A stretch of 64,000 bases of DNA from an uncultured Chloroflexia bacterium (lineage in GTDB: Bacteria; Chloroflexota; Dormibacteria; Aeolococcales; Aeolococcaceae), in NCBI GenBank assembly GCA_963697585.1, contig CAVOOO010000009.1:151295-215294 (forward strand), written 5' to 3'. Numbering within the stretch: the stretch's first letter is position 1; the number at the start of each line of letters is the position of its first letter. The position numbers were made by a program, and so were the translations under genes. This document shows, piece after piece, positions 1-64,000 of the stretch. The notes beneath the pieces are model-generated. The model worked only from the letters and a program-made list of their open reading frames with translations, was not told the DNA's origin and ran no database searches.

Positions 1-618
1 CCAGAGGACGGCGATGTCGTTCTGGGGGTCGAAGACGACCACGGTGGCCTTCACCGGCTGCTCGCCCTGGGGGCTCACGGTGACCTCGGTCGCCCCCGCC
101 ACCGCATGGGCGGCGGTCACGTAGAGACCGGCGCCCGCCGGCCAGGCCGTCACCCCTCCGGTTCCACAGGCGCCCGTCGATCCCAGCTGGGCCACCGCGC
201 GGGCGGCGGTCTGGACGCCCGCGGTGTCCACGGGGCCCGGGATGGACGGCATCGGGGGCATGCTCGGGGTGGTCGCGCCCAACCCGCCACGGACCACCAG
301 GGCGCCGGCGACGCCGCCGACGAGGGCGAAGAGGAGGAGGGCGAGGACTGAGATGGCGGAGGTGGAGGACCTCCGCCGGCGCGGCCCGTCGGGGGGAGGT
401 CCGGGGACCCCGGCCTGCGGGGACCAGCTTGGCGGCGCCTCCCAGCCGGGCTGCGGGCCCGGAGGGGGCGGCGGCCACCAGCCGGGGGCCGGCTCTCGTG
501 GTCCTGGGGGCAGGTTGCGAGGGTCAGGCGGACCGCCGGCCGCGGACCATGGGTTGCCGGACGGGGGACTCCGAGCACGCCCCGAATCGTCGCGACCGCG
601 TGTGACGGCAGAGCCCAT
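1..618 (-). CDS. membrane-anchored trypsin-like (S1) serine protease, N-terminal part; C-terminus lies beyond window start
   Basis: Hand translation of the minus strand (not in the ORF track because there is no stop inside the window). ATG at 618-616, Pro-rich N-terminus, RRRR + TM helix ISVLALLLFALVGGVAGALVV. Then GACGTGGVTAWPAGAGLYVTAAHAVAGATEVTVSP...ATVVVFDPQNDIAVLW, resembling the His (AHV) and Asp (DIAVL) regions of chymotrypsin-fold proteases. Confidence 0.5.
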   Translation of the reverse strand, partial: MGSAVTRGRDDSGRARSPPSGNPWSAAGGPPDPRNLPPGPREPAPGWWPPPPPGPQPGWEAPPSWSPQAGVPGPPPDGPRRRRSSTSAISVLALLLFALVGGVAGALVVRGGLGATTPSMPPMPSIPGPVDTAGVQTAARAVAQLGSTGACGTGGVTAWPAGAGLYVTAAHAVAGATEVTVSPQGEQPVKATVVVFDPQNDIAVLW

Positions 619-701
619 AAACCCGTCGCGTAAATTTGCCGGGTAGCGGAACAACTCTGAGCCGCCTGTACGGACCGGCCCCCATCCCCAGCCCTCATTG
701 T

Positions 702-730
702 TTGACGCGGCTAACCCCGGCTGGTATGCT
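702..730 (+). promoter_or_regulatory. candidate sigma70-type promoter of the cysH operon (TTGACG-N17-TATGCT)
   Basis: -35 at 702-707 and -10 at 725-730 in the 416-nt divergent intergenic region. It implies a ~300-nt leader before the GTG at 1035. Confidence 0.35.
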
Positions 731-1034
731 CCCGGCCCATGCGGACCGGTCCCTCCCTGCCCGTCTTCTTCTCCCGATGGGGGGAGATGGACTTCGTCCG
801 CCACGTCGCCTGCGCCTGTATGTAGCCGCCCACCGCGGCCGGCCTGAGCTCCAAGCCCACATACAGTCGACGCCATCCAGGCGCACCTCCCGAGTGAACC
901 TCCGGGCTCTCCGGCCGCACCCCGACCGCTGACGACCGCCCATCGCCGGTCCCGGCCGGCCCACCCGGAGATGAACCCGAAGTGCCCTGGACGCCCGCGA
1001 CGACCCGCCGCCCGCCGACCTCCCGCCGCCGTCC

Positions 1035-1838
1035 GTGAGCGCCGCCATCGACCTCCCCGCCGACGAGCTGGAGGCGGCCGCCCACGACCTCGAGGACGCC
1101 GACCCCGAGGCCATCCTGGCCTGGACCTACCAGCGCTTCCGCAGGGTCGCGATCGTGACCAGCCTGCAGGCGGGGACCATCGTGCTCATCGACATGGCCA
1201 GCCGGCTGCGCTCCGAGGTCGAGGTGATCACCCTCGACACCGGACGCCTGCCCCAGGAGACTCACGACCTCATCGACGAGGTCCGGCGGCGCTTCCGGGT
1301 GAGGCTGCAGATCCTGACCCCCGACCCGGGCGAGGTCCGATCGATGACCGGGGAGCACGGCACCAACCTCTTCCACCTCTCGCCGGAGCTGCGCAACCTC
1401 TGCTGCGACGTGCGCAAGACGCGTCCGCTGGCCCGCGCGCTGGCCGGCCACGACGCCTGGGTCACCGGGCTGCGCCGGGGTCAGGCCTCGACCCGGCGCG
1501 ACACCCCGGTGATCGCCCGCGACGAGGTGCACGGCGGCATCGCCAAGGTGGCCCCGCTCGCGCGCTGGACCAATGAGGACGTCCGGCACCACGTCCGCGC
1601 CCACGACCTCCCCAGCCACGCCCTCTACGCCCGCGGCTACACCTCGATCGGCTGCGCCCCCTGCACCCGGGCCACGCGCCCCGGCGAGGACGAGCGGGCC
1701 GGACGGTGGTGGTGGGAGGGGGACGCGCCCAAGGAGTGCGGCCTGCACAACGCTCCCTGGCGCGTTGGGGCGGGCGCCTCCGCAGCCCCTGGCTCCCACA
1801 CCGGCGGGCTCATCACCGCACCGGGAGCCGTCCGATGA
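1035..1838 (+). CDS. cysH: adenylyl-sulfate (APS)/PAPS reductase, thioredoxin-dependent
   Basis: 267-aa ORF (GTG start). PAPS-reductase fold, with CC pair (NLCCDVRK) plus C-terminal CAPC...ECGLH Fe-S cysteines typical of APS reductases. The stop overlaps the next start (ATGA). Confidence 0.9.
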   Translation: MSAAIDLPADELEAAAHDLEDADPEAILAWTYQRFRRVAIVTSLQAGTIVLIDMASRLRSEVEVITLDTGRLPQETHDLIDEVRRRFRVRLQILTPDPGEVRSMTGEHGTNLFHLSPELRNLCCDVRKTRPLARALAGHDAWVTGLRRGQASTRRDTPVIARDEVHGGIAKVAPLARWTNEDVRHHVRAHDLPSHALYARGYTSIGCAPCTRATRPGEDERAGRWWWEGDAPKECGLHNAPWRVGAGASAAPGSHTGGLITAPGAVR

Positions 1839-3253
1839 GTTACCCGGTCACCCTCCAGCTCCGGGGCCGCCGCTGCACCGTCCTCGGCGGCGGGCCGCTG
1901 GCGGTGGAGAAGGCGCGCGGCCTGGTGGCCGCCGGCGCTCGGGTCGCCGTCGTCACCGCCACCCCCGACCCCGCGCTCGAGACCCTTGAGGCCGGCGGCG
2001 CGATCCAGCTCGTTGCCCGCGACTACACGCCCGGCGATCTGACCGGGAGCTTCCTCGCCATCGATGCGTCGGGGGACGAGGAGATCAACCGCCGCAGCTT
2101 CGCCGAGGCCGAGGAGAGCGGGGTGCTGATGAACGTGGTCGACCGGCCGGAGCGCTGCCACTTCCACGCGCCCGCCCTGGTGCGCCGCGGACCGCTCAAC
2201 GTCGCCATCTCCACCGGGGGTGAGAGCCCCTTCCTGGCCGGGGCGCTGCGGGCCCGCCTGGAGCGGATCGTCGGCGAGGAGTGGGGGCCGTTCACGGCCA
2301 TGGTGGGCGGGGTGCGCCGCCGCCTGCGCCGGCGCGGCGTCCCCATCGAGGAGCAGAACCGCGTGTACCGGCGGCTGCTCCGCTCCGAGGTGCGCGACCT
2401 CCTGCGCGAGGGTCGCGAGTTCGAGGCCCGGTACGCCGCGGCGGCCATCGAGACCGCCGCCGGACAGCCCCGCCCGGGCAGGGTCGCCCTGGTCGGCGCC
2501 GGTCCGGGAGACCCGGCGCTGCTCACCGTGGCGGCGCGCGAGCTGCTCGCCGAGGCCGACGCCGTCTACCACGACGCGCTCGTCGATCCCCGGACCCTCG
2601 CGCTCTGCGGGCCCCATGCGCGGCTGGTCGACGCCGGCAAGCGGGGCCGGCGGGCCTCGGCCGACCAGGCCTGGATCACCGCACAGCTCATCGAGGCGGC
2701 GCGCGCCGGCGAGGACGTGGTGCGGCTCAAGGGCGGCGACCCCTTCGTCTTCGGCAGGGGAGGGGAGGAGCTGGCCGCGCTGCGCCGGGCCGGGATCGAG
2801 GTGATCGTGGTCCCCGGGGTCAGCGCGGCGCTGGCGGCGCCGGCCGCCGCCGGCATCCCCGTGACCCTGCGCGGGGTGGCCTCGTCACTCGCCATCGTGA
2901 CCGGCTCCGACCGCGACGGCGCGAGCCCAGCACGGCTGGAGCGGATCGCCGCCGCCGTCGACACCCTGGTGGCGCTGATGCCGCTCGGCAACCTCGAGCG
3001 GGTGTGCGCACGGCTGGTGGACGCGGTCGGTCCCGACCGGCCGGCGGCGTTGGTGTCGTCGGCGACGCTGCGCGACCAGGAGGTGGTCCGCGCCCCGATC
3101 GGGCGGTTGGCGCGGGCGGCTCACGCGGCGGGGATCGCCTCCCCGGCGACGCTGGTGGTCGGCGAGGTGGTCGATGCGATGCCCGCGCGCGAGGTTGGCG
3201 AGCTGGTCGCAGGCGCCGGGAGCTTCCCCGGCATCCAGGAGGTCCGCGGATGA
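1835..3253 (+). CDS. cysG: siroheme synthase (precorrin-2 dehydrogenase/sirohydrochlorin ferrochelatase + uroporphyrinogen-III C-methyltransferase)
   Basis: Internal ATG at 1835 of ORF 1706..3253 overlaps the cysH stop. N-terminal Rossmann VLGGGPLAVEKA. C-terminal methyltransferase motifs VALVGAGPGDPALLT and LKGGDPFVFGRGGEE. Confidence 0.9.
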   Translation: MSYPVTLQLRGRRCTVLGGGPLAVEKARGLVAAGARVAVVTATPDPALETLEAGGAIQLVARDYTPGDLTGSFLAIDASGDEEINRRSFAEAEESGVLMNVVDRPERCHFHAPALVRRGPLNVAISTGGESPFLAGALRARLERIVGEEWGPFTAMVGGVRRRLRRRGVPIEEQNRVYRRLLRSEVRDLLREGREFEARYAAAAIETAAGQPRPGRVALVGAGPGDPALLTVAARELLAEADAVYHDALVDPRTLALCGPHARLVDAGKRGRRASADQAWITAQLIEAARAGEDVVRLKGGDPFVFGRGGEELAALRRAGIEVIVVPGVSAALAAPAAAGIPVTLRGVASSLAIVTGSDRDGASPARLERIAAAVDTLVALMPLGNLERVCARLVDAVGPDRPAALVSSATLRDQEVVRAPIGRLARAAHAAGIASPATLVVGEVVDAMPAREVGELVAGAGSFPGIQEVRG

Positions 3254-5040
3254 TCGGCGAGCAGGAGCTGGAGATCGCGCCCGCGATCGCGGCGGAGATC
3301 GAGGAGTTCGAGCGGCGGGCGCGCGCCTTCGCCAACCTGGAGGAGGACGAGGAGAGCTTCAAGCCCTACCGCCTCTCCTACGGCATCTACGGGCAGCGCC
3401 AGCCCGGCTACCAGATGGTGCGCGTCAAGATCCCGCACGGCCGGCTGACCGCCGACCAGCTCGACGCGCTGGCCGACTTCAGCGAGCGCTTCTGCGACGA
3501 GGGCGAATACCCCGGCGGTGGCGGGCGTGGCATGGGTCACGTCACCACCCGGCAGGATATGCAGTTCCACTTCGTGCCGCTGCAGCGGGTGCCGGAGGCG
3601 ATGCGCCATCTCGCCCGCGCGGGGCTGACCACACGCGAGGCCTGCTTCAACACGGTGCGCAACATCACCGGCTGCCCGCTGGCCGGCGCCTGCGGCACCG
3701 AGGCGTTCGACATCACACCCTACGCGCAGGCGGCGACCGAGCTCTTCCTGCGCAACCCGATCTGCCAGAACCTGCCGCGCAAGTTCAAGATCGCGTTCTC
3801 CGGCTGCGAGTCCGACTGCGGTCTCGGCGCCATGCACGACATCGGCGCGGTGGCGCGGGTGCGCGACGGTGAGCGCGGCTTCAGGGTCTGGGTCGGTGGC
3901 GGACTCGGCAACTCGCCGCGTCCGGCGACCCTGCTCTACGACTTCCTGCCTGTGCGCCAATTCTTCCTCGTGATCGAGGCGGTCATCCGCGTCTTCGACG
4001 CCGAGGGCCCGCGCAAGAACCGCAACCGCGCGAGGATCAAGTTCCTGTTCGACAGGACGTACACCGCCGAGACGTTCCGCAGCCGGGTCGAGGAGGTGGT
4101 CGCCGAGCTGCCGCCCGACGCCTGGTCGCACCGGATCGTCGAGGGGCTGCCGGAGCGGGTGGAACGCGAGGCCGGACGGCGCGAGGCTCTCGTCCCGCTG
4201 CCCACCTTCAGCGTGAACGGGGTGGCGCGCGGAGTCCGTTACGCCCGCTGGCGGGCCACCAACGTGATGCCCCACCGGCTCGAGGGCTACGGCCTCGTCT
4301 CCCTGCGGCTCGCCCTCGGCGACATCACCGCCACCCAGCTCCGGGTCGCGGCCGAGGCGGCGCGGAGGTGGAGCGGGGGAGAGGCGCGCACCAGCGCGGG
4401 GCAGAACCTGGTGCTGCGCGACGTGCGCCTCGAGGACGTCGCCCCCCTCTACGACTTCCTGCTGCCGCACGGGCTTGCGGAGGCGGAGGCGCTCGGCATC
4501 CGCGACGTCGTCACCTGCCCGGGCGCGGACACCTGCAACCTTGGGATCACCTCGTCGCGCGGCCTGGGCCGGGCGGTGAGCCGCTGGCTCGACGACAGCC
4601 GGCTGCAGGACCTTCCCGAGTTCGCCGGCACCAGCATCAAGGCGAGCGGCTGCCCCAACTCGTGCAGCCAGCACCACATCGCCACCGTCGGCTTCTACGG
4701 CAACAGCAAGCACGTCGGCGACGACCCCGTGCCCCATTACATGCTGATGCTGGGCGGCGGGATCGACTCGCGCGGGGCCCGGATGGCCCAGCCGGTGATG
4801 AAGATCCCGGCGCGGCGGGTGCCGGCCGCGCTGGAGCGGCTGGTCGCTCAGTACCGCGAGGAGCGTGGCGGTGGCGAGCTGTTCGCGCAGTGGGTGGAGC
4901 GGGCCGACCGCGAGGCGGTCAGGGCGCGCCTCGCCGACCTCACCCTGAGCGATGCCCCCACCGCGGAGGAGGTCTTCGACTGGGATCAGGACGCCGCCTT
5001 CACCGGGAAGACCGGTGAGGGGGAGTGCGCCGCGGTCTGA
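3250..5040 (+). CDS. sir: ferredoxin-dependent sulfite reductase (NirA/SirA family)
   Basis: ATG at 3250 overlaps the cysG stop; 596 aa. Siroheme/4Fe-4S motif TCPGADTCNLG...ASGCPNSCSQHHIA. Sits with cysH and cysG. Confidence 0.9.
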   Translation: MIGEQELEIAPAIAAEIEEFERRARAFANLEEDEESFKPYRLSYGIYGQRQPGYQMVRVKIPHGRLTADQLDALADFSERFCDEGEYPGGGGRGMGHVTTRQDMQFHFVPLQRVPEAMRHLARAGLTTREACFNTVRNITGCPLAGACGTEAFDITPYAQAATELFLRNPICQNLPRKFKIAFSGCESDCGLGAMHDIGAVARVRDGERGFRVWVGGGLGNSPRPATLLYDFLPVRQFFLVIEAVIRVFDAEGPRKNRNRARIKFLFDRTYTAETFRSRVEEVVAELPPDAWSHRIVEGLPERVEREAGRREALVPLPTFSVNGVARGVRYARWRATNVMPHRLEGYGLVSLRLALGDITATQLRVAAEAARRWSGGEARTSAGQNLVLRDVRLEDVAPLYDFLLPHGLAEAEALGIRDVVTCPGADTCNLGITSSRGLGRAVSRWLDDSRLQDLPEFAGTSIKASGCPNSCSQHHIATVGFYGNSKHVGDDPVPHYMLMLGGGIDSRGARMAQPVMKIPARRVPAALERLVAQYREERGGGELFAQWVERADREAVRARLADLTLSDAPTAEEVFDWDQDAAFTGKTGEGECAAV

Positions 5041-5078
5041 TCGGCGGATGATCGCGGCGCTGTGGCACTCGGACGCCG

Positions 5079-5537
5079 GTGGGCCGCCCAATCACCCACC
5101 GCCGGTGGCTCTCCCGCCTTGACCCGTCTGCGGCGGGCGTCGAGAATGAGGTCGTGTCCGAGGCCGAGATCGACGCCTACCTGGCGGGGCTCGACGAGCC
5201 CAGGCGGAGCACGCTGGAGGCGCTGCGGCAGACCATCCGCGACATCGTCCCCGAGGCCGAGCAGTGCATCGCGTACGGGATGCCGGCCTTCCGGCTGCAC
5301 GGAAAGGTGGTCGCGGGATTCGCCGCGTTCACAAATCATCTGAGCTACCTGCCCCACAGCGGTTCGGTGCTCTCCCAGCTGCCCGAGGAGACGGCCGGCT
5401 ACACCACGACAGCGGGCACGCTCCACTTCGCGGTCGACCGGCCACTGCCGCGGGCTCTGGTGGAGAAGCTCATCGCGGTCCGCCTCCGGCAGATGCAGGA
5501 TGCGGGGCCGCGGAGGGCTGTGAAGACGGCTCGCTGA
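5079..5537 (+). CDS. DUF1801 (YdhG-like) domain protein
   Basis: 152-aa ORF with ...IAYGMPAFRLHGKVVAGFAAFTNHLSYLPHSG... typical of the family. The true start may be the internal VSEAEIDAYL. Confidence 0.6.
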   Translation: MGRPITHRRWLSRLDPSAAGVENEVVSEAEIDAYLAGLDEPRRSTLEALRQTIRDIVPEAEQCIAYGMPAFRLHGKVVAGFAAFTNHLSYLPHSGSVLSQLPEETAGYTTTAGTLHFAVDRPLPRALVEKLIAVRLRQMQDAGPRRAVKTAR

Positions 5538-5649
5538 GCCGGCTCGGCCCGCCGGTCTCCTGGTCAGGCTCCGCCGGCGCTTCCCATGCCGCCGGGCGCC
5601 GCGCATCGGCACGGGGAACGGGCCGCGGGATGCGTAGACTGCCCTCGAG

Positions 5650-6411
5650 ATGACCCGCGTCGTTCTCGTCACCGGGGCCAGCAGCGGGATCGGGGCCGCC
5701 ACCGCGCGGCGCTTCGCGGAGATGCCGCGCACCGAGCTGGTGCTGGTGGCCCGGCGGGAGGAGCGCCTGCGGGCCCTGGCGCGCGAGCTCGGCGGGGCCA
5801 CCGTGGTGGTCGCCGACCTCACCGACCCCCTGGCTCCCGGGCGCGTTCTCGACGCGGTCGAGGAGGCGCATGGGCGGCTCGACGTCCTGGTCAACAACGC
5901 CGGAGCCTCGTGGGACGGTGACTTCTCGGACACCGGATGGGCGACCGTGGCCCGGACCATGGAGCTCAATTTCGACGCCCACGTCCGGCTGACCGAGGCC
6001 CTCCTGCCGCTGCTCCGGCGGTCGGCGCCGAGTGCCATCGTCAACGTCTCGAGCACGGCCGGGCGGGTCACCCGCGCCGGGTCGGGGGCGTACGGGGCCA
6101 GCAAGGCCGCCCTCTGCCTCTGGACCGAGGCCCTGCACCTCGAGGAGCGCCCGCAGCGGGTGCACGTCGGGCTGGTCATGCCCGGCCCCGTGCCGACGGA
6201 GGGATTCCCGGTCGAGGAGGTGCTGCGGCACCCATTGGGCCGCTGGTTCGTCGGCAGCCCCCGCGGCGTCGCCGACGCGATCGTCGACTGCGCGGTGCAC
6301 CGCCGGGCCGAGCGCTACTCGCCCCGCGTCTACGGGCTCGCCAACGTGATCCGGGCCGCGGCCCCCGGGGTGGTCCGCACCGCCCTGGCGCGGGGCGTCG
6401 CGGGCCGCTGA
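5650..6411 (+). CDS. short-chain dehydrogenase/reductase (SDR)
   Basis: VLVTGASSGIGAATA Rossmann motif, NNAG, catalytic YGASKAAL. Confidence 0.85.
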   Translation: MTRVVLVTGASSGIGAATARRFAEMPRTELVLVARREERLRALARELGGATVVVADLTDPLAPGRVLDAVEEAHGRLDVLVNNAGASWDGDFSDTGWATVARTMELNFDAHVRLTEALLPLLRRSAPSAIVNVSSTAGRVTRAGSGAYGASKAALCLWTEALHLEERPQRVHVGLVMPGPVPTEGFPVEEVLRHPLGRWFVGSPRGVADAIVDCAVHRRAERYSPRVYGLANVIRAAAPGVVRTALARGVAGR

Positions 6412-6547
6412 GCCACTGGGCGGGGCCCGAACGCCGCGCTCGAGCCCTGAGCCGGCGGTGAGCCCGGGCTGGGGAGCCGCCGCCCGCCCCCGACCCTGGA
6501 GCGCGCCTCAACGCGGCGCCACCTCTTGACCCAGGCTGGGTGCCGAG

Positions 6548-7072
6548 ATGGGGGTGGATCCGATGGCGATCTACCACCACCTGCCCAGCAAGGCGGCGGT
6601 GCTCGACGGGGTGGTCGAGATCCTCTGGTCCGAGGTCCAACCGGCCAGGTTCGCACCCGACGTCCCCTGGACCGAGCAGGTGCTGATGGCGATGCGCGCC
6701 TTCCGCGCCACCCTGCGCGCGCACCCGCGCGCCGTGACCGTCGCCGGGACCCACCCCGCGGTCACCCCGGGGATGCTCCAGCTGGTCGACCGCTCGCTGG
6801 GATGGCTGACCGAGGCGGGGCTGGATCCAGCCGAGGCGCTCGACCTCATCGACTGCCTGGCGTTCTTCACCATGGGCCAGGTCCTGGCCGAGGTCGGGGA
6901 GCCGGCCGGAGGTGAGAGCACGCCGCCGGAGGCCGTCCACCGCTCGCTCGACCCGGAGGCCTATCCCCACCTGGCGGCGGTCTTCGCGAACGGCTACGAC
7001 CACCACCCCGACGAGCAGTTCGAGGCCGGGATCACGGCGCTGCTGGCCGGCTGGCAACTGCGCCGGAGCTGA
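6548..7072 (+). pseudogene. TetR-family regulator remnant (ligand-binding C-terminal domain plus only the last HTH helix)
   Basis: The ORF begins MGVDPMAIYHHLPSKAAVL, which is the end of a TetR HTH. An in-frame TGA lies at 6527-6529, and no recognisable helix 1-2 is found in any upstream frame. Confidence 0.5.
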
Positions 7073-7234
7073 GCCGGGACGGCCGGCGCCGCCCGTCGGG
7101 CGTTCCGTTCCGCCCGCCGGGGCGGTCCGTGGGCGGTCCGTGCCGCCCGTCACCGCGCCCCGTGCCTGGCCGGCCCGGACGAGGGGATCCACGAGGCCTC
7201 GTTACCCGCAGCGCCCGCGTAGGCTCTGATCTGT

Positions 7235-7762
7235 ATGGAGGGCCATCGCGGCGGTGGGGCCGAGGCGCTGGCGCTGGATCTCGCCGGCGCCGGTACGCAC
7301 GACGCGGATGCGTTCGCCAACTCGCTGGTGGGGCTGGTCCCCGCCGCGATCCGGCTCGGCCGGGCCCTGGGATTGAGCGGCGACGAGGCCGCCGACGCGG
7401 TGCAGGAGGCGGTGGGGTTGGCCTGGCGCCACCGCGACCAGCTGCGCGGTCCGGTCCAACCCTGGTTCCTCGCCATCGTGCGCCGGCGGGCCGGGCGGGT
7501 GCGCCGCTGGCTCACGGTCCCCGCGTTCTGGTCGGTTACGTCCAAAACCGGCTGGCCCAACCCCGACGGCCTGGATCCGGACCTGGTCGCCGCTCTGGGC
7601 GGGCTCCCGGCGCGGCAGCGGGGGGCGCTCCTGCTCCGCTACGGGCTGGACATGAGCACCGCCGACGTAGCCCGGGTCCTGGGCATCAGCGAGGCGGCCA
7701 CCAAGCAGCTCTGCCTGCGCGCCCGGGTGGCGGTGCGCGCCCGGCTGGCGGTGGAGGAGTAA
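7235..7762 (+). CDS. ECF-type RNA polymerase sigma factor
   Basis: Region 2-like DEAADAVQEAVGLAWRH...PWFLAIVRR. Region 4 HTH LPARQRGALLLRYGLDMSTADVARVLGISEAATKQLCLRAR. Confidence 0.8.
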   Translation: MEGHRGGGAEALALDLAGAGTHDADAFANSLVGLVPAAIRLGRALGLSGDEAADAVQEAVGLAWRHRDQLRGPVQPWFLAIVRRRAGRVRRWLTVPAFWSVTSKTGWPNPDGLDPDLVAALGGLPARQRGALLLRYGLDMSTADVARVLGISEAATKQLCLRARVAVRARLAVEE

Positions 7763-7765
7763 CCG

Positions 7766-9007
7766 ATGGGGGAGGACGAGGAGCGCCTGCGGCAGGCGCT
7801 GCGGGCCGAGCGGCCGGATGCGTCCGACCTCCAGGCGATTTCCCGGCTGCGTGACGGGCTGGCCCGGCGCACCTTCCTCACCGGGGGACGCGCCCGAGGC
7901 CTGCGCATGCTCGCGTCGTCGCTCGTCTTCGCGGTCGCCGCCCTGGTGGTGGCGGGCGCCCTGCTGGCGCCACGCCTGGGAGAGGCCGGGCGGGCCGGCC
8001 AGGTGGGGCCGGCACGGCAGGTGGGCCAGGCGGTCGCGTCGGGCTCCCCGTCCGCCAGCCCTCTCGCGGGGTCGACCCCTCCGCCGGCCGCCACGTACCC
8101 CGGCACCTTCGTCGCGGTCGTCGACGGCGGGCTGGATCTGGTGGATTCGACGACCGGGGCGGTGGTGCGCAGCCTCGCCAGCGCCCCGGAGGGCGATGAC
8201 GCGGCGGACGGCGCGCCGACCCTAACCGCGGACGGGGCTACCGTGTACTTCACCGAGAGCGTCGGGTCGTGCGGGGCCGCCGGCTCGAGCGAGGCCATCC
8301 TCAGCGCGCCGACCGCGGGCGGAGGGACGTCGGTGGTCGAGCGGACCCCGGCGCAGGCGTCCGACCTCGCCCCGGCGGTGAGCGGCGACGGCCGGATGCT
8401 CGCCTGGATGCGCGAATCCTGCCGGAAGCAGTCGGAGGCGATCGAGGTCCGGAACCTGGTCACGGGTGCGGAGCGAGCGATCCCGCTCGCGGCGGACGCC
8501 GAGCTGAGCGCCCTGGCATGGGCGCCCGACGACGTGCATCTGATGGTGGTGTGGGTCGCGGCCGGCCCGGAGAACGTGACCATCCTGGACACGACGACCG
8601 CCGGCTCCGCCACCGACGGGACCTCGCTGGAGATGCAGCTCTGCCCCGCGCCGTGGCCGCGCTACCTGGCCGACGGCACCGTGGTCGCGCTCGCGTGCCC
8701 GCCGTCGGCCTCGGCCAGCCCGCAGCCCAGCCTCTGCGGGCTCCCCTGCTTGACGTCGCCGGCGGCCAGCCCGGAGGTGGCCGTCTTCGATCCCGCCACC
8801 GGTGCGGAGCTGCGCGTGCTCCAGACGCTGCCCCTGACCGGCGCGCAGTATGAGCTCGACTTCCTCACGTCCTTCGCCCTCTCGCCCGACGGCACGTCGG
8901 CGATCTGGACGGAGCTGACCCACCCGAGCGCACCCGACGTCTGGCGGTGGAGCGGGGGGAAGGTCGTGCAGCTGCCGCTCTTCGCGCCCCAGGGGGTCGC
9001 CTGGTGA
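7766..9007 (+). CDS. single-pass membrane protein with extracytoplasmic TolB-like beta-propeller-type domain; possible anti-sigma partner
   Basis: Starts 4 nt after the sigma gene. TM LASSLVFAVAALVVAGALLA. The periplasmic part has DG..L/SPDG-type motifs (SGDGRMLAW, SPDGTSAIW). No HxxxCxxC zinc anti-sigma motif. Confidence 0.55.
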   Translation: MGEDEERLRQALRAERPDASDLQAISRLRDGLARRTFLTGGRARGLRMLASSLVFAVAALVVAGALLAPRLGEAGRAGQVGPARQVGQAVASGSPSASPLAGSTPPPAATYPGTFVAVVDGGLDLVDSTTGAVVRSLASAPEGDDAADGAPTLTADGATVYFTESVGSCGAAGSSEAILSAPTAGGGTSVVERTPAQASDLAPAVSGDGRMLAWMRESCRKQSEAIEVRNLVTGAERAIPLAADAELSALAWAPDDVHLMVVWVAAGPENVTILDTTTAGSATDGTSLEMQLCPAPWPRYLADGTVVALACPPSASASPQPSLCGLPCLTSPAASPEVAVFDPATGAELRVLQTLPLTGAQYELDFLTSFALSPDGTSAIWTELTHPSAPDVWRWSGGKVVQLPLFAPQGVAW

Positions 9008-9286
9008 GGGGCTGCGCCGGCGCGCCCCTCTGCGCCCCGGCTCGCCGGCGCGCGCCTCGGCGCCGTCCAGGCGCCGCGCGTCCACCCCGTGGCACCGAGG
9101 CCGGCGCGCCCCCCCGCGCGCCGGTGGTGGGTAGGTACCACCGGCCGGCTGTCGCCGCGGGCCCGTCTACCCGCCACCAGCGTGGCACAGCCCGAGGGTC
9201 CGAGGAACCCCCCCATTCGGGCGGCCACCGAGTTCGGCCGAGAGCACCAAATGTTGGGGGGTAGGCGCGGGGCGCACCCTGCCGGG

Positions 9287-9375
9287 CCCGGCCCTCCTCG
9301 GACTGCCGCGGCCCTCCTCGGGCTGCCCGGCCCGCCTCGGGCTGCCCGGCCCTCCAAGCCCTGCCCCGGCCCGAG
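9287..9375. repeat. GC-rich tandem repeat, 4-5 copies of an 18-19-bp unit (CGGCCCTCCTCGGGCTGCC-like)
   Basis: Read directly: cggccctcctcggactgcc / cggccctcctcgggctgcc / cggcccgcctcgggctgcc / cggccctccaagccctgcc. Confidence 0.6.
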
Positions 9376-9408
9376 CCGCACTGACGCGTCCACCTGACCC
9401 ACTCCGCC

Positions 9409-10671
9409 GTGGGGTATCTGCATCTTATCCGGACGCGTCAAGACGTCCATAGTGACCTCATGGTCTTGGCGGGTGCAGCCCAACCCCAGCCGGCGAACAC
9501 TGTTCTGGTCGTCGACGACGACCCGGGCTTCCGCAGCGCGCTGGCCGAGCTGCTCAGCATCGACCCCCGGCTTCGCGTGGTCGGCATCGCGGCCGACGCT
9601 CACGAGGGGGCGGCCATGGTGCGGTCGCTCCAGCCGTCGGTCTGCCTCTGCGACGTTCGCCTGCCCGGCGGCGGTGGCGAGCTGGTCGCCGCCGAGGCGC
9701 GGCGGTTCGCTCCCGAGACCCGGGTGGTGGCCCTCTCCGCGTACGACGACTCCAACACCATCATGGGGATGCTCCGGGCCGGCGCGATCAGCTACATCGT
9801 GAAGGGCACCGCCGGTGACGAGGTCCTCGACAGCGTCCACCGCGCCCTTCGAGGGCAGGCCTCGATGCCGGCGATCGCCGCGACCGCGGTCGGCGCCGAG
9901 CTGCGCGGCCAGCGTGAGCAGACGCGGGACAAGGTCATCTCACTCCGCAGGGTCCTGGATCGCGGCCTCATGAGCGTCGTGTTCCAGCCGATCGTCGACC
10001 TCGAGAATCGGGAACCGATCGCCTTCGAAGCCCTCTGCCGGTTCAACGCCTCGCCGCAGCGGCCCCCCGACCAGTGGTTCGCGGACGCCTCCGCGCACGA
10101 CCTGGGCCTGGAGTTCGAGCTGCGCGCGATCCGGCTCGCGCTCGATCACCTGGACCACCTCCCGGACGGCTGCTCCCTCCACCTGAACGCGTCGCCGAGC
10201 GTGGCCGTGCAGCCGGAGCTGGCGATGCTGCTCCGGCAGGGCGGCCCGGAGCGCCTGGTCCTCGAGGTCACCGAGCACGCCCACATCGACGACTACCCCG
10301 CGCTCACCGCGGCGCTCGCCCCGATCCGCGCCGCCGGGCTTCGGCTGGGGGTGGACGACGCCGGCTCCGGCTTCTCGTCGATGAGCCACGTGGTCAACAT
10401 GGAGCCCGACATCATCAAGGTGGACATCTCGCTGGTTCGCGACATCCATCTCAACAAGATGCGCCGCGCCATGGTCGGAGCCCTGGCCGAGTTCGGCCGC
10501 CAGGCGGGCCCGCTGGTGGTCGCCGAGGGGGTCGAGGTGGAGGAGGAGCGGTCCGTGCTGCTCTCGCTCGGGGTCACCGCGGCCCAGGGGTACCTCTTCG
10601 GACGGCCGCAATCGTGCTCCTGCGCGTGCCTCCGGCCTGAGGAGCTCCGGGCGGTCGCGCTCTCGGCCTGA
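9409..10671 (+). CDS. response-regulator receiver + EAL (c-di-GMP phosphodiesterase) domain protein
   Basis: REC: VLVVDDDPGF...CDVRLPGG...VVALSAYDD...YIVKG. EAL domain: FQPIVDLENREPIAFEALCRF, DDAGSGFSS, IKVD, AEGVE. The ATG at 9460 is an alternative start. Confidence 0.85.
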   Translation: MGYLHLIRTRQDVHSDLMVLAGAAQPQPANTVLVVDDDPGFRSALAELLSIDPRLRVVGIAADAHEGAAMVRSLQPSVCLCDVRLPGGGGELVAAEARRFAPETRVVALSAYDDSNTIMGMLRAGAISYIVKGTAGDEVLDSVHRALRGQASMPAIAATAVGAELRGQREQTRDKVISLRRVLDRGLMSVVFQPIVDLENREPIAFEALCRFNASPQRPPDQWFADASAHDLGLEFELRAIRLALDHLDHLPDGCSLHLNASPSVAVQPELAMLLRQGGPERLVLEVTEHAHIDDYPALTAALAPIRAAGLRLGVDDAGSGFSSMSHVVNMEPDIIKVDISLVRDIHLNKMRRAMVGALAEFGRQAGPLVVAEGVEVEEERSVLLSLGVTAAQGYLFGRPQSCSCACLRPEELRAVALSA

Positions 10672-10725
10672 TCGCCCCGGCGCGGGGAGAGGTCGCCCCC
10701 TGAGCCCTCGGCCTCGGGGTTCGGA

Positions 10726-11625
10726 TCACCCGCTTCCCGGATCAGTGATCAATGCATCCGGGTGGCCACGGGCTCCCAGCAGCGGCGCGCCGCCGAGACG
10801 CCAGACGCCGGTGATCGTGGCCGCGGCGGCGAGCCCCAGCGCCAGACCGGAAAGCAGATCGTGGGCCGCCAGCCGCTCGCCGAAGAGGGTGAGACCGAGG
10901 AGGGTTCCGGTGAGCGGCTCCAGGACCGACGAGGGCGGCAGCGCGGCCTTCAGCTCCCCGACCCGGTACGCGTGCTGCTGGAGCAGGAAGCCGGCGGCGC
11001 CGACCACCACCAGCAGGTAGGGAGGGAAGGTGGTCAGCACCGCCAGGTGGAGCGCCGACGCCGAGCTCACCGTGGTCTTGACCAGCGCGTCCGAGGCTCC
11101 GATGGTCATGCCCGCGACCGCGCCGAGGCCCATCGCGGCCCGCGCCGGCAGCCAGCGTGACGAGCGCCAGAGGGCGAGGGCGCCGAGGGCCCCGAGGCCC
11201 ACCAGCAGGGGGGCCCACCAGATCGCCGGCGGCTGTGACCGCCCGCCGGTCGGGGCGGCCACCACCAGGAAGAGCGCGACGCCCCCGGCGGCGAGCGCCA
11301 TGGCGAGCCAGTCCGCCGGACGGGGCCACGAGCGGTGGCGCAGCGCCGCCACGACCAGGGCGACCACCAGGCTGGTGGCGAGGATCGGTTCCACCACCGC
11401 CAGCCGCCCGAGGTCCAGGGCGGCCGCCTGCAGCCCGAATCCGCTGACCATCACGGCGACCCCGGCCAGCCAGATCGGGCGCCGCAGCAGGATGCCGATC
11501 AGCCCGATGCCCGCCGACCCGGAGCCGGTGACGCCGTGGGCCGCCTGCTGCTGCAGGGCCGCACCGGTGCCAATCGCACAGGCGGCGCAGGCCGCCAGCA
11601 GCACGGGCCAGCCGGCGGTGCCCAT
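10726..11625 (-). CDS. DMT-superfamily (EamA-like) membrane transporter
   Basis: 299-aa polytopic hydrophobic protein, about 10 TM segments with two-halves architecture. Confidence 0.65.
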   Translation of the reverse strand: MGTAGWPVLLAACAACAIGTGAALQQQAAHGVTGSGSAGIGLIGILLRRPIWLAGVAVMVSGFGLQAAALDLGRLAVVEPILATSLVVALVVAALRHRSWPRPADWLAMALAAGGVALFLVVAAPTGGRSQPPAIWWAPLLVGLGALGALALWRSSRWLPARAAMGLGAVAGMTIGASDALVKTTVSSASALHLAVLTTFPPYLLVVVGAAGFLLQQHAYRVGELKAALPPSSVLEPLTGTLLGLTLFGERLAAHDLLSGLALGLAAAATITGVWRLGGAPLLGARGHPDALITDPGSG

Positions 11626-11634
11626 CGGCCCCGG

Positions 11635-13008
11635 CTACTGGAGCAGCCGGATCAGGCCGCGCCCCAGCGGGCCCCGTGCCCCACCGCGGTCGTCGGCGGC
11701 TTGGAGGACGCGCTGGGCGCCGTTGAGCAGCGGCCAGCGCAGGGGCTCGGGCGGCAGCTTCATCGGCCGGCGGGTCACGAGGGGCAGGCTGAGCCGCTCG
11801 GTGTCGCGCTCCAGCAGGAGGTCGACCGCGACCCGGGCGAGCAGGGCGGACGGCCCGACCCCGTGGCCGCTGTAGCCGACGGCGTAGGCGAGGCGTCCGG
11901 TGTGGAGCCAGCCCGCGCTCGGCAGGCAGTGGACGGTGGCGCCGACGGGCCCGCCCCACCGCTCGGCGATACGGACGTCGTCGAGCTGCGGGAAGGTGAG
12001 GCGGAAGGTCTCCTCGAGCCGCCCGAAGATGCGCGGGTCGTGGTCGCGCAGGGGATCCGGACCGATCGGCGAGACCGGGGCGTCGCGCCCGCCCCAGAGG
12101 ATGCGGCCGTCCGCCGTGGGACGGTGGAAATGGGGCATGACCCGGCGGTCCTCGATGCCCATCCGGCGCTGCCAGCCCACCCGCTCCCACTGGACGGGGG
12201 TGAGCGGCTCGGTGCAGACGATGTAGGCGCAGATGGTGAAGAGGAATCGCCGGATCCGCGGGATGGCGTGCGCGTACGCGTTGGTGGCGAGCAGGGCTCG
12301 CTCGGCGCGCACGCTCCCCCCCGGGGTGCGCATCAGCACCCCGGACCCGGTCCCCTGGGCGCGCACCAATGCGGTGCGCTCGAAGATCACCACCCCACGC
12401 CGCTCCGCGGCCCGGGCCAGGCCCAGGGAGAGTGCGGCGGGGTCGACCAGCAGGGAGGCTGCCTCGAAGTGGCCGCAGCGGACGCCCGAGGCGGCCACCA
12501 GCGCGCGGCACTCGGCGGCGCCGAGCGGGGTGATGTCGTCCAGGCCCAGCCGCGATGACGCCTCCAGGTCCTGGCGGATGCGCACGTCCTGCTCGGGCCC
12601 GTTGGAGACGGTGAGCAGGCCGGGGCGGGTGATGTCGGCCTCGATCCCCTCGGCGGTGCAGAAGTCCTCGATCTCGGCGAGGGTCTCGACCATCGCGGCG
12701 TGGACCCGTCCGGCCGCGGCCGGGCCCACCTTGCGGACCAGGTCGTGGATGCTCCGGGTGACCATGGTCATGGCGAACCCGCCGTTGCGGCCGCTGGCGC
12801 CGAACCCGACGGTCTCGCGCTCCAGGACCACGATCCGCCGGCTGGGCTCCAGCTCGGCCAGGCGGATCGCCGACCAGAGGCCGGTGAAGCCGCCTCCGAC
12901 GATGACGACGTCGGCCTGCTGGTCGCCCTCCAGCGGCGGACGCTCCGGCTGGGGGAAGCGCGCCGCGGCTCGCTCCTGCCACCAGCTGGGGGCTGCCGGC
13001 GAGCTCAC
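11635..13008 (-). CDS. FAD-dependent oxidoreductase (DAO family)
   Basis: ADVVIVGGGFTGLWSAIRLAE dinucleotide-binding motif. The longest ORF runs to 13200, but the N-terminal 64 codons look non-coding. GTG at 13008 gives SSPAAPSWWQE..., typical for the family. Start uncertain. Confidence 0.75.
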   Translation of the reverse strand: MSSPAAPSWWQERAAARFPQPERPPLEGDQQADVVIVGGGFTGLWSAIRLAELEPSRRIVVLERETVGFGASGRNGGFAMTMVTRSIHDLVRKVGPAAAGRVHAAMVETLAEIEDFCTAEGIEADITRPGLLTVSNGPEQDVRIRQDLEASSRLGLDDITPLGAAECRALVAASGVRCGHFEAASLLVDPAALSLGLARAAERRGVVIFERTALVRAQGTGSGVLMRTPGGSVRAERALLATNAYAHAIPRIRRFLFTICAYIVCTEPLTPVQWERVGWQRRMGIEDRRVMPHFHRPTADGRILWGGRDAPVSPIGPDPLRDHDPRIFGRLEETFRLTFPQLDDVRIAERWGGPVGATVHCLPSAGWLHTGRLAYAVGYSGHGVGPSALLARVAVDLLLERDTERLSLPLVTRRPMKLPPEPLRWPLLNGAQRVLQAADDRGGARGPLGRGLIRLLQ

Positions 13009-13241
13009 GTCTCGGGGCGCAGCGCTCACGGCGGCGAACACCGATCGACGCTGCGGCGGCGAGCGTCCATGCCTGCATGGTACGTCAGGGTTGCGCGGCG
13101 CAGCGAGCCTCCCGGGGCCACCGCAACCGGTCCGGCGGCATCCGGTGTCCCCGTGGAGAGGGGTCGCCGGGCCCATTGTCACGGCGGACGAGATCGCCAA
13201 TACTCAGGGGCAGCCGGGACCTTCGTCAACGGCCCGGCCTG

Positions 13242-13297
13242 GGGGGGCATTCCCGTGTCGGATGTCCCGGTGTGGGGGGCATTTCCGTGTCGGATGT
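13242..13297. repeat. two 24-bp direct repeats (GGGGGGCATTYCCGTGTCGGATGT), 32-bp period, in a divergent promoter region
   Basis: 13242-13265 and 13274-13297 differ at one base. They lie between the FAD oxidoreductase gene (-) and the secreted-protein gene (+). Confidence 0.7.
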
Positions 13298-13382
13298 GAA
13301 GTCACGGCACCGCGTGTTCGGAGTGGCCGGCCCTCACCGCTGTTGGTGGCGCCCCGATGGGCTGCGCCTAACGCCTTCTCAG

Positions 13383-14326
13383 ATGAAGAGACCCCGGCAC
13401 GCCCTGACCGCCGTCTCTGCCGTCGGCGTGTTCGCCAGCTCTCTGCTCGGCCTCCAAGCAGCCCCCCGGGCTACGTCACCATCCAGTTCGGCCGGTCGAT
13501 CGAAGGGAGCTACGCCAGTCCAGGGTGCGTCCCCGTGCCGGGAATCCTGACGCTCGATACCGCGGTGGCTGATCTCCACAGCCTCGGGCTGACGGCGGTC
13601 GGCACCGTCAACGTCGATCGGGCGAGCACAACCGGAGAGGACTGCACCAACGGCGACATCTACGCCGACTGGGCCGACCTCCAGGCTCTGCAATCGGAGT
13701 ATGGCTTCGATGTCGTCAGCGAGGGGCTGAACCACGACGACATCACCGGTGAGACCACCGCCCAGCAGCAGGCCGAGAGCTGCGGCTCGCTCCCCTACTT
13801 CACGAGTGAGGGTTTCGACGACGCGTGGGGGGAGTTCGCCTATCCCGACGACGTGCTCACGACGGCGATCCAGAGGAACGTCGTCAGCACCTGCTTCGCC
13901 TACGGGCGGGTGTACAGCTACACGCCCACGATCAACGTGCGCTCGAAGATGAAGTCCCCCTGGTTCGAGGACGCCGACAACGTTCTCGGCGGGGAATGCA
14001 ACGTCGAGGGCATGCCCTGCTACTCGCTCACCACGACGGTCGGCAGGCACTACACCAGCCCCATGGGCTGGGCCGAGGTCCTCCAGAACGAGACCGGCAA
14101 CGAGTGGGACGACCTCCAGTTCTACCAGCTGGTCACGGGGTCGAGCGATCAGAGCCCGGCGTTCTCGTGGGACTGCACCAGCCCGAATTGGGAGCTCCAC
14201 TGGACGAGCCACACCGAGATGTACTGCCTCAACGACTTCATGACCATCATCCAGGCGATCAGGCCCGGGATCATCGTGACCGACCCGGCCACGGTTGCAA
14301 CCGCATGGGGCCGCGGGCAGCCGTGA
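13383..14326 (+). pseudogene. secreted Cys-rich protein of unknown function, signal peptide separated from mature domain by a 1-nt frameshift (as assembled)
   Basis: ATG 13383 encodes MKRPRHALTAVSAVGVFASSLLGLQAAP (a signal peptide) in frame 0. The convincing coding frame GYVTIQFGRSIEGSY...WGRGQP* (to 14326) is in the -1 frame. The switch is at the C6 run 13462-13467. G+C is lower than in neighbouring genes. Confidence 0.55.
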
Positions 14327-14431
14327 GGTAGCCGATCAGTCTGGGTCGTGGCCTGGACCCGATGCACGGAGCCGCGGGCAGCCGTGAGGTAACCGATCAG
14401 TCTGGGTCTCAGCCTTGCCCGATCCGCTTCC
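14310..14431. repeat. tandem duplication of a 61-bp unit; the first 38 bp are near-identical (one mismatch)
   Basis: gccgcgggcagccgtgaggtRgccgatcagtctgggtc at 14310-14347 and 14371-14408. Copy 1 contains the last codons and the TGA of the secreted-protein gene. Confidence 0.75.
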
Positions 14432-14466
14432 CCGCCCCGGCCCGGAGGCCGGATGCGGGCCGGCGA

Positions 14467-15864
14467 TCAGCCGGCCGAGGGGGGAGCGGGCGCACGCGGT
14501 CGGGACGAATCGCACCAGCGGGCGTGGTCATCGGCCATCGGCGGCAGAGCCATCACCCGCTCGTCGGTGCGGATCAACCGCCAGCCACCCTCATGCACCC
14601 TCCAGTGATGGACCCGGCAGATCGTGACGAGGTTGGCAAGATCAGTCGTGCCACCCTGCGCCCAGTGGCGGAGGTGATGGACCTCGCCCCAGGACGCCGG
14701 ACGGTGGCAGCCCGGCCAGACGCAGCCCCCGTCGCGGGCCCGGACCGCCCTGCGGGTCGCGGTCGCCGGAACGCGGGTCGCGCGGCCCACGTCGAGGACC
14801 GCGGAGTCCGCTCCGAACACGACCCGGGCGATCCCCGCGTCGCAGCCCAGCCGCCGCGCCGTCTCGGCGGCGATCGGGCCGCCCAGCTCCAGCTCTGCCG
14901 CCGGCGAACCAGGCTCTCCCCGGAGGGTCGCCAGGCTGGCCGTGACCTGGAGGTGGGGACGCTGTGCGGCATGTTGAGGCAGTGCCCCGCCGTCCATGGC
15001 ATGGCCGGCCAGCTCCACCAGGGCGTCGGCGAATCGGCGCTCCCGGCGGCGCTCGTCCCCAACACCGGTGGGGCGGGCGAGCGGCTCGAGGGCGGTGCGC
15101 AGAGTCGCCCCTCCCTCGGTGTCGAGGTAGCCGCGGAGGAAGAGGGCGCCGCCCTCGGTCGCCTTCAACTCCAGGAAGCGCGCCTCCACCTCCTCGACCT
15201 GCTCGCTCAGGAAGCGGCGAGGGTCGGCCGCGTGCCGGAGGTGGGCGCAGTCGCGACGGAGCTCCGCCACCGAGTGCACCCGGGCCCTGGCGAGCAGGGC
15301 CTCCTCGTCGAACGCGGGAGCGGGAACGCCGGCGACGGCCGGCAGGCCGCCGATCCATTGGGCGGTCCTCGCCATCAGCGCGAGGTGGGAGAAGCCGATC
15401 TGGCCATCGCGCAGGGCGCCGGCGCTCGCCGGCATCCGGGCGGCCTGCTGGCCGACCACCAGCGCGTTCCAGGCCGCGGTGCCGGTGGTGTGGCACTCCT
15501 CCTTGACCCAGGCGGTCGGGCTCGGGTATCCCTCCCACTCGTCCTCGCCGGCGCCGGTCAGCTCGGTGACCATGCCGGAGAACTCGAGCTCCATCCGGTC
15601 GATGAGCCGGCGCCAGACCATCATCTCGTCGCGGATGACCTCGCCCGGTCGATCGCCGCGGGGGCGCCCCGCGAACCGATCCACGGCGGTGGCCACAGCG
15701 TCGATGGCCGCTCGGCAATCACCCGCCGCCGGCTGAGGTGCCACGCCGGCGACGGCATCCTGCGCCGCGGCTGCCCGAGATGCGGCGGCATCCGGCGCGG
15801 CGAGCGACGGTGACCCGGCCCCCCAGCCGGCCTCGCCCAGCCGCCCCGCCTCTCCATCGCGCAT
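14467..15864 (-). CDS. DUF222 domain / HNH endonuclease family protein
   Basis: 465 aa. C-terminal HNH: CVWPGCHRPASWGEVHHLRHWAQGGTTDLANLVTICRVHHWRVHEGGW. The N-terminal region resembles the actinobacterial 13E12/DUF222 family. Confidence 0.85.
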   Translation of the reverse strand: MRDGEAGRLGEAGWGAGSPSLAAPDAAASRAAAAQDAVAGVAPQPAAGDCRAAIDAVATAVDRFAGRPRGDRPGEVIRDEMMVWRRLIDRMELEFSGMVTELTGAGEDEWEGYPSPTAWVKEECHTTGTAAWNALVVGQQAARMPASAGALRDGQIGFSHLALMARTAQWIGGLPAVAGVPAPAFDEEALLARARVHSVAELRRDCAHLRHAADPRRFLSEQVEEVEARFLELKATEGGALFLRGYLDTEGGATLRTALEPLARPTGVGDERRRERRFADALVELAGHAMDGGALPQHAAQRPHLQVTASLATLRGEPGSPAAELELGGPIAAETARRLGCDAGIARVVFGADSAVLDVGRATRVPATATRRAVRARDGGCVWPGCHRPASWGEVHHLRHWAQGGTTDLANLVTICRVHHWRVHEGGWRLIRTDERVMALPPMADDHARWCDSSRPRAPAPPSAG

Positions 15865-16159
15865 CGGACTGATTCTATCAAACAGGCGTTCGCATGGTCA
15901 AGGCGAACACACCGTCCAGTTTGGAATCGGGCCTCCAGGCCGGGCAGGCCGTCTCGGTTCCCACGCCGCTCACCGGCTGACCCGCTCAGAGGCCTTCTCG
16001 GTAAACTCCGGAGCCATCATGCGGAGATCTCGCGTGGCTCGGGGGCAGGCGCCGCCGGCCGGCGACGCCATCAGGTTCGCGGGGATGCGAATGCGCCGGG
16101 GCGGACGTACCGCCCCTATCGCGTGAGCTGCCATCCCCCGATAACCTGAGGACTCTCCC

Positions 16160-17440
16160 ATGAGCGAACGAATACTCTCCCTGCGCTGCCGCGCCTGCGG
16201 CGCCACCACCCCGATCGCGCCGGCCCATGCCTGCGACGAGTGCTTCGGCCCCCTCGAGGTGGCCTACGACTACGCGGAGATCGGTCGCCGGGTCTCCCGG
16301 GCGTCCATCGATGCGGGTCCGGCCAGCATCTGGCGGTATCGCGACCTGCTGCCGCTCGAGGACGACCTGGAGCCGATCACCCTCGGCGAGGGCTGGTCCC
16401 CGCTCATCCGGGCGGAGAACCTCGGCGAGCTGCTCGGTCTGCGCAACCTCTACCTGAAGAACGACACCCAGAACCCCACCAACTCCTTCAAGGACCGGGT
16501 GGTGAGCGTGGCCGCGAGCTGGGCTCGGGGCCACGGCTTCGGGACCATCGCCTGCGCCAGCACCGGCAACCTGGCCAACGCGGTCGCGGCCTACGCGGCC
16601 CATGCCGCGATGCGCGCGGTGATCATCATCCCCGCCGACCTCGAGGCGGCCAAGATCTCGACCACGGCGGTGTTCCGACCCACCCTGGTGCGGGTCAACG
16701 GCACCTACGACGACGCCAACCGGCTGGGCAGCGAGCTGGTCGACGAGGTCCCCTGGGCCTTCTGCAACATCAACGTCCGGCCCTTCTACAGCGAGGGCAG
16801 CAAGACCCTCACCTACGAGACGGTTGAGCAGCTGGGCTGGCGGCTCCCCGACGAGATCATCATCCCGATCGCCTCCGGCTCCCAGTTCGTGAAGGCGCAG
16901 AAGGCGATCCACGAGCTGGTCGACCTCGGCCTGGTGGCGGGGCCGGCCCACACCCGGCTGACCGGCGCCCAGGCCTCGGGCTGCGCCCCGGTGGCCGACG
17001 CCTTCGCCACCGGCCGTCCGGTGGTCCCGGTCCGTCATCCGGACACCGTGGCCCGTTCGCTGGCGATCGGGAGCCCGTCGGACGGCGAGGACGTGATCCG
17101 CGCCTCGCGGCAGACCGGCGGTGTGGTCGAGAGCGTCAGCGACGAGGAGATCCTCGACTCCGTGGAGCTGCTCGCCCGCACCGAGGGCGTCTTCGCCGAG
17201 ACCGCCGGCGGGGTCACGGTGGCGGTGCTTCGCCGCCTCGCCGCCGCCGGGAGGTGGAAGGGGGACGAGACGGTGGTCGCCTACATCACCGGCCACGGCC
17301 TGAAGACCGCGGAGTCGCTGGAGGGCCGCCACCAGCTCGACGAGCCGATCGCCCCGTCGCTGCGCGCCTTCGCGGAGCGCTACCGCGCCGAGATGGAGGC
17401 GGCGCCCGCCGCCGCCAGGGGGAGGGTGCCGGTTGGCTGA
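16160..17440 (+). CDS. thrC: threonine synthase (archaeal/zinc-ribbon type)
   Basis: 426 aa. N-terminal Cys4 ribbon CRACG...CDECFG. PLP-lysine motif NPTNSFKDR. GNLANAVAAYAA. Confidence 0.85.
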   Translation: MSERILSLRCRACGATTPIAPAHACDECFGPLEVAYDYAEIGRRVSRASIDAGPASIWRYRDLLPLEDDLEPITLGEGWSPLIRAENLGELLGLRNLYLKNDTQNPTNSFKDRVVSVAASWARGHGFGTIACASTGNLANAVAAYAAHAAMRAVIIIPADLEAAKISTTAVFRPTLVRVNGTYDDANRLGSELVDEVPWAFCNINVRPFYSEGSKTLTYETVEQLGWRLPDEIIIPIASGSQFVKAQKAIHELVDLGLVAGPAHTRLTGAQASGCAPVADAFATGRPVVPVRHPDTVARSLAIGSPSDGEDVIRASRQTGGVVESVSDEEILDSVELLARTEGVFAETAGGVTVAVLRRLAAAGRWKGDETVVAYITGHGLKTAESLEGRHQLDEPIAPSLRAFAERYRAEMEAAPAAARGRVPVG

Positions 17441-17912
17441 GATTCCGGGAGGGAACCCCGGGCCCAAGGTCCCGCAGGCCGGCGGGCTGCCCGCGGGCAT
17501 CCCGGGCAACCTCGACCTGGGCACCGGGTTCACCGGCCTCATGGGCCTCCAGATCGACGAGGCGTCGGCGACCCGGGTCGTCGCACACCTCGAGGTGGGA
17601 GCCCAGCACCTCCAGCCGTACGGCCTGGTTCACGGCGGCGTCTACGCCGCCATCGCCGAGACCCTGGCATCGATCGGCGGGATGGTGGCCGCGGCCGCCG
17701 ACGGCTCCGGACGGGGAGTGGTGGGGCTCGAGAACCACACCAGCTTCCTTCGCCCGGCTCGGCTCGGCCAGCGGATCGACGCCGAGGCGGTGCCCCGGCA
17801 CGCGGGCCGCCGCCTCCACCAGTGGGCGGTGACCATGCGCAACGCGCAGGACGGCCGCGAGCTGGCCAACAGCACGGTCCGCCTCCTGCTGGTCGTCCCC
17901 GACCGCGTCTGA
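17433..17912 (+). CDS. PaaI-family (hotdog fold) thioesterase
   Basis: FTGLMGLQIDE...LQPYGLVHGGVYAAIAETLASIGG. The TTG start overlaps the thrC end by 8 nt. Confidence 0.7.
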   Translation: MAEIPGGNPGPKVPQAGGLPAGIPGNLDLGTGFTGLMGLQIDEASATRVVAHLEVGAQHLQPYGLVHGGVYAAIAETLASIGGMVAAAADGSGRGVVGLENHTSFLRPARLGQRIDAEAVPRHAGRRLHQWAVTMRNAQDGRELANSTVRLLLVVPDRV

Positions 17913-18018
17913 TCGGACCTAGCCTGGCGCCGGCCACCGGCCCGACTCAGCCCCCTCGGGCGCTCCGCCGACCATCCAACCCGGACTGACGCGAGCGCAG
18001 GGCATACACTTCCCGGCG

Positions 18019-18792
18019 ATGATCGAATCTGCCCCCGTGATCGACGCCACCAAGTTCGGAACCGCCAAGATCGTCAGCCGTCGGGACTTCGCCGAGGGCC
18101 TCTGGGTGATGCGGCTGGCCACCGACTTCGACCTCGGCTACCGGCCCGGCCAGTACTGCACCCTGGCGCTCCCCATCGGCGACCGGCTCATCGAGCGTCC
18201 CTATTCGATCTGCTCCTCGCCGGAGGAGGGCGAGGTCGAGCTGTTCATCGAGCGGGTCCCGGAGGGCGAGCTCACCGTTCCCCTCCACCGCCTCGGGGTC
18301 GGCGCCGAGCTGCCGGTCCGCCGCCGCTGCAAGGGGCTCTTCCTGAAGGAGGCGCCGGTCGTCGACCAGGCCCACCTCTTCGTGGCCACGGTCACCGGGA
18401 TCGCCCCCTTCCTCTCCTGCATCCGCACCCTGCTGCGCAAGATGGACCGGGGGGAGTGGTCGCCGGCGGGGAAGCTGGTGCTCCTCCACGGCGCCAGCGT
18501 CTCCTCCGAGTTCGGCTACCTCGACGAGATGCGGGCGCTGACCGAGAAGTTCGAATGGTTCGAGTACGTGCCCACCATCAGCCGCCCCTGGCTGGACCCC
18601 GAGTGGCCGGGCGAGCGGGGCCGGGTCGAGGACGTGGTGCGCAAGCACGCCGACCGCTTCGAACTCCGTCCGGGGTCGGCCTCGGCGTTCATCTGCGGCA
18701 ACCCGCAGATGATCGACAACGTCAAGGGCGCGCTGCGCCGGGGCGGGTTCGAGGACGCGGCCGTCCACGAGGAGCAGTACTGGCCGGAGTGA
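18019..18792 (+). CDS. fpr: ferredoxin-NADP(+) reductase-like flavoprotein
   Basis: FAD-binding RPYSICS, NAD(P)-binding LFVATVTGIAPF, C-terminal ...EEQYWPE. Confidence 0.85.
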   Translation: MIESAPVIDATKFGTAKIVSRRDFAEGLWVMRLATDFDLGYRPGQYCTLALPIGDRLIERPYSICSSPEEGEVELFIERVPEGELTVPLHRLGVGAELPVRRRCKGLFLKEAPVVDQAHLFVATVTGIAPFLSCIRTLLRKMDRGEWSPAGKLVLLHGASVSSEFGYLDEMRALTEKFEWFEYVPTISRPWLDPEWPGERGRVEDVVRKHADRFELRPGSASAFICGNPQMIDNVKGALRRGGFEDAAVHEEQYWPE

Positions 18793-19019
18793 CCGGGCTC
18801 GCCGGGTTTACCTCAGGGGACCGAGGCCCCTCCGAATACCACGGGGACCAGTTCCCGGGGGTCACGTCAGACCCCGGACCATACGCAACGCAGTTGTACG
18901 GGTCCGGGTTCACGGGCGGAGTCGTCGGCTTCTGCGTCGGCGTCGTGTCGAGGAGCGCCCGCAACTCCTTCCCCTCCCACGCAGATTCGGCAATGGGGTG
19001 ACACTCGGACGCTGATACC

Positions 19020-19550
19020 ATGCGAGATGCCATCCACGCGGCCAGACTGGGAGATCCAGTGACAGAACGGGGCCAAGACGGGGAGACGATGCGTGTCGCA
19101 AGGATGCAGGGCGAGTATGCCCTCGTTCTCGCCGCCCTGATGACAGGTCTGTGGGTGTATCTCGTGGTTGACAGGGGATGGATCTTTGGACTGGAATGTT
19201 CTTTCGTGCTGGCGCTCGCAGGGTTCATGCTGGGCTTCGCAGTTCTGCCCCGGCTACGGTTCAGCGCATCAGTCATCGAACTCGCAATCGGTCCGTGGTG
19301 CCGGCGCGCCGAACTCAGCAACTTGACGGAGGTCCGGTGGAAGAGGAGCGGCACGTACGGAATCGTTCATGTGCGCGATCGCGCCGGCCACCACGTCCCG
19401 GTCTACGTCGGCATGACCAAGCGGTCCCAGGAGTGGAGCGGAGTGCTGCTGGATGCCGTCAGCCGCAGCGGCGCGTCTATCGACGAGCCTAGCCGTTCAA
19501 TTCTCATGGCCGCAGCAGGCCGGGAGGGGTCCCCGCCCGAGCATGAGTGA
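19020..19550 (+). CDS. hypothetical membrane protein (2 TM + PH-like C-terminal region)
   Basis: ORF in a visibly lower-GC stretch. TM helices YALVLAALMTGLWVYLVV and FVLALAGFMLGFAVL. The likely start is the internal MRVARMQ. Confidence 0.4.
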   Translation: MRDAIHAARLGDPVTERGQDGETMRVARMQGEYALVLAALMTGLWVYLVVDRGWIFGLECSFVLALAGFMLGFAVLPRLRFSASVIELAIGPWCRRAELSNLTEVRWKRSGTYGIVHVRDRAGHHVPVYVGMTKRSQEWSGVLLDAVSRSGASIDEPSRSILMAAAGREGSPPEHE

Positions 19551-19647
19551 GGGGCAAAGAACCCGCCGGCGGCCGAGCGAGCGATCAGATCCTGAGCGCT
19601 GCCGGAACGTCGCGCTTTCCCCGCCGCGCGCGGCGATCGCCGGTGGC

Positions 19648-19825
19648 GCGGGGCCGGGTCGAGGACGTGGTGCGCAAGCACGCCGACCGCTTCGAGCTCC
19701 GGCCCCGGTCGGCCTCGGCGTTCATCTGCGGCAACCCGCAGATGATCGACAACGTCAAGGGCGCGCTGCGCCGGGGCGGGTTCGAGGGCGCTGCAGGCTA
19801 CGAGGAGCAGTACTGGCCGGAGTGA
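19648..19825 (+). pseudogene. displaced duplicate of the last 178 bp of fpr (about 95% identical to 18615-18792)
   Basis: Encodes GRVEDVVRKHADRFELRPRSASAFICGNPQMIDNVKGALRRGGFEGAAGYEEQYWPE*. 9 mismatches over 178 bp by hand alignment. It has no fpr 5' part. Confidence 0.8.
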
Positions 19826-19997
19826 TCCAGAAGGCTACCGGCATACGGCCATCCGCTGTCGAACGGCGGCTGGCGAACGGGGGCGGTCCAATCGCGGCTT
19901 TCGAACAGCGTCCCTATGCCCTCAGGCTGGCCAGCCGCTCCGGCTTCTGGAGATCGACCGCTACTCTCCTTGGCTGGGGTGCAGGCGTGAATGCCGA

Positions 19998-20489
19998 GTG
20001 GGCCCTCCTGTTCCCCTCCGGAGGCCTTGGGTGGGGCACGTGTCTCCTGTGACGGATCTGCTCCTTCGGCTGAGCGATTTCCCCATTCCGCGTCCCCGCC
20101 ACGACTGGGTCACGAGGAAGAACCCCTCGGCGCCGGAGCACGCCATCGTCAGCAAGGATGCGCTCGCTCTAACCTGGCTGTGGGCCGTCCTCGTTGTTGC
20201 CTTTGGTTTCATCGGGCTCGCGGTCGGAGCCGCCTTCGGCCGGTCTCCCCAGGTGCATTCCGTGCTCGATCGCGCGTACGCTGGCGGGCTCACCTGCTGC
20301 TGCGTTGGCATGGTCTTGAATGTGACACGCTACGAACGGTGCATATTTGTGGTCTGGCGTCGCCGCAGGCGGTCACTCGGGAAGCCCATCGCCCCCGAAA
20401 GTCACCCACATTGGCCAACTCGCCCTGGCGATCTCGACGTGGTGATTCAGCTGGCCATTGGCCTCGCTGTGGCCGTCGGTGTCCACTGA
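19998..20489 (+). CDS. hypothetical membrane protein
   Basis: 163-aa ORF with about 3 TM segments (LALTWLWAVLVVAFGFIGLAVGAAF, LTCCCVGMVL, VVIQLAIGLAVAVGV) in the lower-GC region. Start uncertain. Confidence 0.35.
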   Translation: MGPPVPLRRPWVGHVSPVTDLLLRLSDFPIPRPRHDWVTRKNPSAPEHAIVSKDALALTWLWAVLVVAFGFIGLAVGAAFGRSPQVHSVLDRAYAGGLTCCCVGMVLNVTRYERCIFVVWRRRRRSLGKPIAPESHPHWPTRPGDLDVVIQLAIGLAVAVGVH

Positions 20490-20758
20490 GGGGGAACAGC
20501 GAGAGATCTCTCGGCCGAGCGGGTTCGTCATTGCGACCCCGTCGTCGGGCCTCGTACCGATGTGCGCCTGACCGTTTGCGTCTGGGCAGGCCCCCGCGAG
20601 TGTGGTAGGGCGGGCGACGGTGGGTGTGCCGACCACCCGGAACTGACGGGTGCGGCCTGCGGCCGGCGCCCCGGTGGGGACCGCCGTACACCGTCGTGGC
20701 CCCGGCCCTTCGGGGTGGTTGACGGGGCAACGAGCCTCCCTGCGTAGACTTGGCATCC

Positions 20759-22066
20759 ATGATCGAGTCGAGCGGCCGGGCCATCGCCGTCGTCTCGGTC
20801 CACGCCTCCCCCCTCAGCGAGCTGGGGCGCGGCGACAACGGCGGGATGAACATCGGGGTCCGCCGGCTCTGCGAGGGCCTGGCCGAGCGCGGGGTCCCGA
20901 CCGACGTCTTCGTCCGCCGGGACGACCCTCGCCTTCCTGCTGAGCGGCTGATCGCCCCGGGCAGCCGGCTGGTCCTGCTCGACGTGGGCCCGCCCCACCC
21001 GATCCCCAAGCAGGAGCTGCAGCCCCTGCTCGAGCCCTTCGCCGACGCCCTGCTGGCCCACGCCGCTTCCGAGGGGCGCTCCTACCGGCTGGTCCACGCC
21101 CACTACTGGCTGAGCGGGCCGCCGGCGCGCCGGGTCCGGGAGCGGCTGGGCATCCCGTGGGTCCAGTCCTTCCACTCGCTGGGGCGGATGAAGGAGGCCG
21201 CCGGGCTCCCGGCCGAGCTCGAGCGCGGCCGGGTCGAGGAGGTGCTGGCCGCGGAGTGCGACCGGATGGTGGCGATGAGCCGCGCCGAGGGCCGGGCGCT
21301 GGTGCGGCTGTACGGTGCCAACCCCGACCGGATCTGTGTCGCCGAGCCCGGGGTGGACCTCCACCCCGCCGATCCCGGGGCCGTCGCCGAGCTGCGCGAG
21401 GAGCTGGACGTCGCCGGCCGCCGGGTGGTCCTCTTCGCCGGCAGGCTGGAGCCGCTCAAGGGGGCGGACACCCTGATCGAGGCGATCGCCGAGATGGATC
21501 GGGACCCCCACCTGCAGGACGTCGTCTGCCTCTTCATCGGCGACGACAGCGGCGATGGCGCCCGATCGACCCACGGCGGGGAGCGGCGCCGCCTGGAGCG
21601 GCTCGCCGATCGCGCCGGGATCCTGGACCGCATCCGGTTCCTGGGGGCGGTGCCCCACGAGCGGCTGGCCCGCTACTACGCGCTCGCCGACGTCTGCGTG
21701 GTGCCGTCGCGGGTCGAGACCTTCGGCCTGGTGGCCCTGGAGGCCCAGGCGCAGGGGACCCCGGTGGTGGCATCCCGCGTCGGGGGCCTGCCCGAGGTGG
21801 TGGCCGACGAGGTGACCGGCAAGCTGGTCGAGGGTCGCGCGCCGCGCGACTACTGCGCCGCCATCTCCGCCATCCTCCACGACGAGGCCGGCCGGGAGCG
21901 GATGGGGGAGGCCGCTCGACGCCGCGCCGCCACCTTCTCCTGGGGACGGATGGTCGACCTGCTGCTCTCCATCTACGGGCGGGTCAGCTCCCCCGAGATC
22001 CCCGCCGAGCTCCCCTGCGGCTACGAGATGTCACTGGCGGCGGAGGCGCCGCTCGCCTCCGTCTGA
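20759..22066 (+). CDS. mshA: GT4 glycosyltransferase, MshA-like (D-inositol-3-phosphate glycosyltransferase)
   Basis: AIAVVSVHASPLSELGRGDNGGMN, HAHYWLSG, VPSRVETFGLVALEAQAQGTPVVA. A TTG at 20750 is an alternative start. Confidence 0.7.
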   Translation: MIESSGRAIAVVSVHASPLSELGRGDNGGMNIGVRRLCEGLAERGVPTDVFVRRDDPRLPAERLIAPGSRLVLLDVGPPHPIPKQELQPLLEPFADALLAHAASEGRSYRLVHAHYWLSGPPARRVRERLGIPWVQSFHSLGRMKEAAGLPAELERGRVEEVLAAECDRMVAMSRAEGRALVRLYGANPDRICVAEPGVDLHPADPGAVAELREELDVAGRRVVLFAGRLEPLKGADTLIEAIAEMDRDPHLQDVVCLFIGDDSGDGARSTHGGERRRLERLADRAGILDRIRFLGAVPHERLARYYALADVCVVPSRVETFGLVALEAQAQGTPVVASRVGGLPEVVADEVTGKLVEGRAPRDYCAAISAILHDEAGRERMGEAARRRAATFSWGRMVDLLLSIYGRVSSPEIPAELPCGYEMSLAAEAPLASV

Positions 22067-22117
22067 ACCCCGGCGCCCGCTCGTCTCCGCCTGAGCGCCG
22101 CTGAGGCCGGTCAGAAA

Positions 22118-24799
22118 TCAGCGGCGCGACGCGGCGGTGTCGCAGGCGCGGGCCCTCATCGCCCTCTCGGTCCCGTCCCGTCCCTCGATGATCGGCCGGG
22201 ACGCCGCGCGCCGGGTCGACTCCGAGAGCTCGGTGGAATCCCGGATCGCCGCCAGCGCCCGGTCCGCGGCGTCGAGCGTCCCCGGCTCGACCAGCTCGCG
22301 GGGGTAGAGGAACTCGGTGAAGCTCTCCGCCTCCTCCGAGCTGCGCAGGGCCCAGAAGCGCGGCACCTCCTCGATCCACCGCTCCACATAGGGGCGGAGC
22401 AGCGCGATCTGGCGGTCGCCCCATTGGATCAATCCACCCACCGCGAAGGGCCCCACCCCGAACCCGCCCATCAGCGCGTGCTGCATCTGGAGCGGAAGCT
22501 CGGTCCCCCCGACCACCAGGTCGAAGGCGGTGCGCTTGGCCTCGGGGTTGGGCCGGGCGGCCCGGCACGCGGCCGCCCGCCGGCGGCCGAAGTCGGTGTC
22601 GTCGATGGAGAGCTGGGCCTGGATCGGGGACTCCGCGTCGCGGCCCGAGCCGGCCAGCCGGCCCACCATCATCCAGCGGAGGTCGTTGTCGATGGCCAGC
22701 CCGGGCACGCTCTCGCCACCGTCGAGGAGGTGCTCCAGCCGGTCGAGGTCGGCATCGGCATCGCCGGCCATGATGCGGGCCCGGGCCCAGGTGAGCTGGA
22801 CGTCACCGCCGGGCTCGGCGGCGGCCAGCTGCTCCCAGGCCGCCGCCGCCACCCGGGCGCGCGCCGCCGCGCGGTTGGCCGGGTCACCGAACTGCTCGAT
22901 GGCCGCCACCGCCTGGCTGAGCAGCCGCTCGAGCACGGTGACCTCGGTCTCGACTCTGGCGTGCCGGAGCACGGCGTCGACGAAGTCGCGGGTGGGCAGC
23001 TCGGCGTCGCGGGTCATGTCCCAGAGCGCGGCCCAGCAGAGCGAGCGCGCGAGCGGGTCCTCGAGGCCGCCGAGATCGTGCAGCAGGGTCCCGATCGAGG
23101 TGGGGTCGAAGCGCAGCTTGGCGAAGGTGAGGTCGTCGTCGTTGACCAGGGTGAGGTCGGCGAGCGCCTCCCCGCGCAGCACATCCACGGAGGTGCGCTC
23201 GCCGCAGACGTCGGTGTCGACCTGGCGGTAGCGGACCAGGCGGCCCTGCTCGAGGCGGTAGAGGCCGACCCTCACGTGATGGGAGCGCAGGGTGGGGTGG
23301 GCCGGGGCCGCCCTCTGCACGATGGTCAGGCTCTCGATGCGGCCGTCCTTGGCCTCGATCTCGGGGATCAGCGTGTTCATGCCGGCGGTGCGCAGCCACT
23401 CCGCCGCCCAGGCGCCGAGGTCGCGCCCCGAGGCGGTCTCGATGCAGGCCAGGAACTCCCGCAGGCTGGCGTTGCCCCAGCGGTAGCGGCGGAAGTACTC
23501 GCGCACCCCGGTGGTGAAGGCGGCGTCGCCGACCCAGGCGACCAGCTGCTTGAGCACCGCGGCGCCCTTCTGGTAGGTGATGCCGTCGAAGTTCTGGCGG
23601 ACCTCGTTGGTGTCGGCGCAGGGGGTGGAGACGGGGTGGGTCGAGGGGAGCTGGTCCTGGCGGGCGGCCGCCGACTTCATGGTGTTGGCGAAGTCCACCC
23701 AGGCGTTGGTGTAGGCGGTGGCGGTCACCATCGCCTTGTTGGCCATGTAGGTGGCGAAGGTCTCGTTGAGCCAGAGGTCGCCCCACCAGCGCATGGTGGC
23801 GACATCCCCGAAGCCGCAGACGTGGGCCATCTCGTGAGTGATCACCTCGGCCCGCCGCGCCCGCTGCAGCTCGGTCGCCCGGCTCCGGAAGATGTACATC
23901 TCGTTGAAGGTGACGCAGCCGGGATTCTCCATCGCCCCCATGTTGAATTCGGGCACGAAGAGCTGGTTGTACTCGTCGAACTGGTGCTCGAGACCGAACT
24001 CCTCGGCGAAGAAGTCGAGGCCCTGCCGGGTGATCTCGAAGAGCTCGCCGGCCTGCTCCTCGAGCTGGGGGGCGAGCGAGCGGCGCGCGTAGAGGCCGAG
24101 CCGGACCCCCTTGTGCTCGCTCTCCACGACCCGGTAGTCGCCGGCGGCGACCGCCATCAGGTAGGTGGGGAGGGGAGGGGTGGCATTGAACCGCCAGGTG
24201 CGGCTGCCGTCGCCGTGCTCGTCCCGGCCCAGCACCCGGCCGTTGCCGCAGACCTCCCAGGCGACCGGCGCGCGCACCGCCACCGTGAAGGTGCCCTTGA
24301 GGTCCGGCTGGTCGAAGCAGGCGATCACCTTGTGGGCGTCGAAGGGCTCGAAGTGGGTGTAGAGGTAGACCTGCTGGTCGACGGGATCGACCACCCGGTG
24401 GAGCCCGACCCCCACCCGCTCGTAGGCGCAGTCGGCGACCACGTCGACCCTGACCGGCCCCTCGGGGAGGCCCGCCAGCGGGATCCTGGCCCCGTCGTAC
24501 CCCTCCACGGCGGCGGCCGACGGCCGCCCGTCCACCACGACCTCGCGGAGCCGCCCCGGCTCCCCGACGGTGAGGTTGAGGAAGGTCTCGGCTCCGGGCC
24601 GCCGGCACGAGAAGCCCAGGTGGGTCGTGCTGCGGAAGGTTGGGGCGGTGGGGTCGTCGCTCACCTCGAGCTCGACCCGGTAGCTGAGCTCACCGATGAG
24701 GGCGGCGCGCTCCGCCGCCTCGGTTTCGGTGAGGTTGTCACTCGTGATGCGTCCGGCCACGGGTGGCCATTGTGGGCGTCTCGTCCCCTCCGGCGCCAA
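22118..24799 (-). CDS. pepN: aminopeptidase N (M1 family)
   Basis: GAMEN motif (FNMGAMENPG) and zinc site HEMAHVCGFG...WLNETFATY. About 890 aa. Confidence 0.9.
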   Translation of the reverse strand: MAPEGTRRPQWPPVAGRITSDNLTETEAAERAALIGELSYRVELEVSDDPTAPTFRSTTHLGFSCRRPGAETFLNLTVGEPGRLREVVVDGRPSAAAVEGYDGARIPLAGLPEGPVRVDVVADCAYERVGVGLHRVVDPVDQQVYLYTHFEPFDAHKVIACFDQPDLKGTFTVAVRAPVAWEVCGNGRVLGRDEHGDGSRTWRFNATPPLPTYLMAVAAGDYRVVESEHKGVRLGLYARRSLAPQLEEQAGELFEITRQGLDFFAEEFGLEHQFDEYNQLFVPEFNMGAMENPGCVTFNEMYIFRSRATELQRARRAEVITHEMAHVCGFGDVATMRWWGDLWLNETFATYMANKAMVTATAYTNAWVDFANTMKSAAARQDQLPSTHPVSTPCADTNEVRQNFDGITYQKGAAVLKQLVAWVGDAAFTTGVREYFRRYRWGNASLREFLACIETASGRDLGAWAAEWLRTAGMNTLIPEIEAKDGRIESLTIVQRAAPAHPTLRSHHVRVGLYRLEQGRLVRYRQVDTDVCGERTSVDVLRGEALADLTLVNDDDLTFAKLRFDPTSIGTLLHDLGGLEDPLARSLCWAALWDMTRDAELPTRDFVDAVLRHARVETEVTVLERLLSQAVAAIEQFGDPANRAAARARVAAAAWEQLAAAEPGGDVQLTWARARIMAGDADADLDRLEHLLDGGESVPGLAIDNDLRWMMVGRLAGSGRDAESPIQAQLSIDDTDFGRRRAAACRAARPNPEAKRTAFDLVVGGTELPLQMQHALMGGFGVGPFAVGGLIQWGDRQIALLRPYVERWIEEVPRFWALRSSEEAESFTEFLYPRELVEPGTLDAADRALAAIRDSTELSESTRRAASRPIIEGRDGTERAMRARACDTAASRR

Positions 24800-24838
24800 T
24801 CGGCGCGCTCGGAAGGCGGGCCGGGAAGGCTCGAGGGC

Positions 24839-25369
24839 CTAGCCGGCGAGCTCCCCCGCCGCTTCCAGCCGGTCCTCGGCATCGCCCGAGGTGCAGCCCA
24901 GGAAGCCGCCGTCGTCCCCGCCCAGGCCGTCGGCGATGGCGCTGAGGGCATCGCGGAGGCGGGCGGCGGCGTCGTCGTCGAGCACGCTGGCCAGGTGGCG
25001 GTCGATCCCCCGGGCGTGGACCGGGGAGGCGCGGCCCAGCTTCTCGCGCCCCAGGTCGGTGATGACCGCGAACGCCCCCCGCCGGTCGGACGGGCAGCCG
25101 GTCCGGGCCACCAGCCCGGCGGCCTCCATCCGGTCGATCAGGCGGCTCACCCCGCTCTTGGTCATCAGCACCGTGTCCAGCAGCCGCTGCAGCCGGACGG
25201 CCCCCTCGGGGGCACGGTCGAGAACCAGCAGCACCTCGTACCAGGCCAGCGGCAGCCCCTCCGCCTCCATCAGCTCGCGCTCGAGGTTGCAGGCGAGGCC
25301 CGCCTGGGCGCGCAGGAGGGCGCGCCAGGCCTGCAGGTGGACTGATTGATTCAATTCAGAGGTGACCAC
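24839..25369 (-). CDS. MarR-family transcriptional regulator
   Basis: Winged-helix region LQRLLDTVLMTKSGVSRLIDRMEAAGLVARTGCPSDRRGAFAVITDLGRE. Confidence 0.85.
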   Translation of the reverse strand: MVTSELNQSVHLQAWRALLRAQAGLACNLERELMEAEGLPLAWYEVLLVLDRAPEGAVRLQRLLDTVLMTKSGVSRLIDRMEAAGLVARTGCPSDRRGAFAVITDLGREKLGRASPVHARGIDRHLASVLDDDAAARLRDALSAIADGLGGDDGGFLGCTSGDAEDRLEAAGELAG

Positions 25370-25437
25370 GGCCCCAAGCCTACCTCACAAAGGTTGACAG
25401 CGCAACCATCGCCACATTATAGTTGCCAAAGTAACCG

Positions 25438-26040
25438 TTGACCAAGCAACTATCGGAGAGAGAGATGACTGAATCCACCGCCACCACCACCCGCCCACCG
25501 CTCGCAGCCGGGGAATACGTCCTCGACCCGTCCCACACCCACGTCGGCTTCCTGGCCCGCCACCTGGTGGTGACCAAGGTCCGGGGGACCTTCGAGAAGG
25601 TGGACGCCCGGATCACGGTCGGGGAGACCCTGGCCACGTCGGCGGTGGAGGTGACCATCGACGTCGCCAGCCTCACCAGCCGTGACGAGAAGCGCGACGC
25701 CCACCTCCGGTCCGGCGACTTCTTCGACGTCGAGAAGTTCCCCATCATGACCTTCCACTCGAGCGCCGTGAAGGCGAGCGGGGACGGCCACTTCGCGGTC
25801 ACCGGTGACCTCACCATCCGCGACCAGACCCGGCCGCTCACCCTGGACGTCGAGTTCCTCGGCACCGAGAAGACCCCGTGGGGCACCTCGGTCGCGGTGA
25901 TCTCCGCCGCCGCCGAGATCGAACGCGAGGAGTGGGGCCTGACCTGGAACGTCGCCCTCGAATCCGGCGGCATGCTGGTCAGCAAGAGGATCCAGCTCGA
26001 GATCGAGGCCGAGCTCGTGCCGGCGCCCGCCGCCGCCTAG
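25438..26040 (+). CDS. YceI-family polyisoprenoid-binding protein
   Basis: YVLDPSHTHVGFLARHLVVTKVRGTFEKV...RDAHLRSGDFFDVEKFP. The ATG at 25465 is a probable start. Confidence 0.85.
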   Translation: MTKQLSEREMTESTATTTRPPLAAGEYVLDPSHTHVGFLARHLVVTKVRGTFEKVDARITVGETLATSAVEVTIDVASLTSRDEKRDAHLRSGDFFDVEKFPIMTFHSSAVKASGDGHFAVTGDLTIRDQTRPLTLDVEFLGTEKTPWGTSVAVISAAAEIEREEWGLTWNVALESGGMLVSKRIQLEIEAELVPAPAAA

Positions 26041-26148
26041 CCTCTCTCTGGGTGGTGCCGCCGCCGGTCGTGCCGGCGCGCGGCGCCACCTCCCGAGCCT
26101 CCCGGCAGGGGTGCCGCCGGTGGGTACCGGTGCCATATTGTTGGCACC

Positions 26149-26979
26149 ATGAGACCGCGGGACCTGACCGACAAGCTCGAGGGCCTGGAGGTCCTCGACG
26201 GGCTCTCCGACCGCCTGGCCGGCGCCGTCAACTCCGCAGTGGCGCCGGTCAAGACGCTGCTGAGCGGCACCTGGCTCGACCACCCGCTGCATCCGGCGCT
26301 GGTCAGCACGCCGCTCGGGTGCTGGAGTGGGGCGGTGATCCTCGACCTCCTCGGGGGCGAGGCGGGCTATGCCGCCGTCCGGCCGATGGTGGCGCTGGGC
26401 ACCCTGGCAGCGCTGCCGGCGGCGATCACCGGGCTCAGCGATTGGGCCGACTCCTACGGTCCGGAGCGGCGCGTCGGCCTGGTCCACGCCGCGGTCAACC
26501 TCACCGGCCTCACCCTCTTCGCCCTCTCCCTGGGCAACGGCCGCCGCGCCCGGAGGCTGCGCCTGCTGGGGCTGGTGGCGGTCGGCACCGGCGGCTACCT
26601 GGGCGGCCACCTCACCTACGCCCGGGGGCTCGGGGTCGACCACCAGATCCTGGTGGATCGGCCCACCGAGTGGACCGACGCCCTCGATGCGGAGAGCCTG
26701 GCGGAGGCGACCCCGACGCTCGCCGAGACCGGCGGGGCGCGGGTGCTCCTCTACCGCCGCGGCTCGCAGATCTACGCGCTCTCCGACGTCTGCCCCCACG
26801 CCGCCGGACCGCTCCACGAGGGGAAGGTCGACGACGACCTCTGCGTGACCTGCCCCTGGCACGGCAGCCGCTTCCGGCTAAGCGACGGCCGGGCGGTCCA
26901 CGGTCCGGCGTCCGCGCCCGCGGTGGTCTACGAGGCCCGCGTCCGGGACGGCAGGGTGGAGGTCCGCGCGGCCCCCTGA
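26149..26979 (+). CDS. DUF2231-type membrane domain fused to a Rieske [2Fe-2S] domain
   Basis: N-terminal 4-TM region with HPLHPALV. C-terminal CPHAAGPL...CPWHGSRF Rieske motif. Confidence 0.8.
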   Translation: MRPRDLTDKLEGLEVLDGLSDRLAGAVNSAVAPVKTLLSGTWLDHPLHPALVSTPLGCWSGAVILDLLGGEAGYAAVRPMVALGTLAALPAAITGLSDWADSYGPERRVGLVHAAVNLTGLTLFALSLGNGRRARRLRLLGLVAVGTGGYLGGHLTYARGLGVDHQILVDRPTEWTDALDAESLAEATPTLAETGGARVLLYRRGSQIYALSDVCPHAAGPLHEGKVDDDLCVTCPWHGSRFRLSDGRAVHGPASAPAVVYEARVRDGRVEVRAAP

Positions 26980-27221
26980 GGCCGCCGGGGAGGGACCCCG
27001 CCCGCCGTCACCGTCGTGGGGGCGGATGGCCGGCGGAGACGCGGTGGCCGCTGGTGATTCGATAGACGCTTCCAGTCCGTGAGACGCGAATCGCGGTCTC
27101 GGGCTGCGCGCGGGAGACGGCTCGAAATGCACCTCGAATCGCGCATCGTGCGTGATGCACGAGGGTGGACCGCGCGCGGCGCGGCACCACGCCCAAAGCC
27201 CCCGCGAGCCCGCGGTGGGGC

Positions 27222-27598
27222 ATGACCGGCTTGGTAGCATTTGCCACCGAGATGCTCTCGGACTACGCGCCGATCCTCGTCTTCCTGGGTATCTGCATCC
27301 TCTTCGGCGCGGGAGTGCCGCTGCTGAGCAGCGCCCTGGGGCCTCGCCGGCCCAGCCCGGAGAAGGAGCTCCCCTACGAGTTCGGCATCGTTCCCGTGAT
27401 CTCGGCCCGGCGCCGGTTCTCGGTGGCCTTCTACGTCACCGCGATGCTGTTCATCGTCTTCGACGTCGAGTCGATCTTCCTCTTCCCCTGGGCGACGATC
27501 GTCCGCCAGCTCAGGGTCTTCGGGATCATCGAGATGGGGATCTTCATCCTGGTGCTGCTGATCGGGCTGGTCTACATCTGGGCCAAGGGGGCGCTCCG

Positions 27599-27608
<10 letters not shown>
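27222..27608 (+). CDS. nuoA: NADH-quinone oxidoreductase subunit A
   Basis: Internal ATG of ORF 27165..27608. [26 protein letters not shown]. About 128 aa. Confidence 0.85.
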
Positions 27609-28171
<563 letters not shown>

Positions 28172-28178
28172 GCGGGCG

Positions 28179-28760
28179 ATGACCAGCGTGGAGGACACCG
28201 CCGGTTCTCACCCTGTGGCCGGAGCGAGGGCACTGGACCTCCTCCGGCGGGAGCTTCCCGAGGTCGTGGTGATGAGCGAGGAGGGCTTCGGCGAGGTGAC
28301 CATCCGGGTTCCCCGGGAGCGGATCGTCGAGGTGGCGCGGCTGCTCCGCGACCACCCGGAGGCGCGTTACGACCTCCCCCTCTGCGTGACCGCGGTCGAC
28401 TGGCCCGATCGCGAACCCGAGGTGCCGCGCTTCGACGTCGTCTACCAGCTCCGCTCCATGCAGCACAACGACGTGGTCCGGCTGGCCGTCCAGGTGCCCG
28501 GTGACGACCCCCGCGTCCCCACCCTGGAGGGGGTCTTCGCGGGGATGGACTGGCACGAGCGGGAGGCATTCGACCTGCTGGGCATCGAGTTCGAGGGTCA
28601 CCACGACCTCCGCCGCATCCTCCTCCCCGACGACTGGGAGGGGCACCCGCTGCGCAAGGACTACGTCTCCTTCGGCGAGCCGATCGCCTTCACCCACAAC
28701 CTGGAGTGGGCGATGCCCGCGCAGGAGAGGCCGCCCGACATGCCCGGCGAGTTGCGATGA
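28179..28760 (+). CDS. nuoC: NADH-quinone oxidoreductase subunit C
   Basis: FDVVYQLRS...GMDWHEREAFDLLGIEFEGHHDLRRILLPDDWEGHPLRKDY. Confidence 0.9.
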   Translation: MTSVEDTAGSHPVAGARALDLLRRELPEVVVMSEEGFGEVTIRVPRERIVEVARLLRDHPEARYDLPLCVTAVDWPDREPEVPRFDVVYQLRSMQHNDVVRLAVQVPGDDPRVPTLEGVFAGMDWHEREAFDLLGIEFEGHHDLRRILLPDDWEGHPLRKDYVSFGEPIAFTHNLEWAMPAQERPPDMPGELR

Positions 28761-28945
28761 CGCTCATCTCCGCCCATCTCGGCGTCAGCTTCAGGGGGGC
28801 GTCCGCCCCCCTTCGGCGCGCGAGATTGCGCGCCTACCCCCAAGGAAAGCATGCACACCCACACGCTGCGCTCCCTCGCTGCGCGGCTCGCTTCCTGGAT
28901 CTGGACGGCCTGAGCGTCATCGGGGTGGGTCGGCGATGACGCTCA
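28754..28945. repeat. structured ~179-bp insertion at the nuoC/nuoD junction, bounded by direct repeats GCGATGACGCTCA with an internal inverted copy
   Basis: GCGATGACGCTCA at 28754-28766 and 28933-28945, with the reverse complement TGAGCGTCATCG at 28911-28922. Internal perfect hairpins AGGGGGGCG-tc-CGCCCCCCT (28793-28812) and GGCGCGC-gagatt-GCGCGCC (28815-28834). Confidence 0.7.
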
Positions 28946-28973
28946 CCGACGCCCAGCTCGGTGTGATCCGGCG

Positions 28974-30261
28974 ATGAGCGTGCTGCCGCCGCTCGGCCCC
29001 CCCGGCCACGACCCCGTCTCCGAGCAGTACGAGCACGGCCGGGAGCTGCTCGGGGTGGCCCCCGAGCTCGACGCCATCGACCTGGTCCAGCTCGACGACC
29101 AGACCATGGAGCTGAACATGGGGCCCCAGCACCCCTCCACCCACGGCGTGCTCCGCCTGGTGCTGGACCTGGACGGCGAGATCGTGCGCGGCTGCCGGCC
29201 GGACATCGGCTTCCTGCACACCGGCTTCGAGAAGGACTTCGAGCGGCACAACTACCAGCAGTGCATCCCCTACACGGACCGGATGGACTACCTCTCGCCG
29301 CTCAGCAACAACCTCGGCTTCTCCCTGGCGGCGGAGCGGCTGCTGGGCATCGAGGTCCCGCCTCGGGCGCAGTACCTGCGGGTGATCATGTGCGAGCTGG
29401 CCCGGATCGCCAGCCACCTGATCTGGTACGGGACCAGCGCCCTCGACCTCGGCGCCACCACCCCCTTCGTCTACGCCTGGCGGGAGCGGGAGAAGATCCT
29501 GGACATCAACGAGCTGGTGAGCGGGGTGCGGATGCACACCTCGTTCATCCGGGTGGGGGGGCTGCTCGCCGACGTGCCCGACGAGTTCTACGCCCTGGTC
29601 GCCGAGGTGGCCAAGACCTTCCCCCACCACATCGACGAGTACGAGACCCTGATCACCGGCAACCCCATCTTCCGGGAGCGGACCCGAGGGCTGGGGGTGA
29701 TCAGCCCCGAGGACGCCATCAACTACGGGGTCACCGGGCCGTCGCTGCGGGGCAGCGGGGTCGCCTACGACCTGCGCAAGGCGGTTCCCTACAGCTCCTA
29801 CGACCACTTCGACTTCGACGTGCCGATCGGCGAGCGGGGCGACATCTACGACCGCTACCTGGTGCGGATGGCGGAGATGCGCCAGTCGCTCCGGATCATC
29901 GACCAGGCGCTGGAGGGCCTGCCCGGTGGCCCGGTCAACACCAGCGACCGCCAGGTCGCGCTGCCGCCGCGCAACGAGATCAACACCAGCATGGAGTCGC
30001 TGATCCGCCACTTCAAGCTGGTGACCGAGGGATTCCGGGTGCCCCGCGGCACCGTCTACCAGGCGGTCGAGTTCCCCACGGGGAGAGCTGGGCTTCCTGC
30101 TGGTGAGCGACGGGACCAACCGGCCCTACCGCTGCAAGGTGCGGGCCCCCTCCTTCAGCAACCTCAGCGCCCTGCCCCACATGGCGGTGGGCGAGATGCT
30201 CCCCGACCTGGTGGCGGTCATCGGCTCCATCGACATCGTCCTCGGGGACGTCGACCGATGA
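28974..30261 (+). pseudogene. nuoD: NADH-quinone oxidoreductase subunit D, single-base frameshift as assembled (possible assembly artefact)
   Basis: NMGPQHPSTHGVLRL and the rest of NuoD are in frame up to AVE (30069-30071). Removing one T at 30072/30073 gives [29 protein letters not shown]...[11 protein letters not shown] ending at 30261. The uncorrected ORF runs to 30302 with a nonsense tail. Confidence 0.85.
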
Positions 30262-30301
30262 ACGGCCTGCGCAGCGCCGGCCGCCTCCGGGGGAGCCTCT
30301 G

Positions 30302-30853
30302 ATGCCCGTGCTCACCTCCGAGACCCGCGCCGAGATCGAGAGGCAGCGCGACCGCTATCCGCAGCCGCGCAGCGCGGTGCTGCCCTCGCTCTGGGCGGTG
30401 CAGCACCAGCTCGGCTACCTGAGCCCGGAGGGGATGGCCGAGGTGGCCGAGCTGCTCCGGATCACCCCCAGCGAGGTCGAGGCGGTGGCCAGCTTCTACT
30501 CCATGTACTTCGACCACCCGGGCGGGCGCCACCACGTGCTGGTCTGCATCAACGTCTCCTGCGCCCTGCGCGGCTCCGACGAGATCGTCTCCCACCTGGA
30601 GGGACGGCTCGGCTGCCCCTCGGGCGGGACCACGGCCGATGGGGAGTTCACCTGGGAGCAGACGGTCGAATGCCTGGGCGCCTGCGGCGGCGCGCCCGCC
30701 ATGCAGGTGGACCACCACTTCCAGGAGAACCTCACCCCGGAGCGGGTCGACGCCATCCTCGACGAGGTGCGCGCCGCGCCGGCATCCGAACCGGATGGCG
30801 CTTCCGCGGGCCACGCCCCCGCCGCCGCCCGGGCCCGCAGGGCGGGTCGCTGA
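30302..30853 (+). CDS. nuoE: NADH-quinone oxidoreductase subunit E
   Basis: VLPSLWAVQHQLGYLS, ASFYSMY, VCINVSCALRG...CLGACGGAPAMQV (2Fe-2S cysteines). Confidence 0.9.
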   Translation: MPVLTSETRAEIERQRDRYPQPRSAVLPSLWAVQHQLGYLSPEGMAEVAELLRITPSEVEAVASFYSMYFDHPGGRHHVLVCINVSCALRGSDEIVSHLEGRLGCPSGGTTADGEFTWEQTVECLGACGGAPAMQVDHHFQENLTPERVDAILDEVRAAPASEPDGASAGHAPAAARARRAGR

Positions 30854-32156
30854 TGGCCGAGCACCGCCTCCTCACCAAGGACTTCGGGACCGACGGCCTC
30901 CAGACCCTCGACGTCTACGAGCGCTGCGGCGGCTACGAGGGACTGCGCAAGGCGCTGCGCAGCCTCACCCCCGACGAGCTGGTGGCCGAGGTCAAGACCA
31001 GTGGCATCCGGGGCCGCGGCGGCGCCGGCTTCCCCACCGGGATGAAGTGGTCCTTCCTCCCCAAGGACATCCACCCCCGCTACCTCTGCGTCAATGCCGA
31101 CGAGTTGGAGCCCGGCTGCTTCAAGGACCGGGCCCTGATCGACGAGAACCCGCACCAGCTCATCGAGGGGACCCTGATCGCCGCCTACGCGATCCAGGCG
31201 CCGATCGCCTTCATCTACATCCGCGGCGAGTACCACGACCAGCGGCTGCTGCTGGAGCGCTGCGTCGAGGAGGCGCGGGCCGCCGGCTACATCGGCCGGG
31301 GGATCCTGGGCTCCGACTTCAGCTGCGACGTCATCGTCCACGGCGGCGCCGGCGCCTACATCTGCGGCGAGGAGACGGCGCTCATCGACTCCCTGGAGGG
31401 GCTGCGCGGGCAGCCCCGGCTCAAGCCACCCTTCCCGGCGGTCAAGGGCCTGTACGGCAAGCCGACCGTCGTCAACAACGTGGAGACGCTCTCCAACCTC
31501 CCTCACATCGTGCTCCGCGGCGGCGCCTGGTTCGCCTCGGTGGGCACCGAGAAGAGCACCGGGACCCGGCTCTTCTGCTGCAGCGGGCACATCAACCGCC
31601 CCGGCACCTACGAGATGGCCCTGGGCACCCCGATCCGCGAGCTGCTCGAGGAGGAGTGCCGCGGGGTCTGGAGGGGCCGCTCCCTCAAGGCCTTCCAGCC
31701 CGGCGGCGGCTCGATGCAGGTGCTCCTCCCCGAGCATCTCGACCTTCCGCTGGACATGGACGCGGTCTCCAAAGCCGGATCCGCGCTCGGCGCCGGCGCC
31801 ATGGTCTTCATGGACGAGACCACCTGCATGGTGGACGTCTCCATGCGCCTGGTCGACTTCTACCAGCACGAGTTCGTGCGGCAAGTGCGCCCCCTGCCGC
31901 GAGGGCACCTACTTCGAGGCCGACCTGATGCACCGGCTGGAGCGCGGTGAGCTGAGCAGCGCCGAGCTGACCACCCTCAGCGACATCTGCGACAACATGA
32001 ACGGCAAGTGCTTCTGCCCGCTGGGCGACACCGCCACCTGGTTCGTGATGTCGGCGTATCAGGCGTTCCGCGACGAGTTCGAGGAGCACTGCGGGGCGGG
32101 CGGCTGCCCGGTCAAGCGGCGCAACCAGCAGCCCGTGCCCGCTGGCGAGAGCGCCG

Positions 32157-32164
<8 letters not shown>
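30853..32164 (+). pseudogene. nuoF: NADH-quinone oxidoreductase subunit F, single-base frameshift as assembled (possible assembly artefact)
   Basis: GRGGAGFPTGMKW, ICGEETALIDSLEG in frame 1 up to YQHE. Removing one T at 31873/31874 restores SCGKCAPCREGTYFEADLMHRLERGE...CPLGDTA (the N3 cluster cysteines) ending at 32164. Confidence 0.85.
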
Positions 32165-34108
<1,944 letters not shown>

Positions 34109-34112
<4 letters not shown>

Positions 34113-35194
34113 TCGCCTCCGCCTGGTGGGAGTACTTCATCGGCCCCGACTGGTGGTGGGTGATCCTGGTCAAGGCGGTCATCGTCCTGCTCTTCCTGAT
34201 CACCGCCGGCGCCTACCTCACCCTGGCCGAGCGCAAGGTGGCGGCGCGCATCCAGCTGCGGATCGGCCCCAACCGGGTGGGACCCCTCGGCCTCCTCCAG
34301 CCCCTCGCCGACGCGGTCAAGCTGCTCTTCAAGGAGAACACCGCGCCGTCGGGCCGCGACAAGCTGCTCTACCTGATCGCCCCCGGCCTGGCCGGGGCGG
34401 CGGCGATGTTCGCCTTCGCGGCCATCCCCATCAGCGCGGTCAACTGCATCGGCGGTCCGTCGATCGGCGAGGCTCAGCTCACCTGCCCGTCGGGGTACGC
34501 GCTCCACTGGGACATCGCCCACGTCAACGTCGGCCTCCTCTTCATCCTCGCGGTCACCTCGCTGGGCGTCTACTCGCTCTTCCTGGGCGGCTGGTCGGCC
34601 AACAGCAAGTACTCGCTGTTCGGCGGGCTGCGCTCCTCGGCGCAGCTCATCTCCTACGAGATGGCGGTCGCCTTCGCGCTGATCGGACCCGTGATCCTGG
34701 CCGGCTCCCTCGACATGGAGCAGATCGTCAGCAACCAGCACCACCTCTGGTACGTCTTCCTCCAGCCGCTCGCCTTCCTGCTCTACTTCGTCGGGGCCCT
34801 GGCGGAGACCAACCGCGCGCCCTTCGACCTGCCCGAGGCGGAGACCGAGCTGGTCGGCGGTTACCACACCGAGTACGGGTCGATGCGCTTCGCCTTCTAC
34901 TTCCTCGGCGAGTACATCAACATGGTGATCGTCGCCTCCATCGCCACCACGCTCTTCCTGGGCGGGTGGCTCTCCCCGCTGCCCACCAGCTGGGTGATCG
35001 TCGGCTGGATCCCCGGGGTGATCTGGTACCTGATCAAGGTGGCGGTGCTCATCTTCGTGATGATGTGGGTCCGCTGGACCCTCCCCCGGCTGCGCTACGA
35101 CCGGCTCATGAACCTGGGCTGGAAGATGCTGCTCCCGCTCGGCCTGGTGAACATCATGATCACCGGGACCCTGGTCGCCCTGAGGGCCGGCTGA
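34109..35194 (+). CDS. nuoH: NADH-quinone oxidoreductase subunit H
   Basis: YLTLAERKVAARIQLRIGPNRVGPLGLLQPLADAVKL...ETNRAPFDLPEAE.ELV.GYHTEY. Confidence 0.9.
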
Positions 35195-36054
35195 TGTTCC
35201 GCGAGATCGCCCAGGGGCTGAGCCTGACGCTCCGCAGCATGTTCAAGAAGCCGATCACGGTGCAGTGGCCGGAGGAGCAGAGGCTGGTGCCGCCGCGCCA
35301 CCGCGGCCGCCACATCCTCCACCGCTACGACAACGGCCTGGAGAAGTGCATCGGCTGCGAGCTCTGCGCCGCCGCCTGCCCGGTCGGCTGCATCTACGTG
35401 GGGCCCGCCGAGAACCCGAAGGACCACCCGATCAGCCCCGGCGAGCGGTATGCCGAGCGCTACGAGATCAACCTGATGCGCTGCATCTACTGCGGCTACT
35501 GCGCGGAGGCCTGCCCCACCGAGGCGATCACCCTCGGGCCCCGCTACGACCTGGCCGACTACCGGCGCGAGCACACCGTGGTCACCAAGGCGGAGCTGCT
35601 CGAGGCCTGGCCGAACTTCGAGCAGGGGCGCGGACCGATCGCGCCGCGCGGCGCCGGCTCGGACCAGCGCGGTCGCGAGCTCCCGGAGATGGGGGTCGAC
35701 CCGCGGGTGGCCTGGGGGGTGGCCCAGGCGGCGCGGGGCGACACCACCACGCTGCCCGGCGGTCACGGCATCGCCAGCCGGCCGCCCACCATCGCGGCGC
35801 CGGCGCCGAGGGGCGAGAGCGAAGCGGTCGAGGTTGCCACGCGGGCCGCCGGGCTGGAGGTCGCCGCTGCCAACCCGGTCGCCGGTGACGATCCAGCCGC
35901 CGGTGACGACCCAGCCGCCGCTGCCAACCCAGCGGCCGGTGGCCTCCCGCCGGTCACCGGCGAGGGCGATGCGGTGACGGCGAGCCCTGACGCCGCACCG
36001 CCCGAGGGCCCGGAGCCCGGCACCCCGGCCAGGCCGCGGAGGCGCCGGTCGTGA
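35194..36054 (+). CDS. nuoI: NADH-quinone oxidoreductase subunit I with ~130-aa Ala/Pro/Gly-rich C-terminal extension
   Basis: TGATG overlap with nuoH. Two 4Fe-4S motifs, CIGCELCAAACP and CIYCGYCAEACP. 286 aa in total. Confidence 0.85.
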   Translation: MFREIAQGLSLTLRSMFKKPITVQWPEEQRLVPPRHRGRHILHRYDNGLEKCIGCELCAAACPVGCIYVGPAENPKDHPISPGERYAERYEINLMRCIYCGYCAEACPTEAITLGPRYDLADYRREHTVVTKAELLEAWPNFEQGRGPIAPRGAGSDQRGRELPEMGVDPRVAWGVAQAARGDTTTLPGGHGIASRPPTIAAPAPRGESEAVEVATRAAGLEVAAANPVAGDDPAAGDDPAAAANPAAGGLPPVTGEGDAVTASPDAAPPEGPEPGTPARPRRRRS

Positions 36055-36767
36055 ACGCGCTGATGGCGGCGCTGCTGATCCTGATCGCGATCTCGGCCCT
36101 CGGGGTGGTGTTCTCGCCCCAGACCATCTACTCGGCGCTCTCCCTGGTGCTGACCGTCGGGCTGCTGGCGGCGATCTTCCTGGTGCTCAACGCCCAGTTC
36201 CTCTTCGCGGTGCAGCTGATCGTCTACGCCGGGGCGGTGATGGTGCTCTTCGTCTTCATCATCGCCCTGCTCGACCCGGCCTCCGAGGAGCGCCCCCGGC
36301 TCGCCGACCCCCGGCTGATCCTCGGGGTGCTGGCCATCGCCGGGATCTGCACCGCGGTCTTCATCGCGGCCCGCAACGGGATCACCTACGCCACCTCCTG
36401 CACCACCCAGGCTGCCTCCTGCATGCACGGCTACACGGTGGGCAGCCTGGCGGCGAGCGGCGCCGCCGGCGCCGACCCCTACAACACCTTCGGCTTTCCC
36501 CAGAACGGGGTGGACCAGGCGGGCAACGTCCAGGTGCTCGCCAACCAGCTGTTCCACACCTACGTGCTTCCCTTCGAGATCACCTCGCTGCTGCTGCTGG
36601 TGGCCGCGATCGGCGCCGTCTACCTCACCCGCCGCACCCGGACCGGGATCCGTCGCGACCCGCGGATCCCGGAGAGCTGGAGCGACGACCTGATGGAGCG
36701 CGCCGAGCCCCCCGTCCCGACCGTCCCCGCGGCCGCCGGGGCACCGGTGGCCGAGGCGCGATCCTGA
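36051..36767 (+). CDS. nuoJ: NADH-quinone oxidoreductase subunit J
   Basis: GTGA overlap with nuoI. LFAVQLIVYAGAVMVLFVFIIALL. Confidence 0.85.
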   Translation: MNALMAALLILIAISALGVVFSPQTIYSALSLVLTVGLLAAIFLVLNAQFLFAVQLIVYAGAVMVLFVFIIALLDPASEERPRLADPRLILGVLAIAGICTAVFIAARNGITYATSCTTQAASCMHGYTVGSLAASGAAGADPYNTFGFPQNGVDQAGNVQVLANQLFHTYVLPFEITSLLLLVAAIGAVYLTRRTRTGIRRDPRIPESWSDDLMERAEPPVPTVPAAAGAPVAEARS

Positions 36768-37078
36768 TGCTCTCCCAGGCGATCTTCCCGTGGATCCTGC
36801 TCACCGCCGCGTTCCTCTTCACCCTGGGGGCCCTGGGGGTGCTGATCCGGCGCAACCCGCTGGTCGTCTTCATGTGCATCGAGCTGATGCTCAACGCCGT
36901 CAACCTGGCGCTGGTCGGCTACTCCAGCTTCCTCAGCAGCGAGGAGGGACAGGTCTTCGCCTTCATGGTGATCGTGGTGGCCGCCGCCGAGGTGGTGGTC
37001 GGGCTCGGCCTGCTGACCCGGGTCTTCAGCATCGGTCGCGAGCTGGACGTCGACGACCTCGACGAGATGAAGCGATGA
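36767..37078 (+). CDS. nuoK: NADH-quinone oxidoreductase subunit K
   Basis: 103 aa. MCIELMLNAVNLALV...VVAAAEVVVGLGLL. Confidence 0.9.
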   Translation: MLSQAIFPWILLTAAFLFTLGALGVLIRRNPLVVFMCIELMLNAVNLALVGYSSFLSSEEGQVFAFMVIVVAAAEVVVGLGLLTRVFSIGRELDVDDLDEMKR

Positions 37079-37091
37079 GGTCGACCGGGCG

Positions 37092-39113
37092 ATGAGCACC
37101 TCGACCGCCGCCCTGCTCGCCGGGCTGGTGCTGCTCTTCCCGCTCGCCGGCAGCGCGCTCTGCGGGCTGCTCGGGCCGGTGCTCGGCCGGCGCTTCGTCA
37201 ACCTGGCCGGCACCCTCTCGATCGGAGCCGCCTTCGCGGTCACCCTGGTCATCTTCGCGGAGGTCCTGGGGGCGGCCTCGGGCCACCAGGCGGTGACCGC
37301 CACCCTCTGGAACTGGCTGAACCTCGGCAGCGGCAACCTCAACGTCTCGGTGGACGTCACCATCGACCAGCTCTCGGTGCTGATGCTGCTGGTGATCACC
37401 GGAGTGGGGCTGCTGATCCACGTCTACTCGGTCGGCTACATGGAGCACGACGAGGGGGTGGCGCGGTTCTTCAGCTACATGAACTTCTTCATCTTCTCGA
37501 TGGTGCTGCTGGTGCTGGCCGCCGACCTGGTGATCCTGATCATCGGCTGGGCGGCGGTGGCGCTCTCCAGCTACCTGCTGATCGGCTTCTGGTACGAGCG
37601 CGAGAGCGCGGTGCTGGCCGCCCGCAAGGCGTTCATCACCCAGGTGATCGGCGACGTCGCCCTGGTGATCGCCGCCTTCCTGATCTTCGTGAACCTCAAG
37701 ACGCCGCAGATACCCACATATCACGGCGCCGCCATCGCCATCGTCGCTCCGCTGCCGGCCCAGCACGCTTACACCCTGAGCCTGCCCCAGATCTTCGCCA
37801 ACGCCGGCTCGCTGGGCACGGGGACCCCGCTGATCACCCTGATCTGCATCCTGCTCGCGGTCGCCGCCTTCGCCAAGTCGGCCCAGTTCCCCCTGCACAC
37901 CTGGCTGCCCGACGCCATGGAGGGCCCCACCCCGGTCTCGGCCCTGATCCACGCGGCCACCATGGTGACCGCCGGCGTCTACCTGATCGCCCGCTTCCAC
38001 CCGCTCTTCGACCGGGCCCCGATCGCGGCCGGGATGGTGGCGTTCGTGGGCATGGGCACGGCCCTGATGGCCGGCTTCATCGCCCTCTCCCAGGTCGACA
38101 TCAAGCGGGTGATCGCCTACTCCACGATGTCCCAGATCGGCCTGATGATCTTCGCGGTGGGGATCGGCGCCTACGCCGCCGGGATGTACCAGTTCCTGCT
38201 CCACGCCTTCTTCAAGGCGCTCCTCTTCCTCGCCGCCGGCAACGTGATCCACGCCGTCCACGACGAGCAGGACATCCGCGAGATGGGCGGCCTGGACTCC
38301 CGGATGAGGGTGACCGCCTGGAGCTTCCTGGTGGGGTCGCTGGCGCTGGCCGGCTTCCTCTTCGCGGGAATGTTCTCCAAGGAGGACCTGCTCGGCTTCG
38401 GTCTGATCAACGGCCCCGGCTCGCCGGCCCTCTACATCGTCGGCATCGCCGTCAACGTGCTCACCGGTCTCTACGCCTTCCGCCTCTACGGCAGGGTCTT
38501 CCGCGGCGAGCCGAACTCCGACCGCGCCCGCGAGGCGCACGAGGCCCCCTCGGTGATGCTCTGGCCGGTGGTCATCCTCGCCGGGCTCTCGGCGGTGGCG
38601 GGCTGGGCCCTGCAGTGGCCGGTGAGCTTCGGACCGCACCTCATCAACGACTTCCTCAACCCCGTCTTCACCAGCGCCGGCAGCGGGCCGATCGCCAGGG
38701 AGCCCGGCACCGGCCTGGGCCTGATCGGCTTCTTCATCGGCCTGGTCTGCAGCCTGATCGGGATCGGGATCGCCATCCGGATCTGGGTGCGCCGCGATCT
38801 CGACCCGTCACGCGCGCTGGCGCGGCCGGGGCTGCGCCTGCTGCCCCGGCTCTCCTTCCACAAGCTCTACTTCGACGAGCTCTACGACCTGATGCTGGTC
38901 CGCCCCACCCGGGCGGTGGCGCGCGGGCTCCGCCGGGCCGGGGACCCGGTGATGGACAGCTGGATCAAGGGGCTCTCGGACGTGGCCACCGACTTCAGCG
39001 CCGCCTTCCGGACGGCTCAGACCGGGATGATCCGGGACTACGCCTCGTACATGGTCCTCTTCGTCCTGATCTTCACCATCGCCGTGATGGTGGCCGCGGG
39101 GATCGCGAAATGA
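37092..39113 (+). CDS. nuoL: NADH-quinone oxidoreductase subunit L
   Basis: 673 aa. AKSAQFPLHTWLPDAMEGPTPVSALIHAATMVTAGVYL. Confidence 0.9.
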   Translation: MSTSTAALLAGLVLLFPLAGSALCGLLGPVLGRRFVNLAGTLSIGAAFAVTLVIFAEVLGAASGHQAVTATLWNWLNLGSGNLNVSVDVTIDQLSVLMLLVITGVGLLIHVYSVGYMEHDEGVARFFSYMNFFIFSMVLLVLAADLVILIIGWAAVALSSYLLIGFWYERESAVLAARKAFITQVIGDVALVIAAFLIFVNLKTPQIPTYHGAAIAIVAPLPAQHAYTLSLPQIFANAGSLGTGTPLITLICILLAVAAFAKSAQFPLHTWLPDAMEGPTPVSALIHAATMVTAGVYLIARFHPLFDRAPIAAGMVAFVGMGTALMAGFIALSQVDIKRVIAYSTMSQIGLMIFAVGIGAYAAGMYQFLLHAFFKALLFLAAGNVIHAVHDEQDIREMGGLDSRMRVTAWSFLVGSLALAGFLFAGMFSKEDLLGFGLINGPGSPALYIVGIAVNVLTGLYAFRLYGRVFRGEPNSDRAREAHEAPSVMLWPVVILAGLSAVAGWALQWPVSFGPHLINDFLNPVFTSAGSGPIAREPGTGLGLIGFFIGLVCSLIGIGIAIRIWVRRDLDPSRALARPGLRLLPRLSFHKLYFDELYDLMLVRPTRAVARGLRRAGDPVMDSWIKGLSDVATDFSAAFRTAQTGMIRDYASYMVLFVLIFTIAVMVAAGIAK

Positions 39114-40712
39114 GCGGCTTCCCCTGGCTCACCGCCGTCGTGGTGCTCCCGGTCGCCGGGGCGATGGTTCTCCAGGTGATCCCCGGGAAGGCCTCCGGTC
39201 CGATCAAGGCGGTGACCGCCGTCTTCGCGGCGGCGGAGGCGGTCCTGGTCGGGATGATCGTCTTCGCGGTGGCGACCGGCGCCGCCGACGGCGGCGGGCC
39301 GCTGCCGATGCACCTGGTCGAGCAGGCCAGCTGGATCCCCGCCATCGGGGCCTCGTACCACCTCGGCGTGGACGGCATCTCGGCGTGGATCCTCGCCCTC
39401 AACGCCGGCGTCTTCCTGCTCGGCGCGGTGGTGGTGCCCCGCCACTCCACCGAGCGGATGAAGCTCTTCTGCGGGCTGCTGCTGCTCGCCGAGGCGGCCA
39501 CCACCGGGGTCCTGGTCAGCCTCGACCTGCTCCTCTTCTACCTCTTCTGGGAGGGGATGCTGATCCCCCTCTACTTCCTGCTCGCCTTCTACGGGAACGA
39601 GAACCGGGGCCGGGCGACCCTCAAGTTCGTGATCTACACCGTGGCCGGCAGCCTGCTGATGCTGCTCGCGATCATCTACCTGCACTTCCAGGCGCTCAAC
39701 GCCGGCCACAACAGCTTCGACCTGGAGGTGCTGCTCTCCACCCCGGCGCCGACCCAGACCGGGGTGCCGCTGCCCTTCACCACGGTCCCGACCCTGACCC
39801 CGGCGATGTTCGCCTTCCTCGCCTTCGCGCTCGCCTTCGCGATCAAGCTCCCGATCGTCCCGTTCCACACCTGGCTGCCCGACCTCTACGAGTTCGGCGC
39901 CGGCCCCGGTGCTGGTGTTCTTCGCCGGGGTGGTCAGCAAGATGGGGGCGTACGGATTCATCCGCTATGCGATCACCCTCTTCGGACCCCAGGCCCACCA
40001 GCTCCAGCCGCTGCTGGTGGCGCTGGCCATCCTCGGCATCCTCTACGGGGCGCTGATGGCCCTGAGCCAGACCGACCTCAAGCGGATCGTCGCCTACGCC
40101 AGCCTCTCCCACCTCAGCTTCATCGCGCTCGGCATCTTCAGCCTGGATCAGAACGGCATCAACGGCGCGGTGATCCAGATCGTCAACCACGGGATCATCA
40201 TCGCCGGGCTCTTCCTGGTGGTCGGGGTGGTCGAGGCCAGGACCGGGACCCGCGACATCCGCGAGCTGGGCGGGCTCCAGAAGCGGATGCCCTGGCTCTA
40301 CGTCCTCTTCATGGTGATCACCCTGGGCAGCCTCGGTCTGCCCGGGACCAACGGCTTCGTCGGCGAGATCACCATCATGCTGGGCGCCTTCCAGTACTTC
40401 TGGCTGCTCGCGGTGCTCGCCGGCATGGGCGTGCTGCTCGCCAGCTGGTACATGCTCCGCATGCACCAGGGGATGATGCACGGGCCGGTCCGGCCGGTCA
40501 CCGAGAGGGTGAGCGACCTGCGCTTCCGCGACGGCCTGGTGCTGGCGCCGCTGGCCGCGCTGATCGTCTTCCTCGGGGTCTTCCCGCACCCGGTCGGCGC
40601 TGTGACCGCGCAGGCGGTGCCGGGGTACGTGACCCTGGCCGACTCCGGAGCCCTCAGCACCACGCCGCCGGTGGCGGCGGTCGCCACGTCGCCGCCGGGG
40701 GTGGCGCCGTGA
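39110..40712 (+). pseudogene. nuoM: NADH-quinone oxidoreductase subunit M, single-base frameshift as assembled (possible assembly artefact)
   Basis: ATG at 39110 overlaps the nuoL stop. In frame to [17 protein letters not shown]. Removing one T at 39893/39894 continues [24 protein letters not shown]... to 40712. Confidence 0.85.
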
Positions 40713-42223
40713 ACATGCTGGCGGCGCTGCCGCTGGCCTCCGCCACCCCTGGATGGCACGACCTGCTCGGGCTGCTTCCCGAGGTGATCGTCGCGGGCGG
40801 CTTCGTGGCCCTGATGCTGCTCGACCTGGTGGTGCCGCCGGCCCGCCGGACCTGGCTCGCCGTCTTCAGCGGCGCGGTGCTGGTGGCCGCCCTGGCGGTG
40901 AGCGCCTGGGGGTGGTACGACGCCGGGCCCACCGGGCGCACCGTCTTCTTCGGCGCCTTCGCCTACGACCGGCTGGCGGTGTTCGCCAACTGCGTGATCC
41001 TGGTGACGTCGCTGCTCACCGTCGTGATCAGCCCCGGGTACCTCACCCGGCGCCGCCTCCACAACGGCGAGTACTACGCGCTGGTGATGGCGGCGACCGC
41101 CGGGATGATGCTGCTCGCCGGCGCCACCAGCCTGATGGTCATCTTCCTCGCCATCGAGCTGCTCTCCATCTCGCTCTACATCCTGAGCGGATTCTCCCGC
41201 CAGGAGGAGCGCTCCCAGGAGGCTGCGGTCAAGTACCTGCTGCTCGGCTCCTTCGCCTCCGCATTCCTCCTCTTCGGGATGGCCCTGGTGTACGGCGAGA
41301 CCGGGCACACCCAGCTCACCCAGATCGCCGCCGCCCTGGGCCGCTCGGTGCCGGTCGATCCGCTGCTGGTGGGCGGGATCATCCTGGTGTTCATCGGGCT
41401 CGCCTTCAAGGTGAGCGCCGCGCCCTTCCACGCCTGGACCCCCGACGTCTACCAGGGCGCGCCGACCTCGGTGACCACCTTCATGAGCGTGGCCACCAAG
41501 GTGGCCGCCTTCGTGGTCATGATCCGGCTCTTCGACGACACCTTCGCCGCCTACGTCAGCCACTGGAGCGCGGTGGTGATCGCGGTCGCCATCCTCTCCA
41601 TGGTGGTCGGCAACCTCGCCGCCCTCACCCAGAACAGCGTCAAGCGGATGCTCGCCTACTCCGGGATCGCCCAGGCCGGCTACATCCTCATCGGGGTCGC
41701 GGTGGGGGTGGGCACCCCGCTCGGGGTCCAGGGCGCCCTCTACTACCTCGCCGCCTACGCGCTCACCAACCTCGGCGCCTTCGCGGTGGTCACGGTGATG
41801 AGCGGCAAGGGGGAGGACCTGGACCGGTACGACAACCTGCGCGGGCTCTGGCACCGGCGGCCGTACGTGGCGGCGGCGATGGCCTTCTTCCTGCTCTCGC
41901 TGGCCGGGTTCCCGCCCACCGCCGGCTTCATCGGCAAGTTCCTGGTGTTCGCGGCGGCCATCCAGGGCCACAACGTCGCGCTGGCGCTCTGGGGGATCGC
42001 CACCAGCGCGGTCTCGGTCTTCTACTACCTGCGGGTGACCCTGATCATGTTCCAGCGACCTGCCGACGACCAGCCCGCGTACGACTGGCCGCGCACCGGA
42101 CGGGCCGGGAGCGCGGTGCTGGTCGTGAGCGCCGCCGGCACCCTGGTGCTGGGCGTCTTCGTGGTGCTGGTGCTCACGGTGGCGACCATGGCCCAGACGG
42201 GGACCCTGCCCGGAGCGACCTGA
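40709..42223 (+). CDS. nuoN: NADH-quinone oxidoreductase subunit N
   Basis: GTGA overlap with nuoM (the ATG at 40715 is an alternative). FLAIELLSISLYILSGF, FKVSAAPFHAWTPDVYQGAPT. Confidence 0.9.
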   Translation: MNMLAALPLASATPGWHDLLGLLPEVIVAGGFVALMLLDLVVPPARRTWLAVFSGAVLVAALAVSAWGWYDAGPTGRTVFFGAFAYDRLAVFANCVILVTSLLTVVISPGYLTRRRLHNGEYYALVMAATAGMMLLAGATSLMVIFLAIELLSISLYILSGFSRQEERSQEAAVKYLLLGSFASAFLLFGMALVYGETGHTQLTQIAAALGRSVPVDPLLVGGIILVFIGLAFKVSAAPFHAWTPDVYQGAPTSVTTFMSVATKVAAFVVMIRLFDDTFAAYVSHWSAVVIAVAILSMVVGNLAALTQNSVKRMLAYSGIAQAGYILIGVAVGVGTPLGVQGALYYLAAYALTNLGAFAVVTVMSGKGEDLDRYDNLRGLWHRRPYVAAAMAFFLLSLAGFPPTAGFIGKFLVFAAAIQGHNVALALWGIATSAVSVFYYLRVTLIMFQRPADDQPAYDWPRTGRAGSAVLVVSAAGTLVLGVFVVLVLTVATMAQTGTLPGAT

Positions 42224-42315
42224 GCGCCGACGGTCGGGGGGTCGGACGGCCAGGCCGCCGGCGCAACGACGCAGGCCGGCCGGCCGATCGAAGGGCGACG
42301 CCGGAGCGGTGAAGC

Positions 42316-44388
42316 TCAGGTCGTCGAGGCTGCCCCCTCGCCGGCCATCGCCCCCTCCTGCCCGCCACGCCCGGCTACGGCGGGGCCCGCGGTTGGATGG
42401 CCCGCGGCGCCGTCACCCGCGGCGGGATGGCCCGCGACGGCATGGCCCGTGGCGGCGACCTCGCGCGTGCTCCCCACCGGCGAGGGCCCGGTCTCGCGGT
42501 CCCGGCCGGCCCGCGACTCGGCCGGCGCGGCCCGGAGCAGCTCGACCCAGAAGGTGCTCCCCTTGCCCAGCACGCTCTCGACGCCGATGCGGCCGCCCAT
42601 CGCCTCCACCAGCGACTTGGAGAGGGCGAGACCCAGGCCCGTGCCCTCGATCTCCGAGGCGGCGGCCGAGAGGCGCTCGAAGGGCGCGAAGAGTCGCTCC
42701 ATCTCCTCGGGCCGCAGCCCGACCCCACCGTCCTGGACCCAGACCCGGCAGCGCTCGTCCGCGGTGGTGGCGCGGATCTCGACCCAACCCCCCCGGCGGT
42801 TGTACTTGATGGCGTTGGTCACCAGGTTGAGCAGCACCTGGGTGAGCCGCTGGCGGTCGGCGGTGACCCGCAGCGATGCCGGGATCCGCGGCACTCGCAC
42901 CCTGGTGTTGAGCTCCCCGGCCATCGGCCGGGTGAGGTCGACGACCTCGGCCACCACCTGCAGGAGGTCCACCGGCTCCGCCCTGAGCGGGATCCGGCCA
43001 TCCTCGATCCGCGAGATGTCGAGCATCTCGTTGACCAGCCCGAGGAGGTGGTCGCCCGCCCTCAGGATGGTGCGGACGTGGCGCTCCTGCACGGCGTCGA
43101 GCTGGTGGCCGAGGAGCAGCTCGGCGAAGCCGATCATCGAGGTGAGCGGGGTGCGCAGCTCGTGGCTGATCCGGGAGAGGAACTCGCTCTTGGCGCGGCT
43201 CGCCGCCTCCGCCATATCCCGGGCGGCGCGCAGCTCGTCGGCGGTCTGGGCCAGAAGCTCCGAGACCCGCACCCGGTCGAGGGCGATCGAGAGGGCGGCG
43301 GCGTACCCGGTGAGCCAGCCCGCGTCCTCGGCGTCGATGGTCGGCGAGAGCGAGCCGGAGAGGACGACCAGGTGCCCGGTGCCGGAGCTCACCGCCAGCC
43401 GGTGGACGACGGCGGTCCGCCCCCCCTGGATCCGGATCACCTGGTCGGGGAGGCGCAGCTCCGGCAGCTCGAGGATCTCGCGCGCCTCGGGCTCGGAGAG
43501 GCCGTGGGTGGCCAGCAGCTCACCACCCGCATCCGCGATCAGGCCCGAGGCTCCCCCCACCAGCCGGATCGCCCAGTCCAGGCCGCGGCTGGCCAGGGTC
43601 GCCCGGTCGGGGCTGAACAGCAGGAGGTCGTGGGTGGCGCGCCTCAACTGGTCCTGGACCGGGCGGCGCCAGCGGGCGCGCAGCCATCGGGGCGGGGCGA
43701 AGCCGGCGTACAGGGGAGGGACGCAGAGCAGCGCGCAGACCTGGAGGGCGACCCCCACCCGGTTGTCGTCGCCGGCCGCGAAGGCGACCAGGATGAGGAC
43801 GACCACCACCATGATCCCGGCGTACCCGGCGGCCAGCGAGCGCATCCGGGCCCTCTGGACCAGCGGGAGGCTCCCCGAGTGGCGGAAGAGCCGGTACGCC
43901 GGCTCGGCGACCGCCAGGCACCAGACCGCGAGCAGCACGTCGAGGGCCGCGCTCCGGATCGGCGAGGTGGCGGCCGGGTTGGCCGAGGCGGGGACGCCGA
44001 CCACCAGGATGAACGCGGTCGGGCCCGCCAGCAGGACCGTGGCCAGGATCCTCACCGACGTCGGCAGCCGAAGCACCGAGTCCCGGTACAGCAGCAGCCC
44101 CGCCGCGGAGAGCATGAAGAGCACCAGCAGCACCCCGGCGAGATCCGGCAGGTTGCCGACCAGCGACTCGAGGCCCCCGGCCATGGCCACCAGCCCCAGG
44201 GAGCCGAGGGCCAGGGCGAGGTAGCCGCGGCGGCGCTCGCCTCCCCGCAGCCAGTCGCGAAGGGCGAGCAGCCCGATCAGCAGGAACGCCGCCGCGACCA
44301 CCAGCTGGAGCGCCTGGTTGAGGCGGTCATCGCTCATGCCGGGTTCCTCGGGAGGCCGCCCCGGCCGGCCCAGGGCGAACGTGCTCAT
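42316..44388 (-). CDS. sensor histidine kinase with large polytopic N-terminal domain; no adjacent response regulator
   Basis: HisKA SRISHELRTPLTSMIGFAELL. HATPase NLVTNAIKYN...GTGLGLALSKSLVE. About 7 TM N-terminal. Repetitive AGHP/AAG tail. The ATG at 44337 is a possible start. Confidence 0.85.
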   Translation of the reverse strand: MSTFALGRPGRPPEEPGMSDDRLNQALQLVVAAAFLLIGLLALRDWLRGGERRRGYLALALGSLGLVAMAGGLESLVGNLPDLAGVLLVLFMLSAAGLLLYRDSVLRLPTSVRILATVLLAGPTAFILVVGVPASANPAATSPIRSAALDVLLAVWCLAVAEPAYRLFRHSGSLPLVQRARMRSLAAGYAGIMVVVVLILVAFAAGDDNRVGVALQVCALLCVPPLYAGFAPPRWLRARWRRPVQDQLRRATHDLLLFSPDRATLASRGLDWAIRLVGGASGLIADAGGELLATHGLSEPEAREILELPELRLPDQVIRIQGGRTAVVHRLAVSSGTGHLVVLSGSLSPTIDAEDAGWLTGYAAALSIALDRVRVSELLAQTADELRAARDMAEAASRAKSEFLSRISHELRTPLTSMIGFAELLLGHQLDAVQERHVRTILRAGDHLLGLVNEMLDISRIEDGRIPLRAEPVDLLQVVAEVVDLTRPMAGELNTRVRVPRIPASLRVTADRQRLTQVLLNLVTNAIKYNRRGGWVEIRATTADERCRVWVQDGGVGLRPEEMERLFAPFERLSAAASEIEGTGLGLALSKSLVEAMGGRIGVESVLGKGSTFWVELLRAAPAESRAGRDRETGPSPVGSTREVAATGHAVAGHPAAGDGAAGHPTAGPAVAGRGGQEGAMAGEGAASTT

Positions 44389-44431
44389 GGGCGATCGTCC
44401 CGAGGGCGATCGGGTGTGGGCTCACAGCCGC

Positions 44432-45280
44432 TTATTTTTCCAACTCCTGGCCTCCGGACGCCAGTGGCCTGCGTTCCGGGTCGGTGATCCGGGTGCCCGC
44501 CCCCTCGAGGGCGCGGCGGAGCGGCCCCTCGCCGCGGCCGTCGCCGAGAACGACCTCGGCCACGCCTCCCTCCAGCGCCCTCCGGGCGGCCAGCAGCTTG
44601 ACCCTGGCCCGACCCCGGGCCAGCGGGAGGTGGACCTCGATCTGCCCCCGGTCGAGACGCGGGACCAGCGACGAGGGGTCGGCGGGGTCGCGGAGCAGCC
44701 CCGGGACGTTCATCAGGATCAGGAGGCGCTCCGCGCCGGTGGCGATGGCCACCTCGGCCGCCAGCCGGTCGCCGTCGACGTTGATCGCCTCGCCCCGGTC
44801 GGAGATGGCGGGCGGGGTCAGCACCGGGAGCCGTCCGGTGTCGAGCAGGAGCCGGAGCAGCGAGGGGTCGAGGCGCTCGATGCTGCCCGCGTGGTTGTCG
44901 TGGAGCATCCGGGGGCGGCCGCCCTCGACGATGCGCAGATCGGGGCGGCGCCGGCCGGTGGCGATCCCGCCGTCCATCGCCGAGAGCCCCACCGCGTCGG
45001 CGCCCCGGCGGCGCAGCGCCTCCACCAGCCGCTTGTTGACCAGGCCGCAGTACGCCATCAGGAAGTGGTCCATGGTCCGGCGGTCGGTGTACCGGGTCAC
45101 CTCGCCCCGGGCCGAGGTGACCATCCGCGGCGGATGGCCCAGCTCGACGGCCAGCCGATCGAGCTGGAGGTGGGCGCCGTGGACGATCACCAGGGGGGCG
45201 TCGAAGCCGGCCAGCTCGGCGATCAGCGGCCCCGAATCCTCGACCTCCAGGCTCCCGCCGATCTTGACGACCGTGGTCAC
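44432..45280 (-). CDS. lysZ: [LysW]-aminoadipate kinase (amino-acid kinase family, ArgB/LysZ)
   Basis: TTVVKIGGS...VIVHGA...INVDGDRLAAEVA. Sits in a LysW cluster. Confidence 0.8.
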   Translation of the reverse strand: MTTVVKIGGSLEVEDSGPLIAELAGFDAPLVIVHGAHLQLDRLAVELGHPPRMVTSARGEVTRYTDRRTMDHFLMAYCGLVNKRLVEALRRRGADAVGLSAMDGGIATGRRRPDLRIVEGGRPRMLHDNHAGSIERLDPSLLRLLLDTGRLPVLTPPAISDRGEAINVDGDRLAAEVAIATGAERLLILMNVPGLLRDPADPSSLVPRLDRGQIEVHLPLARGRARVKLLAARRALEGGVAEVVLGDGRGEGPLRRALEGAGTRITDPERRPLASGGQELEK

Positions 45281-45282
45281 GG

Positions 45283-45355
45283 CGGCCCACCGGCAGGCTC
45301 GCGGCCACCGGCCGGGTCGCGGCCACCGGCGGGGTCGTCGCCACGGGCGCGCGGC
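45283..45355. repeat. GC-rich 18-bp tandem repeat (CGGCCACCGGCSGGGTCG x2 plus degenerate flanks) in the lysY-lysZ spacer
   Basis: cggccaccggccgggtcg / cggccaccggcggggtcg at 45302-45337, read directly. Confidence 0.5.
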
Positions 45356-45401
45356 GTCCCCTCTGCCGGCGAGCTCCGGCCGTCGTCCCCGGGCGAGGCG
45401 C

Positions 45402-46445
45402 TCACAGCGGGTAGAGGCCGGTCTGCTCCAGCCCCGCGGTCTCGGGGAGGCCGGACCGGATGTTGGCGGCCTGGATCGCCTGGCCGGCAGCGCCCTTGAC
45501 CAGGTTGTCGATGGCCGCGGTCACCACCAGGCGGCGCGAGTGCGGGTCGCGGCTGAAGCCCAGGTCGCAGAAGTTGGTCCCGGTGACCAGGCGCGGATCG
45601 GGGTGCCGGTGGAGGCCGTGGGCCTGCTTGACCACCCGCAGGAAGGGCTCCCCGGCGGTCGCCGGTCGCAGCAGCCGCCAGATCTCGCGCTCCTCGAGCG
45701 GGTCGTCGAGCCAGAGGTGAGCGGTGACCAGCACGCCCCGGACCGCCTCCACTGAGGTGACGCTGAGGGCCACCTCGCCGACCGCCCCCAGGGCCCGCAG
45801 CTCCTGGAGAACCTCGGCGGTGTGCCGGTGCCCGGTGGGGGCGAAGCTGTGCATGGCGCCGCTGCGGTGGGGGTGGTGGGAGGTCGGGGTGGGCTCCGAC
45901 CCCGCTGCCGAGGAGCCGATCAGGGCATCGACCACGATCGGCATGTCCGCGTCGACCAGGCCGGCCCGGATGAACGGCGCCAGCGCCAGGATGGCGGCCG
46001 TGGCCACGCAGCCGCCGATGGCGAGGCGGTCGCCGCCGCCGATCTCGGCGCGGTGGAGCTCGGCCAGCCCGGGGGTGAAGCTGGGCAGCAGCTCCGGGCG
46101 GGGGTGCTCCCACCCGTACCAGCGGGGGTAGTCGGCGGGGTCGTGGAGCCGGAAGTCCGCCGAGAGGTCGACCACCACCGGTGCCAGGGCCAGGGTGGCG
46201 TCGATCCCGGGCGCGGTCTCCCCGTGGCGGAGCGCGGAGAAGACCAGGTCGGCCGGCTCCAGCTCCTCGCGCCCACAGAAGCGCAGCTCGGTGCGATCGC
46301 GGAGCTGAGGGTGGACGGTGGTGACCGGCCTTCCCCGCAGCCGCTCCGACGACACCTGGGTGACCTCGAAGCCGGGATGGCCGGAGAGCAGGCGGAGCAG
46401 CTCGCCCCCCGCGTACCCGGAGCCGCCCTGGACGATCGCCCTCAC
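45402..46445 (-). CDS. lysY: [LysW]-aminoadipate semialdehyde dehydrogenase (ArgC/LysY family)
   Basis: GTG at 46445 overlaps the lysK stop (GTGA). VRAIVQGGSGYAGGELLRLL, active-site region GGCVATAAILALAP. The ORF track over-extends this to 47417. Confidence 0.8.
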   Translation of the reverse strand: MRAIVQGGSGYAGGELLRLLSGHPGFEVTQVSSERLRGRPVTTVHPQLRDRTELRFCGREELEPADLVFSALRHGETAPGIDATLALAPVVVDLSADFRLHDPADYPRWYGWEHPRPELLPSFTPGLAELHRAEIGGGDRLAIGGCVATAAILALAPFIRAGLVDADMPIVVDALIGSSAAGSEPTPTSHHPHRSGAMHSFAPTGHRHTAEVLQELRALGAVGEVALSVTSVEAVRGVLVTAHLWLDDPLEEREIWRLLRPATAGEPFLRVVKQAHGLHRHPDPRLVTGTNFCDLGFSRDPHSRRLVVTAAIDNLVKGAAGQAIQAANIRSGLPETAGLEQTGLYPL

Positions 46446-47512
46446 CGGCTGAGCTCCCCGAGGGCGGCGTCGAGGACGTCGACGGCACGCTCCAGCTCCT
46501 CGACGTCGACCGCCTCCTCGGGGGTGTGATCGAGATGCGAGTCGCCGGGGCCGTACGCGACGGCGGGGCACCCCCAGCGGGGGACCAGCAGGTTCATGTC
46601 GGCGGTCCCCGTCTTCACCTTCTGGTGGGGGGTCCCACCCCGGTGGCGGATGGCGCGGGCCAGCGCCCGGGCCGCCCGGCTGTCGCGGGGGGTGTGGACC
46701 GCGTCGACGGCGAATTGGACCAGCAGCTCGGCCTCGCCCCGCTCCCGGTCCAGCCAGTCGAGCAGCGCCGCCGAGCCGAGGGCCGGGGGGAGCCGGAACT
46801 GGAGCCGCGCCACCGCCGTCTCGCGCAGCCCGGTGCCGGCGACCTCCAGCCCGGTGACCCGCAGGTCGGCGCGGTGGAACGAGCTGCGTCCCGCGCCCCG
46901 CTCGTCGAGGTCGCGCTGGAGCCGGGCCAGCAGCGCCACCAGCCGGTCGGCCACCGTCGCGGCCGGCGCGGCCCGATGCCGGAGGGCATCCTCCAGGCGC
47001 AGCTCGGCCCGGACGATCCCCCGGTACCCGACGGTCACCGCCTCCCAGCCGCTCGGCTCGAGCACGATCAGGACGTCGGGAGCGGGGCGGGTCGCGACCT
47101 GGCGGGCCCCGCGGGAGTCGCCCTCCTCGTCCACGCAGCCGATCACCGTGAACCGCGTCCCCGGGTCCAGTGGCCGGCGCGCCACCGCGGTGATCGCCGC
47201 GGCCAGCGGGCCCTTGGCGTCGACCGCGCCGCGGCCGTGGATCCGGCCCGCCTCGAGGCGGGGCGGGATGGTCCCGGGCACGGTGTCCAGGTGGCCGAGC
47301 AGCATGACCTCGCGGGGACCGTCGCCCCGGGTCGCCACCACGCTGCCGGCGGGATCGATCTCGGCGGCGAAGCCGGCGCCCGCCAGCCGCTCGCGGAGCG
47401 CGGCCGCGAGCCGCCACTCGCTGCCCGTCGGGCTCGGGATGGCGAGCATCTCGAGCAGGAGGTCGGCGACCGCGAGGGGGGGCGCGGCCGTGATGGGGGC
47501 GGGGGCGGTCAT
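46442..47512 (-). CDS. lysK: [LysW]-lysine hydrolase (M20 peptidase, ArgE/LysK family)
   Basis: Start MTAPAPI at 47512. LLGHLDTVPG, GRGAVDAKGPLAA, CVDEEGDS metal-binding motifs. Confidence 0.75.
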   Translation of the reverse strand: MTAPAPITAAPPLAVADLLLEMLAIPSPTGSEWRLAAALRERLAGAGFAAEIDPAGSVVATRGDGPREVMLLGHLDTVPGTIPPRLEAGRIHGRGAVDAKGPLAAAITAVARRPLDPGTRFTVIGCVDEEGDSRGARQVATRPAPDVLIVLEPSGWEAVTVGYRGIVRAELRLEDALRHRAAPAATVADRLVALLARLQRDLDERGAGRSSFHRADLRVTGLEVAGTGLRETAVARLQFRLPPALGSAALLDWLDRERGEAELLVQFAVDAVHTPRDSRAARALARAIRHRGGTPHQKVKTGTADMNLLVPRWGCPAVAYGPGDSHLDHTPEEAVDVEELERAVDVLDAALGELSR

Positions 47513-47675
47513 GAGGTGCGGTCCGGGATGGCGCCGGCGGGGCGCCTCCTCTGCGGGGGGACCGGCGTCGAACCGCTGCGCTGTGCGCGCCTCGTGCTCG
47601 GCGGCATTGCGCTGCCGCCCGCGCAAGCCCCCACTTCGACCACGCGTCCCACCGGCGCTGCCTGGATGGGCGCGC

Positions 47676-48587
47676 TCATGAGACGGCGCCCACGGCCGTC
47701 CCGCGCGCCGCCAGCGCGAGCACGTGGTCGGCCATCCGGCCCGGGATGTCGACCCCGGTGGTGTCGATGCTGTTGCGGAACTCCATGGTGTGGTTGACCT
47801 CGGAGATCAGCAGCTCGCCGTCACCCCGCTCCAGCAGGTCGACCGCGACCATCCCGCCCCCGACCGCCTCGGCGGCCGCGCGCGAGAGCCGGTCGATCTC
47901 GCCGGTCACCGGGCAGTTGGAGGCCTCGCCGCCCCGCGCCGTGTTGGTGATCCAGTGTTCGGAGCGGCGGTAGATGGCGCAGATGGTCTCGCCGCCGACC
48001 ACGAAGCTGCGGATGTCGCGGCCCGGCTTGTCGACGTGCTCCTGCAGGTAGAGGACGGAGTCCGCGGCGCTGCCCAGGGCCCGCTTGTGCTCCAGCACCG
48101 CCTCGGCGGCGTCCCGGTCGTTGAGCCGCGAGACCATCCGGCCCCAGGAGCCGACCGCCGGCTTGATGACCACCGGGTAGCCCAGCTCCTCGACGGCGCG
48201 CAGCGCGGCCTCCGGGGTGAACGCCACCAGGGTGCGCGGGGAGGGGAGGGCGCGGCTCGCCAGGGCGGCGCTGGTCGCGACCTTGTCCCCGCAGGTCGCC
48301 ACCACCTGGGCGGTGTTGACGGTCAGGATGCCGCGTGCCTCCAGGATGCGGAGCGCCGCCAGCGCGCGGGTCAGGCTGAGGCTGCGGTCGAAGACCACGT
48401 CCCACCCCGGGGCCGCGGCCGCGCCGGTGTTGGAGGCGCCCGGGCCGGCCCGGCCGCGGATCTCGAGGATCACCTGGTCGTCGTCGATCCGCTCCGGCTC
48501 GGCGCCGCGGGCGCGCAGCGCCTGGAGGAGCAGCTTCTCCTCGACCCGGATGCGGGAGCAGAGGATGCCAATGCGGGGCGGCGTCAC
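47676..48587 (-). CDS. lysX: alpha-aminoadipate--LysW ligase (RimK/ATP-grasp family)
   Basis: GTG at 48587 overlaps the lysW stop. [41 protein letters not shown]. Confidence 0.8.
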
Positions 48588-48760
48588 TCGCCCCAGTCCT
48601 CCTCTTCGGGCGGGGCGACGTCGAGGCGGGCCGGGGCGAGACCCCGGATCTCCAGGTCCGCACCGCACTCGGGGCAGCTCAGGATCTCACCCACCTCGGC
48701 GTCGTCGCCGATCTCCACCTGGGCGTCGCATTCGGGGCAGGCGGCGGTCGCTGCGGCCAT
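48584..48760 (-). CDS. lysW: amino-group carrier protein LysW
   Basis: 58 aa: [38 protein letters not shown]...PPEEEDWGE*. It has a zinc ribbon CPEC...CPEC and the diagnostic acidic EDWGE C-terminus. Confidence 0.85.
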
Positions 48761-48765
48761 CGTCA

Positions 48766-48906
48766 GGTCTCCTCCGGGCTGGGCGCCGGGGATGCCGGCG
48801 CCGGGCTGATCACGGTCGGGATCTCCTCTGGACTGGGCACCCGGTGTGCCGGCGCCGGGGCCGGCGGGTTGCGGGTCTCCTCGGTGCCGGGCACCGGGGA
48901 TGGGGG
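48766..48906. repeat. three imperfect tandem copies (~52-55-bp period) of the lysW ribosome-binding region
   Basis: Units at 48766-48805, 48818-48860 and 48873-48906. On the coding strand each carries GAGGAGAYC plus a GC-rich palindrome (e.g. CGGTGCCGGGCACCG). Only the copy next to lysW is followed by an ATG. Confidence 0.65.
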
Positions 48907-48924
48907 AGGGGCGGTGGACACGGC

Positions 48925-49422
48925 TCAGACCACCTCCTCGATGGCGGCCCAGCCGTGGTCGCGGATCAGCTCGACCAGTGAGCCCGCCTCGCTGATGCGG
49001 CGCGCCACCGCCGACGGCGGCTCGCCCTGGAAGGTGCGTCCGCCGGCGACGACGGTCCCGCTCGCGACGTCGACCTCCACCTGCTCGCCGTCCCGCACCG
49101 CGTCGTACAGGTCGGCGCAGCGGATCACCGGCAGCCCGAGGTTGACCGCGTTGCGGTAGAAGATGCGCGCGAACGAGCGGGCCACCACGGCGCTGACCCC
49201 GCAGGCCTTGATCGAGAGCGGGGCGTGCTCGCGCGAGCTGCCGCAGCCGAAGTTGCTGCCGGCCACGATCACGTCGCCGGGGCGCACCGTCTCGTGGAAG
49301 TCGGGCCGGTTCTCGATGAAGCACGCCCGGGCGAGCGCCGCCGGGTCGGTGGTGAGGTTGTACCGGCCGGGCATGATGGCGTCGGTCGAGACGCCGTCGC
49401 CGAAACGGAAGACCCGGGCCAT
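48925..49422 (-). CDS. hacB: homoaconitase small subunit (LeuD/HacB family)
   Basis: 165 aa. MARVFRFGDGVSTDAIMPGRY...GSNFGCGSSREHA. ATGA overlap with hacA. Confidence 0.8.
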   Translation of the reverse strand: MARVFRFGDGVSTDAIMPGRYNLTTDPAALARACFIENRPDFHETVRPGDVIVAGSNFGCGSSREHAPLSIKACGVSAVVARSFARIFYRNAVNLGLPVIRCADLYDAVRDGEQVEVDVASGTVVAGGRTFQGEPPSAVARRISEAGSLVELIRDHGWAAIEEVV

Positions 49423-50654
49423 CAGCGCTCCTCCCGCGGGTCGGCGATCATCCCGGCCAGGGCGGAGGCGGCTGCCACCGCCGGGTTGGCCAGGTAGATC
49501 TCCGCATCGGGGCTCCCCATCCGCCCCGGGTAGTTGCGCATGCTGGTGGAGAGGGCCCGCTCCCCGGGTCCGAGGGTGCCGTGCTGGCGGCCCAGGCAGG
49601 GTCCGCAGCCGGCCGCCATCACCACCGCTCCGGCGCGCACGAAGGTGTCGATGTAGCCGCGCTCCAGGGCCTGCACGTAGGCGGTGCGGGTGCCCGGGAT
49701 GATGATGGTCCGCGTGGTCGGGCTGACCTGGCGGCCCTCGAGCATCCCGGCGACCACCGCCATGTCCTCGATCCGCCCGTTGGCGCAGCTGCCGATGAAG
49801 ACCTCGTCGAGCGGGGTGCCGGCCAGCTCGGAGAGCGGGCGCACGTTCTCGATCGCGGGCGGCGCCGAGACCTGTGGCTCGAGGTCGCCGACGTCGACGT
49901 GCAGGACCTCGGCGTATCCGGGGTCGTGCGGCCGCTGGGTGCCCTGGTCGGGGAGGCCGAGGTAGGCCCAGGTGGTGGCGTCGACCTCGCAGAGGCCGCA
50001 CTTGGCCCCGAAGTCGACCGAGAGGTTGGCGAGGGTGAGGCGCTCCGACATCCCCATGGCGCTGACCGCCGGGCCGCCCCACTCGACGGCCAGGTAGTTG
50101 GCGCCCTCGGCGCCGAGCCGCCGGATCACGGTGAGCGCGACGTCCTTGGCCTGGACCCCGGTGCGCAGCTCGCCGGTGACCTCGATGCGGAGGGTCTCCG
50201 GGATCCGGAACCAGGAGCGGCCGGTGGCCATGGTGACCCCGATGTCGGTGGATCCCATCCCGGTGGAGAAGCAGCCCAGGGCGCCGTACGTGGTGCTGTG
50301 CGAGTCGGCGCCCACCACCACCCCGCCGGGGCGGACGAAGCCGCGCTCCACCATCACCAGGTGGCAGATGCCCTCGGCGAAGAGGTTGCGGATGCCGTGC
50401 TCGGCGGCGAACTCCCGGATCCGGCGGTGCAGCTCGCTGGCGGCCACGCTGTTGGAGGGGAAGACGTGATCGAAGCTGAAGACGGTGCGGGCCGGGTCCC
50501 AGAGCGGCATTCCCAGGCTGCGGAAGGCGTCGATGGCGAGCGGCCCGGTGACGTCGTGGGCCATCACCGCGTCGACCCCGGCGACCACGGTGTCGCCGGC
50601 GCGCACCGGGCGACCCAGGCGGCGGGTGAAGATCTCTTCGACCAGTGTTCCCAT
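49422..50654 (-). CDS. hacA: homoaconitase large subunit (LeuC/HacA family)
   Basis: 410 aa. VMAHDVTGP, VVGADSHSTTYGALG, aconitase Fe-S cysteines (GSCANGR, CGPCLG). Confidence 0.8.
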   Translation of the reverse strand: MGTLVEEIFTRRLGRPVRAGDTVVAGVDAVMAHDVTGPLAIDAFRSLGMPLWDPARTVFSFDHVFPSNSVAASELHRRIREFAAEHGIRNLFAEGICHLVMVERGFVRPGGVVVGADSHSTTYGALGCFSTGMGSTDIGVTMATGRSWFRIPETLRIEVTGELRTGVQAKDVALTVIRRLGAEGANYLAVEWGGPAVSAMGMSERLTLANLSVDFGAKCGLCEVDATTWAYLGLPDQGTQRPHDPGYAEVLHVDVGDLEPQVSAPPAIENVRPLSELAGTPLDEVFIGSCANGRIEDMAVVAGMLEGRQVSPTTRTIIIPGTRTAYVQALERGYIDTFVRAGAVVMAAGCGPCLGRQHGTLGPGERALSTSMRNYPGRMGSPDAEIYLANPAVAAASALAGMIADPREER

Positions 50655-58660: not shown

Positions 58661-59593
58661 GCCACAGCCTGGTGATCCTGGTCGGCGCCGGCGCGGTGAT
58701 CGCGCTGGTGGTCTTCCTGGCGGTCTGGATGATGGTGCCGTCGACCCCGCTCGGCAGCATCCTGGAGCAGCGCCTCGCCAGCGTGCCCAACGCCGCCTCC
58801 TACGACATCGACCTGGAGACCGGCGAGTTCACCCAGCCGGCGTTCGAGCGGCTGGTCCTGCCGATCCTCAGCGGCTTCGGCAACATCATCGCCAAGCGGA
58901 CCAAGGAGGGGCAGCTCCAGCAGCTGCGCAAGCTGGTCGCCAAGTCCGGCTCACGGCAGCGACCCGAGACCCTGCTGGCGCTCCGCCTCATCCTCCCGAT
59001 CGCCGGCGCGGCGGTCTGCCTCGGCCTCGCCGAGCTCCTGAACCTCAAGCCTCCCGAGAACCTCCTGATCATCGTGGTCGGCGTCATCGGCATGTACATG
59101 TACCCGACCATGTCGCTGGAGCGGAAGGCCAAGAAGCGGCAGAAGGACATCCAGCTCGCGCTTGCGGGCGTCATGGACCTGCTCACCGTCTGCATGGAGG
59201 CGGGGCTCTCGCTGGACATGGCGATCATGCGGGTCGGCGAGTTCGGACGAGTCCCTGCTCGCCAGGGAGTTCCAGAAGCTGCTCAACGAGGTCCGGCTGG
59301 GCCGGCAGCGCGGCGAGGCCATGATGGCCATGGCCGAGCGCAACGACGTCGAGGAGCTGACCGAGTTCTGCCGAGCGGTGGTCCAGGCCGAGCCCCTCGG
59401 GGTCAGCGTGGTCAACGTGCTGCGCATCCAGTCCGAGGAGCTGCGCCGCAAGCGCAAGCAGCGCGCCGAGGAGGCCGGTCACCGCGCCCCGGTGCTGATG
59501 CTCCTGCCGATGATGGGCTGCATCTTCCCGTGCGTCTTCGTGATCCTGCTGGGACCGGCGCTGGTGGGGATCTTCTTCAAGACCGGCACCTGA
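58657..59593 (+). pseudogene. tadC: Tad pilus platform protein TadC (T2SSF family), single-base frameshift as assembled (possible assembly artefact)
   Basis: ATGA overlap with tadB. In frame to LDMAIMRVGE. Removing one T at 59242/59243 continues SDESLLAREFQKLLNEVRLGRQRGEAMMAMAERN...GIFFKTGT* (59593). Confidence 0.8.
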
Positions 59594-59666
59594 TCGGCGG
59601 GGCGGAGCGGGGGAGGCGGCGCCTCTGAGGCCCGGGCGTCGGGCCACCTCCATCGCGGCGCGGCGG

Positions 59667-60371
59667 TCAGCCCACCTCCACCACGGTTCCGGTCGCACCC
59701 TCCCCGGCGGCGCAGAGGCCGGCGATGGTCGCGGCGACGTGCTCCGGCGAGACCGCGGCGGCGAGATCGGCGGCGCTCATCCACGCCCGGTTGGCGGGGG
59801 TGTCGATGGTCCGTGGGGCCACTGCGTTGACGCGGACCCGGTCGCCGGCCTCGGCCGCCAGCACCCGGGTCAGGGCGTGGAGCGCGGCCTTGGAGACCGC
59901 ATAGGCGGCGGCGCCGCCACCCAGGTCGATCCCGGACGCGGAGCCCACGTTGACGATGGCCCCGCCGCCCGTGGCGATCATCCGCCGGGCCGCCTCGCGG
60001 CAGGAGTACCACGCGGTCTCCAGGTTCAGGCGGAGCATCTCGCCCAGCAGCTCCGCCGAGCTGCCCACCACCGTGCCGGGGGCGAAGCCGCCGGTCACGT
60101 TGACCAGCCGCCGCACCTCGCCGAGGCCGTCCAGGCGGACCCAGAGCGCCGCGACGTCGGCGGGGTCGGAGAGGTCGGCGCGCTCCCAGCGGACCCCCGA
60201 CCTCAGTGCGGAGAGCCGCTCCAGCCCGGTGCGCGGCGAGGCGACGCCGACCACGGGATCACCGAGGGCGGCCATCGCGTCGAGGACCGCGGGGCCCAGC
60301 CCGCCGCTCGCCCCGCACACCACCGAGAGCCCGCCCTCCATGCCCAGAGACGATAGCCGGAGCGCGGCCAC
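59667..60371 (-). CDS. short-chain dehydrogenase/reductase (SDR)
   Basis: VVCGASGGLGPAV, YAVSKAAL. The ATG at 60341 is a possible start. Confidence 0.8.
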   Translation of the reverse strand: MAALRLSSLGMEGGLSVVCGASGGLGPAVLDAMAALGDPVVGVASPRTGLERLSALRSGVRWERADLSDPADVAALWVRLDGLGEVRRLVNVTGGFAPGTVVGSSAELLGEMLRLNLETAWYSCREAARRMIATGGGAIVNVGSASGIDLGGGAAAYAVSKAALHALTRVLAAEAGDRVRVNAVAPRTIDTPANRAWMSAADLAAAVSPEHVAATIAGLCAAGEGATGTVVEVG

Positions 60372-60424
60372 GGCCGGAGGTCCCGGGGGGAGCCACCTCG
60401 GGGCCCGTGCTCTACACTCGGCTC

Positions 60425-60868
60425 ATGCCAGTTCACGGTGAATACGAGCCCAGCACCGCCCAGTGGGTCCGCGACCAGGTCGCCGAGTACGAGGCGTCCG
60501 GCGGCACCCGAGCCAACCTCCTGCGCGACACCGGGTGGCCGGTGATCATCCTCACCATGGTCGGCCAGCGGAGCGGCAAGGTCCGCAAGATCCCGGTGAT
60601 GCGGGTCGAGCACGGCGGCCAGTACGCGATCGTCGCCTCCAAGGGTGGCACCCCCGAGAACCCGGGGTGGTACCACAACCTGGTGGCCAACCCCACCGAG
60701 GTGATGCTCCAGGACGGCCCGGCGCCCTTCGATGTCGAGGTCCGCGAGCTGAGCGGAGAGGAGCGGGCCACATGGTGGGAGCGGGCGGTCGCCGCCTACC
60801 CTCCGTACGCCGAGTACCAGACCAAGACCTCCCGCCGGATCCCGGTCCTGCTGGCCACCCCGGTCTGA
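60425..60868 (+). CDS. deazaflavin (F420)-dependent nitroreductase/DDN family protein
   Basis: 147 aa. VIILTMVGQRSGKVRKIPVMRV...YAIVASKGGTPENPGWYHNLVANP...RRIPVLL. Confidence 0.8.
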   Translation: MPVHGEYEPSTAQWVRDQVAEYEASGGTRANLLRDTGWPVIILTMVGQRSGKVRKIPVMRVEHGGQYAIVASKGGTPENPGWYHNLVANPTEVMLQDGPAPFDVEVRELSGEERATWWERAVAAYPPYAEYQTKTSRRIPVLLATPV

Positions 60869-61087
60869 GCGGGCCGGCGGTCCACCCCGCGGCTGCCCGG
60901 CTCCCGGTTCCGGATCGTGTCGCACGCGCCGAAGCTGGCACGGGTGGGTCGCGGAAGGCGTTGTTTCCGGGGATTGGGGTACCCTAGGGGAAGCCGCCCA
61001 ATTCGGGCGGGAGTCGCTCGTGGTCTTCCCCTTCTCGAACGGACCCGCGCGTCGTGAGTGATCCGAGAAGGACAGGAGAGACCAGGC

Positions 61088-61288
61088 ATGACTGGTACCG
61101 TCAAGAAAGTCGTGCAGGAGCGCGGCTTTGGTTTCATCACCGCTGAGGATGGCGCGGAGTACTTCTTCCACCGCAGCGGACTCGACCCGTCGCTCAACTT
61201 CGAGAGCCTGGCGGTCGGCGAGCGCGTGAGCTTCGCCGTCGAGACGAGTGACAAGGGCCCGCGCGCGCGTCAGGTTCGCGCCGCCTAG
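61088..61288 (+). CDS. cspA: cold-shock protein (CspA family)
   Basis: MTGTVKKVVQERGFGFITAEDGAEYFFHRS (RNP1/RNP2-like motifs), preceded by AGGAGAG. Confidence 0.9.
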   Translation: MTGTVKKVVQERGFGFITAEDGAEYFFHRSGLDPSLNFESLAVGERVSFAVETSDKGPRARQVRAA

Positions 61289-61304
61289 CACTCGGTGAGG
61301 TCCA

Positions 61305-61334
61305 CCGGCCGGCGCGGTTCACCGCGCCGGTCGG
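61305..61334. terminator. bidirectional GC-rich hairpin between convergent cspA and deacetylase genes
   Basis: CCGGCCGGCGCGG-ttca-CCGCGCCGGTCGG: a 13-bp stem with one G-U pair. No clear U-tract. Confidence 0.45.
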
Positions 61335-61356
61335 CGGCCACACTCGGCGGGGCCGA

Positions 61357-62160
61357 TCAGCCCGCGCCGGAGAAGAGGCTGTGCTCGGGGCGGTCCTGGA
61401 CCGGAACCCCGCCAGCCCGTACGTATCGCTCGATGCCGAAGGCTGCCTCGAAGAGCTCGGCGGCCACCGCGGCGAGCGCCAGCCCCGGGTGCATCTGGCT
61501 CAGGTGGCTGACGCAGGCGGCCAGCTTGAGGTCCAGGACGTCACAGACGTCGACCTCGGTGGTGATCTCGGAGTTGGGGACGCCCTCGGCCTGGCCGAGC
61601 TCTCCGGGGAGCTCGATCCCCGCCTCCCGGGCCACCGCGACGATGCCGCGGACGAAGCTGCGGGGCACCGCGTTCAGGTAGAGCTTGGCCGGCACCCAGC
61701 CCTCCCCGGCGAGGGTGTCGAGGGCGAGCATCGTCGATTCGTGGGCCTTGCGGTGGTCGGGGTGACGGTAGGTGCCGTCGGCGGTGTAGGTGACCACCAC
61801 CTCGGGGCGCTCCTCCCGCAGGATCACCGCCACGCGCTCCGCCGCCTCCCCCAGAGGGGCGCTGTCGAAGGATCCCGGGTCAGCGTTGCTGGCCGCCCCG
61901 GTCATCCCCGAGTCCCGGTAGCCCAGGAACTCCTGGCGGTTCACCCCCAGGATCCTGCAGGCGGCCAGGAGCTCCTCGGTCCGGATCTCGCCCAGGCTCG
62001 GGCGCGAGGCCTCGTCCATGTTGTGGACCTCGCCCTCCTCACCCCTGGTGGCGGTCACCAGGACCACCCGGTGGCCATCCCGGTGGGCGTGGAGCATGAC
62101 CCCCCCGGTGAGGATCGATTCGTCGTCCGGATGCGCATGCACCAGCAGGAGAGTCGTCAT
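61357..62160 (-). CDS. PIG-L/LmbE-family N-acetylglucosaminyl deacetylase (MshB/Mca-like)
   Basis: LLLVHAHPDDESILTGG...HPDH zinc-binding motifs. Confidence 0.8.
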   Translation of the reverse strand: MTTLLLVHAHPDDESILTGGVMLHAHRDGHRVVLVTATRGEEGEVHNMDEASRPSLGEIRTEELLAACRILGVNRQEFLGYRDSGMTGAASNADPGSFDSAPLGEAAERVAVILREERPEVVVTYTADGTYRHPDHRKAHESTMLALDTLAGEGWVPAKLYLNAVPRSFVRGIVAVAREAGIELPGELGQAEGVPNSEITTEVDVCDVLDLKLAACVSHLSQMHPGLALAAVAAELFEAAFGIERYVRAGGVPVQDRPEHSLFSGAG

Positions 62161-62264
62161 GGCCGGCCTCCAGGCGGGTTCGCGGGGCGGCTTGCCTCCC
62201 CATCATGGGGGTTGCGGCATGCGATTGCTGGTTCCGGCCGGATTGGTTCGGATCCGGCGGGGAG

Positions 62265-63074
62265 TTAGTCGGTGAGGGCCAGCCTCATCGCGGCCAGGTG
62301 CCGCCCGACCGCGTCGGGGCTCCAACCGTGGCCGCCCTGGCCGTCGACGACCAGCTCGACGTGGTCGAGCGGCGCCACCATCTCGCGAAGGCGGCCGACG
62401 TTGACCAGCCGGTCGTGCTCGGGCACGATGATCATGGTCGGCCTGGTGCGGCTGCGGACCAGCTCCAGGTCCTGGCGGCCGAGGGCGTCGTTCAGCCACT
62501 CCCGGGCGGCCCGCGGGTTGGCGCGGCGCTGGTTGAGGTAGTTGACGTCGGCGGTGTGGGGATCCACGTCCTTCCCCTCGATGGCCAGGCGCTTGTAGAG
62601 GTCGCTGACCGCGCGCTGCCGGCTGAGCCAGACCACCGCGGGCCAGAGCGCCCGGGAGGCGAGGATCCGGACCTGCCACCGGTACTGGGTCCGGATCAGC
62701 GCCTCGCCGAGCAGCGGCGTGTGCAGGATCAGGTGGTCGACGGCGTCCTCGTGCTCGCGGGCCAGGGCGCAGGCGACCGACGCTCCCAGGCAGAGCCCGG
62801 CGAGGTCGAAGTGGCGGACTCCGAGGTGTGCCAGCAGGGCCCACACCGAGCCCGCCATCGCCTCGGCGCTGTGCCGGGAACTCAGGGCGTCGGACTGGCC
62901 GTTGCCGGGCAGGTCGGGGGCGATCAGGGTGCGCTGGCCGGCGAGCGCGGCGAAGCGGCCGCCGAACTCCTCGCCCGAGCTGATGAAGCCATGGCAGAGC
63001 ACCAGGGGTTTGCCCTCGCCGCCGACGAGGTAGCGCACGCGCTTGCCCCCCAGGACCGCGAACCGCTCCTCCAT
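62265..63074 (-). CDS. alpha/beta-fold hydrolase
   Basis: Start MEERFAVLGGKRVRY at 63074. LVLCHGF oxyanion region. Nucleophile elbow position reads LAGLCLGASVA. Confidence 0.7.
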   Translation of the reverse strand: MEERFAVLGGKRVRYLVGGEGKPLVLCHGFISSGEEFGGRFAALAGQRTLIAPDLPGNGQSDALSSRHSAEAMAGSVWALLAHLGVRHFDLAGLCLGASVACALAREHEDAVDHLILHTPLLGEALIRTQYRWQVRILASRALWPAVVWLSRQRAVSDLYKRLAIEGKDVDPHTADVNYLNQRRANPRAAREWLNDALGRQDLELVRSRTRPTMIIVPEHDRLVNVGRLREMVAPLDHVELVVDGQGGHGWSPDAVGRHLAAMRLALTD

Positions 63075-63326
63075 GGGTGGGGGACCGGCGGCTTTCGGGA
63101 GGCGTTGGGCCCGGGCGCGCTCGACACCGACGACGCGTTGGCTGGGGTCTTCCGCGTCAGATTCCCTGGGTCGGTGGCTGCGTCGAACCACGTGACGTGA
63201 CGTCGGCCACCCGACCTCCCCATCCGCGGCGGGCACGGAGGAGCGAACGGCGAGCGTCTGACAGGCCTCCAGCCTGCGGGTCGGCGCGCCCCCTGTCTGC
63301 CCGCCGCCGTACCGATCCGGCGCGGA

Positions 63327-64000
63327 TCAGGTGGTCGCGGCGGCGTGCTCTCCATTGCCGGACGGTGCCACCACCCGGTCGAGCTGCCGCTTGATGACCG
63401 CGTAGCACTCGCAGGCGACGGATTCGAGGCCGTCACGATCGAGGATGGCGACGTGGCCGCGGTGGTAGCTGATCAGCCCGGCGGCCTGGAGGATCCCGGC
63501 CGAGAGGGTCACGGTGGCCCGGCGCGAGCCGAGCATCTGGCCGAGGAACTCGTGGGTGATGGCGAACTCGTCGACGCCCACACGGTCATGGCTCATCAGC
63601 AGCCAGCGGCTGAGCCGCTCCTCGTTGGTGTGGAGCCGGTTGCAGGCGGCCGCCTGGGCGATCTGACCGAAGAGCGCCTGCTCGTACTGGTGGACGATGA
63701 CGGCGAAGGCCCCGCCGCGGGCCAGCTCGTCGAGGAAGACCTCGGCATCGAGGCGCAGCGCGTGGCCCGAGACCTGCGAGATGGCGCGCACGTTGAGCGA
63801 GCCGCCCAGCACCATGGGCACCCCGACGATGCCCTCGTTGCCCACGGTGGCGACCTCGACGATGGCGCCGTCGTCGAGGGGGGTGACCAGCGAGATCACC
63901 CCGTCCACCGGGAAGTGGATGGTGCGGATCTGCTCTCCCGGCTCGAAGAGCACGGTCTTGATGCCCAGCGTCACCGGGACCATGCCGGCCGCGATGCGCT
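63327..64000 (-). CDS. Crp/Fnr-family transcriptional regulator (N-terminus probably beyond window end)
   Basis: cNMP-binding beta-roll (LFEPGEQIRTIHFPVDGVISLV) and C-terminal HTH (THEFLGQMLGSRRATVTLSAGILQAAGLISYHRG). Confidence 0.8.
   Translation of the reverse strand, partial: RIAAGMVPVTLGIKTVLFEPGEQIRTIHFPVDGVISLVTPLDDGAIVEVATVGNEGIVGVPMVLGGSLNVRAISQVSGHALRLDAEVFLDELARGGAFAVIVHQYEQALFGQIAQAAACNRLHTNEERLSRWLLMSHDRVGVDEFAITHEFLGQMLGSRRATVTLSAGILQAAGLISYHRGHVAILDRDGLESVACECYAVIKRQLDRVVAPSGNGEHAAATT

What the first reader, a model, noticed from the sequence alone, without database searches (positions are those of the whole stretch)
28754..28977. Structured 179-bp insertion between nuoC and nuoD that preserves a relay of ATGA stop/start overlaps
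nuoC and nuoD are normally adjacent, overlapping or fused; here 213 bp separate them. The segment is bounded by 13-bp direct repeats GCGATGACGCTCA (28754, 28933). The following ~22 bp are also similar, encoding MTLISAHLGV versus MTLTDAQLGV. The segment contains the inverted copy TGAGCGTCATCG (28911) and two perfect GC hairpins (28793-28812, 28815-28834). This looks like a duplication or MITE-like insertion at the original junction. Every junction keeps GCGATGA: the nuoC stop overlaps the ATG of a 60-codon ORF (28757-28939). That ORF's stop overlaps the ATG of a 13-codon ORF (28936-28977). The 13-codon ORF's stop in turn overlaps the nuoD ATG (28974). Termination-reinitiation could therefore still carry ribosomes from nuoC to nuoD.
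Basis: seen in the sequence. Interest (0 to 1): 0.65.

Follow-up and report, generated by a model that had tools for sequence, protein, structure and literature searches.

The report
Palindromic repeat with relay mini-ORF
The 213-base gap between two respiratory-complex genes holds one and a half copies of a small palindromic repeat found at a few operon junctions in Dormibacterota. Each copy carries a short reading frame whose start and stop overlap the neighbouring genes, apparently so that ribosomes are handed across the insertion.

Summary
The organism is a Candidatus Dormibacterota bacterium. In 54 of 77 related genomes, nuoC and nuoD overlap (ATGA) or abut.

The insert is not a private duplication. 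It belongs to a low-copy, dispersed, imperfect-palindrome (MITE-like) family. Other copies sit between nuoD/nuoE, rpsD/rpoA and xseB/tlyA, after a peptidase M1 gene, and in a tandem array.

The window holds four pieces:
- a long variant (28757-28939), which has an expanded centre with the two GC hairpins;
- an internally deleted remnant (28936-28977). The "13-bp direct repeats" are the 5' ends of these two copies, not a target duplication;
- a remnant at nuoD/nuoE (30258-30302);
- an arms-only footprint at 22088-22130.

All 20 junction alleles examined keep an unbroken chain of ORFs that overlap or abut both neighbours. All length changes are frame-compatible, including a 105-nt deletion between 99.3%-identical strains. 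Substitutions show no codon periodicity, so the frame is conserved but the peptide is not. The palindrome shows compensatory changes.

Best reading: a selfish palindromic repeat tolerated inside essential operons because a relay mini-ORF preserves translational coupling. This is functionally like mycobacterial MIRUs. Translation itself is inferred, not shown.

The parts
28179..28760 (+). nuoC (193 aa). Its stop TGA at 28758-28760 overlaps the relay ATG at 28757.
   Evidence: ORF list. NuoC homologues carry PF00329 and are named Dormibacteria.
28757..28939 (+). Relay ORF 1: 60 codons running through the long-variant element. Its start overlaps the nuoC stop (ATGA) and its stop overlaps the next ATG (ATGA).
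   Evidence: Homologous ORFs of 43-60 codons occur in L018, L023, L097 and L105. GC3 is 0.77 against 0.93-0.99 in flanking genes. There is no codon periodicity in substitutions.
28754..28927 (+). Palindromic repeat element, long variant, as matched by the covariance model.
   Evidence: cmsearch with R1 gives 63.7 bits, E = 2e-14. nhmmer hits cover both arms. The fold gives z = -3.1.
28755..28766 (+). Left terminal inverted repeat CGATGACGCTCA. It contains the relay ATG and the nuoC stop.
   Evidence: Inverted repeat I1, 12/12 complementary. It covaries with the right arm in L105, L018, L023, L091 and L103.
28793..28834 (+). Two GC hairpins (28793-28812 and 28815-28834) in the expanded apical region of the long variant.
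   Evidence: Fold. They are conserved in L105 with changes only in the loops. They are absent from standard copies.
28851..28913 (+). Internal 20-codon ORF preceded by SD-like AAGGAAAG, in the nuoC/nuoD frame. Probably incidental.
   Evidence: The SD+ATG is conserved in L105, L001 and L089, but the ORF end differs.
28911..28922 (+). Right terminal inverted repeat TGAGCGTCATCG.
28923..28935 (+). Junction-specific tail (GGGGTGGGTCGGC) between the palindrome and the next ATGA. It has a G-rich, SD-like stretch.
   Evidence: Comparison of copies. Tails differ by junction and often contain GGAG or GGGGAG.
28936..28977 (+). Relay ORF 2: a 13-codon remnant copy of the element (5' arm plus tail, interior deleted). 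Its stop overlaps the nuoD ATG.
   Evidence: It is 27/32 identical to the 5' arm of the long copy. It is orthologous to the 34-nt or 31-nt spacers of L002, L003, L009, L010 and L016. There is a weak nhmmer hit in L001.
28974..30261 (+). nuoD. The window copy has a 1-nt insertion at 30072 that shifts the frame.
30258..30302 (+). Second remnant: a 14-codon relay ORF ([14 protein letters not shown]) between nuoD (ATGA) and nuoE (TGATG).
   Evidence: It equals the 3' end of the full 145-nt copy in L090, which is 99.3% identical to the window in nuoE-nuoF. The relay chain was checked.
22088..22130 (-). Arms-only footprint of the same element at the stop codon of the peptidase M1 gene (22118-24799, minus strand).
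   Evidence: cmsearch gives E = 0.002. It is orthologous to the full copy at L097 4226-4375 (minus strand).

Best explanation
The nuoC-nuoD spacer consists of two tandem copies of a small, non-coding, imperfect-palindromic repeat element. It is MITE-like, and the standard form is about 125 nt plus a 10-25-nt tail. The element occurs at low copy number in one clade of Candidatus Dormibacterota.

**Where and how it sits**
- It lies in the sense orientation exactly at overlapping or abutting stop/start junctions inside operons.
- Its left tip supplies an ATG next to the upstream stop.
- One frame through the palindrome is open.
- The insert ends in a stop that overlaps the downstream start.

**Proposed mechanism (inferred)**
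1. A ribosome terminating on nuoC melts the closing stem, which contains the relay ATG.
2. It re-initiates and translates through the hairpin, unfolding it as it goes.
3. It terminates at the next ATGA. In the window it then repeats this on the 13-codon remnant.
4. It re-initiates on nuoD.

The insertion would therefore be translationally almost transparent and tolerated in an essential operon. The peptide itself has no function.

**What is shown and what is inferred**
- Shown: family membership, palindrome, relay architecture and frame conservation. The copies also change quickly: internal deletions leave arm remnants, the apical region expands, copies occur in tandem, and presence or absence is patchy among close relatives.
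- Inferred: actual translation and re-initiation, and the mobility mechanism.
For: **Ancestral state**
- ATGA or -1 junctions occur in 54 of 77 genomes. L007, with 90% NuoC identity, has a direct ATGA overlap.

**Homologous copies elsewhere**
- At the same junction: L018/L095, L023, L097-99 and L105.
- At other junctions: nuoD/nuoE (L090, L087), xseB/tlyA (L091, L093, L103, L108, L109), rpsD/rpoA (L100, L106) and the 3' end of peptidase M1 (L097). A 71-nt-period tandem array occurs in L092/L096.
- nhmmer E-values range from 1e-25 to 1e-45, and cmsearch scores from 120 to 146 bits.

**Palindrome**
- RNAalifold predicts a single long hairpin.
- 97.5% of cells are paired. The covariation score is 0.102 against 0.029 in shuffles (0/500). 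Four pairs show double changes (2/500).
- The outer stem differs between copies but stays complementary:
  - CGATGACGCTCA / TGAGCGTCATCG
  - GACGCGCA / TGCGCGTC
  - GCCGGCGCTCA / TGAGCGCCGGC

**Relay**
- 19 of 19 junction alleles tested form a complete chain. In L106 the relay start lies 2 nt after the stop.
- L058 and L082 carry unrelated inserts with 27- and 53-codon relay ORFs.
- All DNA-ascertained length changes are frame-compatible: +6, +51, -141, -3 and -105 nt, plus five independent insertions. If each had a 1/3 chance, the joint probability is about 2e-5 (my calculation).
- The 105-nt deletion separates strains that are 99.3% identical.

**The peptide is not under selection**
- Differences by codon position are 86:77:85. 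Nonsynonymous to synonymous codon changes are 141:37.
- GC3 is 0.77 against 0.93-0.99 in the flanking genes.
- There is no Pfam hit.

**Precedent**
- MIRUs are described as inserting at start codons, so that an internal ORF is coupled at -4 nt (PMC12548453).
Against: - There are no transcript or ribosome data, so re-initiation is inferred from architecture and conservation only.
- Absence of stops in the relay frame is not itself evidence of selection. Only 0.40 new stops are expected from the observed substitutions. The argument rests on indel phase. Some alleles (rpsD/rpoA, part of xseB/tlyA) were found through called ORFs, which biases towards open frames.
- Copy number is low for a MITE: 16 clusters in 5.8e9 proteins, 19 real representatives in 1.84e9, and 8 loci in the metagenome scan.
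- No transposase partner is known. The flanking CGATGA/ATGA repeats cannot be distinguished from native junction sequence or from part of the terminal inverted repeat.
- Covariation is modest. G-U pairs and C-A mismatches are similarly frequent, so selection on RNA cannot be separated from selection on a DNA hairpin.
- A single standard copy does not fold significantly better than shuffles (z = -1.46).
Confidence: 0.72

Rival explanations
1. The conserved feature is a cis-acting structured RNA, for example an RNase processing or stabiliser hairpin, or a device that lowers or tunes NuoD translation relative to NuoC. On this view the open frame is a by-product of GC-rich sequence.
For: The long palindrome shows compensatory changes. 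The long variant folds strongly (z = -3.1 and -5.7). The start codon and upstream stop are sequestered in the closing stem. Open frames are cheap at 72% GC.
Against: The same element sits in four functionally unrelated operon junctions, in 3' untranslated positions and in tandem arrays. Close relatives lack it. Remnants that have lost the palindrome (z about 0) still keep the relay frame and length phase. There is no Rfam family match.
Confidence: 0.15
2. The 60-codon ORF encodes a functional small protein, for example an accessory subunit of complex I.
For: The ORF is conserved as open in several lineages, and gene callers annotate it as a hypothetical protein. It is translationally coupled to nuoC and nuoD.
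Against: Substitutions are spread evenly over codon positions, and nonsynonymous changes dominate (141:37). GC3 is 0.77 against 0.93-0.99. The same 'protein' sits between rpsD/rpoA and xseB/tlyA. It is freely truncated to 12-14 codons or absent in close relatives. There is no Pfam match.
Confidence: 0.04
3. A purely local event explains the segment: tandem duplication or template switching at the nuoC/nuoD junction with captured filler DNA. No repeat family or mobility is involved.
For: The segment has 32-nt direct repeats and an inverted copy of junction sequence. No second copy of the 28767-28932 interior exists in the window.
Against: Homologous elements sit at non-orthologous loci, with nhmmer E-values of 1e-25 to 1e-45 and cmsearch scores of 120-146 bits. 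The repeats are explained as the 5' arms of two element copies. A local tandem duplication or unequal exchange may still explain why two units sit side by side in this lineage: L105 has the long copy alone, and L002 has the mini copy alone.
Confidence: 0.05
4. The spacer is an assembly or sequencing artefact of the window.
For: The window carries three single-base insertions relative to a 99%-identical assembly. Two of them shift the frame of nuoD and nuoF.
Against: L001 and L089 are independent assemblies and have the identical spacer architecture without indels.
Confidence: 0.01

Closest known systems
MIRU (mycobacterial interspersed repetitive units; Supply et al. 1997, as summarised in PMC12548453)
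   Same: Both are short repeats located between genes of operons in the sense orientation. Both contain an ORF coupled to the adjacent gene with a -4-nt (ATGA) overlap, which is thought to let the element insert with minimal effect on expression. Both vary in tandem copy number and length between close strains. Here that includes long+mini tandem copies, a 2.7-copy array, and a full versus deleted allele at 99.3% identity.
   Different: The host phylum is unrelated, and sequence homology was not tested. This element is a long imperfect palindrome with terminal inverted repeats that include the relay ATG. From memory, MIRUs are direct-repeat minisatellite units without such a palindrome. This family has very low copy number, and it often decays by internal deletion to 12-14-codon relay remnants.
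Prokaryotic MITEs with palindromic transcripts (ERIC, Correia/NEMIS, QMITE; review PMC10969869)
   Same: The element is small and has no transposase. It has terminal inverted repeats, predicted stable stem-loop transcripts, dispersed copies, and flanking short direct repeats in some copies.
   Different: The review describes MITEs as typically AT-rich and sitting in AT-rich intergenic DNA. This family is about 65-70% GC and sits precisely on stop/start overlaps. The relay ORF architecture is not a described MITE feature. The target-site duplication and the autonomous partner are unresolved.
RPE (Rickettsia palindromic elements)
   Same: Both are palindromic elements of about 100-150 bp whose insertion is compatible with translation, because one frame is open.
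   Different: RPEs insert inside genes and are translated as in-frame fusions. Here the element forms a separate mini-cistron, delimited by its own start and stop, that overlaps the neighbours. No fusion with NuoC or NuoD occurs.
Coupled leader or uORF 'ribosome delivery' mini-cistrons and synthetic bicistronic designs
   Same: In both, a short ORF has the sole role of delivering a ribosome to an overlapping downstream start and unfolding local structure (PMC12548453).
   Different: Those are fixed, locus-specific features. Here the mini-cistron is carried by a repeat element, and in the window it is chained as two relays in series.

Membership tests
Prokaryotic MITE | Small, non-autonomous element with no transposase gene | tested here: met
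   The element is 125-180 nt. Its only ORF is the 43-60-codon relay frame, which has no Pfam match and shows neutral substitution patterns.
Prokaryotic MITE | Terminal inverted repeats | tested here: met
   The window has a 12/12 inverted repeat. Arms are 11-13 nt in the other copies, and the whole element is an imperfect palindrome.
Prokaryotic MITE | Target-site duplication (flanking direct repeats) | tested here: inconclusive
   CGATGA or ATGA flanks both sides in the nuoC/D, nuoD/E (L087) and rpsD/rpoA (L106) copies. However, the same hexamer is native junction sequence and also forms part of the left inverted repeat. Other copies have TGATG on one side. The 13-32-nt repeat in the window is not a target-site duplication.
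Prokaryotic MITE | Multiple dispersed copies in a genome | tested here: met
   At least six distinct locus types were found across the clade. There are two copies within 20 kb of L097 and four copies or remnants within the window. Copy number is low, and no complete genome could be scanned.
Prokaryotic MITE | Related autonomous IS or transposase able to mobilise it | not testable with these tools
MIRU-like intercistronic relay repeats | Located between co-oriented genes of an operon, in the same orientation | tested here: met
   This holds for the nuoC/D, nuoD/E, rpsD/rpoA and xseB/tlyA copies, all in sense orientation. The reverse-strand covariance-model scores are about 27 bits against 145 bits. 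Two locus types, the M1 3' end and the L092 array, are not intercistronic.
MIRU-like intercistronic relay repeats | Internal ORF whose start and stop overlap those of the flanking genes | tested here: met
   19 of 19 alleles form a complete chain, and in L106 the start lies 2 nt after the stop.
MIRU-like intercistronic relay repeats | Variable tandem copy number between strains | tested here: met
   The window has long+mini copies, L105 has the long copy only, L002 has the mini copy only and L007 has none. L092 has a 2.7-copy array.
MIRU-like intercistronic relay repeats | Sequence homology to mycobacterial MIRU units | not tested
The phyla are unrelated, so the claim is 'works like', not 'is a member'.
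RPE-type in-frame genic palindromes | Translated as an in-frame fusion within a host protein | tested here: not met
   Stops at 28758 and 28937 delimit separate cistrons. NuoC and NuoD keep their native ends.
Any curated RNA family (Rfam 15) | A covariance-model match | tested here: not met
   No relevant match was found at E <= 10 in window 27000-31000 or around the standard copy in L097.

The most novel reading that the evidence does not exclude
The family is a mobile palindrome specialised for one niche: the overlapping stop/start tetranucleotide (ATGA/TGATG) of translationally coupled genes. It brings its own start codon in the left inverted repeat, an open frame, and a terminal ATGA. Insertion, tandem duplication and internal deletion therefore all regenerate a working ribosome relay. 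That would be an adaptation of selfish DNA to life inside essential operons such as complex I and rpsD-rpoA. The patchy presence next to exactly restored ATGA junctions in sister genomes would then reflect site-specific insertion and precise excision. One candidate mechanism is single-strand 'peel-and-paste' of the IS200/IS605 type, with ATGA as both target and cleavage site. The hairpin-plus-relay could also tune subunit stoichiometry.
Probability: 0.3. Interest if true: 0.75.

Novelty: new variant of a known kind. Interest (0 to 1): 0.6.

Why it matters
- It would be a second, independently evolved example, after mycobacterial MIRUs, of repeat DNA that survives inside operons by carrying a ribosome-relay mini-cistron. 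This one is in an uncultured phylum and has a different, palindromic architecture.
- It offers a natural experiment on termination-reinitiation. The alleles include one or two relays in series, 12 to 60 codons, and strong hairpins or none, and some sit in nearly identical strains.
- It has a practical consequence for annotation. The 43-60-aa "hypothetical proteins" between nuoC and nuoD, and between rpsD and rpoA, in Dormibacterota MAGs are element relay frames, not genes.
- The length polymorphism could serve as a strain marker in the way MIRU-VNTR does.

Tried and rejected
- **Other copies inside the window:** BLAST of the 224-nt segment against the window found none. Copies were found only with profiles built from relatives.
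- **Known RNA or protein families:** Rfam and Pfam gave no matches. There are no tRNA or tmRNA genes, and no promoter- or terminator-like sites in 28400-29300.
- **Other collections:** there were no plasmid or viral-contig matches.
- **Exact look-up of the window's NuoC:** it is not on record.
- **Stop-avoidance test for selection on the relay frame:** this was uninformative. Only 0.40 new stops are expected and none were observed, so I do not use 'no stops' as evidence.
- **G-U versus C-A mismatch asymmetry, to separate RNA-level from DNA-level selection:** there were too few cases.
- **GGCGCGC...GCGCGCC hairpin as a separate dispersed REP-like family:** only 11 unique occurrences were found in 770 kb, so this is not supported.
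- **L094 from the metagenome scan:** this is a chance match inside a coding region.
- **P0144 from the exhaustive protein search:** this is a false positive, a repeat protein with an LDLNGDG motif.
- **Literature search:** no description of Dormibacterota repeats was found.
Full report
**1. The observation**

The window is 72.6% GC.
- nuoC runs 28179-28760 and nuoD starts at 28974.
- The nuoC TGA (28758-60) overlaps an ATG at 28757, which opens a 60-codon ORF.
- That ORF's TGA (28937-39) overlaps an ATG at 28936, which opens a 13-codon ORF.
- The 13-codon ORF's TGA (28975-77) overlaps the nuoD ATG.
- The direct repeat at 28754/28933 extends to 32 nt at 84% identity. The inverted copy at 28911-28922 is a perfect complement of 28755-28766.
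- The two GC hairpins fold as described.
- Two independent metagenome assemblies have the same spacer without indels: L001 (97.5% identity to the window) and L089 (99.06% over 14.3 kb).

**2. Organism and ancestral state**

NuoC homologues and the genome records that carry them are named Candidatus Dormibacteria/Dormibacterota. They are mostly peat and soil MAGs. Among 77 scorable species-representative genomes:
- 41 have nuoC/nuoD overlapping by 4 nt;
- 13 overlap by 1 nt;
- 16 have small spacings;
- 7 have spacers of 31 nt or more.

L007 (NuoC 90% identical) reads CGATGAGCGTGCTGCC, a direct ATGA overlap. The spacer is therefore derived.

**3. The insert belongs to a dispersed family**

Two more distant genomes, L018 (NuoC 79%) and L023 (84%), carry a 124-130-nt insert at the same junction. 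This insert is homologous to both ends of the window's insert. It lacks the two GC hairpins and the second repeat.

A metagenome scan with a pattern from the conserved right arm found the element elsewhere:
- between nuoD and nuoE (L090);
- between another gene and a tlyA-like gene (L091, L093);
- as a 2.7-copy, 71-nt-period tandem array (L092, L096).

A profile of the relay-frame peptides found 16 clusters among 5.8e9 proteins. An exhaustive search found 19 real representatives among 1.84e9. Their contexts were:
- nuoC/nuoD (L097-99, L105);
- rpsD/rpoA (L100-102, L106-107);
- xseB/tlyA (L103-104, L108-109).

nhmmer and a covariance model (R1) added three more:
- a nuoD/nuoE copy in L087;
- a copy at the 3' end of a peptidase M1 gene in L097;
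- an arms-only footprint at the orthologous place in the window (22088-22130, minus strand).

Nothing matches in Rfam, Pfam, plasmids or viral contigs.

**4. Anatomy**
- The standard unit is an imperfect palindrome of about 125 nt. Its core is CGCTCATTTCCGNCCAGCTC...GATCTGAACGGCCTGAGCG.
- The arms extend outward to ATG-N4-CGCTCA / TGAGCG-N4-CAT, so the relay start codon lies inside the closing stem.
- A junction-specific tail of 10-25 nt follows. It often contains GGAG or GGGGAG a few bases before the downstream start.
- RNAalifold predicts one long hairpin.
- On 12 distinct copies, 97.5% of cells pair. The covariation score is 0.102 against 0.029 in shuffles (0/500). Four pairs show double changes (2/500).
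- The outer stem is the clearest case. It reads CGATGACGCTCA/TGAGCGTCATCG in the window, L097 and L100, GACGCGCA/TGCGCGTC in L105, GCCGGCGCTCA/TGAGCGCCGGC in L018, and GACGCCCA/TGGGCGTC in L023.
- The apical region is variable. The window lineage (window, L001, L089, L105) has a net 51-nt expansion that contains the two GC hairpins and an SD-like AAGGAAAG plus ATG. Other copies carry a different expansion of about 24 nt.
- The long variant folds well below shuffled controls: z = -3.1 in the window and -5.7 in L105.

**5. What the window's spacer is**
- Positions 28757-28939 are a long-variant copy.
- Positions 28936-28977 are a copy whose interior (141 nt, 47 codons) has been deleted, leaving the 5' arm and the tail.
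- The '13-bp direct repeats' are the 5' arms of these two copies.
- The mini copy is orthologous to the 34-nt or 31-nt spacers of L002, L003-6, L009, L010 and L016.
- L105 (NuoC 92%) has the long copy alone, coupled directly to nuoD through ATGA.
- On a rough NJ tree, the window's subclade shows the states long+mini, long, mini and none. The standard copy appears in three other subclades whose nearest relatives have empty ATGA junctions.
- This pattern needs either repeated insertion at the same site, or repeated exact loss between the flanking CGATGA repeats.
- The window's nuoD/nuoE spacer (30262-30301) is a third remnant. L090 is 99.3% identical to the window across nuoE-nuoF and has the full 145-nt copy. 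The window, L001, L089 and L105 have a 14-codon remainder after a 105-nt deletion.

**6. The relay is the conserved property**
- 19 of 19 junction alleles tested form a complete chain from the upstream stop to the downstream start, through ORFs that overlap by 4 or 1 nt. In L106 the relay start lies 2 nt after the stop.
- L058 and L082 carry unrelated inserts at nuoC/nuoD. L058's insert folds as a palindrome (z = -2.6). Their relay ORFs are 27 and 53 codons.
- I counted only alleles found by DNA or by flanking-gene homology. Ten length-changing events keep the phase: five insertions, and changes of +6, +51, -141, -3 and -105 nt. At 1/3 each, the joint probability is about 2e-5. This is my arithmetic, and the independence of the events is approximate.
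- The peptide is not conserved. Differences between orthologous copies fall 86:77:85 on codon positions 1, 2 and 3, and 141 of 178 changed codons are nonsynonymous.
- ORF60 has GC3 of 0.77 against 0.93-0.99 in nuoB/C/D.
- Absence of stops is not evidence on its own, because only 0.40 new stops are expected.
- Remnants that no longer fold (z about 0) still keep the relay.

**7. Mechanism**

Shown:
- a dispersed palindromic repeat;
- its position on stop/start overlaps;
- a phase-conserved mini-cistron that overlaps both neighbours;
- rapid structural turnover.

Inferred:
- Ribosomes terminating on the upstream gene re-initiate on the relay ATG, which their own footprint frees from the closing stem.
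- They translate through the palindrome, unfolding it, and re-initiate on the downstream gene.
- The insertion therefore causes little polarity.

The inference draws on established knowledge of translational coupling at -4/-1 overlaps. The same logic has been proposed for MIRUs (PMC12548453). How the element spreads is unknown. The recurrent CGATGA/ATGA on both sides fits a short target duplication. It also fits insertion next to a tetranucleotide that the element itself ends with. The data cannot decide between these.

**8. Comparison with known systems**
- **MIRUs** are the closest in function. They are intercistronic, sense-oriented and ORF-coupled at -4, and they vary in tandem copy number.
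- **Palindromic MITEs** (ERIC, Correia, QMITE) and **RPEs** are the closest in structure (PMC10969869).
- The element differs from MIRUs in being a palindrome whose inverted repeat contains the start codon.
- It differs from RPEs in forming a separate cistron rather than a fusion.
- It differs from typical MITEs in GC content, in its precise niche and in its very low copy number.
- I file it as a new variant of a known kind.

**9. Caveats**
- There are no expression data.
- Part of the allele set was ascertained through called ORFs.
- Selection on the RNA hairpin and selection on a DNA hairpin cannot be told apart.
- The window carries probable single-base assembly errors elsewhere, though not in the spacer.

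Noticed in passing
window 30072 and 31873 (also 22105): The window has single-base insertions relative to the 99.06%-identical assembly L089. The first two shift the frame of nuoD (GAG[T]TCCCC) and nuoF (GAG[T]TCGTG), both in the context GAGT-T-C. These are probably assembly or base-calling errors rather than pseudogenes, because L001, L089 and L105 have intact genes.
   Followed up: partly
window 30258-30302: A 14-codon relay ORF ([14 protein letters not shown]) lies between nuoD (ATGA) and nuoE (TGATG). It is what remains of a full element copy, which is still present in L090 (99.3% identical flanks), after an in-frame 105-nt deletion.
   Followed up: yes
window 22088-22130 (minus strand): A 43-nt arms-only footprint of the same element lies at the stop codon of the peptidase M1 gene. 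The full copy, with an expanded centre, sits at the orthologous site in L097 at 4226-4375 (minus strand).
   Followed up: yes
L058 1347-1430; L082 3063-3224: Two more distant Dormibacterota genomes carry different inserts at the same nuoC/nuoD junction. L058's insert folds as a palindrome (z = -2.6); L082's was not folded. Each has a relay ORF (27 and 53 codons) that overlaps both genes. The two share a CCTCGGCGCGCTG.AG..GCGCGCCG hairpin module and may be a second relay-element family.
   Followed up: partly
L092 7044-7234 (same sequence in L096): A tandem array (71-nt period, 2.7 copies, 78% matches) built from right-arm halves of the element lies downstream of a gene. This is minisatellite-like behaviour.
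   Followed up: partly
window 28841-28913: An A-rich, SD-like AAGGAAAG plus ATG opens a 20-codon ORF inside the long variant, in the same frame as nuoC and nuoD. The motif is conserved in L105, L001 and L089, but the ORF's end differs. Its significance is unknown.
   Followed up: partly
window 35880-36053 and 36708-36767: NuoI has a long Pro/Ala/Gly-rich low-complexity C-terminal tail that ends in a GTGA overlap with nuoJ. NuoJ is about 19 aa longer at its C-terminus than in L097. Neither matches the repeat element.
   Followed up: no
L087 2990-3060: In this genome the nuoC 3' end is rewritten (…DMTWRNTEW…) and has no stop before nuoD. nuoD appears to start at a GTG preceded by GGAG. This is a different solution at the same junction.
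   Followed up: no
L004 (ENA ERZ25039509 contig_45006): nuoB and nuoD are each split into two called genes in this assembly, but are intact in the otherwise identical L003 and L005. This is consistent with long-read indel errors in some of these MAG assemblies.
   Followed up: no
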